From Epithemia pelagica (taxonomy: Eukaryota; Protista; Bacillariophyta): a stretch of 64,000 nucleotides of DNA. Where the stretch lies: assembly GCA_946965045.2 (NCBI GenBank), contig OX337230.1, positions 248,001 through 312,000 of the forward strand. Reading direction: 5' to 3'. Below, piece after piece: positions 1 to 64,000 of the stretch; positions within the stretch are counted from its first letter, which is position 1; every line of letters starts with the position of its first letter. The position numbers were made by a program, and so were the translations under genes. The notes under the pieces are model-generated. The model searched no databases, was not told the origin of the DNA, and saw only the letters and a list, made by a program, of their open reading frames with translations.

Positions 1-188
1 GAACGTCATTGAATGGCTCTATGTGCCGATGTCGAAGCACTCTTTATTCAACTCTCACCAGACGCTCTTGCCGAACGACCCATTTGTCAATTCTGCATGA
101 GAATGTGGTTCAGTTTCGCCAGCCGGAAGTGAATGAGAAGATATCATCTCTGAAGAAAACAGAAAAAAAACGTTCTTGAAAACATCAT

Positions 189-1306
189 CTACTCAGTTGC
201 AGGTGAGGTGTCCTCTTCACCAGCCTTGAGTGGGAAGCTAATCTTAGTATCTTCTACGATGAAAAAGGGACGTACGATGTCGCTGTCTTGATCCCGGGCA
301 TAAATCACCAAGGTTTTGGTAAGTCGTGGACCAACATCACCCAGGAGACGTGTGTACCACCAACGGTAGCGAATATGGGAAGCTCGACTGAGAATCAAGC
401 GTTCCCTTTTGTCCAGTGGATCAGCCCTACTGAAGCTCAAATGGCTACCATGTTTGATCAACATTCGAAGAATGTGTGTGACATTGTAGGCTGTCGGGTA
501 ATGCAAAATTCGTTCCTGCGTGTCCAAGAATGCCGATACCAACACCCAATTACTGGAGAAAGAGATGGATTCGGACCGATACGCAAATCTTGATAGCATG
601 GATTCCCAATCAGCAACATCTGGATAAAATGTACGCATACAGTATGACAACATAACACTGGAGGACCATGCCGACATGGACTGGCTGTGGTTATCGATCT
701 TGTTATGATTGAAACCCTGGAAAAACTCGTTCATGAGTAGTTGTACTTTGGGCAGTTCCTCGGGATGGTAGACCTTGTCTTGACATGTCTTGTTTTCGCC
801 TTGTGGGATGACCCAACGTGTGGGTCTGTCTTGTTCCGTATGATAGGTTGTGACCAATCTCATGACGAGTGACCCGAGGGCCATTTGCTGTTGTTGTCGA
901 TTCAGTACACGCAGTTTTTACGGCGTGAACGACCTACATGCTTGATCAAGTGTTGCTCACACAAGAGTTCTTGAACCGTATAAGTGGGACATAGCTTGGA
1001 GAGAGCCCGGCATGTCATGGCACATGCTCCCAAGTCGCGTACCGACAAAAGCGAACGGATACGGCTTTCGAACAAGTGACACCCAATTCCTTTCTCATCG
1101 TTGAAAAAGCCAACCGGAAATGTTGACGATAGAGACGATGGCAGCAAGGTAGATCTTCTCTTACTCTTGCGGTTTTTGCGTTTCCGTGTTTTCCCCTTAT
1201 TAGTTGCAGTTGAAACCGTCGAGGCAACAGTCAAGCGCTCTATCTGACGTAGGACAAGTTCATAGTTTTGCCGCCATGGCAAGTCATCAGGTTCATGGGA
1301 ATACAA
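189..1306 (-). pseudogene. F-box-like orphan family gene, copy 1 (one frameshift near 900-960, no in-frame ATG)
   Basis: ORFs 902-1306 and 189-884 together align by eye to the intact 19849-21075 protein (FPVGFFNDEKGIGCHLFESRIRSLLSVRDLGACAMTCRAL; YHPEELPKVQLLM; WWYTRLLGD..TKTLVI). Confidence 0.75.
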
Positions 1307-2826
1307 TCACTGTTCGAAAACGTTGGTTGAGGGACTCTCGGGAAATATCAGATATGAGATTGGTTTGATCATGCGACAGAATTTTGTGATGACTCATAAT
1401 TAACACTCATCCCACAGTCAAAGGGTTTTTACGAGTTTATGTGATTGGTCCATTTTTATGAATTTATGTGATTGGTCCATTTGCTGGCTCCCGGTGGTCT
1501 AAAGAAGCATTCATGGTTTGATAGCATAGTCTTCTTGTAAGAGGAATGCTCCTTTTCTCTGCATACTAGATGATGGTTCTACTCTGTGAAATGTAGAGTT
1601 GGCATCCTCCGATGATAGAGATGGAGAACGCTCCTGGTATCTACACAATGAAAGTAGTAGTGGTAACCTTCATTCGATCGAGAGAGCTTTTGGGGAATGA
1701 CAACCCGGACGTCAAATACACTCTTGCCAGAATACGAGGCTTGAAACTGGCGCGATGGGTCCAGATTACATTCGACGGGCTTCTGTGAACGAGAAGAATC
1801 CTTCTTTATACACATCAGTTAACATCCTCCGAAGATAGAGATGGAATCTAGACAGTATTCTTATGCCTCCAGCTCTTACTACCCAAGATAATGGATAATA
1901 GCTATCTATATAGAGAGCCACATTTTACTATCCGCGTCTAAGTACGAAGCCGGTCGCTCGCCTTTCCATGCACAGCAAAACACGAAGCGAAACGCCGGGC
2001 GGTACTAGGTAGTATCTACACGATAGAAGTAGCGGTAACCTTCATTCGATTGGATAGCTTCATTGGGATGACAACCAGGATATGAAATACATTCTTGCCA
2101 GAAAACTCTGTTGATGACAACTTTAAACCTTGTGATTGGTCAAGATTGCCGTCGACAGACTTTTGCGAAACAAGAATAATCCGGTTCTGTACACATAAAT
2201 TTGCTTCCTTCACGCCCATTTAGCTTGGGATGCATTTGGACATAAACGATTGAAAAAAGAAGAAGAAGGTAATAACCTTGCCGTTGAAATCTAGACAGCA
2301 TTCTTGTGCCACCAACTCTTAGGAGTACTAAGGTACCCACAAGATCAGGGGGATTATACCTAATATAGGAGTACATAGTTAATAAAATTTCCGCGACCGC
2401 GCGCCTTTGGCGCCGCCGAGCATCCAACAAAAAGTGGTGTTGCTGCGTTCATTCTTTCTTTCCTGGACTTGAAATCCTAAGATTCTGTCGGTTCAAAGTG
2501 TTCTTGATAGGCCCTGTTGTTGGATTGATATTCGTATCCTGAGCGACCGTGAAAAAACGACGACGACAAGCTCCAAATACATTGAGCGACATCAATAGGA
2601 TTTATACCAACAGTGCGCCATTGGATTCCTCGTCCACGAGATCAAACACACTCTCAACAAACCGAAACCGGCGTATCATTGTTGTGTCAGCCATCGAGAC
2701 GTGTTGTACATCTTCCAGTCTCCCAGACATTCGAGCCTCGCCACCTCCAGAAACTACCAGTGCTAGCCGTTGAGCTTCAGCTGTGCTGTTGCCATTGATC
2801 CAGTTACTCCTGTTATTATTATTACC

Positions 2827-3411
2827 ATGAATCCAGAACTTGCAGACGACAATGATTCGGAATTTGAGTCCATGCTGCCATCGAGAACAGCAGGAGGGGG
2901 AGGAGGAGACTTTGCTCCTCAACGGTCTACCAATCAATTTTCGGAACGATGTCTGGACAAGATTGTGGCATTTGCCTGGGTTTTCGTGGCTGTCTTGGTG
3001 GGCTATTGGACCCATGTTCCGACCGTCCTTTTGTATCCCTTCCGGTCGCTTCGCATTCCAAACGATGCAGTGTCCGAGGATACTCCTGGCCGTGTTCCAA
3101 TTGTGTGGTTGTTGCAACTTGTGGCTTGTTTGCTGGTCTTGAATCTGTTTCTCATCTTGTACTTGACAATCTACGTGCCTCGACGCATTCCCAAATCCAC
3201 TCTGGGTGGAATCCGAGATTGGATGACAGTGTGGTCCGTGTATTGTCCTCGTGTGGTCCCTCTGCTCACCGTTTCCAGTGTCGTGACGTTTTTCTTGACG
3301 GTACGGGCCACGTGGCCCGTGTGGGGCTTTTTGGCACACGCCATTCTCAGTTTGCAAGTGCTGGGCGTCGTCTTTGCCTTGCACTTTTGTCCGTGGCCCA
3401 TGGCGTCGTGA
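2827..3411 (+). CDS. TMEM128: TMEM128-like multi-pass membrane protein
   Basis: Four hydrophobic segments; C-terminal YCPRVVPLLT..RATWPVWGFLAHAILSLQVLGVV resembles the TMEM128 family; first ATG at 2827. Confidence 0.6.
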   Translation: MNPELADDNDSEFESMLPSRTAGGGGGDFAPQRSTNQFSERCLDKIVAFAWVFVAVLVGYWTHVPTVLLYPFRSLRIPNDAVSEDTPGRVPIVWLLQLVACLLVLNLFLILYLTIYVPRRIPKSTLGGIRDWMTVWSVYCPRVVPLLTVSSVVTFFLTVRATWPVWGFLAHAILSLQVLGVVFALHFCPWPMAS

Positions 3412-4308
3412 AGAAAAACAAACGACGGTTCCAATGTTGTGGAACCATACAACACCCAATCATCATCGTTTGTCGGATGGATCGCTGGGCTCGATTTGGA
3501 TCGATTCATCTTTTTTCCGTGTTCTTTACAAGACAATCCCAGTACCAACAATGTACTCCACCCATACGATTATACTTGGAAACCAATCCCCGTGGCACTC
3601 CATCTGGACGCACCATCATCAATGGACCAGTATTAGACCGAGAAGGAGGACGGTGGCAATCCTTATATTCGTACAAAAGTGCGCCCCGAATTGTCTACCG
3701 CTTGAGAAATACAGATACGTTTCTTTAAGAAAGAATAACAACGATTTTCCTCTTGCCGTCGTGGATGTTGGTCCTGAAACCACAGGAGAATTGTGTATTT
3801 GAAATAGAACGTACGGCTCCCGTAGTCATTGTTGTGGGAAATGGATGGAACCGATTTACCAGTTACGCGTTTGGGCATGGCTCTCGATATGGAATTACAG
3901 TTCCCTTTTTCATATATAGTGTTGGAGAGACACCAAGTCCGGCGAACGGTACCACCTTGCGGGGACGTTCCATCCATCCACCACAAACTCCATCCGAAGG
4001 ACACCCGCAACGATTTACCAAGAAACCCAACAGACCGAGGAGAAAGAGAGTTACGATCCTAGGTAGGTAGACCCTGCACAGAATTGTTCTTTTGCTTGCA
4101 GCATGATTCCTTCTATTATATATATATATTGCAATCGTCTCTTGTTCTCTTTTATTTTCTTGGTTCCATGCGCAGTTGTCGCCTTGTTGCGTCTATCGTA
4201 GGTACATGACCAAACAGCTTGGTTTGGATCATTGTCGAGTACACACGCAGTTTCGTCTTTTTACAACCCAGTATGGCAATGCTTTTTTGATTCGAATTAT
4301 TATTCTTC

Positions 4309-5946
4309 TTACGACGCCGTGGACACGGGTTGGGCGGCGAGAATGGTACCCGTCGTTTTGAGTGTAACGGCATAATGGACGTGTCCGGGATCGACGACGC
4401 GCCATTCGCAGGCGGTAATCCATTGAGCAATCAACATATGCAATTCCGTCAGGGCAAACAATTGACCTTTGCAATTGCGACGACCCAGGGAAAAACTCAT
4501 CCAGGCTTGTTTCATGGCCACCGTGGCCGTCGTCCAACGTTCCGGCAAAAAGGCGTCGGGTCGATCCGTGTACACGGCCGCATTGCGTTGAATGGAATAA
4601 AAGGGCATGAAACACAAACAGCCCAGAGGCAAGACATGACCTTGCGGCGTGGTCAAGGATCCATGGGTAAGGACGCGAATGGATCCACCGGCGGCGGCTG
4701 GATGCAAGCGCATGGATTCCTTGACCACGTGATGCAAATACGTGCAGTCTTTCCAAACGGCTGCACTGTTCTTGTTGTTGCTGTCGTCACGACAGCGCTG
4801 CAATTCGTGCCGCAATTTGGTTTGAATGTCGGGATGGCGGGCCAATTCCAGCATGGTCCACAGGGCGGTATAGCCGGACGTTTCAAAGCCCCCGGCCAAG
4901 TAGGCCACCAAATCAATGCATCGTTCGTCATCCGAGTCGTACCCTTCATCTTGCAAGACAAGCGATAAGAGACAATTGTCATTCACCTTGCTGCTGTTGT
5001 CCATCAATTGTTGTCGTTGTCGAAAGTCCTTCATCATGGTGCGGACTTGGTCTTGCAAGGCGCGCGTCGATTGCTGGGCCCGTCGTTTGTGGGCAAAGAG
5101 CCATGGCAGCCATTTGCGCAAGGGATTGCGTTGGGAATCGACAAAGACTTCTTGGTAGACCCACTTGATGGATTGGACACAAATTTGGAGATCGGACAGG
5201 GCCATGTCGGTATCAAAGGCCGTCTTGGTCATGATGCGAGCCATGAGCAATTGGAGTTGGTGCGAAATATCAATCAGAACCTCACCGCCGTTGTGGTCCT
5301 TATTGTTTTCCGAGTTGGTCGTCGTCGCCATCAAGCCGTGTTGTTGCATCCATTCGTCGAGACAGAGTTGCATGAGAGCATTGCCAGTTTGTTCCATGAA
5401 TTGGGGTCCCAAGGCGACGGAATGATTTTTGCGGGTATGTTTGTACCGGTCCCCTTCTTGGGTAAAAAAGTTGGGTCATCCAAAGGCGTCGGCAAACAAT
5501 GCGTAGGATTGGGACCATTTGAGCGACGCTGCATGTTCCAAGACTTGCCGGGCCACGACGGGATCGGCAATGGCCACCAAGATTTGGCCCGGTGGTGCCA
5601 AGGGCAATCGAACAATGGGACCCTTGTCGGTGCGCGAAATTTGCAACAAGTATTGGGGAAGTGTGGGCGAAAAGAATTGTTGCAAAACCTGCCCAAATCC
5701 CTCGTCGACCATGGGGGGCAATTGGGCCTCTTGTTCTCGTTTCCGAGCTAGTTTTTCGGACGACAGGGATTGCGACAAGGCACCAAACAACCCAATCGCC
5801 ACCAAGGCGGGCAACACAATGGTCAGAAATCCATTCCACGACGTGACTTCCTGGAGAGAGGTGGAGGAGGACGACGAAGACGAATTGTCATGGACCGAGA
5901 GTCCCAGAAAAGAGGATGACATGATGGACCACAAGAATAACGACAT
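4309..5946 (-). pseudogene. Cytochrome P450 with a single in-frame TGA at 5476-5478
   Basis: N-terminal TM anchor; reading continues in frame across the stop (ADAFG*PNFFTQEGDRYKHTRK); I-helix AGGFETS, ExxR (ESMR), PERW, heme motif FSLGRRNCKG. Confidence 0.85.
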
Positions 5947-6145
5947 GAAGATAAGGACGACGATCGGTTTCCAATGGGAAGGATGAGAGTGCTTTGCGAG
6001 CCTTTTGTGTGCTATACTATATTCCTCTCAAGACCTGAGCTTCTCCTCGTCCCAATGGCAACCTATAGTGGTGTAAAGCAGTCTGCGAGGACAGTTGTGG
6101 CGTCGTCCTTTCTCATCGTGGTTCAACCTTGCATGCCAAAAAAGC

Positions 6146-6165
6146 AAAAGAAAGTATGAGGCGAA
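6146..6165 (+). repeat. Target-site duplication, left copy (aaaagaaagtatgaggcgaa)
   Basis: Identical 20-mer at 13879-13898 on the other side of the retroelement. Confidence 0.92.
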
Positions 6166-6290
6166 AAAAAAAAAAATTACAGTCTATTTTAACGCTGCCG
6201 CACGTATCCGCTAGGATAACGCCGACCGACGCGCCGGGCCTCCGAGCTAACGAAGGCGAGGACTAACTGTAGAGCGAAACATGTAGCAAG

Positions 6291-9200
6291 TTAGGTGTGG
6301 TTGGCAGAGTGCAAGATGACAGGTCTCCAAGTATTGAGCCAGGAACGGAGAGCAACAGAAGTAGTATCGATGGAGAAGTGAGTATCAAGGGAATCGTAGA
6401 AAAGTGATTGATCACGGGGTAGAACGGTGTGGCGGATAGAATATAAGGCAGCAACTTCGCGTTGGGCCTGTGCATAGGCTGCGGTTTCACGGGAAGGAGA
6501 TGTAGAGCCATGGAGAGCTTCATTCCTGGTTTTCCATAGTTGATACATATGTACCCACATGAGCTTGATGGTACTAGTAACAAATCGTTGTCCAGAAATT
6601 GCTGATTCGGTAGTAGTTGAGGCGTAGGTGTCTTGTAGTGCGGACCATAGGAGTGCAAAACGGCCGAGAATTAGTTGATCTAGGCCAATGTTGAGTTGAG
6701 TGCGTTGAAGGGCGAAGTAAGGAGATGTTGTGGGTAGGGGAGATGGCTGAGTGGAAGAGAACCAGGAGTGGAGATACTCGGTGAGGAGAGTGCAGAGGGA
6801 CGGGTGAACGTGATGATCGTGCCAAAATTCTCGAAGATCATCAAGTAATGAGCCAAGCCAAGACCTGTTGGGACATCGAAGAAAATGGTCATGGTCTTCG
6901 TGTGTAGGTTGTGGACACGAGGGGCATTCGTCGCTGTAGTAGGTGGCATAACGTGCTTTCAGATGACCCAGGGGAAGCCATTGGTGAAGAAATTTAACCA
7001 CAAAATGACGCCTGGAAAAATTAGAGCGAACTGCAATACCGTGTGACTCCCAATCGATGGAATTGAACACATCAGAACTCCAATCGTGCTTGTTGCGTAG
7101 GTAATTGCGCAAGGTTGGTGCTGAGGCTAACGTACGGAGAATGGATCGGTAATTTGAATTTATCGTGCCAAAGGGGCCATGAAGAATAGCAGTTGCGCCC
7201 CCAATAAGAGGAGCTATCCGCGAGGAGATTGAAGGTGGATAAACGTACGACGATGCCAAATTGTCGGCTTCAACATTCAATTGGGCTGGTAGGGACAGAG
7301 TGGAGGGAGCAACATTATTATCTTGATGGCCTTTCACATGACAAAAAGACGGGACTTGTGGGAATTGTCTTACTGTAGAAGAAATAGACTGTTGGATGTC
7401 CCAGTCTGGGTTCATTGTTGAGTACGTGAAGTCATAGGACCACTCGAGACGTTTGTTGATAGTTTGAACCAGACTCTTGGAGTCTGTGTACACTGTGACC
7501 GAATCTGGTAAAGATTGCGAGTAAAATTCAAACAGGCGAAATAAGAATCGAAGTATGCTGAGGCAGCCATAACTTTCGGACCGAAAAGATGAAGTCCTAT
7601 AGCCAGGAGCAGGACCATTAAGACGAAAGAGACGAAGACCTTGAAGTGTACATCCGACACAGCCGAATGTGCCCCGGAATTGGGCCGCAGAGCCGTCGCT
7701 ACACAGGAGAAGTTGCAAATTGGTTTGAAACAGTTCGTGCTGTAGGGTATTGAGTGAGCAAAGAATTTCAAACCCGCGAAGAAGCTGTGATTCCCAATCC
7801 TCCAATTTCGAAATATGGCTAGACAAGTCGATTGCAGGCGCTTCTGGGGGTGTAATGGTTGCTGGTGACACTGGGAGAAGAGTACGTCGCCCATTCTGAT
7901 GCACGCTTTGAGCAGGAAGACAGGTCGAAGGAAGCATGTTGACGAGCGATGCGGTGGTGACAAAGTAAGGACGTTGGTATACGAAACGCTCAAACTGATC
8001 ATCAATCTGGACATAGAGGGAGTAGTTTGTTGGATCCAGGTATTCATTCCACTGACGGTAAGTATCAAGACCTGTGACCAGCCATGCCCCAAGCGGTCGG
8101 TGGAGACGTTTCAGAGATCCCGAAACAGTAAAGCTCAGCAAAAGTCTTTTCCATATCGTCCACGCTTTGCGGCTCGGATTAGTTTGATAGGGCAATAAGC
8201 CTTTTGCTCTAGAGTGCGTGTCCCGAGAACAGTCGATCGCGAACAAGGACAGGTATTTTCCATCGACAGTCACAATGTCACTCATGAGAGTGACGCCCAA
8301 GTAGAGTCTGCATGCATTGACCAAACATAACTCAGTATCGTTGAAGTCCAGTGAGATGGCGTGGTCCATAAGGAAACTGTCACCTTGACGCTGCAGGGGA
8401 GGAACAAAGGTTGTTGTCAACTCGACGGTACACTTGATAGACGCCAAAAAGGATCGTACTTGAGGTATCCAGACCATTGGTTCCATATGAGGTAAGCGTA
8501 TATCCACGTGCTGTAGAATAGGCTTGCTAATCCCTGCCAAGAACTGTCCCCACGACACTGCAATCAAAGCGAGTTCTGAAGCTACTCCTTGGGATCTCAC
8601 ACATGCAAGGAAGAGATAGATTTGACTGATGCTCTTTTCGACTGATAGGTCTCGTAATGCAAGGCCGCCATATTCAGTAGGACCATATACAACTGCATTG
8701 GGAGTATTGCGATTAAACCCGTATCTTGGTAAGAAGACTTGTTTGAAAGGACGTTGTAAGGATTGACAGTTCGAATCAGACAAGGTTGAAGACGGGAAGG
8801 GGTATGTCATACTTGGTAAGTAGATTGAATGGTAATACGCCCAAGAATCAGTGCGGGTGAATGGACTGTTGGCCATTGTCCGAATATGAGCTTTGTTTTT
8901 CTTATCTAGCGCTGCGTAGAGTTCGGAATCCGTGCATTTGGGTGACTTTTGAACACCAAGAGTTTTGTGGCATGCGTAGGAGGAGAGTTGTCTAAGTTTC
9001 TGAGGTTGGTCCGTTCCGTGCAGGTGAATTGTAACATCAGGTCCGCACTGGCCATGTTGTAAGTTGGGTAGACCATCAATACTGAACGTGTAATGCATAA
9101 AATGATATGTGCATTTCTCAAGGTTGAGGGCACCTCCAGAGAGACTAAGCGTATCGTTCCAACGTTGAGCATCATGTGTGGCCTTGGAAATATAGGTATC

Positions 9201-12023
9201 CAATGGAGCTTGAGCAGGTAGAGCAAAATCATTTGTGCTTCCACTCGTATCGTCGACAAACCCTATCATGTAGAGTTGAGTCTTGAATTTTCTGCAAGGA
9301 GATTCGAATGTCGCCCCATACGCCTTTTCCTCGTAGACGTCGAAAAGCACACAGCTGATCACACACCAGATAGCTGGTGAGTTTCCTGCTCCTTGGCCCG
9401 AGCCATAGATTGGAAAAATCTGACAATGCTTGTAAAACCTTTCGGAAACACCCAATTTTGTTTTCAGGTAATATTTCGCTTCGGCCAAATTCCGAGCATT
9501 GATGAAAGTGATAGAACGGTGTTGTCCAGATGCTCGAGATGCAAGACTCCCGAAGTTCATCACTATACGGTCATAACATGCCGTAGCATCGTAGTCCATA
9601 TGGACTAAAGGTCGTTTGCTTGCCCTTGAAATCTCATATTGCATTTCTTCGATGAATGTAGGGATCACAGCATCTTTGCCGGGTACTCCACCAAACTGTG
9701 ACGGATTTAGGACTTGCTGATTGGAGCAGTTCGAAATCATCGTTCTCCCCTTGGTTGCCAAGACTAGATTGTAGTCTTGCTCGTATAGATGTATGACTCT
9801 CAACCGGTGGATTTTCAAGTTCCCCGGTTCTTTTAGAATCATAACATTTACGATGTGTTTCCAGCGTTCGTAGCAATAACCATTTACCAAGGCAACATTT
9901 AACAGTCCCACTTGCCAGTCAATCAAATCAGCTCTCTTTTCCTCTAGAGCTTCGAATTCGGTTGATTGTGGTTCTAGATCAGTCGGAGCTAACAGGACTT
10001 TACTGTGCCCGAGATGAAAGCCGGAGGGGGACGTGGTCGTGGATTCGGGCCATGCCTTAATCTTACCGATCCATTCCTCTTTTGTAAGACCTCCTGGCAC
10101 GCTGTCAAGATTGACGCGTGATTTCATATGATTTATCATCGATTGCGAAAGCTCGTCGATTTCTGGTGGTGCCCATGAGCCCTCTAAGATCAGTTCCGAA
10201 GTGTGACTGGATGCTCCCCAATCTACCCACTCAGAGAAAGGTGGAATTGTTGGGTAAGTGTTCTGCGCCTGTCCAAAATGTCGTTGATTGCGTTGAAGAA
10301 GCTTTGTCTCGATCTCTGAAGGAGTATCGATAGTTATCCATTCAGTACACGCGGCGTAGTCTTGGTCGTTGTCTTCAGCTGGTACATCAAGGCGAGTGAT
10401 ACCATTTTTTGTGGTTCCGCGGCATTTTCTGAGTTTATCGTACATTGCCTTGGTCCGTTCCGCTGCCATCCTGTGTTTGATTGCTTTGGAAGTTTTAGTA
10501 TCGCCTGATTTCTTTGCCTCTTCAAGAGCTAGTTTTAGTTCATTTTGTCTCCGAAAGACGGCTGTTTTGGTGATTTCAGTTATGCGTCGTTGGACAGCAC
10601 GTAACTGTGTTTGGCAATCATGAAGAGTATCAGGAATCAGAAAGGAGTGGCCATGGCGTGTTGTATGCATTAGTCCTGCGTCGAAATTGCGGTTCAACCT
10701 AATAGAAGAGATCACTTTCAAGAGAGTGTTCTTTTGGACTCGGAGGTCAGCAAGTTCACGCGAAAAGGGGATTGATCTTGGTTTCTTGGTGCAACGTTTG
10801 GCAGCGTACTTCCCTGCTCTTTGGAAATCCTTATCCAGTCGTTCCGCTAAGTCTTGATCCCAGTTATCTTTTAGTGACTGAAGTCTCATGCCAAAGTTGT
10901 GTCGCCGCAGAAAGTCGTGTTTAGATTCCATGTACTGACGGTTGGTACTTCGGTCTTTACTTGTAAATTCACGTGATGAGATCGGGCCGAGATTTGGTGT
11001 TTCGTTTCCAAACAATTGCACCACATCGAAGTCAATCACTATGTTCCGATGGTCTCCTCCTCTTCCACGCTTTTTGAACGGCTCGTAGCACCCAGTAAGA
11101 GCAGCTTGTGCTATTCCTGGGGTACAAAGTACGTAATCAATTCTTTCATGGCCAGAAACATGTGTGCCAAACTCCGTCATGCCAGTTAGTTGGAACATGA
11201 GATCAATCAACCCTCTGTCTGACTGTAGTTTTGACATGCCGGTCATAGAATCATTCAAAGCTTCGTTGAAGTCACCCATTACCAGTACTTCCGACTGTTG
11301 TGCTTGTCTATTTTCAATGAACTTGTTCAAATCTTCGACAAATGCGGCTCTCGGCGTGATATCGCGTCCTGCTTGGCGTAGTAAACTGATCTGTTGGACC
11401 GAGGCGGTGAAACTCCTTATGCGATTGTTTGTTGGGTCAACTATAGGTTGAGCGCAGACTTGGTATGCTGAGATGATCGTGATCGATTTCTGTCCTCTGC
11501 CAGACAAAACCTGGTAACTCCATCTTCCGAGCTTATCGCTGCCTTGAGAAACAACTCTTCCTGTGACGTGGCCTCCGGTTGCAAGTAGCGTGCCTCCTGG
11601 TTTGTAAAATGATCGACGTGGGGACGGAATAACACTGCTACTAAATACCAATCGGGAATGCTCAAAATGTTGTTGTATGGTGTTGAAGAGTGTTTCTTTG
11701 CATTTTGCATTTGTCGTATCCAATTTCGTCTCAAAAATTCCCCATGTGTCCGCCTCCAAATCATGTATTTCTTCGCAATATTCTGCGAAGTCTCCTCCTT
11801 TCTCGTCCAGGGTAAATCCGTTGGGGTTACAGCCGAAAATCCTGTAAATATCTCTTGTTTTTGTTGGTGGTGGTGTGCCTATATATTCGTTGTGTGCGTA
11901 GTTGAGTGCTGTCGTATCGTCGAGTGCGTCGAAAAATTCATGTGATTGAGAATGGTCGGTGTAGGTTGTAGTTGTTTCATCTAAGTAATCAGTGGAATGG
12001 TTGTTTCTAGCGGTACTAACCAT
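6291..12023 (-). CDS. ORF2 polyprotein: APE endonuclease, reverse transcriptase, RNase H, C-terminal Cys/His motif (1910 aa)
   Basis: APE: GCNPNG, FETKL, MGDFNE, RIDYVL, GDHR. RT: LRVIHLYE, DYDATACYDRI, GSGQGAGNSP, GFVDD. RNase H: CSDGS, RSESYG, YTDSKS, HVKGHQD, ADNLA. CPSC..HEDHDHFLRCP. Confidence 0.95.
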   Translation of the reverse strand: MVSTARNNHSTDYLDETTTTYTDHSQSHEFFDALDDTTALNYAHNEYIGTPPPTKTRDIYRIFGCNPNGFTLDEKGGDFAEYCEEIHDLEADTWGIFETKLDTTNAKCKETLFNTIQQHFEHSRLVFSSSVIPSPRRSFYKPGGTLLATGGHVTGRVVSQGSDKLGRWSYQVLSGRGQKSITIISAYQVCAQPIVDPTNNRIRSFTASVQQISLLRQAGRDITPRAAFVEDLNKFIENRQAQQSEVLVMGDFNEALNDSMTGMSKLQSDRGLIDLMFQLTGMTEFGTHVSGHERIDYVLCTPGIAQAALTGCYEPFKKRGRGGDHRNIVIDFDVVQLFGNETPNLGPISSREFTSKDRSTNRQYMESKHDFLRRHNFGMRLQSLKDNWDQDLAERLDKDFQRAGKYAAKRCTKKPRSIPFSRELADLRVQKNTLLKVISSIRLNRNFDAGLMHTTRHGHSFLIPDTLHDCQTQLRAVQRRITEITKTAVFRRQNELKLALEEAKKSGDTKTSKAIKHRMAAERTKAMYDKLRKCRGTTKNGITRLDVPAEDNDQDYAACTEWITIDTPSEIETKLLQRNQRHFGQAQNTYPTIPPFSEWVDWGASSHTSELILEGSWAPPEIDELSQSMINHMKSRVNLDSVPGGLTKEEWIGKIKAWPESTTTSPSGFHLGHSKVLLAPTDLEPQSTEFEALEEKRADLIDWQVGLLNVALVNGYCYERWKHIVNVMILKEPGNLKIHRLRVIHLYEQDYNLVLATKGRTMISNCSNQQVLNPSQFGGVPGKDAVIPTFIEEMQYEISRASKRPLVHMDYDATACYDRIVMNFGSLASRASGQHRSITFINARNLAEAKYYLKTKLGVSERFYKHCQIFPIYGSGQGAGNSPAIWCVISCVLFDVYEEKAYGATFESPCRKFKTQLYMIGFVDDTSGSTNDFALPAQAPLDTYISKATHDAQRWNDTLSLSGGALNLEKCTYHFMHYTFSIDGLPNLQHGQCGPDVTIHLHGTDQPQKLRQLSSYACHKTLGVQKSPKCTDSELYAALDKKNKAHIRTMANSPFTRTDSWAYYHSIYLPSMTYPFPSSTLSDSNCQSLQRPFKQVFLPRYGFNRNTPNAVVYGPTEYGGLALRDLSVEKSISQIYLFLACVRSQGVASELALIAVSWGQFLAGISKPILQHVDIRLPHMEPMVWIPQVRSFLASIKCTVELTTTFVPPLQRQGDSFLMDHAISLDFNDTELCLVNACRLYLGVTLMSDIVTVDGKYLSLFAIDCSRDTHSRAKGLLPYQTNPSRKAWTIWKRLLLSFTVSGSLKRLHRPLGAWLVTGLDTYRQWNEYLDPTNYSLYVQIDDQFERFVYQRPYFVTTASLVNMLPSTCLPAQSVHQNGRRTLLPVSPATITPPEAPAIDLSSHISKLEDWESQLLRGFEILCSLNTLQHELFQTNLQLLLCSDGSAAQFRGTFGCVGCTLQGLRLFRLNGPAPGYRTSSFRSESYGCLSILRFLFRLFEFYSQSLPDSVTVYTDSKSLVQTINKRLEWSYDFTYSTMNPDWDIQQSISSTVRQFPQVPSFCHVKGHQDNNVAPSTLSLPAQLNVEADNLASSYVYPPSISSRIAPLIGGATAILHGPFGTINSNYRSILRTLASAPTLRNYLRNKHDWSSDVFNSIDWESHGIAVRSNFSRRHFVVKFLHQWLPLGHLKARYATYYSDECPSCPQPTHEDHDHFLRCPNRSWLGSLLDDLREFWHDHHVHPSLCTLLTEYLHSWFSSTQPSPLPTTSPYFALQRTQLNIGLDQLILGRFALLWSALQDTYASTTTESAISGQRFVTSTIKLMWVHMYQLWKTRNEALHGSTSPSRETAAYAQAQREVAALYSIRHTVLPRDQSLFYDSLDTHFSIDTTSVALRSWLNTWRPVILHSANHT

Positions 12024-13749
12024 GAGAGGTAAAGCTTCCCTCGTTGGTCATGCTAACATCCGCATTCTCGCTGGATGTTCGTTCATGTACCATGCTCACA
12101 TCGGTGGACACCCGTTGAGCTGTCATCGCGGAGTCTCCAGCGTCACCTTCCTTTGAGGTTTTACGCGCTGCGCTGCTCCCGTCGTAATGTGGACGCTTGT
12201 TCGTAACTGTTGTTGGATCATCGTTCGTCGAGGCTTGAGTTGTGGCAGATTGGTGCTCGTCCTTCTCGGCTCTCATCGCTTCTCGTACTATCAATGCAAT
12301 GCGAGCATCGTCATTGGATTGTTTCGTCATAAGCATCTCAAACTTCTCTTTCAGACTCATCAATTCGTTTTCTAGGCGCTCGTTGCGCGTACGAAGTTTG
12401 TCGTAATCTTCTTGTGTGATCTGGCTCCCAGTATCAGTAGTGACGACTGTTTTTGTTTCAACTACTGTGGGAATTTGGACATGCGCTGTAGACCACGCTT
12501 GCATCACGGGAGTAGAGGTTGCAGGCGGCAGATCGTAGGTGCCGTTGACTCCTGAATTAGACTTGTTTGTGTAGAGGGTAGAGCATGCGGTGACGTATGA
12601 TTGAAATGATTTTGCTTCACTATCTTCGTGTTCTTCGTCAGGTCCAAGCATTGGGATCTCACTGCGGAAGCAAAGTCTTGGGGTAGACACGTGAAGTTCG
12701 GACACGTCAATATTTTCGCGCTGTACTGCTTCTTCTGTCCAAGCGGCTAAATTAGCACGAACAATACGAACCACTTCATCGAAGTTTCGCTCAGTTGTAT
12801 GAATACTATAACGTCCTCGGGTGGCCCATTTCTTGTGTTTCGCAATGATACCAACTCCTGGAATCTGGCGTAGTTTCAATTCCACGTAAAACATTGCTTG
12901 GTGATGGACTCCTTCGATTGGGACAATTCGACTGCGGCTGAGAAACAAGTTCTGACGAATGATTGATTTCTTGTACGTGTCAGCTCCTTCTTTAGTGTGC
13001 CTCATCTTGTGAAAGATGAACCGAGGATTCTTTGCATAAGTCTTCATCAAGATACCAATCATGGTTTTGGCATCAGCTTGTCGACACTGTAAGTCGTAGG
13101 CTTTGGTCGAGAGTCGATTGTTCTCGGTGGTATAAGTAAACGGTGAAGAAAAGTTACACTTGAACTCTGGAACCTTTCCAAGGGGGATGTTAGCTTTCGT
13201 GATGTCATCTTGAATGGGCTTGATCATTTCCTCATTGATGACGTTCGATGCATCGGTGCCAACAAAGAATCCCAAGTTAGAGACATTGAGATCATCTTCA
13301 GACCATGGGTGAATGGTCATCCTTCCTTTAGTAATTAGCAGTTGATCTGAGACATCGGTGTGTCGGCGAATCTCACTTAGAGATATGCGAGAACGAAAGC
13401 GGTGAATCGCGACGTAAATCGGGTTCCTCTGTTTCAATTCGTTTCCTTTCGAGTAATGTAACTTAAAGTTACGCAGATAGTCATTGTATGACATCAATTT
13501 CTTGAATGCTTTCTTCGACTGGCCGTAGTTATTGAAAATCTCAATCTCTGGAAATACCTTCATGATCACATGAAGAGTATCGTAGTGAGACTTAGCAACG
13601 TTGATGTTTGCTTTCGGAGACGGACGGAAGAGGAACTTAACCACAAATTCCTTCTCTTCACCTTCGTACGAGATAAATTGATTCTTCGTATTAGGAGTTG
13701 AAGTGCTAACATCGTCTAGAGACATGCCGTTAGGAGAGCTTTCCGCCAT
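12016..13749 (-). CDS. Retrotransposon ORF1 protein (577 aa, coiled-coil region near C-terminus)
   Basis: Uninterrupted ORF upstream of and overlapping ORF2 by 8 nt; heptad-like YDKLRTRNERLENELMSLKEKF. Confidence 0.85.
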   Translation of the reverse strand: MAESSPNGMSLDDVSTSTPNTKNQFISYEGEEKEFVVKFLFRPSPKANINVAKSHYDTLHVIMKVFPEIEIFNNYGQSKKAFKKLMSYNDYLRNFKLHYSKGNELKQRNPIYVAIHRFRSRISLSEIRRHTDVSDQLLITKGRMTIHPWSEDDLNVSNLGFFVGTDASNVINEEMIKPIQDDITKANIPLGKVPEFKCNFSSPFTYTTENNRLSTKAYDLQCRQADAKTMIGILMKTYAKNPRFIFHKMRHTKEGADTYKKSIIRQNLFLSRSRIVPIEGVHHQAMFYVELKLRQIPGVGIIAKHKKWATRGRYSIHTTERNFDEVVRIVRANLAAWTEEAVQRENIDVSELHVSTPRLCFRSEIPMLGPDEEHEDSEAKSFQSYVTACSTLYTNKSNSGVNGTYDLPPATSTPVMQAWSTAHVQIPTVVETKTVVTTDTGSQITQEDYDKLRTRNERLENELMSLKEKFEMLMTKQSNDDARIALIVREAMRAEKDEHQSATTQASTNDDPTTVTNKRPHYDGSSAARKTSKEGDAGDSAMTAQRVSTDVSMVHERTSSENADVSMTNEGSFTSHG

Positions 13750-13878
13750 GGTGGAGAGCCACTCTTTCGGTCACAAGGAGGGCTACGGTAGGGCCGGTAC
13801 TAAGAGTACTGGATGGGCCTGATTCTCTTACACAACAGAAAATTAGAGTCTTTCTGTTTTGCTCGACCAGAGAATTAT

Positions 13879-13898
13879 AAAAGAAAGTATGAGGCGAA
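13879..13898 (+). repeat. Target-site duplication, right copy
   Basis: aaaagaaagtatgaggcgaa, identical to 6146-6165. Confidence 0.92.
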
Positions 13899-14424
13899 TA
13901 TCGTGACGTGGCATGAAACGCGATCGATCGACGATCGAAGGAGCTGCCCCCCGGGATAGAAAGGGCCCCCCCAAGAAAACCCCAAAGACCTTGGTGATGT
14001 CACGGGGATGACAGTCCCCCATCGCTCCCCAAAAATGTCGAATCTTTCAGGTACTACACATTATACTTCCTAGCACTGCGTTATGTTAATTGGGCGTATA
14101 CGCGAATTTTTCATAGTAGCTATCGCCGCTGAGGAGCATCACTGCAAAAGTGGTGCGGAGGAGACACAAACCTCGAACGTCGGTCTTTTTTTATATTCTT
14201 TTGGTGTGTCATTTTTTCAAGTTGTTTGTATGTTTGTTTGCTTGTTCTAAAAGAGAATTGACTGCGGAGAGATACCATCACTGTCTTTGTTCTCTCTTTG
14301 TGTCGCTGCTGCTGTTGGGGGTTGTGACCTCGTTTGACTTGTGTGCGTGAGACGAGAAATTCTTTGGGAGACAACCACCATCACCACCACCACAAGCTGG
14401 AGAGACTACTGCGAAACAACAAAC

Positions 14425-15181
14425 ATGTTGTCATCATCATCATCATCATCCCACGAACCCAACACTAGCAACAATGACGACAAGGTTCAATGGGAACCAC
14501 GAATCACAGACCATGGAACCGGAGCTACGAGTAGTACGAATACGGATCCATTGAGCGCAACATCCTCCTCCTCTTCGTCCGACACATCGGCCACAACGAC
14601 CACCACCACCCCATTAACTTCGCCTGCAACAACCTCGACCGTGACATGTCTCATTTGTTATGAAGACTATCCTCTCTATCATCCTCCTTCCACGACGACA
14701 CGGCTGAAACAACTGGAGGACCTGAGGATGAAAGAGGATGGGCCATCCAAACCTACCACCACGACCATGGCGGTCCAATTGCCGCAGTGCCATCACGTCT
14801 TTTGTCAAGACTGTCTGTCCTTGCATTGTCACTATATTTTGACATCGTACAATCCCTATCAACCCTTGGACCAAGTGGTGCCCCTTCCGTGTCCCTGTCG
14901 CACGGGTCACGACCCTCCGTGTCTCGAGTCCTGCTTGTCCTCTGATCTGGTTCACTGGGCTTTGCGAATTGGGACCAAACCATTCGAACAAACGGACCAG
15001 GACCAGGACGATGCACGTATAATGGTACCATCGTCCACCAACTCAACCATGGATTCAACTGAGGAGGAGGAGAAAGAGGTCCAAGCATTCGCACCCCATT
15101 CACAAGGCATCTTCCGACTCCCTTCTCACGACGACCCAACAACACAATCTCTGGTGGATTCGGGTTCCAGAACCACAACAA

Positions 15182-15244
<63 letters not shown>

Positions 15245-16317
15245 TACCATCACGACAGGAAGACAACAACAACAACAACAACAACAACAACAGCAACAAC
15301 AACAACAAGAATGAACGATTGTGGACACGCTATCAAAGTCTCCTATCCATGTTGGAGAATGCCACACTCCTGTCGCAGCAACTTTGTCCGCACTGCGACC
15401 ATCTCATGACACGTACGACGAGTACCACGACACGACAAACGAGCCGTGTCACGTCTCCCACGACGGACACGGGTACTACCACAACTAGTACGACTACGAC
15501 AAGAACAACAACAACAACCACCACCCATCATCAGATGCAATGTTGTGGATGCGGTCATGTCGTGCAACTCCTGCCCTCGTGCCATGACGCCACGGGAGCA
15601 GGCACGCAATCCTCCCAACACTGCAGTAATAGTAGTGCGTTTCCGACCACCACATCGTTGCAGGATCAGCAACAACAACAAGAATCGGAACGCATCTTGC
15701 AGCAGTGTACCAAACCCTGTTCGCATTGTGGATGTCGCATTTTCAAAGAGGGAGGCTGTGATCACATGGTCTGTGGCTATTGCCATCAAGACATGTGTTA
15801 CAAGTGCGGGACGCACCGGTACTTGACGGGCAAACAAATTCGTACCTGTACCAAGTGTCAACAATCCTATTTGGATCATCGACATCGACACTATCATGTC
15901 TGTCGATCCATCCTCTTGATGCCAATCGTCTTGCCTTTTTATCTCTTGTATACCGCATTGGCGTGTCTCGTGGCACTCGTATCGTTGGGCTTTTGTTGCT
16001 GTTGTGGTTGTACCATGACACCCAATCCGGATCAACCTGCCAGTATCGCTTCCTCGCTTAAAATGGGACTGTACGTCCTTTTCCTACCCTTCTTGTTTCT
16101 CGTCCATGAATGGGGATGGTCCTTGGACTTTGTCGATCAACTTCAAACACCTATTGACGAACGGCGACAACACGCACGAGGAAGAGGAGGACAACAACCT
16201 CGAGAAATTCCCACCATGCCCACCATGGATGAAGATGATGATGACGATGACGATGAGGAGGACGAACAAGAAGAGGAGCAAGCCATGGAACAAGGACTTT
16301 CTTCGAGACCGTATTGA
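14425..16317 (+). CDS. RBR (RING-IBR-RING2) E3 ubiquitin ligase-like protein with C-terminal hydrophobic segments
   Basis: CLICYEDY..CHHVFCQDC..CPC; CPHC..QCCGCG; KPCSHCGCRIFKEGGCDHMVCGYCHQDMCYKC; hydrophobic C-terminal helices; first ATG at 14425. Confidence 0.85.
15184..15309 (+). repeat. Coding microsatellites (tca)n and (aac)n giving poly-Ser and poly-Asn
   Basis: About 20 tca units followed by an aac run inside the RBR ORF. Confidence 0.9.
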
Positions 16318-16700
16318 CGACAGGATTCAAGGCTACTGGACACCTGCATCCAGCAGGGGGAGGATATGAATCACCTCTGTATATACATCGAATTCATTCC
16401 TCGCGCTATAATTCTGCAATAAAACGAGGTTCTCTCTCGTAAAGGACCAACAAGAGTTTTATTACTGTGGGTGTCTGCTAGTTTTGGTTTGAAATTCGAA
16501 CCAAGGACCGTGTGGCAGCTACTAATAGCTGGTATCGCTCAAGTATGGTTCCCCACGGTATACATTGGACCGAAGAATATAGAGTGCGTAGACTCTCTAC
16601 GATCACGATAATGCACGAATCATGGACATTCTTAAAAAAATAATAATAGCATAGAGAAGGAGAATCACCTGGTACTGATTGTTTGTTTCCCTACTCCCGG

Positions 16701-16795
16701 CCAATCACAACGCATCTTAAAATTCAGTCCCATCCCCAAATAGGAGTAGTTCCTGAAACGAGAGGACCACAGGATCCGAATTCATTCCGGCCAAT
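16701..16795 (+). promoter_or_regulatory. Paired CCAAT boxes upstream of F-box-like copy 2
   Basis: ggccaatca at 16699 and ggccaatcg at 16789; equivalent pairs at 19673 and 19753 (copy 3) and gattgg at 1443 and 1470 (copy 1, minus). Confidence 0.45.
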
Positions 16796-16869
16796 CGCAA
16801 GGCTTTATAAAATCCATACAATCGAAAACCATAAAATCTTATAAAGTTTCTCGAGCTTTTGAGATAGCC

Positions 16870-18053
16870 ATGGACTACCAGGACGAAGATGACGGGTTCT
16901 GGTGGCAAGAGTTTGAACATGTCCGCCGCGAGACGGAGCGATTGAATCTATCTTCGAACCGAAAATTGCGCAGGAAAAAACCGAGAATGTATCTCCGATA
17001 CTGCCATCGTCTCTGTCGTCTGCGTTTCCGGTGGGGTTCTTTAACGACGAAAAAGGAATTGGGTGCCACCTCTTTGAAAGTCGCATCCGTGCCTTTTTGT
17101 CGGTACGTGACGTGGGAGCATGTGCCATGACATGCCGTGCCTTGTCCAAGCTGTGCCCCACCTATATACTGTTCAAGAACTCTTGTGTGATCAACAACAA
17201 ACCATTCGGGAACAGCCAAGCGAAGAAGAGGCCTCAACGGACCCAGACGAACAACATCCACTGACTCCTGAGCAACAGCGAATGACCATTGGTGCCCTTG
17301 TCATGAGACTGGTTACAACCTATGATATGGAACAAGATAGACCCACCCGCTTGGTCAAACCGAAGGGTCAAAATGAGAAATGTCGAGACAAGGTCTACCA
17401 TCCAAGCGAACTACCCAAAGTGAAACTCCTCATGAAGGAATTTTTCCGTGGTTTTAAACACCACAAGATCGACAACGACAGCCAGTTCATGTCGTTATGT
17501 GGTCCTATAGTGCTATCTTGTCGTACAGCTTGCGTCCGTTCCATCCAAATGGTTCAATTATCAACGCCGACTTGAAATATCCGTTCGACGGCAATTCCGT
17601 GGCCTTGTCCAGCAACTGGGTGTTAGTATCTGCCTTCTTGGATGGTATGCACGAAATTATGCATGGGTCTGCGTACAATGTTACGCATATCCTTCGAATG
17701 TTGATCCTGTACAATCCAATTCCACATTCCCAAAGCGCGCCGCAAAACGTCTTTATGGAGGATCCTCATTTGTACTCTTGGGACGACGAAGAAATTCCTA
17801 ATTCCCTTGAGTACGTTTCGGACGCCACAAGGAACGATTGGTATTGACTCCGGCGCCCCATGTCCGATACCAATGGTGGTACACACGCCTCATGGGTGAT
17901 GCATGCCCCCGGGTCACCAAAACGTTGGTCATCTTTGCCAGGGATACGGATAGCGATATGGTGCGACCCTTTTTCATCCATGAAAATTGTCGAATCAACT
18001 TCCCCCTCAAGGCCGGAGGAGACGATGGGTCACATGATGACAAGACTGAGTAA
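16870..18053 (+). pseudogene. F-box-like orphan family gene, copy 2 (about 4 frameshifts)
   Basis: Homologous peptide passes through ORFs 16870, 17031, 17120, 17497 and 17838 in different frames; begins MDYQDEDDG and ends HDDKTE like copy 3. Confidence 0.85.
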
Positions 18054-18599
18054 TAAGTATATAGTGAATCTTGAGCATCTCGCAACAATGGGTTCCTTCA
18101 TTATTTAGTGTCCCTTTCGATTGGTGTTCATCTGTTTTGTCATGTCCATTCTAGGTAGTCCATCACAGTTACTTTTCTCCGATACGTAATAGCAGAGACC
18201 ACACAAGTGTTCTTTTTGGTTTTCCATTCGTGACTCTCTACAGTTAGCTTCGTTTCATCAAATATCCCTTTTGATTTGGATCCATCTGTTTTGTCCTTGG
18301 GCAAGCATCAGTACTATATATCGCAACCCGGTCGGAACTGGTCGAACGTAGCTTTTTGTACCTTGTTGTCGTACAAGGAGTCGCTTGTTGGCGCTCTCAT
18401 TGCCGTGGGCTTGTTCGTGGGTAGTGGTTGGGAGTCTGATACCTGATGCCTGCAGGGAGAAAAACTTAATCGCCTGAACTCGAAGTCGTAGAACGCTTCG
18501 AAGGTAGACTGAGAATAAAATTTTTCTCACTGCAATCTTGGAAGAAAGGAGACAATCGTCGTATCCACTTTTATTGGTGGAGACCGCACGAGTGTGGAA

Positions 18600-18905
18600 A
18601 TACACAGGCATTCCCGGTGAAACGAATCCTTGTTGATGGGATACACTTGATCATCGCCAGGGCATGCCAAAGTTGCCCCGTGTTTCGTCCCAAAATATTG
18701 CCCTATTCTTTAGCAGTCAGTCCATGTCGCCGCGGTCCTTAAGTGTCATCTTGTCGTACTCTGGTACAGATCCCGCTTATCTTTACACAGTTCCATCACG
18801 ATTTGCACTTCGAACCAGCTTCTTTCGGTATTCTCAGAATTGGATCTTGGTATCAACCTTTTCACTATAGCTTGGACTATGTTCTGCACGGATCTGCTTA
18901 CATTC
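18600..18905 (+). pseudogene. Internal fragment of F-box-like family (copy 4)
   Basis: Remnant peptides PKL, SQNWILVSTF and LDYVLHGSAY match SRNWVLISAFL..MYRSAY of copy 3. Confidence 0.55.
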
Positions 18906-18919
18906 GTTTTTCTTCGACC

Positions 18920-19660
18920 TCATCGAGATTCGAAATTCATGTCTTTTTGTCCATGAATATCTAACCTTTCTCGTCTTGCGTGTGGTTGCCCTTCCTGAGT
19001 TCGCATGGATGAGCGAGTAATACTTGAGCATGCTCGAGCATTTTATATACAGGGTGAATTGATACACCACACTGACATGGCGTGAGAGGGGTGGAATGGG
19101 AACCTGATGCAAATCCTCATAGGTCCAATACGCCTCCTCACCGTCCTTCCTGGACGACAAACGTGTGCCATTGCTCCCATTCGGTGCTGGTTGTCCTCCT
19201 TGTGCAGGTGGTCCACCACTACAGGTTCGTGTGGGAACCAATTGCCAGTCGTCACGACTTGGGAGGGTGCAAAGGGCACTACACCGACGAGTTACAAGGC
19301 ATTCATGGTTTGAGCGGGCTTATCCACATCGGACCAATTGAAACACAAAACAATTACGATAATTTCTTGGTGTCTTTGTCGTTGTTGCCGTTGCGATGAT
19401 TGGTGTTGTTGTTCGGGACTCGTCGTCCTGGTGGATGTCAACGTTTGTAGACCAGCAACACCGTTGTAGTCTGGGAGACTGCTGGTTTTTCGTTCGAAAG
19501 AACGACCGTGGTGGCTATTTTGGTGTATCGCGCAAAGCCAATGATCGTATTGTATGGTTCCAAGTAATCCATTGAACCAAGTCATGGTGCGCCATCACGA
19601 TAAAATGGACAGATTCTTCAAACCACGGCAAAGAAGAATCATGTGTGATACCGTTTGGAT
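18920..19660 (-). pseudogene. 3' remnant of the alpha-galactosidase gene
   Basis: Near-identical DNA to 21300-22000 (e.g. atacagggtgaattgatacac..atggcgtgagaggggtggaatggg); peptide TLTSTRTTSPEQQHQSS shared. Confidence 0.8.
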
Positions 19661-19848
19661 CCACCTTTCCGGCCAATCAGAAAATTCCAAAGTCGGAATT
19701 AAAATAATTCAGTTCCCTCCAAAGTCTTACAACACATCCAAATTCATTCTGGCCAATCACAAGGCTTCTTAAAATCCATAAAACCAAAAGCCATTAACAT
19801 CAAAACAATCCTTTTATCTTGTACGTGTCCCGAGCTCTTGATAGAGCC

Positions 19849-21075
19849 ATGGACTATCACGACGAAGATGACGGGCTGTGTTGGCAAGACATGGACCATG
19901 GCTGCCGTCAGACGGAACGATTGACTGTTGCCTCGACGGGCTCTACTCGACTGACCACGGGGAAACTGCGGAAAAGCAACAAGAACAATAAACGCAAGAA
20001 AAGATCTACCATCCAAACGGAAGAATCGCGCAAGAAGAAGAAGAACGAGAGAACATCTCCGATACGGCCATTGTCTCTCTTGTCTCACTTTCCAGTTGGA
20101 TTCTTCAACGATGGAAACGGAATTGGATGCCAATTGTTTGAAAGTCGCATCCGTGCCTTCTTGTCGGTTCGTGATGTCGGAGCATGCGCCATGACCTGTC
20201 GGGCTCTCGCCACGCTGTGCCCCACCTATACGGTTCCAGAACTGTTGAGAGGACAGCGAGGACTCGAAAACCATCAATTGTCACCCCGAAAACAGCGAAT
20301 AACCCTCGATGCTGTCGTGATGAGATTGGTCACAACCTATCATAGGGAACAAGACAGACCCACTCGCTGCTGCTGGGTCACCCCTGAAAATCCGGAATAT
20401 GACATACTCGTCGAGCTGATGGAGAGCGAAGTAGACATGAAGATTTATCACCCAGAAGAACTGCCCAAAGTACAACTGCTCATGAAGGAGTTTCTCCAAG
20501 GTTTCAAAGAGACGGTCGATAACGACAGCCAGTGCATTTCGCAATGGTCCTCCAATGCCCTATTCTCGTACTGTTTGCGTACATTCTATTATCCAGATTT
20601 TTCTCAAATGTTCGAGACGGACTTTCCATATTCTCCAACGTTCGATATGGAGTATGAACAAAAATTGTTCATTAAGTTTTGGTTCGACCAAGACGATTCC
20701 GAGTTCTTGTCGAGAAATTGGGTTTTGATATCCGCATTTCTGGATGATATGGACAGCATTATGTATCGGTCGGCGTACAATGTCACCCACATCATTCGCA
20801 TGTTGATTCAGTACGACACCTGCACGGATGGTTTTCTTGATTTGGAAACCAAAGAGGAACGATTGGTACTGACTCCACCAGCCCATGATGGATACGAATG
20901 GTGGTACACACGCCTCCTGGGTGACGCGTGTCCCGGAGTGACCAAAACTTTGGTCATTTTTGCCAGGGACGCGGATAGCGGAATTATACGGCCGTTTTTC
21001 ATTCATGAGAATACTCGAATCAACTTCCCCCTCAAGGCCGGAAGAGACGATGAGTTCCATGACAAGACTGAGTAA
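19849..21075 (+). CDS. F-box-like orphan family protein, copy 3 (intact, about 408 aa)
   Basis: Open frame from MDYHDEDD; basic NLS-like tract; F-box-like IRAFLSVRDVGACAMTCRAL; conserved C-terminal domain shared with other copies. Confidence 0.75.
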   Translation: MDYHDEDDGLCWQDMDHGCRQTERLTVASTGSTRLTTGKLRKSNKNNKRKKRSTIQTEESRKKKKNERTSPIRPLSLLSHFPVGFFNDGNGIGCQLFESRIRAFLSVRDVGACAMTCRALATLCPTYTVPELLRGQRGLENHQLSPRKQRITLDAVVMRLVTTYHREQDRPTRCCWVTPENPEYDILVELMESEVDMKIYHPEELPKVQLLMKEFLQGFKETVDNDSQCISQWSSNALFSYCLRTFYYPDFSQMFETDFPYSPTFDMEYEQKLFIKFWFDQDDSEFLSRNWVLISAFLDDMDSIMYRSAYNVTHIIRMLIQYDTCTDGFLDLETKEERLVLTPPAHDGYEWWYTRLLGDACPGVTKTLVIFARDADSGIIRPFFIHENTRINFPLKAGRDDEFHDKTE

Positions 21076-21380
21076 CCGTAGTGAATTTCGAGCATCTCAA
21101 AACCCTGACGTCCTACGTTTCATGCCCCTTTCGATTGGCGTTCATCTGTTTTGCCCATGTCCAATCGCTTTGTCTGGCCGATACATTTCACCGATACGTC
21201 ATAATGGCATGGACCGCAAATGTAGTTCTTTTTGATTCTTCATTCATGCCTCGCTATATAGTGAGGTCCGTGACAGCATTGTTTTCTTTTCTTTCTTCCC
21301 AATGTTCGTTAATCGAGATTCGAAATTCATGTCCTGCCCATGAATATCTAGAGTATCTCGTCTTGTGTGTGGTTGGCCTC

Positions 21381-22949
21381 TCATTTTTCGGATTCGGCAT
21401 CTTCGAGTAGTGTATACAGGGTGAATTGATACACGACACTGGCATGGCGTGAGAGGGGTGGAATGGGAACCTGTTGCAAATCCTCATAGGTCCAATACTC
21501 CTCCTCGTCGTCCTCCTTCCTGGACGACACGCGTGTGCCATTGCCCCCATTCGGTGATGGTGGTCCTCTTTCTCCTTTTTCTTTTGCTGGTGGTTTGTCC
21601 ACCACTACAGGTTCATGTGTGAACCAATGGTCAATCGTCACGACTTGGGAGGGTGCAAAGGGCACCACACCAACAAGTTGCAAGGCATTCATGGTTTGAG
21701 CAGGTTGATCCACATCGGACCAATTAATACGCAGAACAATCACGACAAGTTCTTGGTGTCGTCGTCGTAGTTGCTGTTGCGATGATGATTGGTGATCTTG
21801 TTCGGGACTTGTCGTCTTGGTGGATGTCAAGGTCCGGCTGCTGGTGGTGGTTTGTCGTACAAAGGTCTTGCAGGCACTGGTATAAATGGTAAAGTCATCG
21901 CGACCATCGTCATTGACGCGTCCATTGACGCGGGTCATGGGTCGGGTATCGGCATGTTGATGCCACGCCAAAAGTGGTGGATGCGTGACGAGGTGGTACC
22001 AGTCGGGATTGTGAACCAATTGCGTCACATCCAGACTGAGCAAGAGGGGTGCCTTGAGCAGTGCCCACAACACAAATTGGGATGTGACTTCGTCCCCATT
22101 GAGTTTGCTGTGCGGATTGCCGAGATGCAAGACGTCTAGATCCATCCAGGCCCCGGGTTGGACTCGATGGACATGTTGGAGCGATATTTCAACCGTGTCG
22201 TAAAGGGCACGCCAGGTTGGACGAACATCGCCCGTGGTCCGCCAAGAATTGCCCACGGCGGCCGCCCACTGCCACGAGGCTTCATGGCCCCATTGACACA
22301 GTGAATAGACCATGGGTCGACCCGTGGCATTGAGCGCATTGCGCATGGCGACAAAGCGTGGCAAACTGGCCAATTGGCCTGCTCCACAATTGTCATACTT
22401 GACATAGTCCACGCCCCAGTCGGCAAAGGTTTGGGCATCCACCGCTTCATATCCCAGAGAGCCTGGAAAGCCGGCACAGGTTTGCACACCGGCACTGGAA
22501 TAAATACCAAGCTTCAATCCTCGATCGTGCAGGTACTGCGCCAACCATTTCAAACCTTGGGGAAATCGTACAGGATCGGCAATCAACCGAGGTTGGTTTG
22601 TCGTACTTGTCGTTGTCGACGAATGGTGGTCGGGCTGATCCGGCGGTTGCCGTTGTTTGGCACTCCAACAATCGTCCAAATTCAGGTACCGATATCCCAC
22701 TTGATCCAAGTGCAAGTCGATCATTTGTTGAGCCGTTTGTACCATTGTCTCTTGATTCGTGTTGTTACTACAACCAAAGGCATTCCAGGCATTCCATCCC
22801 AAGGGTGGCACCAAGGCCAGTCCATTGTCCAAGGCACGAACTTGATATGTGTTGGGGGAGGAGAACAACAAGAAGAGGAGGAAGAAGAAGACGATACCAT
22901 GGTACCACCATACCCTTGGATCCGTTGGATGTTCCTTCCAACGGCCCAT
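21381..22949 (-). CDS. Alpha-galactosidase / alpha-N-acetylgalactosaminidase, glycoside hydrolase family 27
   Basis: LDNGLALVPPLGWNAWN, YLNLDDCW, KLGIYSSAG, YVKYDNC (nucleophile Asp), SWRTTGD (acid/base Asp), WMDLDVL; hydrophobic N-terminal leader. Confidence 0.93.
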   Translation of the reverse strand: MGRWKEHPTDPRVWWYHGIVFFFLLFLLFSSPNTYQVRALDNGLALVPPLGWNAWNAFGCSNNTNQETMVQTAQQMIDLHLDQVGYRYLNLDDCWSAKQRQPPDQPDHHSSTTTSTTNQPRLIADPVRFPQGLKWLAQYLHDRGLKLGIYSSAGVQTCAGFPGSLGYEAVDAQTFADWGVDYVKYDNCGAGQLASLPRFVAMRNALNATGRPMVYSLCQWGHEASWQWAAAVGNSWRTTGDVRPTWRALYDTVEISLQHVHRVQPGAWMDLDVLHLGNPHSKLNGDEVTSQFVLWALLKAPLLLSLDVTQLVHNPDWYHLVTHPPLLAWHQHADTRPMTRVNGRVNDDGRDDFTIYTSACKTFVRQTTTSSRTLTSTKTTSPEQDHQSSSQQQLRRRHQELVVIVLRINWSDVDQPAQTMNALQLVGVVPFAPSQVVTIDHWFTHEPVVVDKPPAKEKGERGPPSPNGGNGTRVSSRKEDDEEEYWTYEDLQQVPIPPLSRHASVVYQFTLYTLLEDAESEK

Positions 22950-23381
22950 ACTGATCTCGTCACGAGAGAGATGTGGACACCCGTTTACTATTTTCCAATC
23001 CAAGGTTCGATTCCTCCTCTGTTCTCCGTCTCTCGTGTGCCTTTGTTTTCCATCCAAGAAAATAGAGAACACGAGATCAGAAGATATTTTGTGTGTGATG
23101 GCATCAATGGCATAGCATCCTCCAAAAAAGATCTTTGTTGTTGCGTGACGTCACTTCCAAATGCGGTTCTAAAGCGACCTTGATGGATTTGAGTCGCACC
23201 CAGCGCACTTACGGCTATGCGAAGCAAAATAGCAATGGCATAGGAACGGAGTAGATGATTTAAAGGCACTTGTTACGCCTCCACCCGTCGACTGGCATCT
23301 TCTTCTGCGGATTCGACCAATACAACAGAGGAGCCCACAAACACACAGTCTCTCGTGTCTGTGATCTATTTAACTATACCC

Positions 23382-25202
23382 TTAGAGTTCTTCTCGGTCG
23401 ATTGTGGTAGTCGCCGTTTCCAATGGTTCCGTCTCCACGTCCCCTTCTTGTTGTTGTTGTTGTTGTTGTTGTTGTGGTTCTTGTGGTTGTCCCACGACTT
23501 CGGTCCCGGTAAACCACGTTGCTTGTCGGTTTCGTGGTTGTGTCGATTCATCGTGGTCTTGGTGGGCCGTTTCCTGTTGTTGTTGTTGCTGCTGCTGCTG
23601 ATTCTGGTAAGCTTCATCCAGTGCTTGTTGCCAGGCAGATGCATCCATGGGGGAGACGAGTGTTTGGACGGAATGGGGCAACAAGGTATCGGCCAAGCCA
23701 TGGTCCAAGAAATCGGCCAGTAAATGCGCCACCAAGGCCAGTTTGGTAGGTTGCTGGTAATCGTGGTGTTGTTGCACCACGAATTGGCGCAACCACGTGA
23801 CGAGCCAGGACACGTTGCACCAACTGGAAAGGGCCGACAAGCCCGTGGATCGATTATTGTCATTGGGCATGGCAATGGTTTTGGGCAGTTCATGGACCAA
23901 CTCAATCTTGGCGACCATGACGTAAACCATCGAGGACGACGAGTCGTTGTTGTTGTTGTTGTTGCTGGTGAGTTTCGGAACGAGAGGTTGGTAGGTGAGA
24001 CGACTGGAATGAATCCACGTCCATCCGGCCGGGAGTCCACCATCCTCCTCCTGGTGTGGAATGGGTCGCTTTTGAAAGCGATTCCAAAATTCGACAAACG
24101 GCGAAACAATTTTACTGTCTTTGTCGTTTTCCCCCGATTGTGGCAAGATGGTACGAACCGTGACATGATGCGATCCTCCCGTCACCTCCACTGTCGTCGT
24201 GGAACCGTCTGGCGTCGTGTTACGAATGCGACGAATGGGTCGAGGAAGATCAACGGTACGTTCCGGGGGTGCCGTACATTGGACGCCGCCTGGTGTCTTC
24301 TTGTTCTTGTAGTCGTCCTCCAAACGATGATAGGCATGCACGGTCAAATCGTGCAAAACAATGCTGTCGACCGTGACACTGTACAATCGACGAAGCGTCG
24401 GTGCCAAACGAGCGTGCAACAACTGAGTGAGCCACTGTCGATCGTCGTTGGTAAAGGGATGGGACTGCCAATTCAAGGTGCAATCGTATCCCAAGTTGGC
24501 TTCAATGCTGCTGCTGCTGCTGCTGCTGCTCGTGGTGGTCGTAGTCGTAGTGACGGGGGCATGAGGGACCTTGTCAAAGCCCACTGGATCGACTCCCACC
24601 AGGAAGCGATCATTCTTCTCCGTGTCGTTCGAATCGAGTTGTCGTCGTCGTTGCGCCGTGGCGTGAATGCGGTCCACCAAGTGGAACATTTCCTCCACCG
24701 AAAACAGGGGCACTCCCACACTGCCGCGAGCCAACATGGTTTGATGCGGCGACAAGGTTCCCAACAAGACCACCACGGTCCAGACCAAGCCCATGAACGA
24801 CACGAGTGCGACATGCCATTCGGAATACACCACTACTGGCGGTGGTGTATCCTCGTTCTCTTTGGTGGTGCTCCGTTTGCCTCGACGACCACCTTCTTGC
24901 TGTTCTTGTTTCTTTTGTTGTTGTTCTTGTTGTTGTTGTTGTTCGAGTTCGTAGCGTTGTTCGGAAATGCCCAACACGCCAATCAGAGGCACGACGAGGC
25001 ACCACAGACAGAGGGCGGCCGTCAAGCCCAGGACGAGCCACCACCGAACCTGATCCCACTGGGGAAGGGACACTTGCAAATAGGCTTCCCCGGCATACCA
25101 GGAGGACGACGACAGGTCTGCTGCGGCGACTGCCGTTGGGGTGTTGACACATTGGCCCACCCACAAGAACCAAGGAAGACGAAGAAGAAATGGTCGATTC
25201 AT
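23382..25202 (-). CDS. Hypothetical membrane protein (signal peptide plus TM helices)
   Basis: 606-aa ORF starting at ATG; signal-like N-terminus, two TM segments, poly-Q tracts typical of host genes. Confidence 0.6.
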   Translation of the reverse strand: MNRPFLLRLPWFLWVGQCVNTPTAVAAADLSSSSWYAGEAYLQVSLPQWDQVRWWLVLGLTAALCLWCLVVPLIGVLGISEQRYELEQQQQQEQQQKKQEQQEGGRRGKRSTTKENEDTPPPVVVYSEWHVALVSFMGLVWTVVVLLGTLSPHQTMLARGSVGVPLFSVEEMFHLVDRIHATAQRRRQLDSNDTEKNDRFLVGVDPVGFDKVPHAPVTTTTTTTSSSSSSSSIEANLGYDCTLNWQSHPFTNDDRQWLTQLLHARLAPTLRRLYSVTVDSIVLHDLTVHAYHRLEDDYKNKKTPGGVQCTAPPERTVDLPRPIRRIRNTTPDGSTTTVEVTGGSHHVTVRTILPQSGENDKDSKIVSPFVEFWNRFQKRPIPHQEEDGGLPAGWTWIHSSRLTYQPLVPKLTSNNNNNNDSSSSMVYVMVAKIELVHELPKTIAMPNDNNRSTGLSALSSWCNVSWLVTWLRQFVVQQHHDYQQPTKLALVAHLLADFLDHGLADTLLPHSVQTLVSPMDASAWQQALDEAYQNQQQQQQQQQETAHQDHDESTQPRNRQATWFTGTEVVGQPQEPQQQQQQQQQEGDVETEPLETATTTIDREEL

Positions 25203-25989
25203 TCTATAGATTGTTGCAACTTGTGGAACTTAAAAGAGACAAGGATGGAACGGAAGAATACCCTCACACAAGGATTGAATCGTACACACACGAGTAATAG
25301 ATACAACTTTTGTTGTGTATCATCCAAAGAAGACCTACAAAAAAGATACGACCTGGAATCCAAAAGATTCTCCCGAGCAATTCCATCTTACAGATGCGAC
25401 TCAGATTTGAAATTCAAGATATCGGATCTGACAGGATCTATAACCTATGAGGTAAGACTTAGTCGCCGTAGATAGCATAGTTTAGTTGAGGTTGTCTATG
25501 TCTTTATAGCTAAGGGACTCGTACTCCTCCATCTATGATCCCTGTCTCTGGAACGAACTTCCACCCGTGTCGTATCGAATCATCATTGGAACAAAATGTG
25601 GGTAAGGTTGTAAGAAGGTCTGTGCCGGCAATGATCAAGTCTATCCCATTACCAAGGATCGTAGGAACGGGAAATGACTTGGTGTTTCCACAGGTTTGCA
25701 GTCTCCACCCACAATACTCCCCTACGATTGTCTCCTTTCTCCCAACAATGCATTGAGAAATTCTAGTCTCCTCAATCTACCTAATACGAGACTGCAATGG
25801 CTTCGAGTTCAGCTGTTCAAGTTCCTCGTCCGCTCGACTCCCTGTGGTGAACGGAACAAAGGTCATCTCATCAGCGCCTCGGCATAGAGGCTTTGTTTCG
25901 TGACTGGAACACCTCTGCTTCGCTTTTCCAAGTCGAAGCAGTGCCCCCGCAGTAACTTTTCCAAACTCTAGGGTAACTCCGATCCCCTT

Positions 25990-27116
25990 TCAATAGTCTG
26001 AGTCATCAGAGTTTGGAAAGTCGTAGTGCTTCGGGCAGTTTTTTGCATCCAAATAGGCCAGGATATGCTTCCGTCCGTTACGACATTCGGCATTGTGATA
26101 GGTCCTTCCATCCAAGGGACATGCCTTCTCATGAGCATATTGGAGACAGTCTAAATGACCTCCTTCCGCAGCTGCGGCACAGGTTCGTTCGTCCCATGGA
26201 CATTGTATTTCATGAGCATACCGCAAAGTCTCCAAATGTCCTTGTTTGGCGGCTCCTTCACAGGTTCCGGCATTTACAGGACAACCATGCTCCAAGAGAT
26301 ATTTCAATGTCTCCAAATGCCCATTGTATCTTCGTCCCACGTACAGCCAAATTCACGGGCCAACTGGAGACAGTCCAATTGGCCGCTGCGAGCGGCAAAA
26401 CGACAGGTATATGGATCCCACGGACAACCCTTTTCGAGAACATATTGGAGACAGTCCACATTGCCCGCTTCGGCAGCCGACGATGCCAATCGGCTATCCC
26501 ACTCGCACCCTTGCTCGTACGTGTGCACAAGAATATGGAAATGGCCGTGTCGGACGGCCTCCATGGCCGTATTGCACTGCATCGAACAGCCATATATGTT
26601 CGTACAGGTATCGGAGGCAATCCAAGTGTCCCTTTTGGGCGGCCGTGCTGGTCGTTCGAGAGTCCCAGGAAAAGCCATGTTCATGAGCCCACTGCAACAC
26701 GCTCAAGCATCCCTGCTGGGCCGCAACCAGGCATGGTTGGTACTTCCATCTCTGAATCATTCCGTTCTTGTCATGTTGTTGTTGAGGCAAAAGACAAGCT
26801 GATACCAATACCTGGCACAGGAGAGACTGGCAAACACGGCCTTGGCGTGTGTTTGTGTGGCGGCAGGGTGAACATACAGTTCTTGAAACTGCCGATTTAC
26901 TCCAGCGACAAAAATGTAATGCCCTGGGCCTACAAAGGAGAAGATATGCACCCCAAGGCTTTGGTTTTCCAACAGCTTCAAGAGCGGATTCTGAGTAGTC
27001 TCATCATGGTCATTCATATTGCTAGCCTTGTCGTCGTCCTGATTGGCTTGCTTGGCCCTCTTGGCGACGGGAGGGTACAAATCCGACTTGTTCGTGTCGT
27101 TTTCTTCCTTGCACAT
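25990..27116 (-). pseudogene. Ankyrin-repeat protein (CPWDxxTC..AA..GHL type) with about 3 frameshifts
   Basis: Repeats AAQKGHLDCLRYL, GCEWDSRL..AAEAGNVDCLQY, CPWDERTCAAAAEGGHLDCLQYAHEKACP spread over four frames; N-terminal HIFSFVGPGHYIFVAGVNRQF is F-box-like. Confidence 0.85.
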
Positions 27117-27855
27117 TTCTCTTTCCAGAGTCTCTCCGGACTACCGAATTGTCCCGTTGAGTGGACCGGAAAACTATCATCTCAAGACTCTCGCGTGCGC
27201 AAAACGACCGCCATGACCGACACTTTGTGGACGGATGAGACTGCATGAAAACTTCGTGCCACCTCTTTCAACGGAGCGTTATCAGCGACTGAAATGTGGA
27301 CAAGAAAAAAAACTATCCCATCTAGGTAGGTAGCCGAGAATAACCCATAGGAGTACTATACACTAGAAAGACGGATCACAAAGCTAGTAGGCGAGTGAAA
27401 GAATTGTTGGTCTCCAACCATGAAACACAGTCAACTGCATCTATCTTAATGTTTTTCTTCTAAATTGATTCATGGAAACCACGAACAGAAAGGTGACAAT
27501 GAAGCAGGTCGGCAGTGCAGATAAATAAAATCCTTGTAAGGGCAACAAACGGGATGGAGTTGGCTCAAATAGCTTCCATTATATAAGTGGTAGTTGTAAG
27601 AAGCATCGTTCTGTCGTTTCCCAACACTTTGCGCCGTTCCCTGATTACATATTTTGCACTCAACCACCTTTGACGTCTCCACAAGGAGTACCTACCTAGG
27701 TCAGGCAGAGGAGGCCGTATTTGGACAAGGAGAATGGTGCGAAGTGTTTCTGAATCGTATCCGCAAGATGCGGTCCCTGTGCTGGTTTCATATTCCCAGT
27801 CGCATTCCTTGTTGTGTGTTCTCAGAGTGCACACACGGCTCTACGGCTACTACTA

Positions 27856-30012
27856 CTATTCAATCGTACCCATGGACTGTCGCGCAATCAAGTTGCGGTA
27901 GGTTTCGGAGCGTTCCAAGAGTTGTGGATGCGTCCCCACATCCTGTACACAATACTGTTCCAACACGACAATTTGATCCGCCTTTTGAATGGTGGAAAGA
28001 CGATGGGCCACGACAATGACGGTCCGCCCTTGCGATGCGGCATCCATGGCTTGTTGGACCAAGTATTCGGATTCGGCATCGAGGGCCGATGTGGCTTCGT
28101 CCAATAACAAAATGGCGGGATTCAAGAGAATGGCACGGGCAATGGCAATCCGCTGTTTCTGACCTCCACTCAGTTTGGTGCCCCGTTCGCCAATCAATTC
28201 GTCCAGTCCGTGTGGAAAGTTGGCAATAAAGTCGGCCGCATTCGCTGTGCGACACGCCTCCCAAATTTGGTCGTCCGTGGGAGCGGCCACGGCGTGGAGA
28301 TCAACACCATAGGTGATATTGTCTCGGACCGACAACCCAAACAAGGTGGGTTCCTGTTGGACCAGGCCAATTTGACGACGGAGTGTTTTCAAATCCAGAT
28401 CTCGAATGTCGCGTCCATCCAACCGGATACAACCCTTTTGGACATCGTAAAAGCGCTCCAACAGGGCAATCACGGTACTTTTCCCGGCTCCACTGGGCCC
28501 CACAATGGCCGTGGTTTGGCCCTGACCAATCTCCAAACTAAAATCTTGTAGGACAGGCACATCAGGTCGGGAGGGATAGGTAAAGGTGACATGTTCCATG
28601 GCAATATTGCCTTGCAATTTGCCACTCCATTTGGATGCCTGTTCGACATCATGCGATCCATTGGCCGTATTGTTGTTGTCGGCAGTTACTTGACGATCAT
28701 GGTTGTTCCCTTCGTCGTCTTGTTGTTGTTGCTGCTGTTGCGGAGGAGGAGGAGCAGAGGATGGAATTTGGGGTGTTCGATCGAGCAAGGCAAAGATTCG
28801 TTGCGACGTGCCGAGGGCTTCCAGGCAATTGGAGATACTACTGGACATGTGGGCCAAAATGCCCCCAATTTGAAAAATGTAGCTTTGAAAGGCGGTCAAA
28901 TCCCCCAGGGATATATGGCCATGGTGGACCAAGGTAAAGCCATACCACAAGGATCCGTACATGGCGGCAAAACCCCCACCAAAAATGACAAACATGAATA
29001 TGGATCGAACCAAGGATTGCTGGTATCCAATACTGAAGGTTGTCGTTGCTGTTTCATTAGGGCCGTTGCGATTCCTCCCACTGCTGGTTCTCCCGAAAAA
29101 ACAAGAACACACGGCAAGGTTGGTTCCAATCAAGGAGGCATAGCGATGTGCTTCCTTTTCTTCGGCCACAAAGCTTTGAACGGTTCGCATGGCACCCAAA
29201 ATTTCCGTCGGCCAACTTTGGGCTTGTCCCAGCTTGTCTTGAAATTCCTTACTCAATTTCCCCAAGAGTCGTCCAAAGGGGATGCACAGCACAAAAATCA
29301 CCACGGTACTTGTTACGGTGAGACTGGCCAGAGATGGAGAAATACTCACCATGAGACCAATGGCAATGCCCAACTTGACCATGCCCAAGACCACTTCGGC
29401 CCACGAACTGGCAATGGCTTGTTTGACGACCGTGGTATCGGATCCCAATCGAGAAATTAATTCTCCCGATTGCGTTGCATCAAAAAAGCCAATTTCTTGT
29501 TGCAAAAGTTGGGCATACAAGGTGGTCCGCAAGCGTGCGACAATTCGTTCTCCGGCAATGCCCATGAGCGCGGTCCGGATCGATCCCGCCAAGGCACCAC
29601 CGCAATGCAAGATCAAGACGGTGGCCATGAGACCATGAATCCGGGGCATTTTATTATCATGGTCCAAGGTCGGATCCATTAAATCATCGTAGGCACGACC
29701 CACAAGTTTGGGCAACCACAGTTGCGTGCCTTGATTGATCGTCATGAATAGGGTTGATATAGCCAAGAGAAGCCATTCCGGTCGACTCAATAGAATTAAC
29801 CGGCACAAGAGAGACCACGACGAAACGGATGATGATGAGGAGGAGGAGGAGGAAGAAGGGGGCGTTGTTGTCGGCACACTTCTTGCTTCCTCCCCATTCG
29901 TTGACACGACCGGTGCCTCGTTCTCGTTTCTGCTGCCACGATGATTGGACAAGAGCGGCTCTACCAAGTCCGTACCATCCTCTTCCAAAGTACTTCTTGT
30001 TGTTGTCGCCAT
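27856..30012 (-). CDS. ABCB-type half transporter (TMD-NBD)
   Basis: TMD with GERIVARLR..QEIGFFD; Walker A GPSGAGKST; signature LSGGQKQRIAIARA; Walker B ILLLDEATSALD; H-loop AHRLST; likely start MATTTRS at 30012. Confidence 0.95.
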   Translation of the reverse strand: MATTTRSTLEEDGTDLVEPLLSNHRGSRNENEAPVVSTNGEEARSVPTTTPPSSSSSSSSSSVSSWSLLCRLILLSRPEWLLLAISTLFMTINQGTQLWLPKLVGRAYDDLMDPTLDHDNKMPRIHGLMATVLILHCGGALAGSIRTALMGIAGERIVARLRTTLYAQLLQQEIGFFDATQSGELISRLGSDTTVVKQAIASSWAEVVLGMVKLGIAIGLMVSISPSLASLTVTSTVVIFVLCIPFGRLLGKLSKEFQDKLGQAQSWPTEILGAMRTVQSFVAEEKEAHRYASLIGTNLAVCSCFFGRTSSGRNRNGPNETATTTFSIGYQQSLVRSIFMFVIFGGGFAAMYGSLWYGFTLVHHGHISLGDLTAFQSYIFQIGGILAHMSSSISNCLEALGTSQRIFALLDRTPQIPSSAPPPPQQQQQQQDDEGNNHDRQVTADNNNTANGSHDVEQASKWSGKLQGNIAMEHVTFTYPSRPDVPVLQDFSLEIGQGQTTAIVGPSGAGKSTVIALLERFYDVQKGCIRLDGRDIRDLDLKTLRRQIGLVQQEPTLFGLSVRDNITYGVDLHAVAAPTDDQIWEACRTANAADFIANFPHGLDELIGERGTKLSGGQKQRIAIARAILLNPAILLLDEATSALDAESEYLVQQAMDAASQGRTVIVVAHRLSTIQKADQIVVLEQYCVQDVGTHPQLLERSETYRNLIARQSMGTIE

Positions 30013-30613
30013 TGTCGTTAGTTGCTGGGAGTCTCTTGCCGATGAGAATTCTGCAGCTGTTTGTGGTTTCTCCACGAGGATCCTTTCGAAATCAACACGT
30101 TGCAGCGAACAAAAGGTTCTTGGCTTCGTCGTTGTTCCAAGGTTCCATAGGCCTTTTATTTCTAGAGAAATCGTCGTCGTTGTTGCTTCCGAGAATCCAA
30201 TGCGTTGCGAGTCGCGCGTCGTGTGTGGTCGCTCATGAATTATGCAGTCGCTCAAAAAACTCGGGGTCCCACCACGAAAGAAAGTTGTCGAGGCGAGTGA
30301 CATCTTCTAGTTTTGTCTACAACATACTCTCGAAACTTCTCTCGTTATCATTATACGAATAGGATACTCTAAATACTCTAACAGAGTAATGACCTCTCTA
30401 AAAGAGAGAGGTCATACGGAGAACTCACCGACCTTGCTCTGTGTGGTTCGTTTCTTTGAAGTCGTAAGAACTATATCCAGTGGTATGGACCACGCCTCTT
30501 TTCAAAACGGTGTTTCACATAAAGGGCACGGCACAGAACTGGGCCCCACTGTCTTTTTGTCGCTGACGTCGGTGTCGTCTTCCCCTTGTGTTGGTTTCGT
30601 TTCTGGATCATTG

Positions 30614-32308
30614 TCACATATCCCGAGTAGCATTGAGTGCAAATGCCATTTCCGCAGGTCCGACCGCGCCGAATGGTTGCGGGATTGTGCCAGGTTTGCA
30701 AACACAGAGGACATTCCAAGACAAAGTCCGCCCGAGTATATGGGTTGTGTCGAGCCAAGTGACGAATAATCTTGGCACTGATCCCTTGGGGGTCCAGTTC
30801 CTGACCATGATACGAGGAGGACGACGATGACACAATGGAGCGCAACGAACGACGCTGCTCGTCGCCCAATCATGATGATTCGTGGCGCCTGGACGACGCG
30901 GAACTTGGTGTGTGCGTACGGAAATCCATCGGTCACCTTCGTCCACATCACCCGAACGGTAGGGAGACCAAACCCATTGTCCCTGATCGGGATGATACTG
31001 GAACCAAATGGTGGCACGTGACAAGGGACACAATCGGGGAATCTTGTCATAGCCCAATCCCATGGCGGTCACGGCCATACCCAAGGCCACGGTCGAGCTC
31101 GTCCACATCAAGGGATGGAGCAAACGGTCGCCACTGGTATTACTGGAACCAGAGGACGCTACCGCCGAGGCAGCACCCACCACACTCGATGTCATGGACA
31201 GGCCCAATCCCACTCCCGCGGCAGCATGGTTCCGTTCGTCAAAGAACTTGGGAGAGTAACTAAACAAGAGTTGATCCAGATCTACGACACACAAGTGGTC
31301 TTGGAGAATGGCCGCGTCCGTCATGGCACGAGACAATACTCCAGTCTTGGCACGCAGGTTGTTGGGATTGGGACCCGGGAGGGACCTGTTGCTCGTCCAA
31401 CGATGACGAAGACATTTGGACAAACTCTTGCCCGTCAAGCGATGAAAGAGAATCGAGACAAAGTGTTGGCAATTGAAAAAGGCGGGATTGTAGCCCCACT
31501 CTTCAAAGGCTTGTACCTGATCCAAAATACACTCGAGGTCCTTTTGCACCGTGGGTTCTCGAATCCCTGCCGAAAAGACGTTTCCATTGGGATGGCAATG
31601 ATCCATTACTTTTTTCTTGAGTTGCAAATTGCTAATCTTGCTATTCTTGGATGAGGAGGATGCTACCAATACGTTGTCCACTCGAACCCCTGTCTCGTAC
31701 AGATCCAAAATGATATAAAGACAGGGAGGATGGGGTTGCACTCCTGGACTCTTCGGGCTTTTGTTCGATACGGGCTCCAGATGTTCATTTTCAGTATCCT
31801 TATCGGGCATTCTCACCACAGATGTCGCCTTGTCGCATGCCGAAAGAATGAGGCCCATGTGGCACCAGCGCCATTGCGGCAAACTCAAAAAGCTATCGGG
31901 TGGTCTTGCAGGCTCCAACACGTGTTTTAGTTCGTCGCGTGCTTGTCGTTTCCCTCCTCGAAACTTGGCGCTTATGGGAAGTATAGCGGCTGATTCACGT
32001 TGCCCTCCCGTGCCTTGAATGGAACGACGTTGAGCATTGCTGGTGTCGTGGTCCTGTTTCTCGTCCGCAATCTGCGGGCGCAGGTTTGTGTTGCTGTTGA
32101 AAGCTCTCTCAACACTGTTACGGCCTCCATGATTCATGGGGAACCAAAAGACTTGGACATCGTGCAGTGCAAAACCCAATTCGGCAAACGGAAGCACCGC
32201 AGCTTCCAAGGCCTCCAACGATTCCACCGTGGACGCAATCCCTCGACCCTTGCGCGCACCGCAAGCCGTGGGACCACCGCTCCCACCCACGTTGTGACAG
32301 AACGACAT
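30614..32308 (-). CDS. PPPDE/LRAT-like permuted papain-fold peptidase domain protein
   Basis: WCHMGLIL (His) followed by YNPAFFNCQHFVS (catalytic Cys motif); 3' end of the model uncertain. Confidence 0.6.
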   Translation of the reverse strand: MSFCHNVGGSGGPTACGARKGRGIASTVESLEALEAAVLPFAELGFALHDVQVFWFPMNHGGRNSVERAFNSNTNLRPQIADEKQDHDTSNAQRRSIQGTGGQRESAAILPISAKFRGGKRQARDELKHVLEPARPPDSFLSLPQWRWCHMGLILSACDKATSVVRMPDKDTENEHLEPVSNKSPKSPGVQPHPPCLYIILDLYETGVRVDNVLVASSSSKNSKISNLQLKKKVMDHCHPNGNVFSAGIREPTVQKDLECILDQVQAFEEWGYNPAFFNCQHFVSILFHRLTGKSLSKCLRHRWTSNRSLPGPNPNNLRAKTGVLSRAMTDAAILQDHLCVVDLDQLLFSYSPKFFDERNHAAAGVGLGLSMTSSVVGAASAVASSGSSNTSGDRLLHPLMWTSSTVALGMAVTAMGLGYDKIPRLCPLSRATIWFQYHPDQGQWVWSPYRSGDVDEGDRWISVRTHQVPRRPGATNHHDWATSSVVRCAPLCHRRPPRIMVRNWTPKGSVPRLFVTWLDTTHILGRTLSWNVLCVCKPGTIPQPFGAVGPAEMAFALNATRDM

Positions 32309-33856
32309 GGTTTCCCAAATTATGAAACCTTATAAAAGTAGGGGAAGAATGAGGTTTTGAAGAAACCACCCAAGAATGATTCTTGTAGGGCTTGCACATG
32401 GTGCGAATTGCACGAAAAAGTCTCAAACGCACCATTTTCGTTCAGCCATTTCCACCTGTGATAGAGGGATGACAATCTTGTGCTTCCTTTCATTCTCTTT
32501 ATTTACAAGATTCGGATCACGTAGTTGGCTGCTTCGCTCTGAGTTCCAAAATGGCCTGCTCCAACGTCCAAGAAGACCTGACAAAGATGAGCTTGATGTA
32601 GAACTTTGTAGGAATAGTGAAAGTTGAGGTGCAGTTGTCTCTCAAAATACTTTGGTGAATCGCAAGGCGAAACGCTTGCTTGTGTGTGGATCCATGTACA
32701 TGAATTACAAAAGGAAGTCGCGTCACCCAAAATTCTCTCCAATGGGTGCATCCTCTAGAGCTCCGTGGCCATTATAGAGAATGTGGGCAACTTGGAATAC
32801 CATGCCTTCCACCATCGATTTCTTGTCACGTTGCAGATGGACCCAAAATCATCGACAAGCCAAGATTTTATGACGAATGTCGTACGCTCTCATCTGTGCA
32901 ATTCATCCAATCAACGACACAAGGCCACAAAATCATGAAGAGCAATATCAATCCTAGTTCATTGATTTCATGCGCCAATGCCTTTTTTCGTTTCTTTCTG
33001 GAGAGTCTTCCATGTTTGATTTTTGTCTTCTTGTGTGCTTGGCTCTGCTCTTTGTTTGTTGTTGGTCTTTTGGTCTCTGCGGTCGGTCTTTTGTGGTCCA
33101 TGGTCCATGCGCCCTCGTGGATTTCGTCGGTACACTTTGCTCCTATATAAAAACATCATTACAGACGGATGACGTACCATTATGTTTCGAGTAATAGCTA
33201 CTCCTAGCTAGGAGTAATAGGCATAGCCTCTTGAGCGGGATATAGACAAAAAAACAAAAAAAAAGAAGGGATGGTCTAGACGTTTTCTCCTCTGTTGTTG
33301 TTGTTGTTGTTGCTCATATAGTTTATAGCAAGATCATAATTTCTACTTGCACACTGTGTCGATGAAATAATGGTACGTACCAAAAACTATTAGACCGTGT
33401 GTACGCCAGGAGACTGCAAAGAACGATCCACACAGACTTGGTAGCTCCTACGATATTCTTCTTGGGGTTGATTGGACGAAAATCTGTTCCAAGTGTTTCT
33501 CCCATGCTATAATAGGAACGGTGGTAAAAAGGAGATTTTTCCTAGATAGGAGTGTATTCCGAAGGATAGAATCACACGCCGAATGATTTCTTCTACAAAC
33601 TCCTCATGGAATCATGGGTTTTACATTGTGTGTAGAATGATGATTCTATGGATTGCCTAGCAATGTGTTTCAAATTATTACTGTACAACAGAGTGTTCAG
33701 TCCTGGTCCACCACTTGTTCTCTTTACACAAGGAGACAGCAAGAGTCGTGGTAGAAAGGTCCACCCTTGCTACCACGACGCACTCGTGTCCCTGGAGAGT
33801 CGTCATCCTCTGTACAGTCCAATCCCTCTTCTTCTAGTGGAAACCATCAGTGCTTC

Positions 33857-35125
33857 TTAGACGTGCACGGCCTGGTCCGTGCTTCGGTTCCGGACATGTC
33901 GTCGTCGGTCTCGTCGTCGTCGACTGCTGCTTTCGGCTCCCGACGACGGTCGTTGGGCCAATTGCGCATTGGCAATGTAAAAGGCAAAGAGTCGAGAGGG
34001 CAAACTAATGCGTTCGCACTCGACTCGCATCCATTCGTCACTGGACAACGACGACGACGACAGGTCTTGCTGTGGTGGTACTTGGGAATCGTCGTATTGA
34101 TGATAAAAGGCCGACAGAGGTGCCATGGTACTTGTCGTCGAAGAAGGACTGGACAACAGGGGATGCGACGAGGGCGCTTGTCGATGATGACGCGACGACG
34201 AGTGCGACGTCACGTGTGGTGACGACGATGACGACCAACGGTTGGTCGTTGTTGTCGTCGAATTGTGATTATCAATGACCAATTGTCGCAATTGTTGCAA
34301 TCGTTGGGCCTTGTCCTGACGGAGTGGTTTGGTCCATCGTTCCAATCCCAACCACACATCCAAATGGCTGGAAGCGGCCAAGACTTGTTGATCGGCAAAG
34401 GACATGCAGGGATACGTGGTCGCATCGTCCAAGTCACTGTCGCAACACGCCTTGTGCAAGTGCTGCAACACGCGGGACAGAGCTGCCACGGATTGGTGTG
34501 ACTGTTGCTGTGGTTGTTCGTGTGCGTGTGGTGGTGGGTCTGGCACGACACAAGACGATGAGGAGGATAATGGCTGGTTTCTGTTCTTGTAACGTTGCAG
34601 TGTCGGGGACGATGGTACCATCGGAGGAGTCGGACCGTCTTGTTCTGGATCGTCATTCTCATCCTCCTCATTGTCGTCGTGCTGGTAGTCCATTGCACTT
34701 GTCGTCGTCGTCGTTGTCGTGACGAACAGACTCTTGGTTTGCCACGAGGCCGTCACTCGAAAGTGTTCGAGTTCCTTGGCGGTATACCACAAGTCCGCCT
34801 TGCGCAGTGGTTGGGACAGTGGCAGTGGATCATACGAATAGGCCGGACCAAATCGTACTTGTTTGCGTGGGGGTGGTGGTGGTGCCATCCACAAGGGAGA
34901 CGGACTGTTATGGAATTGAAAGGGAGGATAGGCCGTTCGTGTAGCGGCAGCCGCCGGTGTGTGATGATAGCCATGAGGAGAATGATAGTGGTGGTGATGA
35001 TGCAACCCATAGGGAGACGGCTCGACCAACAACAATCCCATGGCATTCATACTGCTACTACTGCTGCATTCGTGGGCCGACACGGTGGACGATTGTCGTC
35101 GATGACGCGTCGTGGTACCCACCAT
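33857..35125 (-). CDS. Diatom-type hypothetical protein
   Basis: KQVRF..DLWYTAKELEHFR..GLERW pattern typical of expanded diatom families; low-complexity His/Ser/Thr tracts. Confidence 0.6.
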   Translation of the reverse strand: MVGTTTRHRRQSSTVSAHECSSSSSMNAMGLLLVEPSPYGLHHHHHYHSPHGYHHTPAAAATRTAYPPFQFHNSPSPLWMAPPPPPRKQVRFGPAYSYDPLPLSQPLRKADLWYTAKELEHFRVTASWQTKSLFVTTTTTTTSAMDYQHDDNEEDENDDPEQDGPTPPMVPSSPTLQRYKNRNQPLSSSSSCVVPDPPPHAHEQPQQQSHQSVAALSRVLQHLHKACCDSDLDDATTYPCMSFADQQVLAASSHLDVWLGLERWTKPLRQDKAQRLQQLRQLVIDNHNSTTTTTNRWSSSSSPHVTSHSSSRHHRQAPSSHPLLSSPSSTTSTMAPLSAFYHQYDDSQVPPQQDLSSSSLSSDEWMRVECERISLPSRLFAFYIANAQLAQRPSSGAESSSRRRRDRRRHVRNRSTDQAVHV

Positions 35126-36245
35126 GGTGATTTATAAAATAGAATCGAGTGGTCGGCTGTAGCTTGCTGTTGGTTCCAATCGGCTTTACACGTCACTGTA
35201 CAAACGGTGGACCCGTTCGGTGAACGAGAAACAACAATCGGATTCTGGATTCTCACGCTGTGCTCGGCCGTTTGTGTTTGTTTCGTCAATCGAGCTAGAG
35301 CAGAGGTGCGAGGGTGGACCGACACCAGCAATTCACACACAATCGAAACAACACAATGGGATCTCGTTCTCGTTGTTGCCGTTCCAAATTGTGCTCGAAT
35401 GTGTGAAGATTAAAATAATCGCATTGATGGAATGCACACGCCGGTGCACCAACTAGTCGTTGATATCCACTCGGTATCGATTATTGGGGGACAACCACTA
35501 CTCTCCACACGACACATCATACACATGGAAGCCATCTCAAAAATGGCGGGAAATGTTGGGATTGATGGCGTGGATACACGAACCCCAGCGAGCTGGATAA
35601 CGTCCCAACAACCGTTTTCCATCCACGTCTACAGGTTTGTCGATACCCAACGAGCCGACACCGCATATGGACCTGGTCGGCGCGCGAAGGCATCTCCTCC
35701 TTCCAAGATTCCCTCGACTTGGAAAGCGATCGGTTCCAAGATCCACTACACGTCACCTCGCGTGTCCTGGACGGACATCATCGTCCATGGGACGGACACG
35801 GTTGTCCGGCCTGCGATTTGTCTCAGCTTTGGACAAGCCGGGCGGGCGCTAATGGGTACAATTTGTTGTACTGTAGTTACAATAACCACAACAGACAAAG
35901 ACAGTCGTGTTTGTCCTTTGGTTGGGACAAGCCCGAAATTGTCCATGCCCGTTGCATCCTGGGGGGATCTACGCCGGAGGAGGATTCGTACGAGCAGACC
36001 GTGACCATCGGCACCACGGAACGACCGTCGTGTCACAAGAGTCGATCGATCCATGCAACATATAGAAATGGTGGGACCATCCAACCGCAACCAACACCAA
36101 AGACAAGAAGAAGAAGCAGGGCAAGCTCGAGACGGTCCAGTCGTGCGGATGCCAGGAAAGAAGCGTCCCCAAAGATTCGGATAGAGACATGCATGGAGTA
36201 TGGAGCTTTCGTTTCGAGGTATTAGTTTCTGTCCCATGGCACTCC

Positions 36246-36424
36246 CTAGACGGAACCATGCTGGCACATGAAACCTTGTCTTTGGTCGTCCATGGTGGTT
36301 TCAAATAATAACGTTTCTTCGTTCTACTTTCTTTCCCATGTGGCACTACCTACCTACCTACCTAGACGGAACCATGATTGCACACAAAAACACCCTGTGT
36401 TTGGCCGTCCATGGTGGTTCCAAA
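36246..36424 (+). repeat. Degenerate direct repeat (about 60-bp unit, 115-bp period)
   Basis: cctagacggaaccatg...gtccatggtggt(t/tc)caaa at 36246 and 36361, separated by (ctac)n. Confidence 0.7.
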
Positions 36425-37113
36425 GGTTTCTGCTTCTTCCCGTCGTGTGTCTGTCTTTCTTCGTTTGGACTCACCGTCTTGCAGAGGCCGCTCCTGGATG
36501 ATTGAGACGTCACACACACATGTACAACAACCAGAGACAATGGAATTTGTGCGGCAGTACTGGTTCACACATGGGAATCGAAATCACTCGAGATTTCTTC
36601 CTCCCATGGTTCTGTGTGGGGGAGGACCAAAAGACTAATACCATGGTACCTTGCTTGCTTTGGTTATAATCGATCCTTGCGGTATGTCTCTCGCGGTGAC
36701 TGCCGGCAGGCTGCAGGGCGTCCATGAATCACCACCACAAACGTGATCACTCTACTACTACTATATACCGCGCTCGGCGGAAATGACACGCTCTCTCCTG
36801 CCGTTTCTCAGAGTACTAGCGGGACAAAAGAGTTCTACTACTACTACAAGTCGTTTTTCATTGTATTCCTGTTCGTAGTAGGCACATGTAGAGGACGAGG
36901 TGACACGGCTGCCTCATTGAGAGTAGCAGCATTGGTGTTACAACCTATTATTACAGCCGCACTCTCTCGTTTGGTTGTGGCACATTCTCTCGTCTCGTTG
37001 TGGTTCTCCCTCTCGCTCATACTCTTCAAGCGTGGGGTGGTCCCCCGGCAGCAACACGATTTGCACCGAGTGTGAACAGGCGCATGAGAGGAGAAGAAGA
37101 ATGGGAGACCCTT

Positions 37114-37118
37114 GATGA

Positions 37119-37155
<37 letters not shown>
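37114..37155 (+). repeat. (gat)n microsatellite
   Basis: Run of about 13 gat units. Confidence 0.9.
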
Positions 37156-37157
<2 letters not shown>

Positions 37158-37498
37158 CGAGACCTATACTGCCGACGGTCGCGAGCGACCATTGTCAGTG
37201 CCGTGATCTCTCGCAGAAGCTTGCGATTTCCATATCAGTCGCGGAAAGTACTATGACGTGGTGGAAAGACTCAACCCACCACTCGGGACTGACGTGTCTT
37301 CGTTGCTTTCTGAGTTGATGATGACCATGGCGACGACAATCGATTGTCAGTAACCCACTTTCATACTCCCCTCTCCGATCCCCAAACAACCAAAAACACA
37401 GTGGGTGACAATCACTTGGATTCTTATCGGCAAGCAGCAACCAAGCGAAACAGTGAATTCCGCAACCGTCATCACTGTATAGTACAAGTAATAGAACC

Positions 37499-38671
37499 AT
37501 GTCCAGTCGAGAGCAAAGGAGACATGGGACCAGTGCTTCTAGGGCATGGCTCTTGTGGGTGTCGTTTGTTTTGCTACAACTGTTCCAGACGTCGTCTGGA
37601 TTTGCGCCATTGTTGCTCACCAAGCATGGTGCTCCACAGAAGCAACCATCTGGAACGGTCGATCCACGACACTTTATGACAACCACAACAACAACATCCG
37701 CTGCCATTATGTCAGGGACACGTTTGTGTCAAAGTCAATCTCCCGATCCCTTGGATCGATTGGACGAAACCGTGGGTGGTTATACCGTCAAACAACGGTT
37801 GCGAGAAGAAGTCGAATCACCCTTTCGAACGGTCCGATTGTACTTTTTTGGAGCCTCGTTGGCCTCGGCCGTGATTGCCTTTTACTTTTCCCTCGTCACC
37901 CTGTTGCAAGCCGTATCGTTTGGGGAAGGATCGGTGGAAGATGCTGTGACATCGGTGGCGATTAACATTGGAGCCATTCTCGTGTGCGGGGGCATTACCT
38001 ATCGCGATTATCAAGCCAAACAGGCCGATTTGGCCCGAATCAAACAGGGAGGAGCCTTGGCCTCCTTGGTGGTGGAACGACCCGCCGTGGTTGCCTCGGA
38101 CAAGCAGCCTGGTCGACCCACGCAACGGTCCACCTTGGCCGACTTTCGACGGTTTTACCGGGTCTTGATTGCCGCCGGAGGTGCCGACTATATTCAAACC
38201 CTCTGCCGATCCCTCAATGCCGATCAATTGGCCGACGAAAATACCTTGCCGCAAGGCCTCCAAGCCTCGGACATTCTCGTCATTCCCGTCTTGTTGCAAC
38301 CCTCTTCTGGTTCGTCCTTGACGGTCGGCGATACTTTGGGATGTTGGATGGCCACGGAAGCAACCGAAACGGATCGCAACTTGGATGTGACCCGGGCCAA
38401 TACGGTCGTGGCGTGGCCCAAGGGTCCGGCGGCCTGGTCCGAAGTCTTGGCTCCCGAAATTGATACGGCCCAAGGCAAACAGGGCTTTAATGTACTGGAA
38501 AAGGGCATTACCTTGTTGCTCAAGAAAAATGGCAAAATTTTGCGACGGGCCACGGGACAACCACAATGGTCCGGTATGATCCAAGCCATGAATGTCTTTG
38601 ACAAAAATTTTGGCATGCCGGGAGATGATCAAGTATATCCCGTGGAGGACGATACCAAGTCCAGTAACTAA
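37499..38671 (+). CDS. LPA1: LOW PSII ACCUMULATION 1-like plastid protein (DUF3493)
   Basis: Bipartite leader with SSG-FAP cleavage motif; QRLREEVESPFRTVRLYFFGA followed by two TM helices. Confidence 0.8.
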   Translation: MSSREQRRHGTSASRAWLLWVSFVLLQLFQTSSGFAPLLLTKHGAPQKQPSGTVDPRHFMTTTTTTSAAIMSGTRLCQSQSPDPLDRLDETVGGYTVKQRLREEVESPFRTVRLYFFGASLASAVIAFYFSLVTLLQAVSFGEGSVEDAVTSVAINIGAILVCGGITYRDYQAKQADLARIKQGGALASLVVERPAVVASDKQPGRPTQRSTLADFRRFYRVLIAAGGADYIQTLCRSLNADQLADENTLPQGLQASDILVIPVLLQPSSGSSLTVGDTLGCWMATEATETDRNLDVTRANTVVAWPKGPAAWSEVLAPEIDTAQGKQGFNVLEKGITLLLKKNGKILRRATGQPQWSGMIQAMNVFDKNFGMPGDDQVYPVEDDTKSSN

Positions 38672-39441
38672 CCACGCCGAACGACATACGAAATCGGAGA
38701 CTCTTTTCTCTCCTACAATTGGATACGAAATGTCAACAGCGACAGCGCGTTGATTTTCGTATTCCAAGAACGCCAACAGACTCCCCATAACAACTCAATC
38801 TTCTCCTATACCTACTCTACCTAGACCTGGTTTCTTTCCCTCTCTTTGATGTTGTTTAGCTCGCCCGCTTTTGGGGTCTCGATCAATCGATCGTGGGCGC
38901 AGCAGGGGAAATTCTTCCTCCCCCTTTCTGCGTTTTCATGTCACAAAAGCTCCCCCATACCTCACACTGAAAAGCTTTCTGTCCCACAAAACGAACAAAG
39001 GAATCGCAGGACACCATCGACTGCCTTGGAGATGCCGACGTACTGCACCTCGCATTGGATGAGATCCTAGAGGGCCAAAGAGCACAGAGTGGCAGTGCTG
39101 GTGTGGAAACGTCGGTTTTCCCCGATCCTTGGGTTACAGGTCAATCATCAAACCTTTTGGTGACTTGAGACAAAATGCCACTCCTTCCATCGGATAGATT
39201 TGGGGGGTTGGGTCCCTAGTTTTTAGAGCGACCACTACGATACACGCGACTACACGATGGACTCGGAAGCAAAAATGACGACTTATGGAATATGGATCTG
39301 TCTCTCTCTGTTAGAACAACGGCGGAGCCACAAACGGGTTCGCTGCAACGTGTTGATTTGGACGATCTGGAAGGATCCTTGTGGAGAAACCAAACGGCCG
39401 CCGGATTCTCATATGCAAGAGACTCCCAGCAACCAACGACA

Positions 39442-40381
39442 ATGGCGACAATGGGAACAAGAAATACACTGGAAGAGGATGGTACGGACTTGGCAGAGCC
39501 GCTCTTGTCCAATCATCGTGGCAGCAGAAACGATGACGCTGAACCGGTCGTGTCAACGAGTGGGGAGCAAGCAAGTAGTGTGCCGACAACAACACCCCCT
39601 TCTTCCTCTTCTTCCCCCTCATCATCATCCGTTTCGTCGCGGTCGCTCTTATGGCGATTAATCTAACTGAGTCGACCGGAATGGATTCTCTTGGCTCTAT
39701 CGGCCCTTTTCATGACGATCAATCAAGGCACGCAATTGTGGTTGCCCAAACTTGTGGGTCGTGCCTACGATGATTTAATGGATCCGACCTTGGACCATAA
39801 AATGCCACGGATTCATGGTCTCATGGCCACCGTCTTGATCTTGCATTGCAGAGGTGTCTTTGCGGGATCGATCAGGACCGCGCTCATGGGAATTGCCGGA
39901 GAACGGATCGTCGCAAGGTTGCGAAACACGTTGTATGCCCAACTCTTGCACCAAGAAATTGGCTTTTTTGATGCGACGCCATCGGGAGAATTCATTTCTC
40001 GATTGGGATCCGATATACCACCGTTGTCAAACAAGCCATTGCCAGTTCCTGGGCCGAAGTGGTCTTGGGCATGGTCAAGTGGGGCATTGCCATTGGTCTC
40101 GTGGTGAGTATTTCTCCATCCCTGGCCAGTCTGTGCATCCCCCCTTTGGACGGCTCTTGGGCCAATTGAGCAAGGAATTTCAAGACAAACTGGGACAAGC
40201 CCAAAGTTGGCCCACGGAAATTTTGGGTGCCATGCGAACCGTTCAAAGCTTTGTGGCCGAAGAAAAGGAGGCACATCGCTATGCCTCCTTGATTGGAACC
40301 AACCTCTCTGTTTGTTCTTGCTTTTTCGTGAGAACCAGTGGGAGGAATCGCAACGGCCGTAAGGAAGCAACCACGACAACC
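39442..40381 (+). pseudogene. Truncated inverted duplicate of the ABCB transporter (TMD part only)
   Basis: DNA near-identical to the 5' half of 27856-30012 (EEDGTDLAEPLLSNHRGSRN; TINQGTQLWLPKLVGRAYDD); stop at 39664, frameshifts, internal deletion, no NBD. Confidence 0.9.
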
Positions 40382-40662
40382 TAACCAGCCCAAAGACGAG
40401 AGGAACAGGGCAAACTCCTCCTTGAACAATACGGCCATGATGAGGAAGTATAGAAGAATCCATCAACTTTGGTTTGTCCATGGGTGACGTTGCAACAAGG
40501 GCCAAGTACGAGAGATTGGCCTCATATACATAGTCATTTGCCGCGCTATGGAGCGCAGCAGTATCTCAAAAGATCTTGGATGCAATCGTTTCAGGAGGAG
40601 TCATTCTCAATTCTTGTTGTCCCTCAAACTCCAGAATACAATGGTGCAGCTTGCGACAGCTA

Positions 40663-41847
40663 TTACTTTGGCGGTTGTGCTGGTGCTGGTGGTTGTCGTT
40701 TGCCGCACACACGGTGCGCAAATTCATACTCCAGTGGGTACTTGAGGTGCACTCCTTCCGGGACCCGTCGTTTGGGGTTCCCCCACCGACTGGTATCCCC
40801 CTCTTGCGCACAGGTAAACATGACACGAGGGGTCCGTGCGATGCGCAACCCAGTTTCGTCCCATCTCGTCTTCAAGACGAGTTCCGAATTGACCAGGTAT
40901 CGATGGTACAGCCAGGCATAGTGGGATACATTGGCCATAATGGGATGAAGTATATTGAGACTGGCCACTACTTGTTGATTTCCCACCACGTACAACCGAT
41001 CCGAAATACCTCCATAGTCTCGACCTCGTGGGACCCAGAGTTTGTCACGGTCCAAATGAGTAATTTTGTAGGGACAGGAATAGTAATGATCGTTGCGAGT
41101 AATGAGAAATTGGTCGTAGCGCTCGTGCAGTCTGTGTGTTTCAAACAGCTGGATGAGAAACCATTTGTACATGCCCAAAATGACATTGCTCCCCGTTACA
41201 GTTCCAATTCCTCCCAGCAGTCTGTTTCTTCTAAATCTTTTCTTGACAAGAGGCAGTACGTTGTTGCGCCAGTCGGTGATATTCATCAAATCCACCGCAT
41301 CGGCCCAATCGTTGTACAGGGGTATGGTCCAGACGTAGCGTGCACGATCAAGGATACTGGGATCGGGATACACAGATGGATTTAAAACGGGCTGTGTCAA
41401 GACAAGTAAATCCGCCTGATTCACATCCAATACATTTTCGTACAAGGTCCTCCATGCCAATTCTCCGCATCTCAGGTTTGCAGTCACCACTACCAGTGTT
41501 TTGTTGCCTCCAACGGTTGGAGGATGCTCCATCTTGACCGGAAACGGAATTTCGGTCCATGTTTCGGGTTTCAAAATTGTTGGTCGTAAAGTAACGTTGC
41601 TGCTGGAGGAATACAAGGAGGATACCTTTTGTTTCGGGTGCAGGCTCAGATTCTTCATTTCCATTATTGGAAGGAGTGCATCGTCTTTTCCAAACTTGGG
41701 TGGAACGTCGTGGTCCGTCCCTACAAACAATAATCCAGTCATTATAATTTGATGAGCGGACCAACTCGAAAGAACCAACAACAAGAGACTATAATACAGG
41801 GCCTTCCGTCGACGCCACGACGACCAGAATCGCTTCGGCAGAGTCAT
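40663..41847 (-). CDS. Type II membrane glycosyltransferase-like protein, copy 1
   Basis: N-terminal basic+TM anchor; LVVVTANLRC, YDQFLITRNDHYY, VPRGRDYGGISDRL; GT function is inference. Confidence 0.6.
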   Translation of the reverse strand: MTLPKRFWSSWRRRKALYYSLLLLVLSSWSAHQIIMTGLLFVGTDHDVPPKFGKDDALLPIMEMKNLSLHPKQKVSSLYSSSSNVTLRPTILKPETWTEIPFPVKMEHPPTVGGNKTLVVVTANLRCGELAWRTLYENVLDVNQADLLVLTQPVLNPSVYPDPSILDRARYVWTIPLYNDWADAVDLMNITDWRNNVLPLVKKRFRRNRLLGGIGTVTGSNVILGMYKWFLIQLFETHRLHERYDQFLITRNDHYYSCPYKITHLDRDKLWVPRGRDYGGISDRLYVVGNQQVVASLNILHPIMANVSHYAWLYHRYLVNSELVLKTRWDETGLRIARTPRVMFTCAQEGDTSRWGNPKRRVPEGVHLKYPLEYEFAHRVCGKRQPPAPAQPPK

Positions 41848-42677
41848 GACATGGATGATGATGATTGTGTTTGTGCATTACATGCTTGTTCCTGTCATTT
41901 CATTTCATTTCACTTTGTTGTGGTGGCGTATAGGATTTTGTTCGGAAGAGCCGTATGGGGGCAATGAAGGGGGACCAAAAGGATCCCAAAAGGTACCCCC
42001 AAGCAAGGGCGACCCGGTCAGTCGCACCTAGTGTTGCATTCCCTTACTCAGAGTGCAGCTTTTTTCCGACTGAGGCCTGCGGGACTCACTCACCCCCGCT
42101 GGGGGTATCCCAAAAGGGAATGTCCCCCAAAGCGCGGTCATCGATCGGTCATAGTCACAAGGCGAATCCAAAAAATGAAAGTCTTGTGTCTTTTTAAATT
42201 TTAAATAAAATGGGGATTATCGGTCGCGCAACACTCGGAAGTAAGTCACCAAACGCGCGCGATCCGTCCGTGTTCCTCAACATGCCGATCCATGCAGGAA
42301 TGTGCCCATGCAGGGAGACAACAAGATTTCGTTCGTTGGCATACGTACTCCCATCGAACAATGAAAGAAGAAGATGAGATCCCAAACCGAACAAATTTGG
42401 TATCTTCCGGAACTATCCACTTTCCACAGTCGACGCATAACGCAAACACACCATCATGAGTGCACGACACTACATTCGGATCTCGTCCACAACCACATTC
42501 ACAACCTCCGGAGTTTCGACAGGTTGTCGTCATTACCAAGGAGGTTGACAATCATCACCTAAACCAATATGCACAGAGGTCAAGAAGGAGGATGCATCAA
42601 CTCATTCCATGAGCTCATAAAATCAAAATCTCAACCACAACAACCTCCAAACGAAAACTGCAACACCTTCATCTACC

Positions 42678-43800
42678 ATGTCCGATACAAGCAACAGCAA
42701 CAACAGCTCCATCATTTCCGCACAAGCTCTGGCCATTGTCAAGGCTACTGCTCCGTTGGTAAAGGAACATGCCACGGCCATTACCTCCGTCTTTTATCCC
42801 AAAATGCTGGGCCGTCATCCCGAATTGTATCGCTACTTTAACGAAAGCAATCAAGTCTCATCTCCGCAAAAACCAATGGCGTCATCTAATGGTTCATGTC
42901 CATTTCATCAACCGTCGTCAGCACCACCCAAACTAAGCAAGCAGTCTCAACAGGCCAAGACATTGGCCGATGCTGTCGTCGCCTGTAAGTCATGGTGTAC
43001 AAAACAAAAAATCTGAAATGGATTCCTGTTCTGACACACACCTCTCGACTTTTTTGACATCTCAGATGCCCTTAATATTGAGCACTTGGAACACTTGACG
43101 GAAACTGTAATTCGAATCTGTCACAAGCATTGTGCCTTGGGCATTCAGCCCGAGGATTATCAAATTGTCCATGACAATCTTCTTGAAGCCATTGGAGAAG
43201 TCTTGGGAGACGCCGTGACTCCTGCTGTCGCTGCGGCGTGGAGTGAAGCCGTCATGGCCTTGGCCAAGCTCTTTATCGAAAAGGAAGCCCAACTGTACGA
43301 CCAGGCGGCCCTGAAACAGTGGACGGGACCCCGTGACTTTGTCATTACTGACATTATCCAAGAATCGGCCGACATCAAATCTTTTCGCATGGTTCCCAGT
43401 GATGGCCAAGGCACTTGTCCGTTCCAACCTGGTCAATACATTAGCATTTTTGAAAAGCCCGAGGGCAAGCAATACTTTGCGCCTCGTCACTATACCTTGA
43501 CCAGTCAACCGGGCGACGATTATTACCAAGTCTCGATCAAAAAGGTTGCCACCACAAATGCTCAACATCCACCAGGCATCATGAGCAACTATATGCATTC
43601 CAAACAAGTGGGCGATACGGTACAATTGGACCTGTTTTTGGCCCAGTTCCCTTGCAGCAAGGTTCTTCTGATCGCGTTGCGTGCTTTGTTTTGGTGGGCG
43701 TGGGCATTACACCCACCGTTGCGGTATTGCCGACTGCCTTGAAGGAACGACCGAATGTGGCCGTCTTTCATGCCGATACATGGTCGGCGGAAGAGGAAGC
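42678..43800 (+). pseudogene. hmp: Flavohemoglobin-like gene, copy 1 (intron 42985-43065; frameshift near 43628; 3' truncated)
   Basis: Globin VKATAPLVKEH..ITSVFY..HPELYRYFN, RICHKHCAL, AAWSEA; FAD domain FQPGQYISI, PRHYTLTS; GT-AG intron restores AYALNIEHL. Confidence 0.85.
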
Positions 43801-44170
43801 GATGCGAATGCGAGTTTGCTAGGAGTATTAACTTTACGTAGTCATAGTTTCACCTACCTAAGATTGTAGCCCGTGACTCGTGACCGTGGACGGGTTTCGG
43901 ACATGACACGCCGGCATATCACGACCGTCTCACCGAGAGTATCCCTGTGTTGCTAAGTATTTGCGATGCGGGCAGGTCTAGTTAGAAAGAATTTGGTCCT
44001 CATCGCGCATTCCTCGTCGGAAAACTTGTCTATGGACTATGGACGAACTTTGGTCACGATTCACGGCGCAGGTCGATCCTGCGGCGCGAAGAGAAGCAAC
44101 GCGCCCCGGACGGATGCAACAACAAACACAACAAAAGAGAAAGGGACAGCATACAGGCATACAATCTATC

Positions 44171-45387
44171 ATGACTCTACGAAAGAGATTCTTGTCGTCA
44201 TGGTGTAGACGCCAGTCCTTGTCTAGTGTCTTGCTCTTTCTTTCGGGCTGGTCCGCTCATCACATGACTCGATTGCTCGAATGGACGGACCACTTTCAAC
44301 CCGAGTTTTGGAAAGACGATGCACTCATTCGCGTCGCATTGACTCAAAGTCTGCACCCAGAACAGAACATGTCCTTGTCCTCCACAGATGGATTTAAAAT
44401 GGGCTGGGTCAAGACGAGTAAATCCGCCTGATTCACATCCAATACATGCCACTTCGCCACATCTCAGGTTTCCAGTCACCACTACTAGTGTTTTGCTGCC
44501 CCCCACGGTGGGTTCCGGTCAAGATTGAGCATCCTCCAACCGTTGGAGGCAACAAAACACTGGTGGTGGTGACTGGAAACCTGAGATGCGGAGAATTGGC
44601 CTGGAAGACCTTGTACGAAAATGTATTGGATGTGAATCAGGCGGATTTACTTGTCTTGACACAGCCCGTTCAAAATCAGATCGCCTATCCAGATCCTAGT
44701 ATCCTTCATCGTGCACGCTATGTATGGACTGTACCCATGTACAACGATTGGGCTGATGCTGTGGATTTGATGAATATCACGGAATGGCGCAAGCAGGTTA
44801 TGCCTCATACCGTTTCAATTTCAGAACAAAACAACATGTTGGGGGGAATTGGGAATGTTTCGGGGAGCAATGTCATTTTGGGCATGTACAAATGGTTTCT
44901 CATCCAGCTGATTGAAAAACACGGACTGCACGAACGCTACGACCAATTTCTCATTACTCGCAACGATCATTACTATTCGTGTCCCTACAAAATTACTAAT
45001 TTACGCCGTGACCATCTCTGGGTCCCACGAGGTCAAGATTGGTTTGGTATTTCCGATCGGTTGTACGTGGTGGGAGCCCAACATGTATTGAGCAGTCTCA
45101 ATATACTCTATCCCATTTTGGCCAACGTTTCACACTATGCCTGGCTCTACAATCGATCGTTTGCCAATTCGGAATTTGTCTTGAAGACAAGATGGGAGGA
45201 AAATGGTTTACGTGTGGCACGGACCCCTCGCGTCATGTTTACCTGTGCGCAAGAGGGTGATACCAGTCGGTGGGGGCAACCCAAAGAGCTGGTCCCCGAA
45301 GGAGTGCGACTCAAGTATCCAAGAGAGTATCATATGGCACACCGTGTTTGTGCCAGGCAAAAACCACAAGCACAACGGCAAAAGTAG
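44171..45387 (+). pseudogene. Glycosyltransferase-like copy 2, interrupted by an inverted insert
   Basis: N-terminus MTLRKRFLSSW at 44171 and catalytic region 44446-45387 highly similar to copy 1; inverted fragment at about 44383-44500 introduces a stop at 44429-44431. Confidence 0.8.
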
Positions 45388-45828
45388 TGGCGGTAAACGA
45401 GATTCCACTCTCGGGAGATGAAACACAAGACAGGAAATGGATTCTTATCGCGTACATCCTCAAACGTTGACTCAGCATCCAAAACTTTTTGCGAGACTTC
45501 CGAATAGTAAGCCATTGTTGGTTCATGATCCTCATCGTTATCTAGATGCAGAACAGATGACGCAACTTTATGTTGTCGAGCCATGTTGGTCGCTCCATCA
45601 TATAACTTCAGATTAGGCCAATCTTTCACTTGGTAATGAGACTCGTTTCTGTTGCATCAAAACGCGACACTTTCCATTGTTTTGCTTGTCCACTGAAAAC
45701 AAACAAGTGCCTTGTCCACGTAGGTTAAGGAGAAAAAGACAAATCATCATTACACAAAACAAATTTTATACAACTATACTTCATCAAATTATCTTTTAAT
45801 GCAACACTTTTCTGGTACGTGTTCTGCC

Positions 45829-47385
45829 CTAGACACGACGTTTACTTGATACAGAGACTCGTTTTTGTTGCATTGTCAGGAATGGGCAGACCAAAGACGA
45901 TGACTTATCGTTCATGGCACCGGACAGGCTCTCTGTAGTGTCTCCATTTTGCTGTTCTTGTTCATCCTCTTCGGGAACACTGACAAACGGGCCAAAGTAC
46001 TCGAGATGAAGACACGACTTGGCCACCCCAGCCGCCAAGAGTTGCTTGTACAAGAGTGGAGAAGCCACGTTGCCTGCACAAATGTAATAGTCGACGGCAT
46101 TGCGATAGTCAATCTGTGCCTTCTCCAGTGTCTCGACAATCTTGGTTCCAGTCAAACGACCCTCTGTCACATAGGGAGATGATACACACTGCTTAGATGG
46201 ATGCGAATAGGACACATTCAAGATTGCAGCATCCCATGCAAGTGTTTCTTCCAACGTTTGACGAAAGGCAAAGGTTTCCGATGAGGTATCGGCATGAAAG
46301 ACGGCCACATTCGGTCGTTCCTTCAAGGCCGTCGGCAATACCGCAACGGTAGGTGTGATACAGACTCCGACGGATACAAAGCACGCAACACGATGCGCAG
46401 ACCCTTGTTGCAAGGGAACTGGACCAAACACGGGGCCCAATTGTACCGTATAGCCCACTTGCTTGGAATGCATATAGTTGCTCCTGATCCCTGGATGCTC
46501 ATTATTGGCGGCGACCTTTTTGATCGAGACTTGGTAGCAGTCATCGCCCGGTTGACTGGTCAAGGTAAAATGACGAGGCGCAAAGTACTGTTTGCCCTCG
46601 GGCTTTTCAAAGATGCTAATGTATTGACCGGATTGAAACGGACAGGCACCCTTCCCATCTCTGGGAACCATGCGAAAAGACTTGATCTCGGTCGATTCTT
46701 GGATAATGTCAGTAATGACAAAGTCACGTGGGCCCGTCCACTGTTCCTGAGCCGCCTGGTTGTAGAGTTGGGCTTCTTTTTCGATAAAGAGCTTGACCAA
46801 GGCCATGACGGCTTCACTCCACGCCGCAGCGACTGCGGGAGTAACGGCGTCTCCCAAGACTTGTCCAATGGCCTCCAACAAATTGTCATGGACAATTTGA
46901 TAATCCTCGGGCTGAATGCCCAGGGCACAATGCTTGTGACAAATTCAAATCACAGTTTCCGTCAAGTGTTCCAAGTGCTCAATGTTGAGGGCATCTGAGA
47001 TAAAAGCAGTCAAGAGGTGTGTGTCAGAAACGGAATCCGTATCGGAAACCTCGGTGTTGTACACCATGACTAACATGCAACGACAGCATCGGCCAATGTC
47101 TTGGCCTGTTGAGACGGCTTGCTCAGTTTGGGTGGTGCTGCCGACGGTTGATGAAATGGACATGACGAGCCAGCCATTGGTGATGCAACTGGTTGTTGTT
47201 GCTGCTGCTGTGACGAAGAGACTTGATTGCTTTCGTTAAAGTAGCGATACAATTCGGGATGACGGCCCAGCATTTTGGGATAAAAGACGGAGGTAATGGC
47301 CGTGGCATGTTCCTTGACCAACGGAGCAGTAGCTTTCACAATGGCCAGAGCTTGTGCGGAAATGATGGAGCTGCTGTTTGGACAT
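45829..47385 (-). pseudogene. hmp: Flavohemoglobin-like gene, copy 2 (intron 46995-47074; ATG out of frame; CGA>TGA at 46945-46947)
   Basis: Complete globin-FAD-NAD span including SVGVCITP and YYICAG..EYFGP; in-frame TGA in TVI*ICHKH. Confidence 0.85.
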
Positions 47386-48143
47386 GGTCGATGAAGACAC
47401 TCGTGAGATATTGGTTTGGTGGTTGCTGGTGTTATTGATGAGAGTTTGATTTTATGAGCTCATGACATGGCTTGGCATTCTTCATCATGTTGTTGTCTGT
47501 GCAGTTTGTTTCGGGCAATGGGAGGAGGTTGAAACTCCGGAGGTTTTGTGTGCCTCTTGTTTTGTGGTCCATGAGGAACATGAAAGTGTGGCACGTTCCA
47601 ATCCATCTTGGCGGCAATGAGTTGCTAGTGTCGTTTGGGTTGTGTGCAGTCTTTGATCCTCCAAAAGAGCAGCATGGTGGCACAGATCGACCGCAATACA
47701 AAATACAAGGTTCCCGAAGATGTGCCGACTGCGTTGTTCCGTTTGGTTCCGCTTCCGGCACAAATGAATGCAGTATCAGTGGCGGGCGACTGACTGTGGA
47801 ATCGATTTTCCTGCAGGCGCGCGAGCCATGTGAAAGCGCGCGCGTGCATCTCTTTCATTTTATTCGCAGGAGGGTCGCACCATTCAAGATCGAATGTTTT
47901 CGCGTGCAAGAAAGCGAAGCGACAAAACCTTTTGGAAGACAACACAACGACCGGTTCCTTCTTCCATCGTTCATCGCTTCTCATCTACTAGGAAGAACAA
48001 TCTCTGGATCCAGTCTTGCCGGTTTCGTGCAATCGTTATTGTTTGCTGAGGCCACACATCCACAACAAAGCACAAGATGTGTGAAGCTGCTGGTCCATTC
48101 ATTCATCCTGGTCCATTGCATTCTCATCAACCTCATCATTATC

Positions 48144-49799
48144 ATGTCGGAGCTGATTTCCACCATTCTTCAACCTGCCATTTCCAATCCACCCCTTGGT
48201 GTGGTGGTTGTGATGTTGACAACGCTCGCGTTGTTGCTAGTGGGAGGATACTGGATCTTGCTCCATGGCAACCACAAGCACAACAAGAATCGTCCTCCGC
48301 GGTCCCAAACCGGCATGTGGGCAACCTTGTCGCAATTTGCCTCACCTCGTTTGCCGTGGTTCTTTTTGCAACAAGCCGAGGCCGTTGACTTTTGCCCCGT
48401 CTTTCAACTCAACTTGCCCGTCCCTCAAGGCGTCTATGTCGTGACGAATGCGACCGTGGCGCGTCAAATTTTGACGCATCCGAGTAGTGAAAAAACGGGC
48501 AGTTTTGCCAATCATGCCAGTCCCATTTCGGGCAATGTCAATTTATTACGATCCTTGACCCATTCGCATTATTGGAAACAGGTGCGCAAAGGCGTCGCAC
48601 CGGCCTTTTCCTCACGACAAGTGCAGCGCATGAATGCCATTTGTCGCCACATGGTCGAAGACTGGATTGCCACCACCTTGGAACCCTTGGTCGATAGTGG
48701 TGGGACCTTGGATCCGGCTCGGGGAATGACCCGTCTCACGACGCGGGTCATTTGTCAAGCCGCCTTTGAATATACCGCGTCGGACTCCGAAATTTCCAAC
48801 TTTTTGCAGCACATTGAAGTTGCCTTGCGCGAATTTTTGCAAAAACAACAAGGTAACCAATTGCGACGCACGGCCGTGGCCAAGTGGCTCGTCCCCTCGG
48901 TTCAACAAGCGCATGCGTCGGCGCAAGCCATTCGTGCCTTTGCCCAAACCATGCTCAATGCCTATCGCCGGAACCATCCCAATGACGACTATACCGGGGA
49001 TCCCCAGTGTCATTCCGTCATGCGATTGCTCGTGGAAACCCTTGACTTGTCGGAACCGGATCGCATTGGAGAAATTGTCACCTTTTTGGTCGGTGGATAC
49101 GATACCACGGGCTATACCTTGGGATCGGCCTTGACCTTGGTGGCGCAACATCCCCACGTGGCCACGGAATTGCAAGCTCAATTGCAACAGGCTGAAGCGA
49201 AAGTCATTCAACAACTGGACCACCAGAACAAGAAGCACGACAAGAAGGACGACGAACGGGATGCCAAAATTCGATCGGCCTGGGCGCATTGTGACTATTT
49301 GCACTACGTGATTCGGGAAACCTTTCGTCTCTACCCCGTGGCAGCCTTGGGTGCCACCTTTCGACGATTGGACCATGACTTTGTCGTACCCCTGGAAGAA
49401 CAACCACCACCACAACCACAACCAGACGAAACAACGAAGAAGGACGATTCCTCCACCACGACGACCAGGATGATCATTCCCAAGGGTGCCATGATTGCCA
49501 CACCGCAAATAATCATTCATCGCAATCCCCGCGTCTTTGGACCGACGGCCAATCACTACCAACCCCACCGATGGGCCACGGCGACACCGGACATGGTGCA
49601 CAGTCTCTTGACCTTTTCCATTGGATCCCGCACCTGTGTCGCCCAAGCCTTGGCCACGGCGGAAATTCAATCCGTCCTTCCACGGCTCTTGCGCCATTAT
49701 CGATTTTCCGTCGTGGAACCGGGACAACCGGACTTCTTTTTGAGTCTCAAAATTGCCAATTGCAAACTGTCCGTCAAACGAGTCACGGATGCAGAGTAA
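48144..49799 (+). CDS. Cytochrome P450
   Basis: TM anchor from MSELIST; I-helix VGGYDTTG; ETFR; heme motif FSIGSRTCVA. Confidence 0.93.
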   Translation: MSELISTILQPAISNPPLGVVVVMLTTLALLLVGGYWILLHGNHKHNKNRPPRSQTGMWATLSQFASPRLPWFFLQQAEAVDFCPVFQLNLPVPQGVYVVTNATVARQILTHPSSEKTGSFANHASPISGNVNLLRSLTHSHYWKQVRKGVAPAFSSRQVQRMNAICRHMVEDWIATTLEPLVDSGGTLDPARGMTRLTTRVICQAAFEYTASDSEISNFLQHIEVALREFLQKQQGNQLRRTAVAKWLVPSVQQAHASAQAIRAFAQTMLNAYRRNHPNDDYTGDPQCHSVMRLLVETLDLSEPDRIGEIVTFLVGGYDTTGYTLGSALTLVAQHPHVATELQAQLQQAEAKVIQQLDHQNKKHDKKDDERDAKIRSAWAHCDYLHYVIRETFRLYPVAALGATFRRLDHDFVVPLEEQPPPQPQPDETTKKDDSSTTTTRMIIPKGAMIATPQIIIHRNPRVFGPTANHYQPHRWATATPDMVHSLLTFSIGSRTCVAQALATAEIQSVLPRLLRHYRFSVVEPGQPDFFLSLKIANCKLSVKRVTDAE

Positions 49800-50043
49800 G
49801 AAACACAGACAATGCAGATACCGTCTACTAAGAACAATAGGACCGGTCGGTGAGAGGAGCGGTGACAGATTCCGAGTAGGAACTGTCCTCGTTTCTCTGT
49901 TCCGCACAAGAATTTTGTCAGCGTCGGCTTCAACTATAGGAAGAGAAACTTGACATAGCATGGAATATGAAAATGTTATAAATATGAATAATTCATAAAG
50001 TTTCATTTTTTCCAATGGAAAACAAAATGACTTGTGGTGGCGG

Positions 50044-51241
50044 TTACGCAAGTCGTTTACTGGGCAACGACAGTCGTTTCTGTTGCATCAGGAACGGACA
50101 GACCAAAGTGGACGATTGATCGTTGGTAGCAGTTTCGACCTTGCCATCATTGTCCTCTTTGTCGTCATCATCATCCTTTTCGGGGACACTGACAAAGGGG
50201 CCAAAGTATTCCAAATGCAAACACGACTTGGAAACACCGGCGGCCAAGAGTTGTTTGTACAAGAGCGGCGAAGCCACGTTGCCAGCGCAAATGTAATAGT
50301 CCACGCCATTGCGATAGTCCATCTGCGCCTCCTCCAGTGCCTCAACAATCTTGCTGCCAGTCAAGCGACCCTCGGTGATATAGGGAGAGGATGCACACTG
50401 TTTGGATGGATGGGAATAGGACACATTGAAATGGCAGCTTCCTCTTCCGGACAAGTACCAACAAACCACGATACTTGTTCCCATGGAAGCATCTCATCCA
50501 ATGTTTGACGAAAGGCAAACGTTTTCGATGATGTATCAGCATGAAAGACGGCCACATTGTGACGCTCTTTCATGGCAGTGGGCAATACGGCAACGGTAGG
50601 TGTAATTCCGACGCCCACCGATACAAAGCAAGCAACGCGATCCGGAGAACCTTGTTGCAAGGGAACTGGGCCAAAGACATGTCCCAATTGAACCGTATCG
50701 CCCACTTGTTTCGAATGCATATAGTTGCTCATGACACCGGGATGCTCATTATTCGCGGCCACCTTTTTGATGGAGACTTGGTAATAGTCATCGCCCGGTT
50801 GACTTGTCAAGGTATAATGACGAGGCGCAAAGTATTGTTTGCCCTCGGGTTTTTCAAAAATGCTAATGTATTGACCGGGCTGAAAGGGACAGGTGCCTTC
50901 GCCATCGCTTGGAGCCATGCGAAAAGACTTGATCTCGGTCGATTCTTGGATAATGTCAGTAATGACAAAGTCACGGGGTCCCGTCCATTGTTCCTGGGCC
51001 GCCTCGTCGTACAGTTGTGCTTCTGTTTCGATAAAGAGCTTGACCAAGGCCATGACGGCTTCACTCCACGCCGCAGCGACAGCAGGAGTGACAGCATCTC
51101 CCAATACTTCTCCAATAGCCTCGAGAAGATTGTCATGGACAATTTGATAGTCTTCGGCCTGGACGCCCAAGGCACAATGCTTGTGACAAATTCGAATCGC
51201 GGCCTCCGTCAAATTTTCCAAGTGTTCAATGTTGAGAGCGT
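50044..51241 (-). pseudogene. hmp: Flavohemoglobin-like gene, copy 3 (exon 2 only; 1-nt frameshift near 50430)
   Basis: Acceptor ccacag then (Y)ALNIEHL..FQPGQY..SVGVGITP; no exon-1 homology seen upstream; frame shifts at gccatttcaat. Confidence 0.8.
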
Positions 51242-52212
51242 CTGTGGAGTTCACACACACACACAAGAATCATTAGGAGATCAACAGTGTGAGAATGATT
51301 TCGAGTTCCTGGTCCGTAAGCTCTTGAGAGAATTCGTTGGGTCTGTTTACTCTATTCATGGCGAGACTTGGAATTGGAATAGCACAATAGCACAGGGACA
51401 GACCGTCCGTCCGTGTCCGTATCAACTATCAACCTCTGTCGAATACAATAGGACGAGTATATCGGGAAACCACGTCCTCTAGCTATAGTCTTCGAAATGA
51501 AACTGGAAATTGCACATGCTTTACTGTTTCATTCACCGAATGATTGTCTTTCTAATTCGAGAGCTCTCCACTTGAACCACTGATGGTGCCCCGGGATCTA
51601 TCTATCTACCTACCTGCCTACCAACCTACCCACCTAGGAGTACTCCTAGTTACACTTGATTTCTCTTTCTCGGTGGAAAGCTTTGGGGTACTTTTCTCCA
51701 ATGGCCACAGTTTTCTCACCGGTACAATCGACTCAGGAACGACATGCGATCATCCCACTCCAGCTCCAGCGGTACGGGTTGTCCGAAAAACGACACTGGC
51801 AAAAACGTCGTGTACCACCCCTTACAGCTTGACCACGCACGTTGGTTTGAAAGACGTTGTGGTGACTGAGTTGGAGGGTCTCGAGAAAAGCAAAGACCTC
51901 GGACTCTCGCCATCTATGCAGCGCCCAGTTTCGTATCGTGTCTTGTGTTATTTCCCCTCTTATTATTCGGTTTGTAGTTTGTAGTAGTTGGCTGGATACT
52001 GTTCGTAGTCTCTATACATGTAGAAGCATTATATATCGAGTCGATTTAGTTTGAGTCTCTAACAAGACATGGGAGACAAGAGTCCAGAACGAAGCATGAC
52101 GGTTCTCCGAAGGTAAGGCCGGCATAAACTCCTTCCTCGAATGAGGATTGGCATTTGCTTCACTTTCTGGTTTCGCCCTGTCGACTCCTCACACTGACAG
52201 TATAGTATACAT

Positions 52213-53193
52213 TTACTCATTGGCTTTCTTGGTGACAACTCGAATGGTTTGTGAAAATCGAGCTTGTCCCTTGGGTGGGAGTAAGGGTTGATGACCAATG
52301 ATACCCGGTTCGACACAGACCATGTCTTGGTATTCGTCCGTTCCGAAATCCGACATGCCGGCCGCCTTGGCGGATCCGGGATTCCACACGACGCAACTCA
52401 CGGGCAACACAACGGCATCGACACTGTCGTGTTCGACGACTTGACCGGCCGCTTCAATGGTCATGGTATCATTGAGTGTCACATGTTCCACGACGGGATG
52501 ATCGTCGGGATGCAAGTAAATGCGATCCACTTCGGGCCCAGCCGTAAAGGCTACCGGTTCATCGTAGGATTGGACCGTGCCAGATTCCAAGGTGACCTTG
52601 TCGGTAATGGAATAGCCACCCAAACCCGTGACTTGGACACCATCCTTGGCCGCATTAATCTTGAAATAGGAATGCAACAAGGCTTGATAGGAGAAGGACG
52701 ATGCTCCTGTATTTTGAATTTCCAAGGTGGTGACCAATTCGTGGGGCAAGACCGTCACATGGTACAGCAATTGACAATCGGTTCCATCCTTGGCCGCTTG
52801 TTCCTTGTTCCAGGGATTGTTTTCGCCACACCCCTTGCTGACATCCTTGCCATAGTCCAGGACAAAGGTGGCCGTTCCACCCAGTTCGGCATCGTCCTTG
52901 GTAGATCCCTCCACGAGACGCCAATAATTGACTCGCGCAAAGCCATGTTGTGGCATGGTGGAAGGACTGGTCGATGGTCCAAATTGTGGAAAACAAATGG
53001 GAATGCCTCCCCGAATGGCCTTGCTGCCATCCCATTTGGTATCCTCCGAGACAAACAAGCGTTCCTTTTGTTGATTGGACAAGCCATCGACAAAAGAAAT
53101 CACAGTCGCACCCAAGGCATGAATCTTGGCCGTCGCACCCGAAGCACTGTGGACCAGGGTGGTAATCTGAGGATCGTTTTCGGGAATCGCCAT
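52213..53193 (-). CDS. Glucose-6-phosphate 1-epimerase (aldose 1-epimerase family)
   Basis: IRGGIPICFPQF, QHGFAR, LHSYF, VDRIY, VVWNP, MVCVEPG. Confidence 0.93.
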   Translation of the reverse strand: MAIPENDPQITTLVHSASGATAKIHALGATVISFVDGLSNQQKERLFVSEDTKWDGSKAIRGGIPICFPQFGPSTSPSTMPQHGFARVNYWRLVEGSTKDDAELGGTATFVLDYGKDVSKGCGENNPWNKEQAAKDGTDCQLLYHVTVLPHELVTTLEIQNTGASSFSYQALLHSYFKINAAKDGVQVTGLGGYSITDKVTLESGTVQSYDEPVAFTAGPEVDRIYLHPDDHPVVEHVTLNDTMTIEAAGQVVEHDSVDAVVLPVSCVVWNPGSAKAAGMSDFGTDEYQDMVCVEPGIIGHQPLLPPKGQARFSQTIRVVTKKANE

Positions 53194-54045
53194 TGTGTCA
53201 AGAGTATGTGTTTTGGTGGAGTGGAAAGACTGCCCAGACAGGTACGTGAGTGCGGAAACAAAGGACAACAACAACAACACGAACGAGAGTTTCGTACCTT
53301 TTTGTTGTTCTTGTGGGTTGTTTTTATGAGAAAGGTCGTCGTTGTTTTGTGGTCTTTTTTGACAAGAGGTCCTTTACAAAAGAGGTCTTCGTTCCAAAAG
53401 GCTTCGCTTTTGGTGCAATGGATGAAGGAGGAGAGAACAGAAAGAAGGCCAAAGAAGGGGTTTCGTGTTTCGTGCCAATCGAAAAACGGAGGGTGAGGAA
53501 GATAAGGGGGCATCTGGGAGGATGAAAGACGGGGTTGAGCGGATTAGTACGGCGCAAAGAGAGGGCATGTCTCAAAAGTGGGGGCAAAGGTTTCCAGTTT
53601 CTCTGCACGACAGGACCATCTGTCGCCGACATGCTACCTTATACTTGTGACCATGGCGCTGGATGAGAACTCGTCGAATCTTTCGCCTTGTGTGTGTTTG
53701 GAGCCGAGTTCGCATCTACGACTGCAACGAATCCAATGATAAACGATCTTTTTTTTGCAGTTTGAAACAAGAGATTCGTTCATTCCCTTGACGGAGCGAA
53801 GATTTACCCTAATCTTAGAGAGCTTTTACTCCTAGCTTCAGGGGTATTTGGTGAATCATCGATATAGTCTGCTTCGACATCCTACCTCCATAGACCCTAC
53901 CCGTAATACCTGGAGAACGGTGGCTTTCCAGTTTCCATATTGCATCGTGAGCCCAATCCTTGTCCCGTCATTCATGTTTGGGATGCCAGACAAAAGCCCT
54001 GGTGTCTTTTCTCTCTCTCTCTGTTTTGTGTTCCAAAGCACACGA

Positions 54046-55965
54046 CTATTGTGATTGGTGGTCGTCGTCTGGTACTCGTCGCACGGACAAGCGAGCGTGA
54101 GCAAGTTTGAGGGTCAAAAAGTAGTCGGGTTGTCCCGCTTGTTCCACCTCAAAGGCGTAGTGTCGAATGAGACGGGGCAAAACGGAGGAGAGTTCGGCCG
54201 TGGCCAAGGATTGGGCAATGCAATTCCGTGAACCCAAGGAAAAGGGCAAGAGATGGTGTTGCAAGTCCCTGTTGCTGGAGGAGGACGAACCTCCTCCCAA
54301 TCGATTAGAGGTCGTCGTCGTCGTAGGTTTCAATGTGTTGTTGTTGTTGTCGTTGTTTGAGGGCGCCCATCGTCCGGGACGAAATGTGTCAGCGTCCGAG
54401 CCAAAGTCCCGGGGATTGCGATGCAGTAACAATTGTGGCATGAGAATGGTGGATCCCTTGGGAATTCGAATCACCTTTGTTCTTTTGGGAGGTTGGTTAT
54501 TCGGTGTGGTGGAATTGCCTTCCTTTCCTTTGAATGTCGTCCTGCCGGTTCCATTCGGGAGAACGACGGGTTCTCCTCCCTCGTCCTCTGCCGTCACGTA
54601 CAAGTCATAGGCGAGGCATCGGGGATTGGGTCCCACGGCTGCCACTGGAAGCAAGCGAAAATTTTCCTTGAGCACGTACTGCAAATACGCACACCGAGAC
54701 CAGGCCGTGGCGGCGTCCGACAGGGACAATTGGTTGCCTTGGCGGTTGTCCCTGGCAACAGTGTCCTGGTGCTCGGCTGGTGGTGATTGGGCACGATTAT
54801 ACTCGTGTTCGGCCTGTCGGAGGGCGGCCCGCAATGTGTCTTGCACGTTGGTATGTTCGGCCAACAAGCACAAGACATTGCCGAGTGAATAGCCCGTGGT
54901 ATCGTATCCGGCCAACAAAAAGGTGACCATTTCTCCAATCCGTTCCGCATCCGTCAATGCGGCATGTTCGACCAAGAGTCTTAAGACGGACTGTGTCGTG
55001 AACGGTCCTTGATATTCATAATCTCCGGTTGTACTTGAAGTATGCCGTTGTCGAAAGGCGTCAAGCATGGTGTGACAAAACTGACGCAACCACCGGGCCG
55101 CCTCGTGCGCTTGTCGGACCGACGGAATGCACCATTCGGCCAGTCGGGTGGCCCGAAATTGGTTAAACAATTGCTTTTGCACAAATTCCTTGAGGGCCAG
55201 TTCCATATTGTGCAAGAATTCGGTGACTTGGTCCGACGACACGTTGTATTCAAAGGCGGCTTCACAAATGACTCGAGTGGTGAGACGCGTCATTTCCCGA
55301 GCCGGATCCAAGGTACCACCACCGTCCACCAGGGGTTCCAAGGTGGTGTGAATCCATGTTTCGACATGGCGACGACAAATGGTATTCATGCGATGCACTT
55401 GTCGCGAGGAAAAGGCCGGTGCCATGGCCTTGCGAATCAATTTCCAATAGGACGATTGCGTCAAGGCCCGACCAATACTCACCGTGTTGGAAATTTTGCC
55501 CTTGGTACCGGCCAACGCTCCAATCTTTTCACTCGTGGGATCCGTCAAGACGTGACGCGCCACGGCCGCCTGGGTCACGACCCAACAACCATGACGGACC
55601 AAGGGCATGTTCAAGGCAAACGCCGGTGGATAGTCGAGTCGTTGCCATTCGTCCATCAAAAACCAGGGCAATTGATTGGATCCAAATCGAGACAAGGTGG
55701 TCCACATGCTTTGATTCGATTGGGGCGCTCGAATCACTTGGTAGCCGTCGTCGTCATCATCATCAATACGGATGATAGGGGATGATGAAGGATGGTCCAG
55801 AAACCGGAGCAGCAGCCAGCCAGAAACCAGTGTGATGGAAATCACGGCCAGCCACATGGACCATGACGCATCGTAGTTGGGAAGTATCGTGCCGTCCACA
55901 GTACTTTCAGGAGTTGCTCGAAAAAAGTCCATCCAACTATCGTCCCAAAACGACGACGACGACAT
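54046..55965 (-). CDS. Cytochrome P450, paralogue of 48144-49799
   Basis: LAGYDTTG, ENFR, heme motif FSLGSRNCIA; shares TLEPLVD.GGTLDPAR.MTRLTTRVIC.AAFEY with the 48144 gene. Confidence 0.93.
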   Translation of the reverse strand: MSSSSFWDDSWMDFFRATPESTVDGTILPNYDASWSMWLAVISITLVSGWLLLRFLDHPSSSPIIRIDDDDDDGYQVIRAPQSNQSMWTTLSRFGSNQLPWFLMDEWQRLDYPPAFALNMPLVRHGCWVVTQAAVARHVLTDPTSEKIGALAGTKGKISNTVSIGRALTQSSYWKLIRKAMAPAFSSRQVHRMNTICRRHVETWIHTTLEPLVDGGGTLDPAREMTRLTTRVICEAAFEYNVSSDQVTEFLHNMELALKEFVQKQLFNQFRATRLAEWCIPSVRQAHEAARWLRQFCHTMLDAFRQRHTSSTTGDYEYQGPFTTQSVLRLLVEHAALTDAERIGEMVTFLLAGYDTTGYSLGNVLCLLAEHTNVQDTLRAALRQAEHEYNRAQSPPAEHQDTVARDNRQGNQLSLSDAATAWSRCAYLQYVLKENFRLLPVAAVGPNPRCLAYDLYVTAEDEGGEPVVLPNGTGRTTFKGKEGNSTTPNNQPPKRTKVIRIPKGSTILMPQLLLHRNPRDFGSDADTFRPGRWAPSNNDNNNNTLKPTTTTTSNRLGGGSSSSSNRDLQHHLLPFSLGSRNCIAQSLATAELSSVLPRLIRHYAFEVEQAGQPDYFLTLKLAHARLSVRRVPDDDHQSQ

Positions 55966-56588
55966 GGTGCATAAACAGGACTGGAGAGCGATGACAATGT
56001 CAACTGTGTTGTGGCCGAACGAGAGGATCATCCGGTTCCTATTGTAAACGCAATCACCGAGACCAAACTCGATTCAATCCTTGACTCCGAATAAACTGAT
56101 CAGCTCTACCGTAAAGTCTGTTGTTGCGTCTATTGTATTGAGGTTGACTGTGCCCAAACGAAAGATCCAATCGTTCTCGATGACATGGGACATGGATCTA
56201 ACATACGCGATCCAAAAGCGTTTAAAACAGACCACCTGACCTTCATCCGGTACCCGGATATACGCCGGGCGGTCTGCGCCTGTCCATTTTTCGCGGAATC
56301 GATCCCCCTCCATCTCCAACGAATCTGCACCGGCGGCAAGGACGACTGTTACTTGTTACACCTTGTACAGAAAAGACGACACAACTGGTGCCACTATTCA
56401 AACGAGCGCCTGAGAGTGTTGTCCAGTGGATCCTTCTCCAATTCTCTAGTAGAAATTCTTAACAATTCGTAGTTGAACGATTGATCCTGGCCTCCATGCA
56501 CCATGGCTATCACGGCGCAAAAGGAGCAGCGCAATTCAGTGCACCGCAGTACCATCCTCTCCAACTGCTTCTTTTTAGTATTGAACAT

Positions 56589-58811
56589 TTAGTCTTGAAA
56601 GAGTCCTCCTTCTCCAATGACCGTGGCACTGTTCAGGGCGGCTCCCAAGGCAATGGCTTGTTGCTTGTCCATGCCATTGTTGTCGACATAGAGTTTTTGA
56701 AGGCATTTTGCAGTATTCTTGGGCCACGTGACGAGGACCTTGTGAAACGCTTGGGCACCGGCATTGCCCATTCGATTGCCTTCCAAATACAACTTTTCCA
56801 ATACGGGCAAGTGCAAGACACAAGACGACGACGACAAGGACTGCTGCGAATGAATGGGAGACACGGCCCGTGCCAAGATCAGTGCCCCCGTGGGTCCAAT
56901 GTCGTTTTGACCCAAATACAGTTCCCGCAAATGACACACGTTTGTAGTAATAGTATTTCGAGTAGTGGTGTCATGGTGGTCGTCGTCCTTCTTGGATAGG
57001 ACCAAGAGGGCTTGAATTCCCTCATCGCCCAGAGCATTGCCTTCGAGGTACAATTTTTGCAACCACACCGATTCTTGCAACACCCTGGACAAGGCTGAGG
57101 CATCGGCCACCGTCAAGTCTGTGTAGCGCAAATCCAACACTGTCACGGCATGTCGTTGCACGTGTGGTACCAACCGCGACAAACCATGACTCAAGGCATT
57201 GCCCCCCAAATACAAGTGCAATGTCATGGAAAACGTCGTGCCATGGTTCGGGTCCGTCATGGCGTGGTCCGTGTCCGAGGACAATGGCAAGGACCATGTA
57301 TGCAACGTGGTTCGAGACTGGGCCACGGTTTCCAATACTTGTTCCAAATGGTCGAGGGGGAGATTGGTATTGGCCAAATTCAATGTCGTCAAGGATGGTG
57401 TTTGCAAGAGTGCGGGATGTACGAGTGCTCGTGCCAAGGACGGTTGCGTCCGTACCTTGTGCAACCGGGCACCAGCCAAGCCCAAGGTCACAATTCGTCC
57501 TTGTTCGTCAAAGGTGGCAATGGATTTCCAATACACGGGCATGGTATCATCGGTGGTTGTTGTTGTGTCGGCGGCGACTGTGGGCGGTGGCAAGGGAGGT
57601 GTACTGGCCACAGTACTGGTACCGGGCATGGTAATGCCCCAATCCTCGTCTTGGAGCAATCCACTTTGATTGTTCTTCTTGGTTGAAGGGAGTGAAGCAG
57701 GTTCGAGTTTGTCCTTCAACCCAGGGAGTTCCCGTCTCAGTGTCCGCAAGGCCGTCAAGGTATCCGCTTCCACGGGCGGCAACAAGTCAATGGGTTTGGG
57801 AATCCGTCTTCTTCTTGTGCCCAAAGGAGGAGGAGCCTCTTGTGAAGATGAGTCTGCTTGACGACGGCCAAACCATCCCACGACGGCTGCTCGTTCCGAA
57901 TGCGTCCACAAGACTTCATGCGGAATGAGTTGCGAACAAAAGAGGACCAAGGTACCACCGTTTGGTACCACATCGACAAAATTGGGCCATGGATGGTCAC
58001 CACCATTCACCACAAGGGAATCGCCTCCTCCATCGCGATACAATCGCAATTGTCCGCCCGCAACGACGGGACGGTCCGTGTTCGTGTTCGTTGTCGACAA
58101 GGAAGAAGAATCATTTAAATACAAGACAAAGGAATATTGTCGCCAGGAGGATACATTCGTATCGTCGGCTTGCGCATCGACATGTCGTTTGTAGTAGCCA
58201 TTGGGTGGATAATAGGCATACAAGAGTTCCATCAAACTCGTATCCAACGGTCCTTGGATACACGACGACACGGCAGGGTCAGCTGTAGTCGTACTAGTGC
58301 TTGTGGTGGTGGTGGACCAGTGCGTTTGCAATTGATTTTGCAACTCGTGCAATCCTTGAATCAAGGCCTCGCGTGCCGAATTGGACGGCAACGAGGGTGT
58401 AGGGCCACCCAGAGCAGGGTCACCACCACTGTCTTTTGCTTCTTCTTCTTGTGGTGATGATGCGGTCGAACGGGTGGTCAGATGCGTCAAGGAACAGGTT
58501 TCGGAATGTCGAATGTCCCGAAAGGCCAAGGATTTGCCGGTTGTGGTGGTTGCTGCTGCGGACATGCCGTCGTGTCCAATATCCGCCGTCCCAAACCACG
58601 ACGTGGGGTGATGGTCGTCCTTGTGGTTGTAGTGGTGATCCGGAGTCTTGGCTTCCTCGTGGGTCGTTGGTGGTGACGACGATTGTCGCAAGGTCCAAAA
58701 ATCACGTGCCACGGCCCGCCATTCGGGCCAAAACTGAGGAACCACGGTCCATCCAAACTGGGACAATTCCGACAAGGCTTGTTCGGACAATAACAAAGAG
58801 GACGAGGACAT
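56589..58811 (-). CDS. PHD/EGLN-like 2OG-Fe(II) dioxygenase fused to RI-type leucine-rich repeats
   Basis: YYKRHVDA (HxD), FVLYLN, GGQLRLY, IPHEV..RAAVVGWF; C-terminal LQKLYLEGNALGDEG, LRELYLGQNDIGPTG repeats. Confidence 0.88.
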   Translation of the reverse strand: MSSSSLLLSEQALSELSQFGWTVVPQFWPEWRAVARDFWTLRQSSSPPTTHEEAKTPDHHYNHKDDHHPTSWFGTADIGHDGMSAAATTTTGKSLAFRDIRHSETCSLTHLTTRSTASSPQEEEAKDSGGDPALGGPTPSLPSNSAREALIQGLHELQNQLQTHWSTTTTSTSTTTADPAVSSCIQGPLDTSLMELLYAYYPPNGYYKRHVDAQADDTNVSSWRQYSFVLYLNDSSSLSTTNTNTDRPVVAGGQLRLYRDGGGDSLVVNGGDHPWPNFVDVVPNGGTLVLFCSQLIPHEVLWTHSERAAVVGWFGRRQADSSSQEAPPPLGTRRRRIPKPIDLLPPVEADTLTALRTLRRELPGLKDKLEPASLPSTKKNNQSGLLQDEDWGITMPGTSTVASTPPLPPPTVAADTTTTTDDTMPVYWKSIATFDEQGRIVTLGLAGARLHKVRTQPSLARALVHPALLQTPSLTTLNLANTNLPLDHLEQVLETVAQSRTTLHTWSLPLSSDTDHAMTDPNHGTTFSMTLHLYLGGNALSHGLSRLVPHVQRHAVTVLDLRYTDLTVADASALSRVLQESVWLQKLYLEGNALGDEGIQALLVLSKKDDDHHDTTTRNTITTNVCHLRELYLGQNDIGPTGALILARAVSPIHSQQSLSSSSCVLHLPVLEKLYLEGNRMGNAGAQAFHKVLVTWPKNTAKCLQKLYVDNNGMDKQQAIALGAALNSATVIGEGGLFQD

Positions 58812-59320
58812 GATGAGTTCGATCCGCAACACTGATCCCTTCGTTGAGACACTGGAATCTGTTCTAAAGAAGAAGAAGAGAAACAACAATCCCCACAAAA
58901 GAGAAAGGATTGGATAACAAGGAACCAACCGAACACGCAACACGAATCCTGACAGAGAAAAATGAGGGGCAAGAGATCTTTCGACTTACGTGCAAAAAAA
59001 GGAGAGAGATTCGAACCTCCGACCTCCTCCCCAAAATGTGTGCCACCCCGAGGAGGAGCTCCCCCAGAGCTCAGCTCTCTGCTCTCTATACAAGCTGAGT
59101 TCAGAGTGTACATCAACGACGTAGGCCCCTGTAGAATTTGTACCAGAGGAGTAATCCTCGATAGCGTTTTGCGTTGTTTGTGTCCGACAAGCGACTTCCT
59201 AGTGGCTGAAATAAATATTTTATTAACTTTAGTGCTATGTGTGATTTCTTCCGAACGCTAGAATTTCGTCAAAAATTACGAAAAAGCAGTCGACTGTGTT
59301 GACCATGGCGGAGGGCCATC

Positions 59321-59409
59321 CCAACCGTTCGAGATGTTGCTGAGCTGCATCCAGGGGCCTTAGGGTGTTGTTTGACCACCACCAATGGGGCAACATCTCA
59401 AACGGTTGG
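59321..59409. repeat. 20-bp inverted repeat (1 mismatch) with 49-nt loop
   Basis: ccaaccgttcgagatgttgc (59321-59340) versus gcaacatctcaaacggttgg (59390-59409). Confidence 0.85.
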
Positions 59410-59867
59410 CATCATCCACAATAACATGATCATCGGACGCACCCCACACACGATAGTCTCGTACACAAACGAAGTTTTTCTGGGCGAACGCGAGATTGTC
59501 GAGTTTAGGAAGCACTTTTCACATAAGAGGCTTTATTAAATGGGCTATAGTAATTAGATTGCTGGCGTAGTTTACGTACATTTCCTACCAAGCGCTACGT
59601 CGTTGACATTCGGCTTGAACTCAGCTTGTAGCACTTCGAATCTCGGAGCTGTGGCGGCTGTTGTATAGGTGGGATGCATGGCAAGCCAGCAACTTCCGGT
59701 AATGGACTCAAAACGTACGAAATCTTCCTACTTCTCAGAGTATCGTCACGATAAAACAACCGTTTTCATATTGCGTTATCAACCACCAATAGCTCTGATA
59801 TGATTAGATACAGATTCTTTTGATATGAGGCAGGCATCCCGAGTCACGGATGTCGGGGGACATTGTA

Positions 59868-60170
59868 GATGTCGTTTGATGTCGTTTGATGTCTTTTGAT
59901 GTCGTTTGATGTCGTTTGATGTCGTTTGATGTCGTTTGATGTTTTTATCGCCAAAGAAGCTCTACTCTCCAGCAGTTGGTATTCTTCAACAGAAAACACA
60001 CGACTTCTTGACGACAGGCCCATCGCTGAATCAACTGAATGAGCACCGCTGGATTTTGACTCAAACCATGTTTCCGCGCGAGCCCGAAACGACATCAAAC
60101 GACATCAAACGACATCAAACAACATCAAACGACATCCCTCACGACATCAAACGACATCCCTCACGACATT
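59868..60170. repeat. Two head-to-head arrays of a 10-bp unit (gatgtcgttt / aaacgacatc) around a ~140-bp spacer
   Basis: 7 units at 59868-59937; about 6 units plus cctcacgacat variants at 60087-60170. Confidence 0.92.
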
Positions 60171-60520
60171 CCCGTTTGTTCCATACTAGAGAGATTGGGA
60201 AACCATACTCTATGGCTTCATTATACGTATTTTGTATTAATATCGATCCTTTGTCGAAGAAGTTCTTGGTCTTGTACTCTGGGTATTGCTAGCGGATATG
60301 GGACTCACGGGTAGTTACCGGAAGTTGCAGGGGGCTTTCAACTACCCCCAAGCGCCGGGTGAGTTATGAATCCCGCCTGAGTCGGAGAAAATGTGCATTC
60401 GTCTTCTCACCCCCACGGCGCGTCCTCCAAATTTGGCAATTTCTCGATCTTGATACAAAACCATTTTCACCTCCACGGTCTCAACACGGACCCAACCTTG
60501 TGTGACCAAGTGCACCAACC

Positions 60521-61872
60521 ATGGACCCTTCCACCCCAGTCCAAAGCTTTTCCCAGGAAACTAACACCATTGAAGAGCTATCTAGGGCGTCGCTGGTGCC
60601 TACACCGAACCACTTGGTGTCCACAGCCAACGTTCTATCTGCCCTCCGTCACCACAGCAACGAGGCCAGTGAAGCCCATGAAACAAACTCCCAAGACACC
60701 TCTATCCGCCCCATCCGACCCGCTTCCCCTTTTCCTATCAATAACCCTCATGCCTTACCCCTCCTGGAGCAGGCCATATTGCTTTCCTTTACCGACTGGC
60801 ATGGCAAAACAGCAAGGCCATGGCAAGTGAATGCTTGTGGAGAAGTGATCAAGCGGCACACTCTGCAACCTACCTTCCCTCCCATCCTACGTCCTCTGCT
60901 TCTTGTTCGCGCCACCGGCGGTGGGAAGTCCGCTGTACGAGACGTCGCTGGTTTCCTTTGTGGAGGGATTTCGATCACAATTGTCCCTTTGTTGAGCTTA
61001 GCGGCGGATCAGACGTCAAAGTTGACGCAACTGTCTCTCTCCCAAACCCTCCATCATTGCCTTCAAGTGTTCAATCTTGATGTAATCCGGTCTAAGAAGC
61101 TGAATACTGTTCTCCGCAACCATCTTGAGCAAATGACAAACACAGATGCATCGAAAAAACGCGTCTTCTTGTTCTCCTCCCCACAAAAAATAACCAGCAA
61201 CCCACAATGGCAGGAAACATTATCGCGCTGTTGCGACAATGGATCACTACGCTTGCTTGCGATCGACGAATGCCATCTCTATGCTAGCCATGGGATGGAG
61301 TTCAGAGCCGAATTTGGAGAGCTACGCAAGTGTTTATTCAAAACGCTTACACGACAATCAAAAATCCCCATACCAGTGCTCTTCATGACAGCTACGGCCT
61401 CGCCTGCAATGGTTGACGACTTGCAAACGCTGACTGGATTGCGGTTTGATGTCAAGGAAGACCTGATATGGCCGCATCGACATTCTGGCGTGCATCGTCG
61501 TAACATTTTTCTCGATATATCGTTCAAGGATACTGCCCTTCGACGGATCAAGGCCGAACTTGTCAACACATGCAAATCCACAACCACCCACAAGTTGATT
61601 GTTTATTCCAACTCTCGGAAGGCAATCCAGAACCTATACCACAAGTGTCGCGCGGAGCTCAATCGACTTGGAATCCAGAAAGACATAATCATGGTACACG
61701 GCACAATGTTTAGGGAACAAAAGTTCCACCACACGGACCTCTTTGTTGGGAAGCCATTGTTGGACGAGTCTCCTACGACATCTAAGGAAGGAACGGTACG
61801 CCAGTTTATGGCGGTTTAATTATCGATAAGAAAGCACCCCTAAGCGCATCCTACTAGAATCATCCGCGCGCA
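60521..61872 (+). pseudogene. RecQ-like SF2 helicase, truncated after a 62-nt intron (61796-61857)
   Basis: PWQ (Q motif), ATGGGKS (I), IVPLLSLAADQ (Ia), LLAIDECH (II), MTAT (III), LIVYSNS (IV); spliced NHPR then sequence degenerates before motifs V-VI. Confidence 0.8.
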
Positions 61873-61874
61873 GG

Positions 61875-62079
61875 ACACGCGCACACCTACAAGAACACGC
61901 GCACACCTACAAGAACATGCGCATGGCCCTTCCTCACGTTATTACTAAAAATGTGCTTTCCAGAACCAGCAAGCGCATGACCCACATTTCACCAACTTCA
62001 ACACCATGCACAGTCAAGAACCAATAGTCATCACATCCCTCCACCTTCATGCACAGTCAAGAACCAACAGTCATCACAT
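61875..62079 (+). repeat. Short direct repeats at the helicase break
   Basis: acacgcgcacacctacaaga x2 (61875-61914); catgcacagtcaagaaccaa.agtcatcacat x2 (62005, 62048). Confidence 0.8.
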
Positions 62080-62286
62080 ACCCTCCTATGTATGCACTCA
62101 TCCTTGATTGTGTCACATCACCATCATGCGCATTACTCCAGCATCAAGTGCAAGCAAGTTGAACACAGTGCATTTAACTAACACCATGCACACACTCCCA
62201 CTAACAACCAGCGAATGAATGGAACACAATACATGTAGCTATATAGGAGTAGTATATGAAATGAAACCAATTGTCACTCTGATCAA

Positions 62287-64000
62287 TCACTGCCATGACC
62301 GTTTTCGTGGCCTTTTAGAAGGCCTTGTCACAGCATCATCATCTGCATACCCCATTCGAGAGCGATATTGCCCATTGAGAAACATCATGAACCAGATACC
62401 ACGGTCGCCTGCTCTGTCTTCACGAGCGATTTTCTCTTCCATATCCTCAAAATAGTCCATACCATCCTCATTCATACATCGACTTGAGTTCCAACTGCCT
62501 GAATATTTGAAGCGAGGATACCTTGCTGAGGATGTATCAATCATTTGATCAACACCATTTTCATTGTACCACCTTGGATTTAATTCAAATAGTTTCGCCT
62601 TGAAAGTGGTCTTGCCCATGTGAGTCCACACATCCCAGCAATCCACAAGGATGGTCAATATGAACGCCTCGTCACTTGAAGTGAATAACTTCAAGGCCTT
62701 TTCGCAATGTTCCTTTCCCTGCTGCTCAGTGTGGTCACCAAAATTGAAATCAATCACGGTTTTATGCATATTCTCACCATAGACACATGGACCAAACAAT
62801 TGCAAGAGATATGAATAGGCATAGTTGTCACACTTCTCTCCTCTCAATAACAGAAATTCTTCCAGGGTAGGCATTGGCCCAAAGTCTTCACAGTCGTTCA
62901 AAAGGCATGGATACCTCCGCTGGAAATTACTGTCACGCCATAGATCAAGACCCACATGTTCTAGATTCAGCAACAAATTATCTCACATCTCTTTATGAGA
63001 AGACGACGTGATGAACCAACACATTCACTCTTCGATTGACACTTACTTATGAATGCTTTTCGCATGGAAGCCAGAACATTTGATCGTTTGCTTCGGAACT
63101 TGTCAAGCATATAAGGTGAATGTTCAATCCACCACTCCTCTTGTTGTTTTGCATCCGTAATACCTTTGCCTTTGAAATAGTGCTCAGTAAAATATGTTTT
63201 GCCATACTTCCCCCAAAGACCATTCGGATCTGCCTTAGTATCTTCGGACATGGAGAAATACTTGACATAACGCCATGCCACCTTCCGAACAAATGTATCA
63301 AAGAACTTCTCCGATACCACCTCAGGCTTTTTCTTCGGCTTTTGCTTCTTACTCTTGTCCTTTTCAACAGAACCTTTGTGTGTAGTGGATGTTACAATCG
63401 TACTTGTCGGGCAAGATGATTGATTATGGTATACTGTTGTTGTCTGTGTTTCCTGTGCCAACTGATTTTGAATATCGTCTTGTAGAAGAGTTTCCATCGC
63501 CTGATCAGGCCCTGTTGTTAGCAAAGTAGATGACGAAGATGACGACATATCCGAAAGGGAAGAAACGTCGTTAGCAAAGGTATCACCTGATGCATTCAAC
63601 CCACAAACACCCCCGTCATTAGAGCCGTCTCACCGACAAATTGTCCTCCTCCATTTTGTGCATCTAACAACTTACTGACAAGTCCTCCAGCAGGAAAATG
63701 TCTTTCATTAGGATCAAAATCATCTCCATCATACTCACTGGGTCCATTGCTCATATTCTGCAATGCTCGTTGCATTTCAGGTCCAGTGAGAATATTTACA
63801 CCGACGTCGTCTTCCTCCATGTTATTAACTGCCGTGTTTGTTGGTTGCGCAAAACCAGATGATGGTTGTGTTCTCAGCCCACCCTGTTCATTATTGCTAT
63901 CATCTGCTGAAGTCACATCGGCTCCATCTCTTTCTGAATTTGTTGCCTGCTCCAAAAGATTACCACTCCCTTCCACAGTTGTGCCTTCTTGTGCTTGTGC
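62287..64000 (-). CDS. Hypothetical multi-exon protein running off the window, probably element-associated
   Basis: GT-AG intron 62961-63046 joins AFI-K-HVGLDLW in frame; a probable 47-nt intron near 63590-63636 joins FV-G-DTF; TSSDEAFILTILVDCWDVW motif. Confidence 0.6.

Follow-up and report, generated by a model that had tools for sequence, protein, structure and literature searches.

An oligo(T)-tailed LINE in the diatom Epithemia pelagica and the possible origin of its 3' end

The window (the whole analysed stretch of Epithemia pelagica DNA, 64,000 nucleotides of contig OX337230.1) contains an intact non-LTR retrotransposon of 7,713 bp (positions 6166–13878, minus strand) flanked by perfect target site duplications (TSDs) of 20 bp. 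The duplicated sequence, AAAAGAAAGTATGAGGCGAA, forms a direct repeat without mismatch (6146–6165 and 13879–13898). On the plus strand, its first copy is followed by A11 and then by TTACAGTC; the coding strand of the element terminates in ...GACTGTAA-T11, and since the adjoining TSD opens with TT, the run continues unbroken as T13. The second TSD copy, at the 5' side of the element, is followed by TATCGTG and no A's, so the empty site would read ...GGCGAA directly followed by TATCG, without an A-run. One contig from a public sequencing run confirms the junction of the element (window positions 5720–6207); the public contig-level data showed neither an empty allele nor a 3' end of the element RNA.

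Both ORFs of the element are open and lie on the minus strand (Table 1). The preliminary description of this locus, with its minus-strand ORFs, 20-bp TSD, A11/T11 run and primer-side end ...gcgAA, was right in all details. Within ATGGTTAG (12016–12023, minus strand) the ORF1 stop (...CAT GGT TAG) overlaps the ORF2 start (ATG GTT AGT), a layout which suggests that translation of the two frames could be coupled by termination and reinitiation. A neighbouring plus-strand ORF, located just past the 5' end of the element, carries repeats of the histidine codons CAC/CAT (14374–14453 and 14593–14613).

Table 1. Features of the element and its flanks in the window (helices, unpaired stretch and domain limits are predicted).
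Feature	Positions	Strand	Remarks
TSD, copy at element 3' end	6146..6165	.	Identical 20-mer at 13879–13898; primer side, bottom strand ends ...GGCGAA-3'
Oligo(T) tail (T11 coding strand, A11 plus strand)	6166..6176	-	T13 with the first 2 TSD bases; present in 39/39 other copies
Linker CTGTAA, subfamily-specific, between conserved motif and tail	6177..6182	-	Other subfamilies: CTGTACC, TTGTTCC, CTATAG etc.
3' motif GCGGCAGCGTTAAAATAGA, nearly invariant	6183..6201	-	5' half is the 3' arm of helix 2; AAAAUAGA predicted unpaired; invariant alignment columns
3' UTR helix 2	6191..6235	-	17 pairs, 97.6% of cells paired, compensatory changes at 4 pairs; long lower stem invariant, upper stem covaries
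3' UTR helix 1, short hairpin	6238..6257	-	6 pairs, compensatory changes at 4
ORF2, 1,910 aa	6291..12023	-	AP-endonuclease ~aa 60–340; RT ~660–1000; RNase H-like ~1440–1595; CCHC zinc knuckle ~1700–1717
ORF1, 577 aa	12016..13749	-	Overlaps ORF2 start within ATGGTTAG
5' UTR	13750..13878	-	Element begins ATAATTCTCTGG; 2 sister copies begin atATAATTC
TSD, copy at element 5' end	13879..13898	.	Then TATCGTG; implies empty site without A-run

The protein encoded by ORF2 is poorly recognized by existing profiles. A Pfam search with the window copy gave a weak match to Exo_endo_phos (E = 1.5e-4) and an RNase H match below threshold; no Pfam match was obtained for its RT region alone (RVT_1), nor for ORF1. 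Sequence searches against solved structures, performed with the single protein and with a 22-member profile, returned a weak endonuclease match only and no RT. The RT motifs DYDATACYD, GSGQG and FVDD are nevertheless readable in the ORF2 translation. The family is large: 233 relatives emerged when the RT region was used in a word-based search, almost all of them nameless in public protein sets. Among them are many metagenome contigs of 7–9 kb as well as proteins from the diatoms Epithemia clementina and Fragilaria crotonensis. When 22 relatives were aligned, the endonuclease, RT, RNase H-like (D/E/D/H/D) and CCHC residues were invariant, as were the motifs GDFNE, DHR, DYDATACYD, GSGQG and FVDD. 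Pfam recognized Exo_endo_phos in 20 of the 22 (best 2e-12), RVT_1 in 14 (best 1.7e-9) and zf-RVT in 4.

Judging from these conserved residues, the window element represents a genuine, very divergent LINE family with an AP-type endonuclease. The full-length element with endonuclease and RT that had been proposed at this locus is borne out by the two open ORFs between perfect TSDs and by the AP-endonuclease-like, RT and zinc-binding domains of the family. The proposed RNase H domain fared less well: the D/E/D/H/D columns of the relatives speak for it, and its Pfam match stays below threshold, so the designation RNase H-like is used here. As for the clade Ambal, it is named in the literature found only as a non-LTR clade added to Repbase after its 2009 classification.

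The T tail was followed through other copies in the same 60.5-Mb genome, in which the element's final 400 bases have 42 matches. The 19-mer GCGGCAGCGTTAAAATAGA, allowing at most one mismatch, has 132 genomic matches versus 0 for the reversed control. In total, 39 distinct copies were read (about 30% of the ~132 motif loci), belonging to subfamilies 64–99% identical to the window copy. All 39 show the same arrangement: the motif, a subfamily-specific linker of 5–13 nt, a run of T6–T34 (median 10) and then unique, unrelated flank. A T run of at least 6 at a comparable distance occurs at 0.5% of random window positions. A coding-strand poly(A) end, by which LINEs of the L1-like poly(A)-dependent class are defined, was found in 0 of the 39 copies and in none of the relatives examined, and no 3' transduction past the T run was seen in the 39. 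Almost all tails in this genome are pure T. Sibling copies 98–99% identical to the window copy carry runs of 8, 12, 13 and 16 T, and these variable lengths would fit slippage or variable start points.

The T tail is thus a hallmark of the element, neither target sequence nor a one-off slip, and the poly(T) in place of poly(A) reported from the single window copy proved general once the other copies had been tabulated. The reading in which the A-run was target-derived, or arose by a local replication slip at this single locus, starts from the fact that the duplication ends in AA, which could in principle have seeded growth of the run. Its probability is negligible, since the other duplication copy is followed by TATCG, and a T run stands at all 39 unrelated loci as well as in elements of Epithemia clementina and Fragilaria crotonensis; the preliminary description had likewise taken the run to belong to the element.

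A conserved RNA structure is predicted upstream of the tail. In an alignment of 34 distinct 3' ends, two helices have 97.3% of their cells paired, versus 32–47% when the partners are slid by 1–3 columns. Compensatory changes occur at 8 pairs, and 0 of 500 shuffles reach the observed covariation score. On the coding strand the order is helix 1, helix 2, unpaired AAAAUAGA, linker and T run. A conserved, covarying two-helix 3' UTR is therefore predicted to precede the tail, with a putative role in recognition of the template. In one subfamily copy (L045:239–369, minus strand) about 20 consecutive C's lie upstream of helix 1, where the 3' UTR is variable.

The direction of copying could be deduced from the insertions themselves. 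About 13 copies are bounded by exact duplications of 11–20 bp, with inserts collinear with the window element. Several of these are full length (7.7–8.4 kb), all starting with (TA)TAATT..., and the 5'-truncated ones start near reference positions 2028, ~2300, ~3050 or are shorter still; all of them keep the T tail. Because truncation at the 5' side leaves the tail in place, target-primed reverse transcription (TPRT) would proceed from the T-tail end, corresponding to a U-run in the sense RNA, in agreement with the earlier proposal. For the same reason we reject a template of antisense RNA bearing an ordinary poly(A): the A-run would then be the 5' end of the RNA, yet it is the T-tail end which 5'-truncated copies retain.

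The first bases of the duplications bear on the primer. They were scored in 13 duplications at the 5' junction, where no tail is present to confound them. Eight of the 13 open with T (binomial p = 0.0065) and four with TT (p = 0.008); those starting with T often lie in the context TA|TT, and the remaining five open with C, G or A. An A-ended primer is therefore favoured, via pairing or through endonuclease preference, and with 5/13 duplications lacking an initial T, pairing with such a primer is not required. The mirror-image priming proposed for this locus, in which an A-ending DNA primer anneals to a U tail, is supported by the excess of T and TT starts and weakened by the five duplications without T, so it stands as a preference and not as a rule.

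T-ended relatives were also found outside this genome. An element of Epithemia clementina (7.6 kb, 11-bp duplication) ends in GCGGCAGCGTTTAAAATAGATTGTTAG-T9; one of Fragilaria crotonensis, 41% identical in the RT region, has a diverged motif followed by T15, and an element from one further assembly ends in T17. A metagenome scan with a 17-nt motif yielded 120 matches, mostly chance or bacterial, with about 15 real relatives. Some marine metagenome relatives have an interrupted tail, T9-A-T4/5, which is shared by separate contigs and, where a tail is duplicated in tandem, by its two halves. Such a shared interruption speaks for copying of the tail from a template and against random addition, a conclusion drawn from metagenome relatives rather than from this genome. 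Contigs of relatives from Logan stop inside the conserved 3' UTR, short of the tail.

Sister lineages from marine metagenomes end differently. One (L056–L057) terminates in ...ATTCA(GTTA)3-4, another (L058/L070/L115/L116/L120) in ...ACTATTTTC, and a third (L052–L055) in ...TTTAACC with 0–4 additional C, tentatively, as these C's may be target bases. A quick, midpoint-rooted maximum-likelihood tree, from a careful search not carried to completion, does not unite the T-tailed lineages: Fragilaria stands apart, with non-T lineages between. This scatter, together with the differing ends, suggests that tails evolve within the family, as do the simple-repeat tails of other LINEs.

The closest functional parallel is the eel LINE UnaL2, in which a 3' stem-loop is recognized by the element's protein and reverse transcription starts in the 3'-terminal repeat, telomerase-like slippage varying the number of repeats (PMC1636434). 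In UnaL2 and the stringent-type L2/CR1-like LINEs a conserved 3' stem-loop adjoins a short terminal repeat, as the predicted covarying structure adjoins a variable tail in the window family. The variable 3' repeat typical of the stringent type corresponds here to 6–34 T over 39 copies (8–16 in the 98–99% identical siblings) and to the (GTTA)3-4 of a sister lineage, a (GTTA)n tail being itself a likeness to UnaL2. Unlike in UnaL2, the repeat unit of the window family is a single U, forming a homopolymer which mirrors poly(A), and slippage is presumed here. The proteins are only remotely related, the window ORF2 containing an RNase H-like domain and matching no solved RT in sequence searches.

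With human and other mammalian L1 the family shares two ORFs, an AP-type endonuclease and RT, TPRT, a homopolymer tail, frequent 5' truncation (here with 11–20-bp duplications) and a bias in the nick site towards DNA ends able to pair with the tail. In contrast to L1, the tail is T, not A, which excludes ordinary polyadenylation as its source; primers ending in A/AA, rather than T-rich ones, are favoured, and a specific 3' structure, instead of the tail alone, seems to be needed for recognition. Among plant SINEs, Au SINE and p-SINE1 have T-rich or poly(T) 3' ends; these are transcribed by Pol III into short RNAs, with the T-run as terminator. Their DNA copies end in a T-run like those described here, but the window element is an autonomous, protein-coding LINE of 7.7 kb with many internal T runs on its coding strand.

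The following mechanism could account for these features. The element RNA would carry the two-helix 3' UTR, followed by single-stranded AAAAUAGA and linker and then by a U-run. The structured 3' UTR would be recognized by the element's RT in the stringent-type mode of eel UnaL2, and cDNA synthesis would begin within the U-run, at variable start points and/or with slippage, so that every new copy would end in a variable oligo(T) abutting the target. The T tail may then be a one-base-unit version of the simple-repeat tails of LINEs, comparable to (UGUAA)n in UnaL2 and (GTTA)n in the sister lineage. A nick leaving an A or AA DNA end would be favoured, not required, either by short pairing with the U-run or by an endonuclease preference for ...AA^TA. 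To judge by the shared ends of the copies, the U-run is probably the place where the enzyme starts copying. A stringent-type LINE of this kind, with a U-unit tail, recognition of the structured 3' UTR and an RT start in the U-run with slippage, is the reading which we consider probable. Taken as one claim with TPRT and a structure-recognized U-run template, the window copy would be a young, intact member of a diatom-specific LINE family, and this is held with moderate confidence.

Other origins of the tail differ from this reading in how the U-run is formed or used. A true mirror of L1 priming would involve an oligo(U)-ended RNA, either encoded and exposed by a dedicated 3' process or uridylated, to which an A-ended 3'-OH anneals after nicking at ...AA^TA. 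This appears unlikely, although if it were true, a 3' U-tail would license retrotransposition here, whereas in mammals it restricts L1. Alternatively, the RNA could end at the linker (...GACUGUAA/ACC) without any U-run, the RT using a terminal-transferase activity to add untemplated A's to the nicked DNA 3' end before jumping onto the end of the RNA. The T tail would in that case be a by-product of initiation, an origin which has been proposed for the variable short tails of R2 elements. Untemplated addition would suit tails which are almost always pure T, range from 6 to 34 and vary even among copies 98–99% identical, and it would need no pairing with a U-run, as in the five of 13 duplications without an initial T. 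However, it does not predict the excess of T and TT starts, unless endonuclease preference alone is responsible; the interrupted T9-A-T4/5 tails common to separate relatives and to tandem halves imply a template, and the 4-nt (GTTA)n tail of sister lineages cannot be untemplated. We therefore regard this alternative as doubtful.

A terminal uridylyl transferase could also append a U tail to the finished element RNA, which would then be reverse transcribed together with its tail. Variable pure T tails would be explained in this way without transcription ending in a T-run, and no result obtained here contradicts it. The run is, however, already encoded in each genomic copy, which makes an added tail unneeded, and the interrupted tails of the relatives point to an encoded one; uridylation is known, moreover, as a restriction on human L1 and not as a help. 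Such an origin is quite improbable. Transcription by Pol III with termination in the T-run would likewise leave an oligo(U) end, and the tail does sit exactly at the 3' end of the element. A T-run of at least 6 is a Pol III terminator. The 7.7-kb coding strand, however, contains 28 internal T runs of at least 4 (23 in shuffles) and 6 of at least 5; with no depletion of such runs the polymerase would stop early, and two long ORFs with a defined 5' end are typical of a Pol II mRNA. The Pol III-like termination suggested in the preliminary description was accordingly rejected and is given very little credence.

Most LINEs have tails of poly(A) or of short microsatellites, and conceptually the T tail may be viewed, by analogy, as one particular form of the simple-repeat tails already known. 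It is unusual in being the exact complement of canonical poly(A) and in its conservation across diatom genera. The searchable literature yielded no account of autonomous LINEs with an oligo(T) tail, nor of how Ambal elements end at their 3' side, an absence of little weight, as the string 'poly(T)' cannot be searched. The retention of an oligo(T) end by a protein-coding LINE clade in more than one genus of pennate diatoms would mean that the priming end of TPRT can be a U-run; one may then ask how a U-run comes to be the 3' end of a long transcript, presumably made by Pol II. The family could serve as a natural test system for separating tail–primer pairing from structure-based recognition of the template. 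Annotation which relies on a search for poly(A), or on an A tail for orientation, would mis-orient or miss these diatom LINEs.

Several related insertions were noted. At L016 (G000:C5, ~959.7–960.7 kb) lies an internally deleted, non-autonomous derivative of 988 bp with its own duplication (14–16 bp), composed of the first ~110 nt of the LINE, ~780 nt without LINE match, and the last ~100 nt with T8. A 16-copy repeat was entered by three LINE subfamilies at the same nucleotide, between ...GTCTTATT and CACCCCCACGGCGCGAGGGTCCAAAATTGG (occupied in L016, L011/L037 and L032; empty in L035:960–1220); one of these insertions is the 988-bp derivative and one is a tail fragment of ~70 nt without visible duplication. 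The shared nucleotide could be either a hot spot or a site preference. Tandem duplicates of the tail only (L038:9000–9100; G000:C11:2938295–2938393; L104, L164) consist of a full 3' end with T-run and, within 20–60 nt, a second, short tail fragment with its own T-run, an arrangement pointing to a template jump to another RNA end or to a further insertion beside the tail.

Pieces of the element were also met in environmental data. A biofilm metagenome (X7) contains pieces at ~99% identity, covering window positions 6218–6447 and 6539–6756, and a marine metatranscriptome (X9) contains two short pieces (6739–6899 and 7547–7614) at a depth of about 2. These pieces show that the species or a near relative is present in the environment, and those from the metatranscriptome give a faint hint of transcription of the element.
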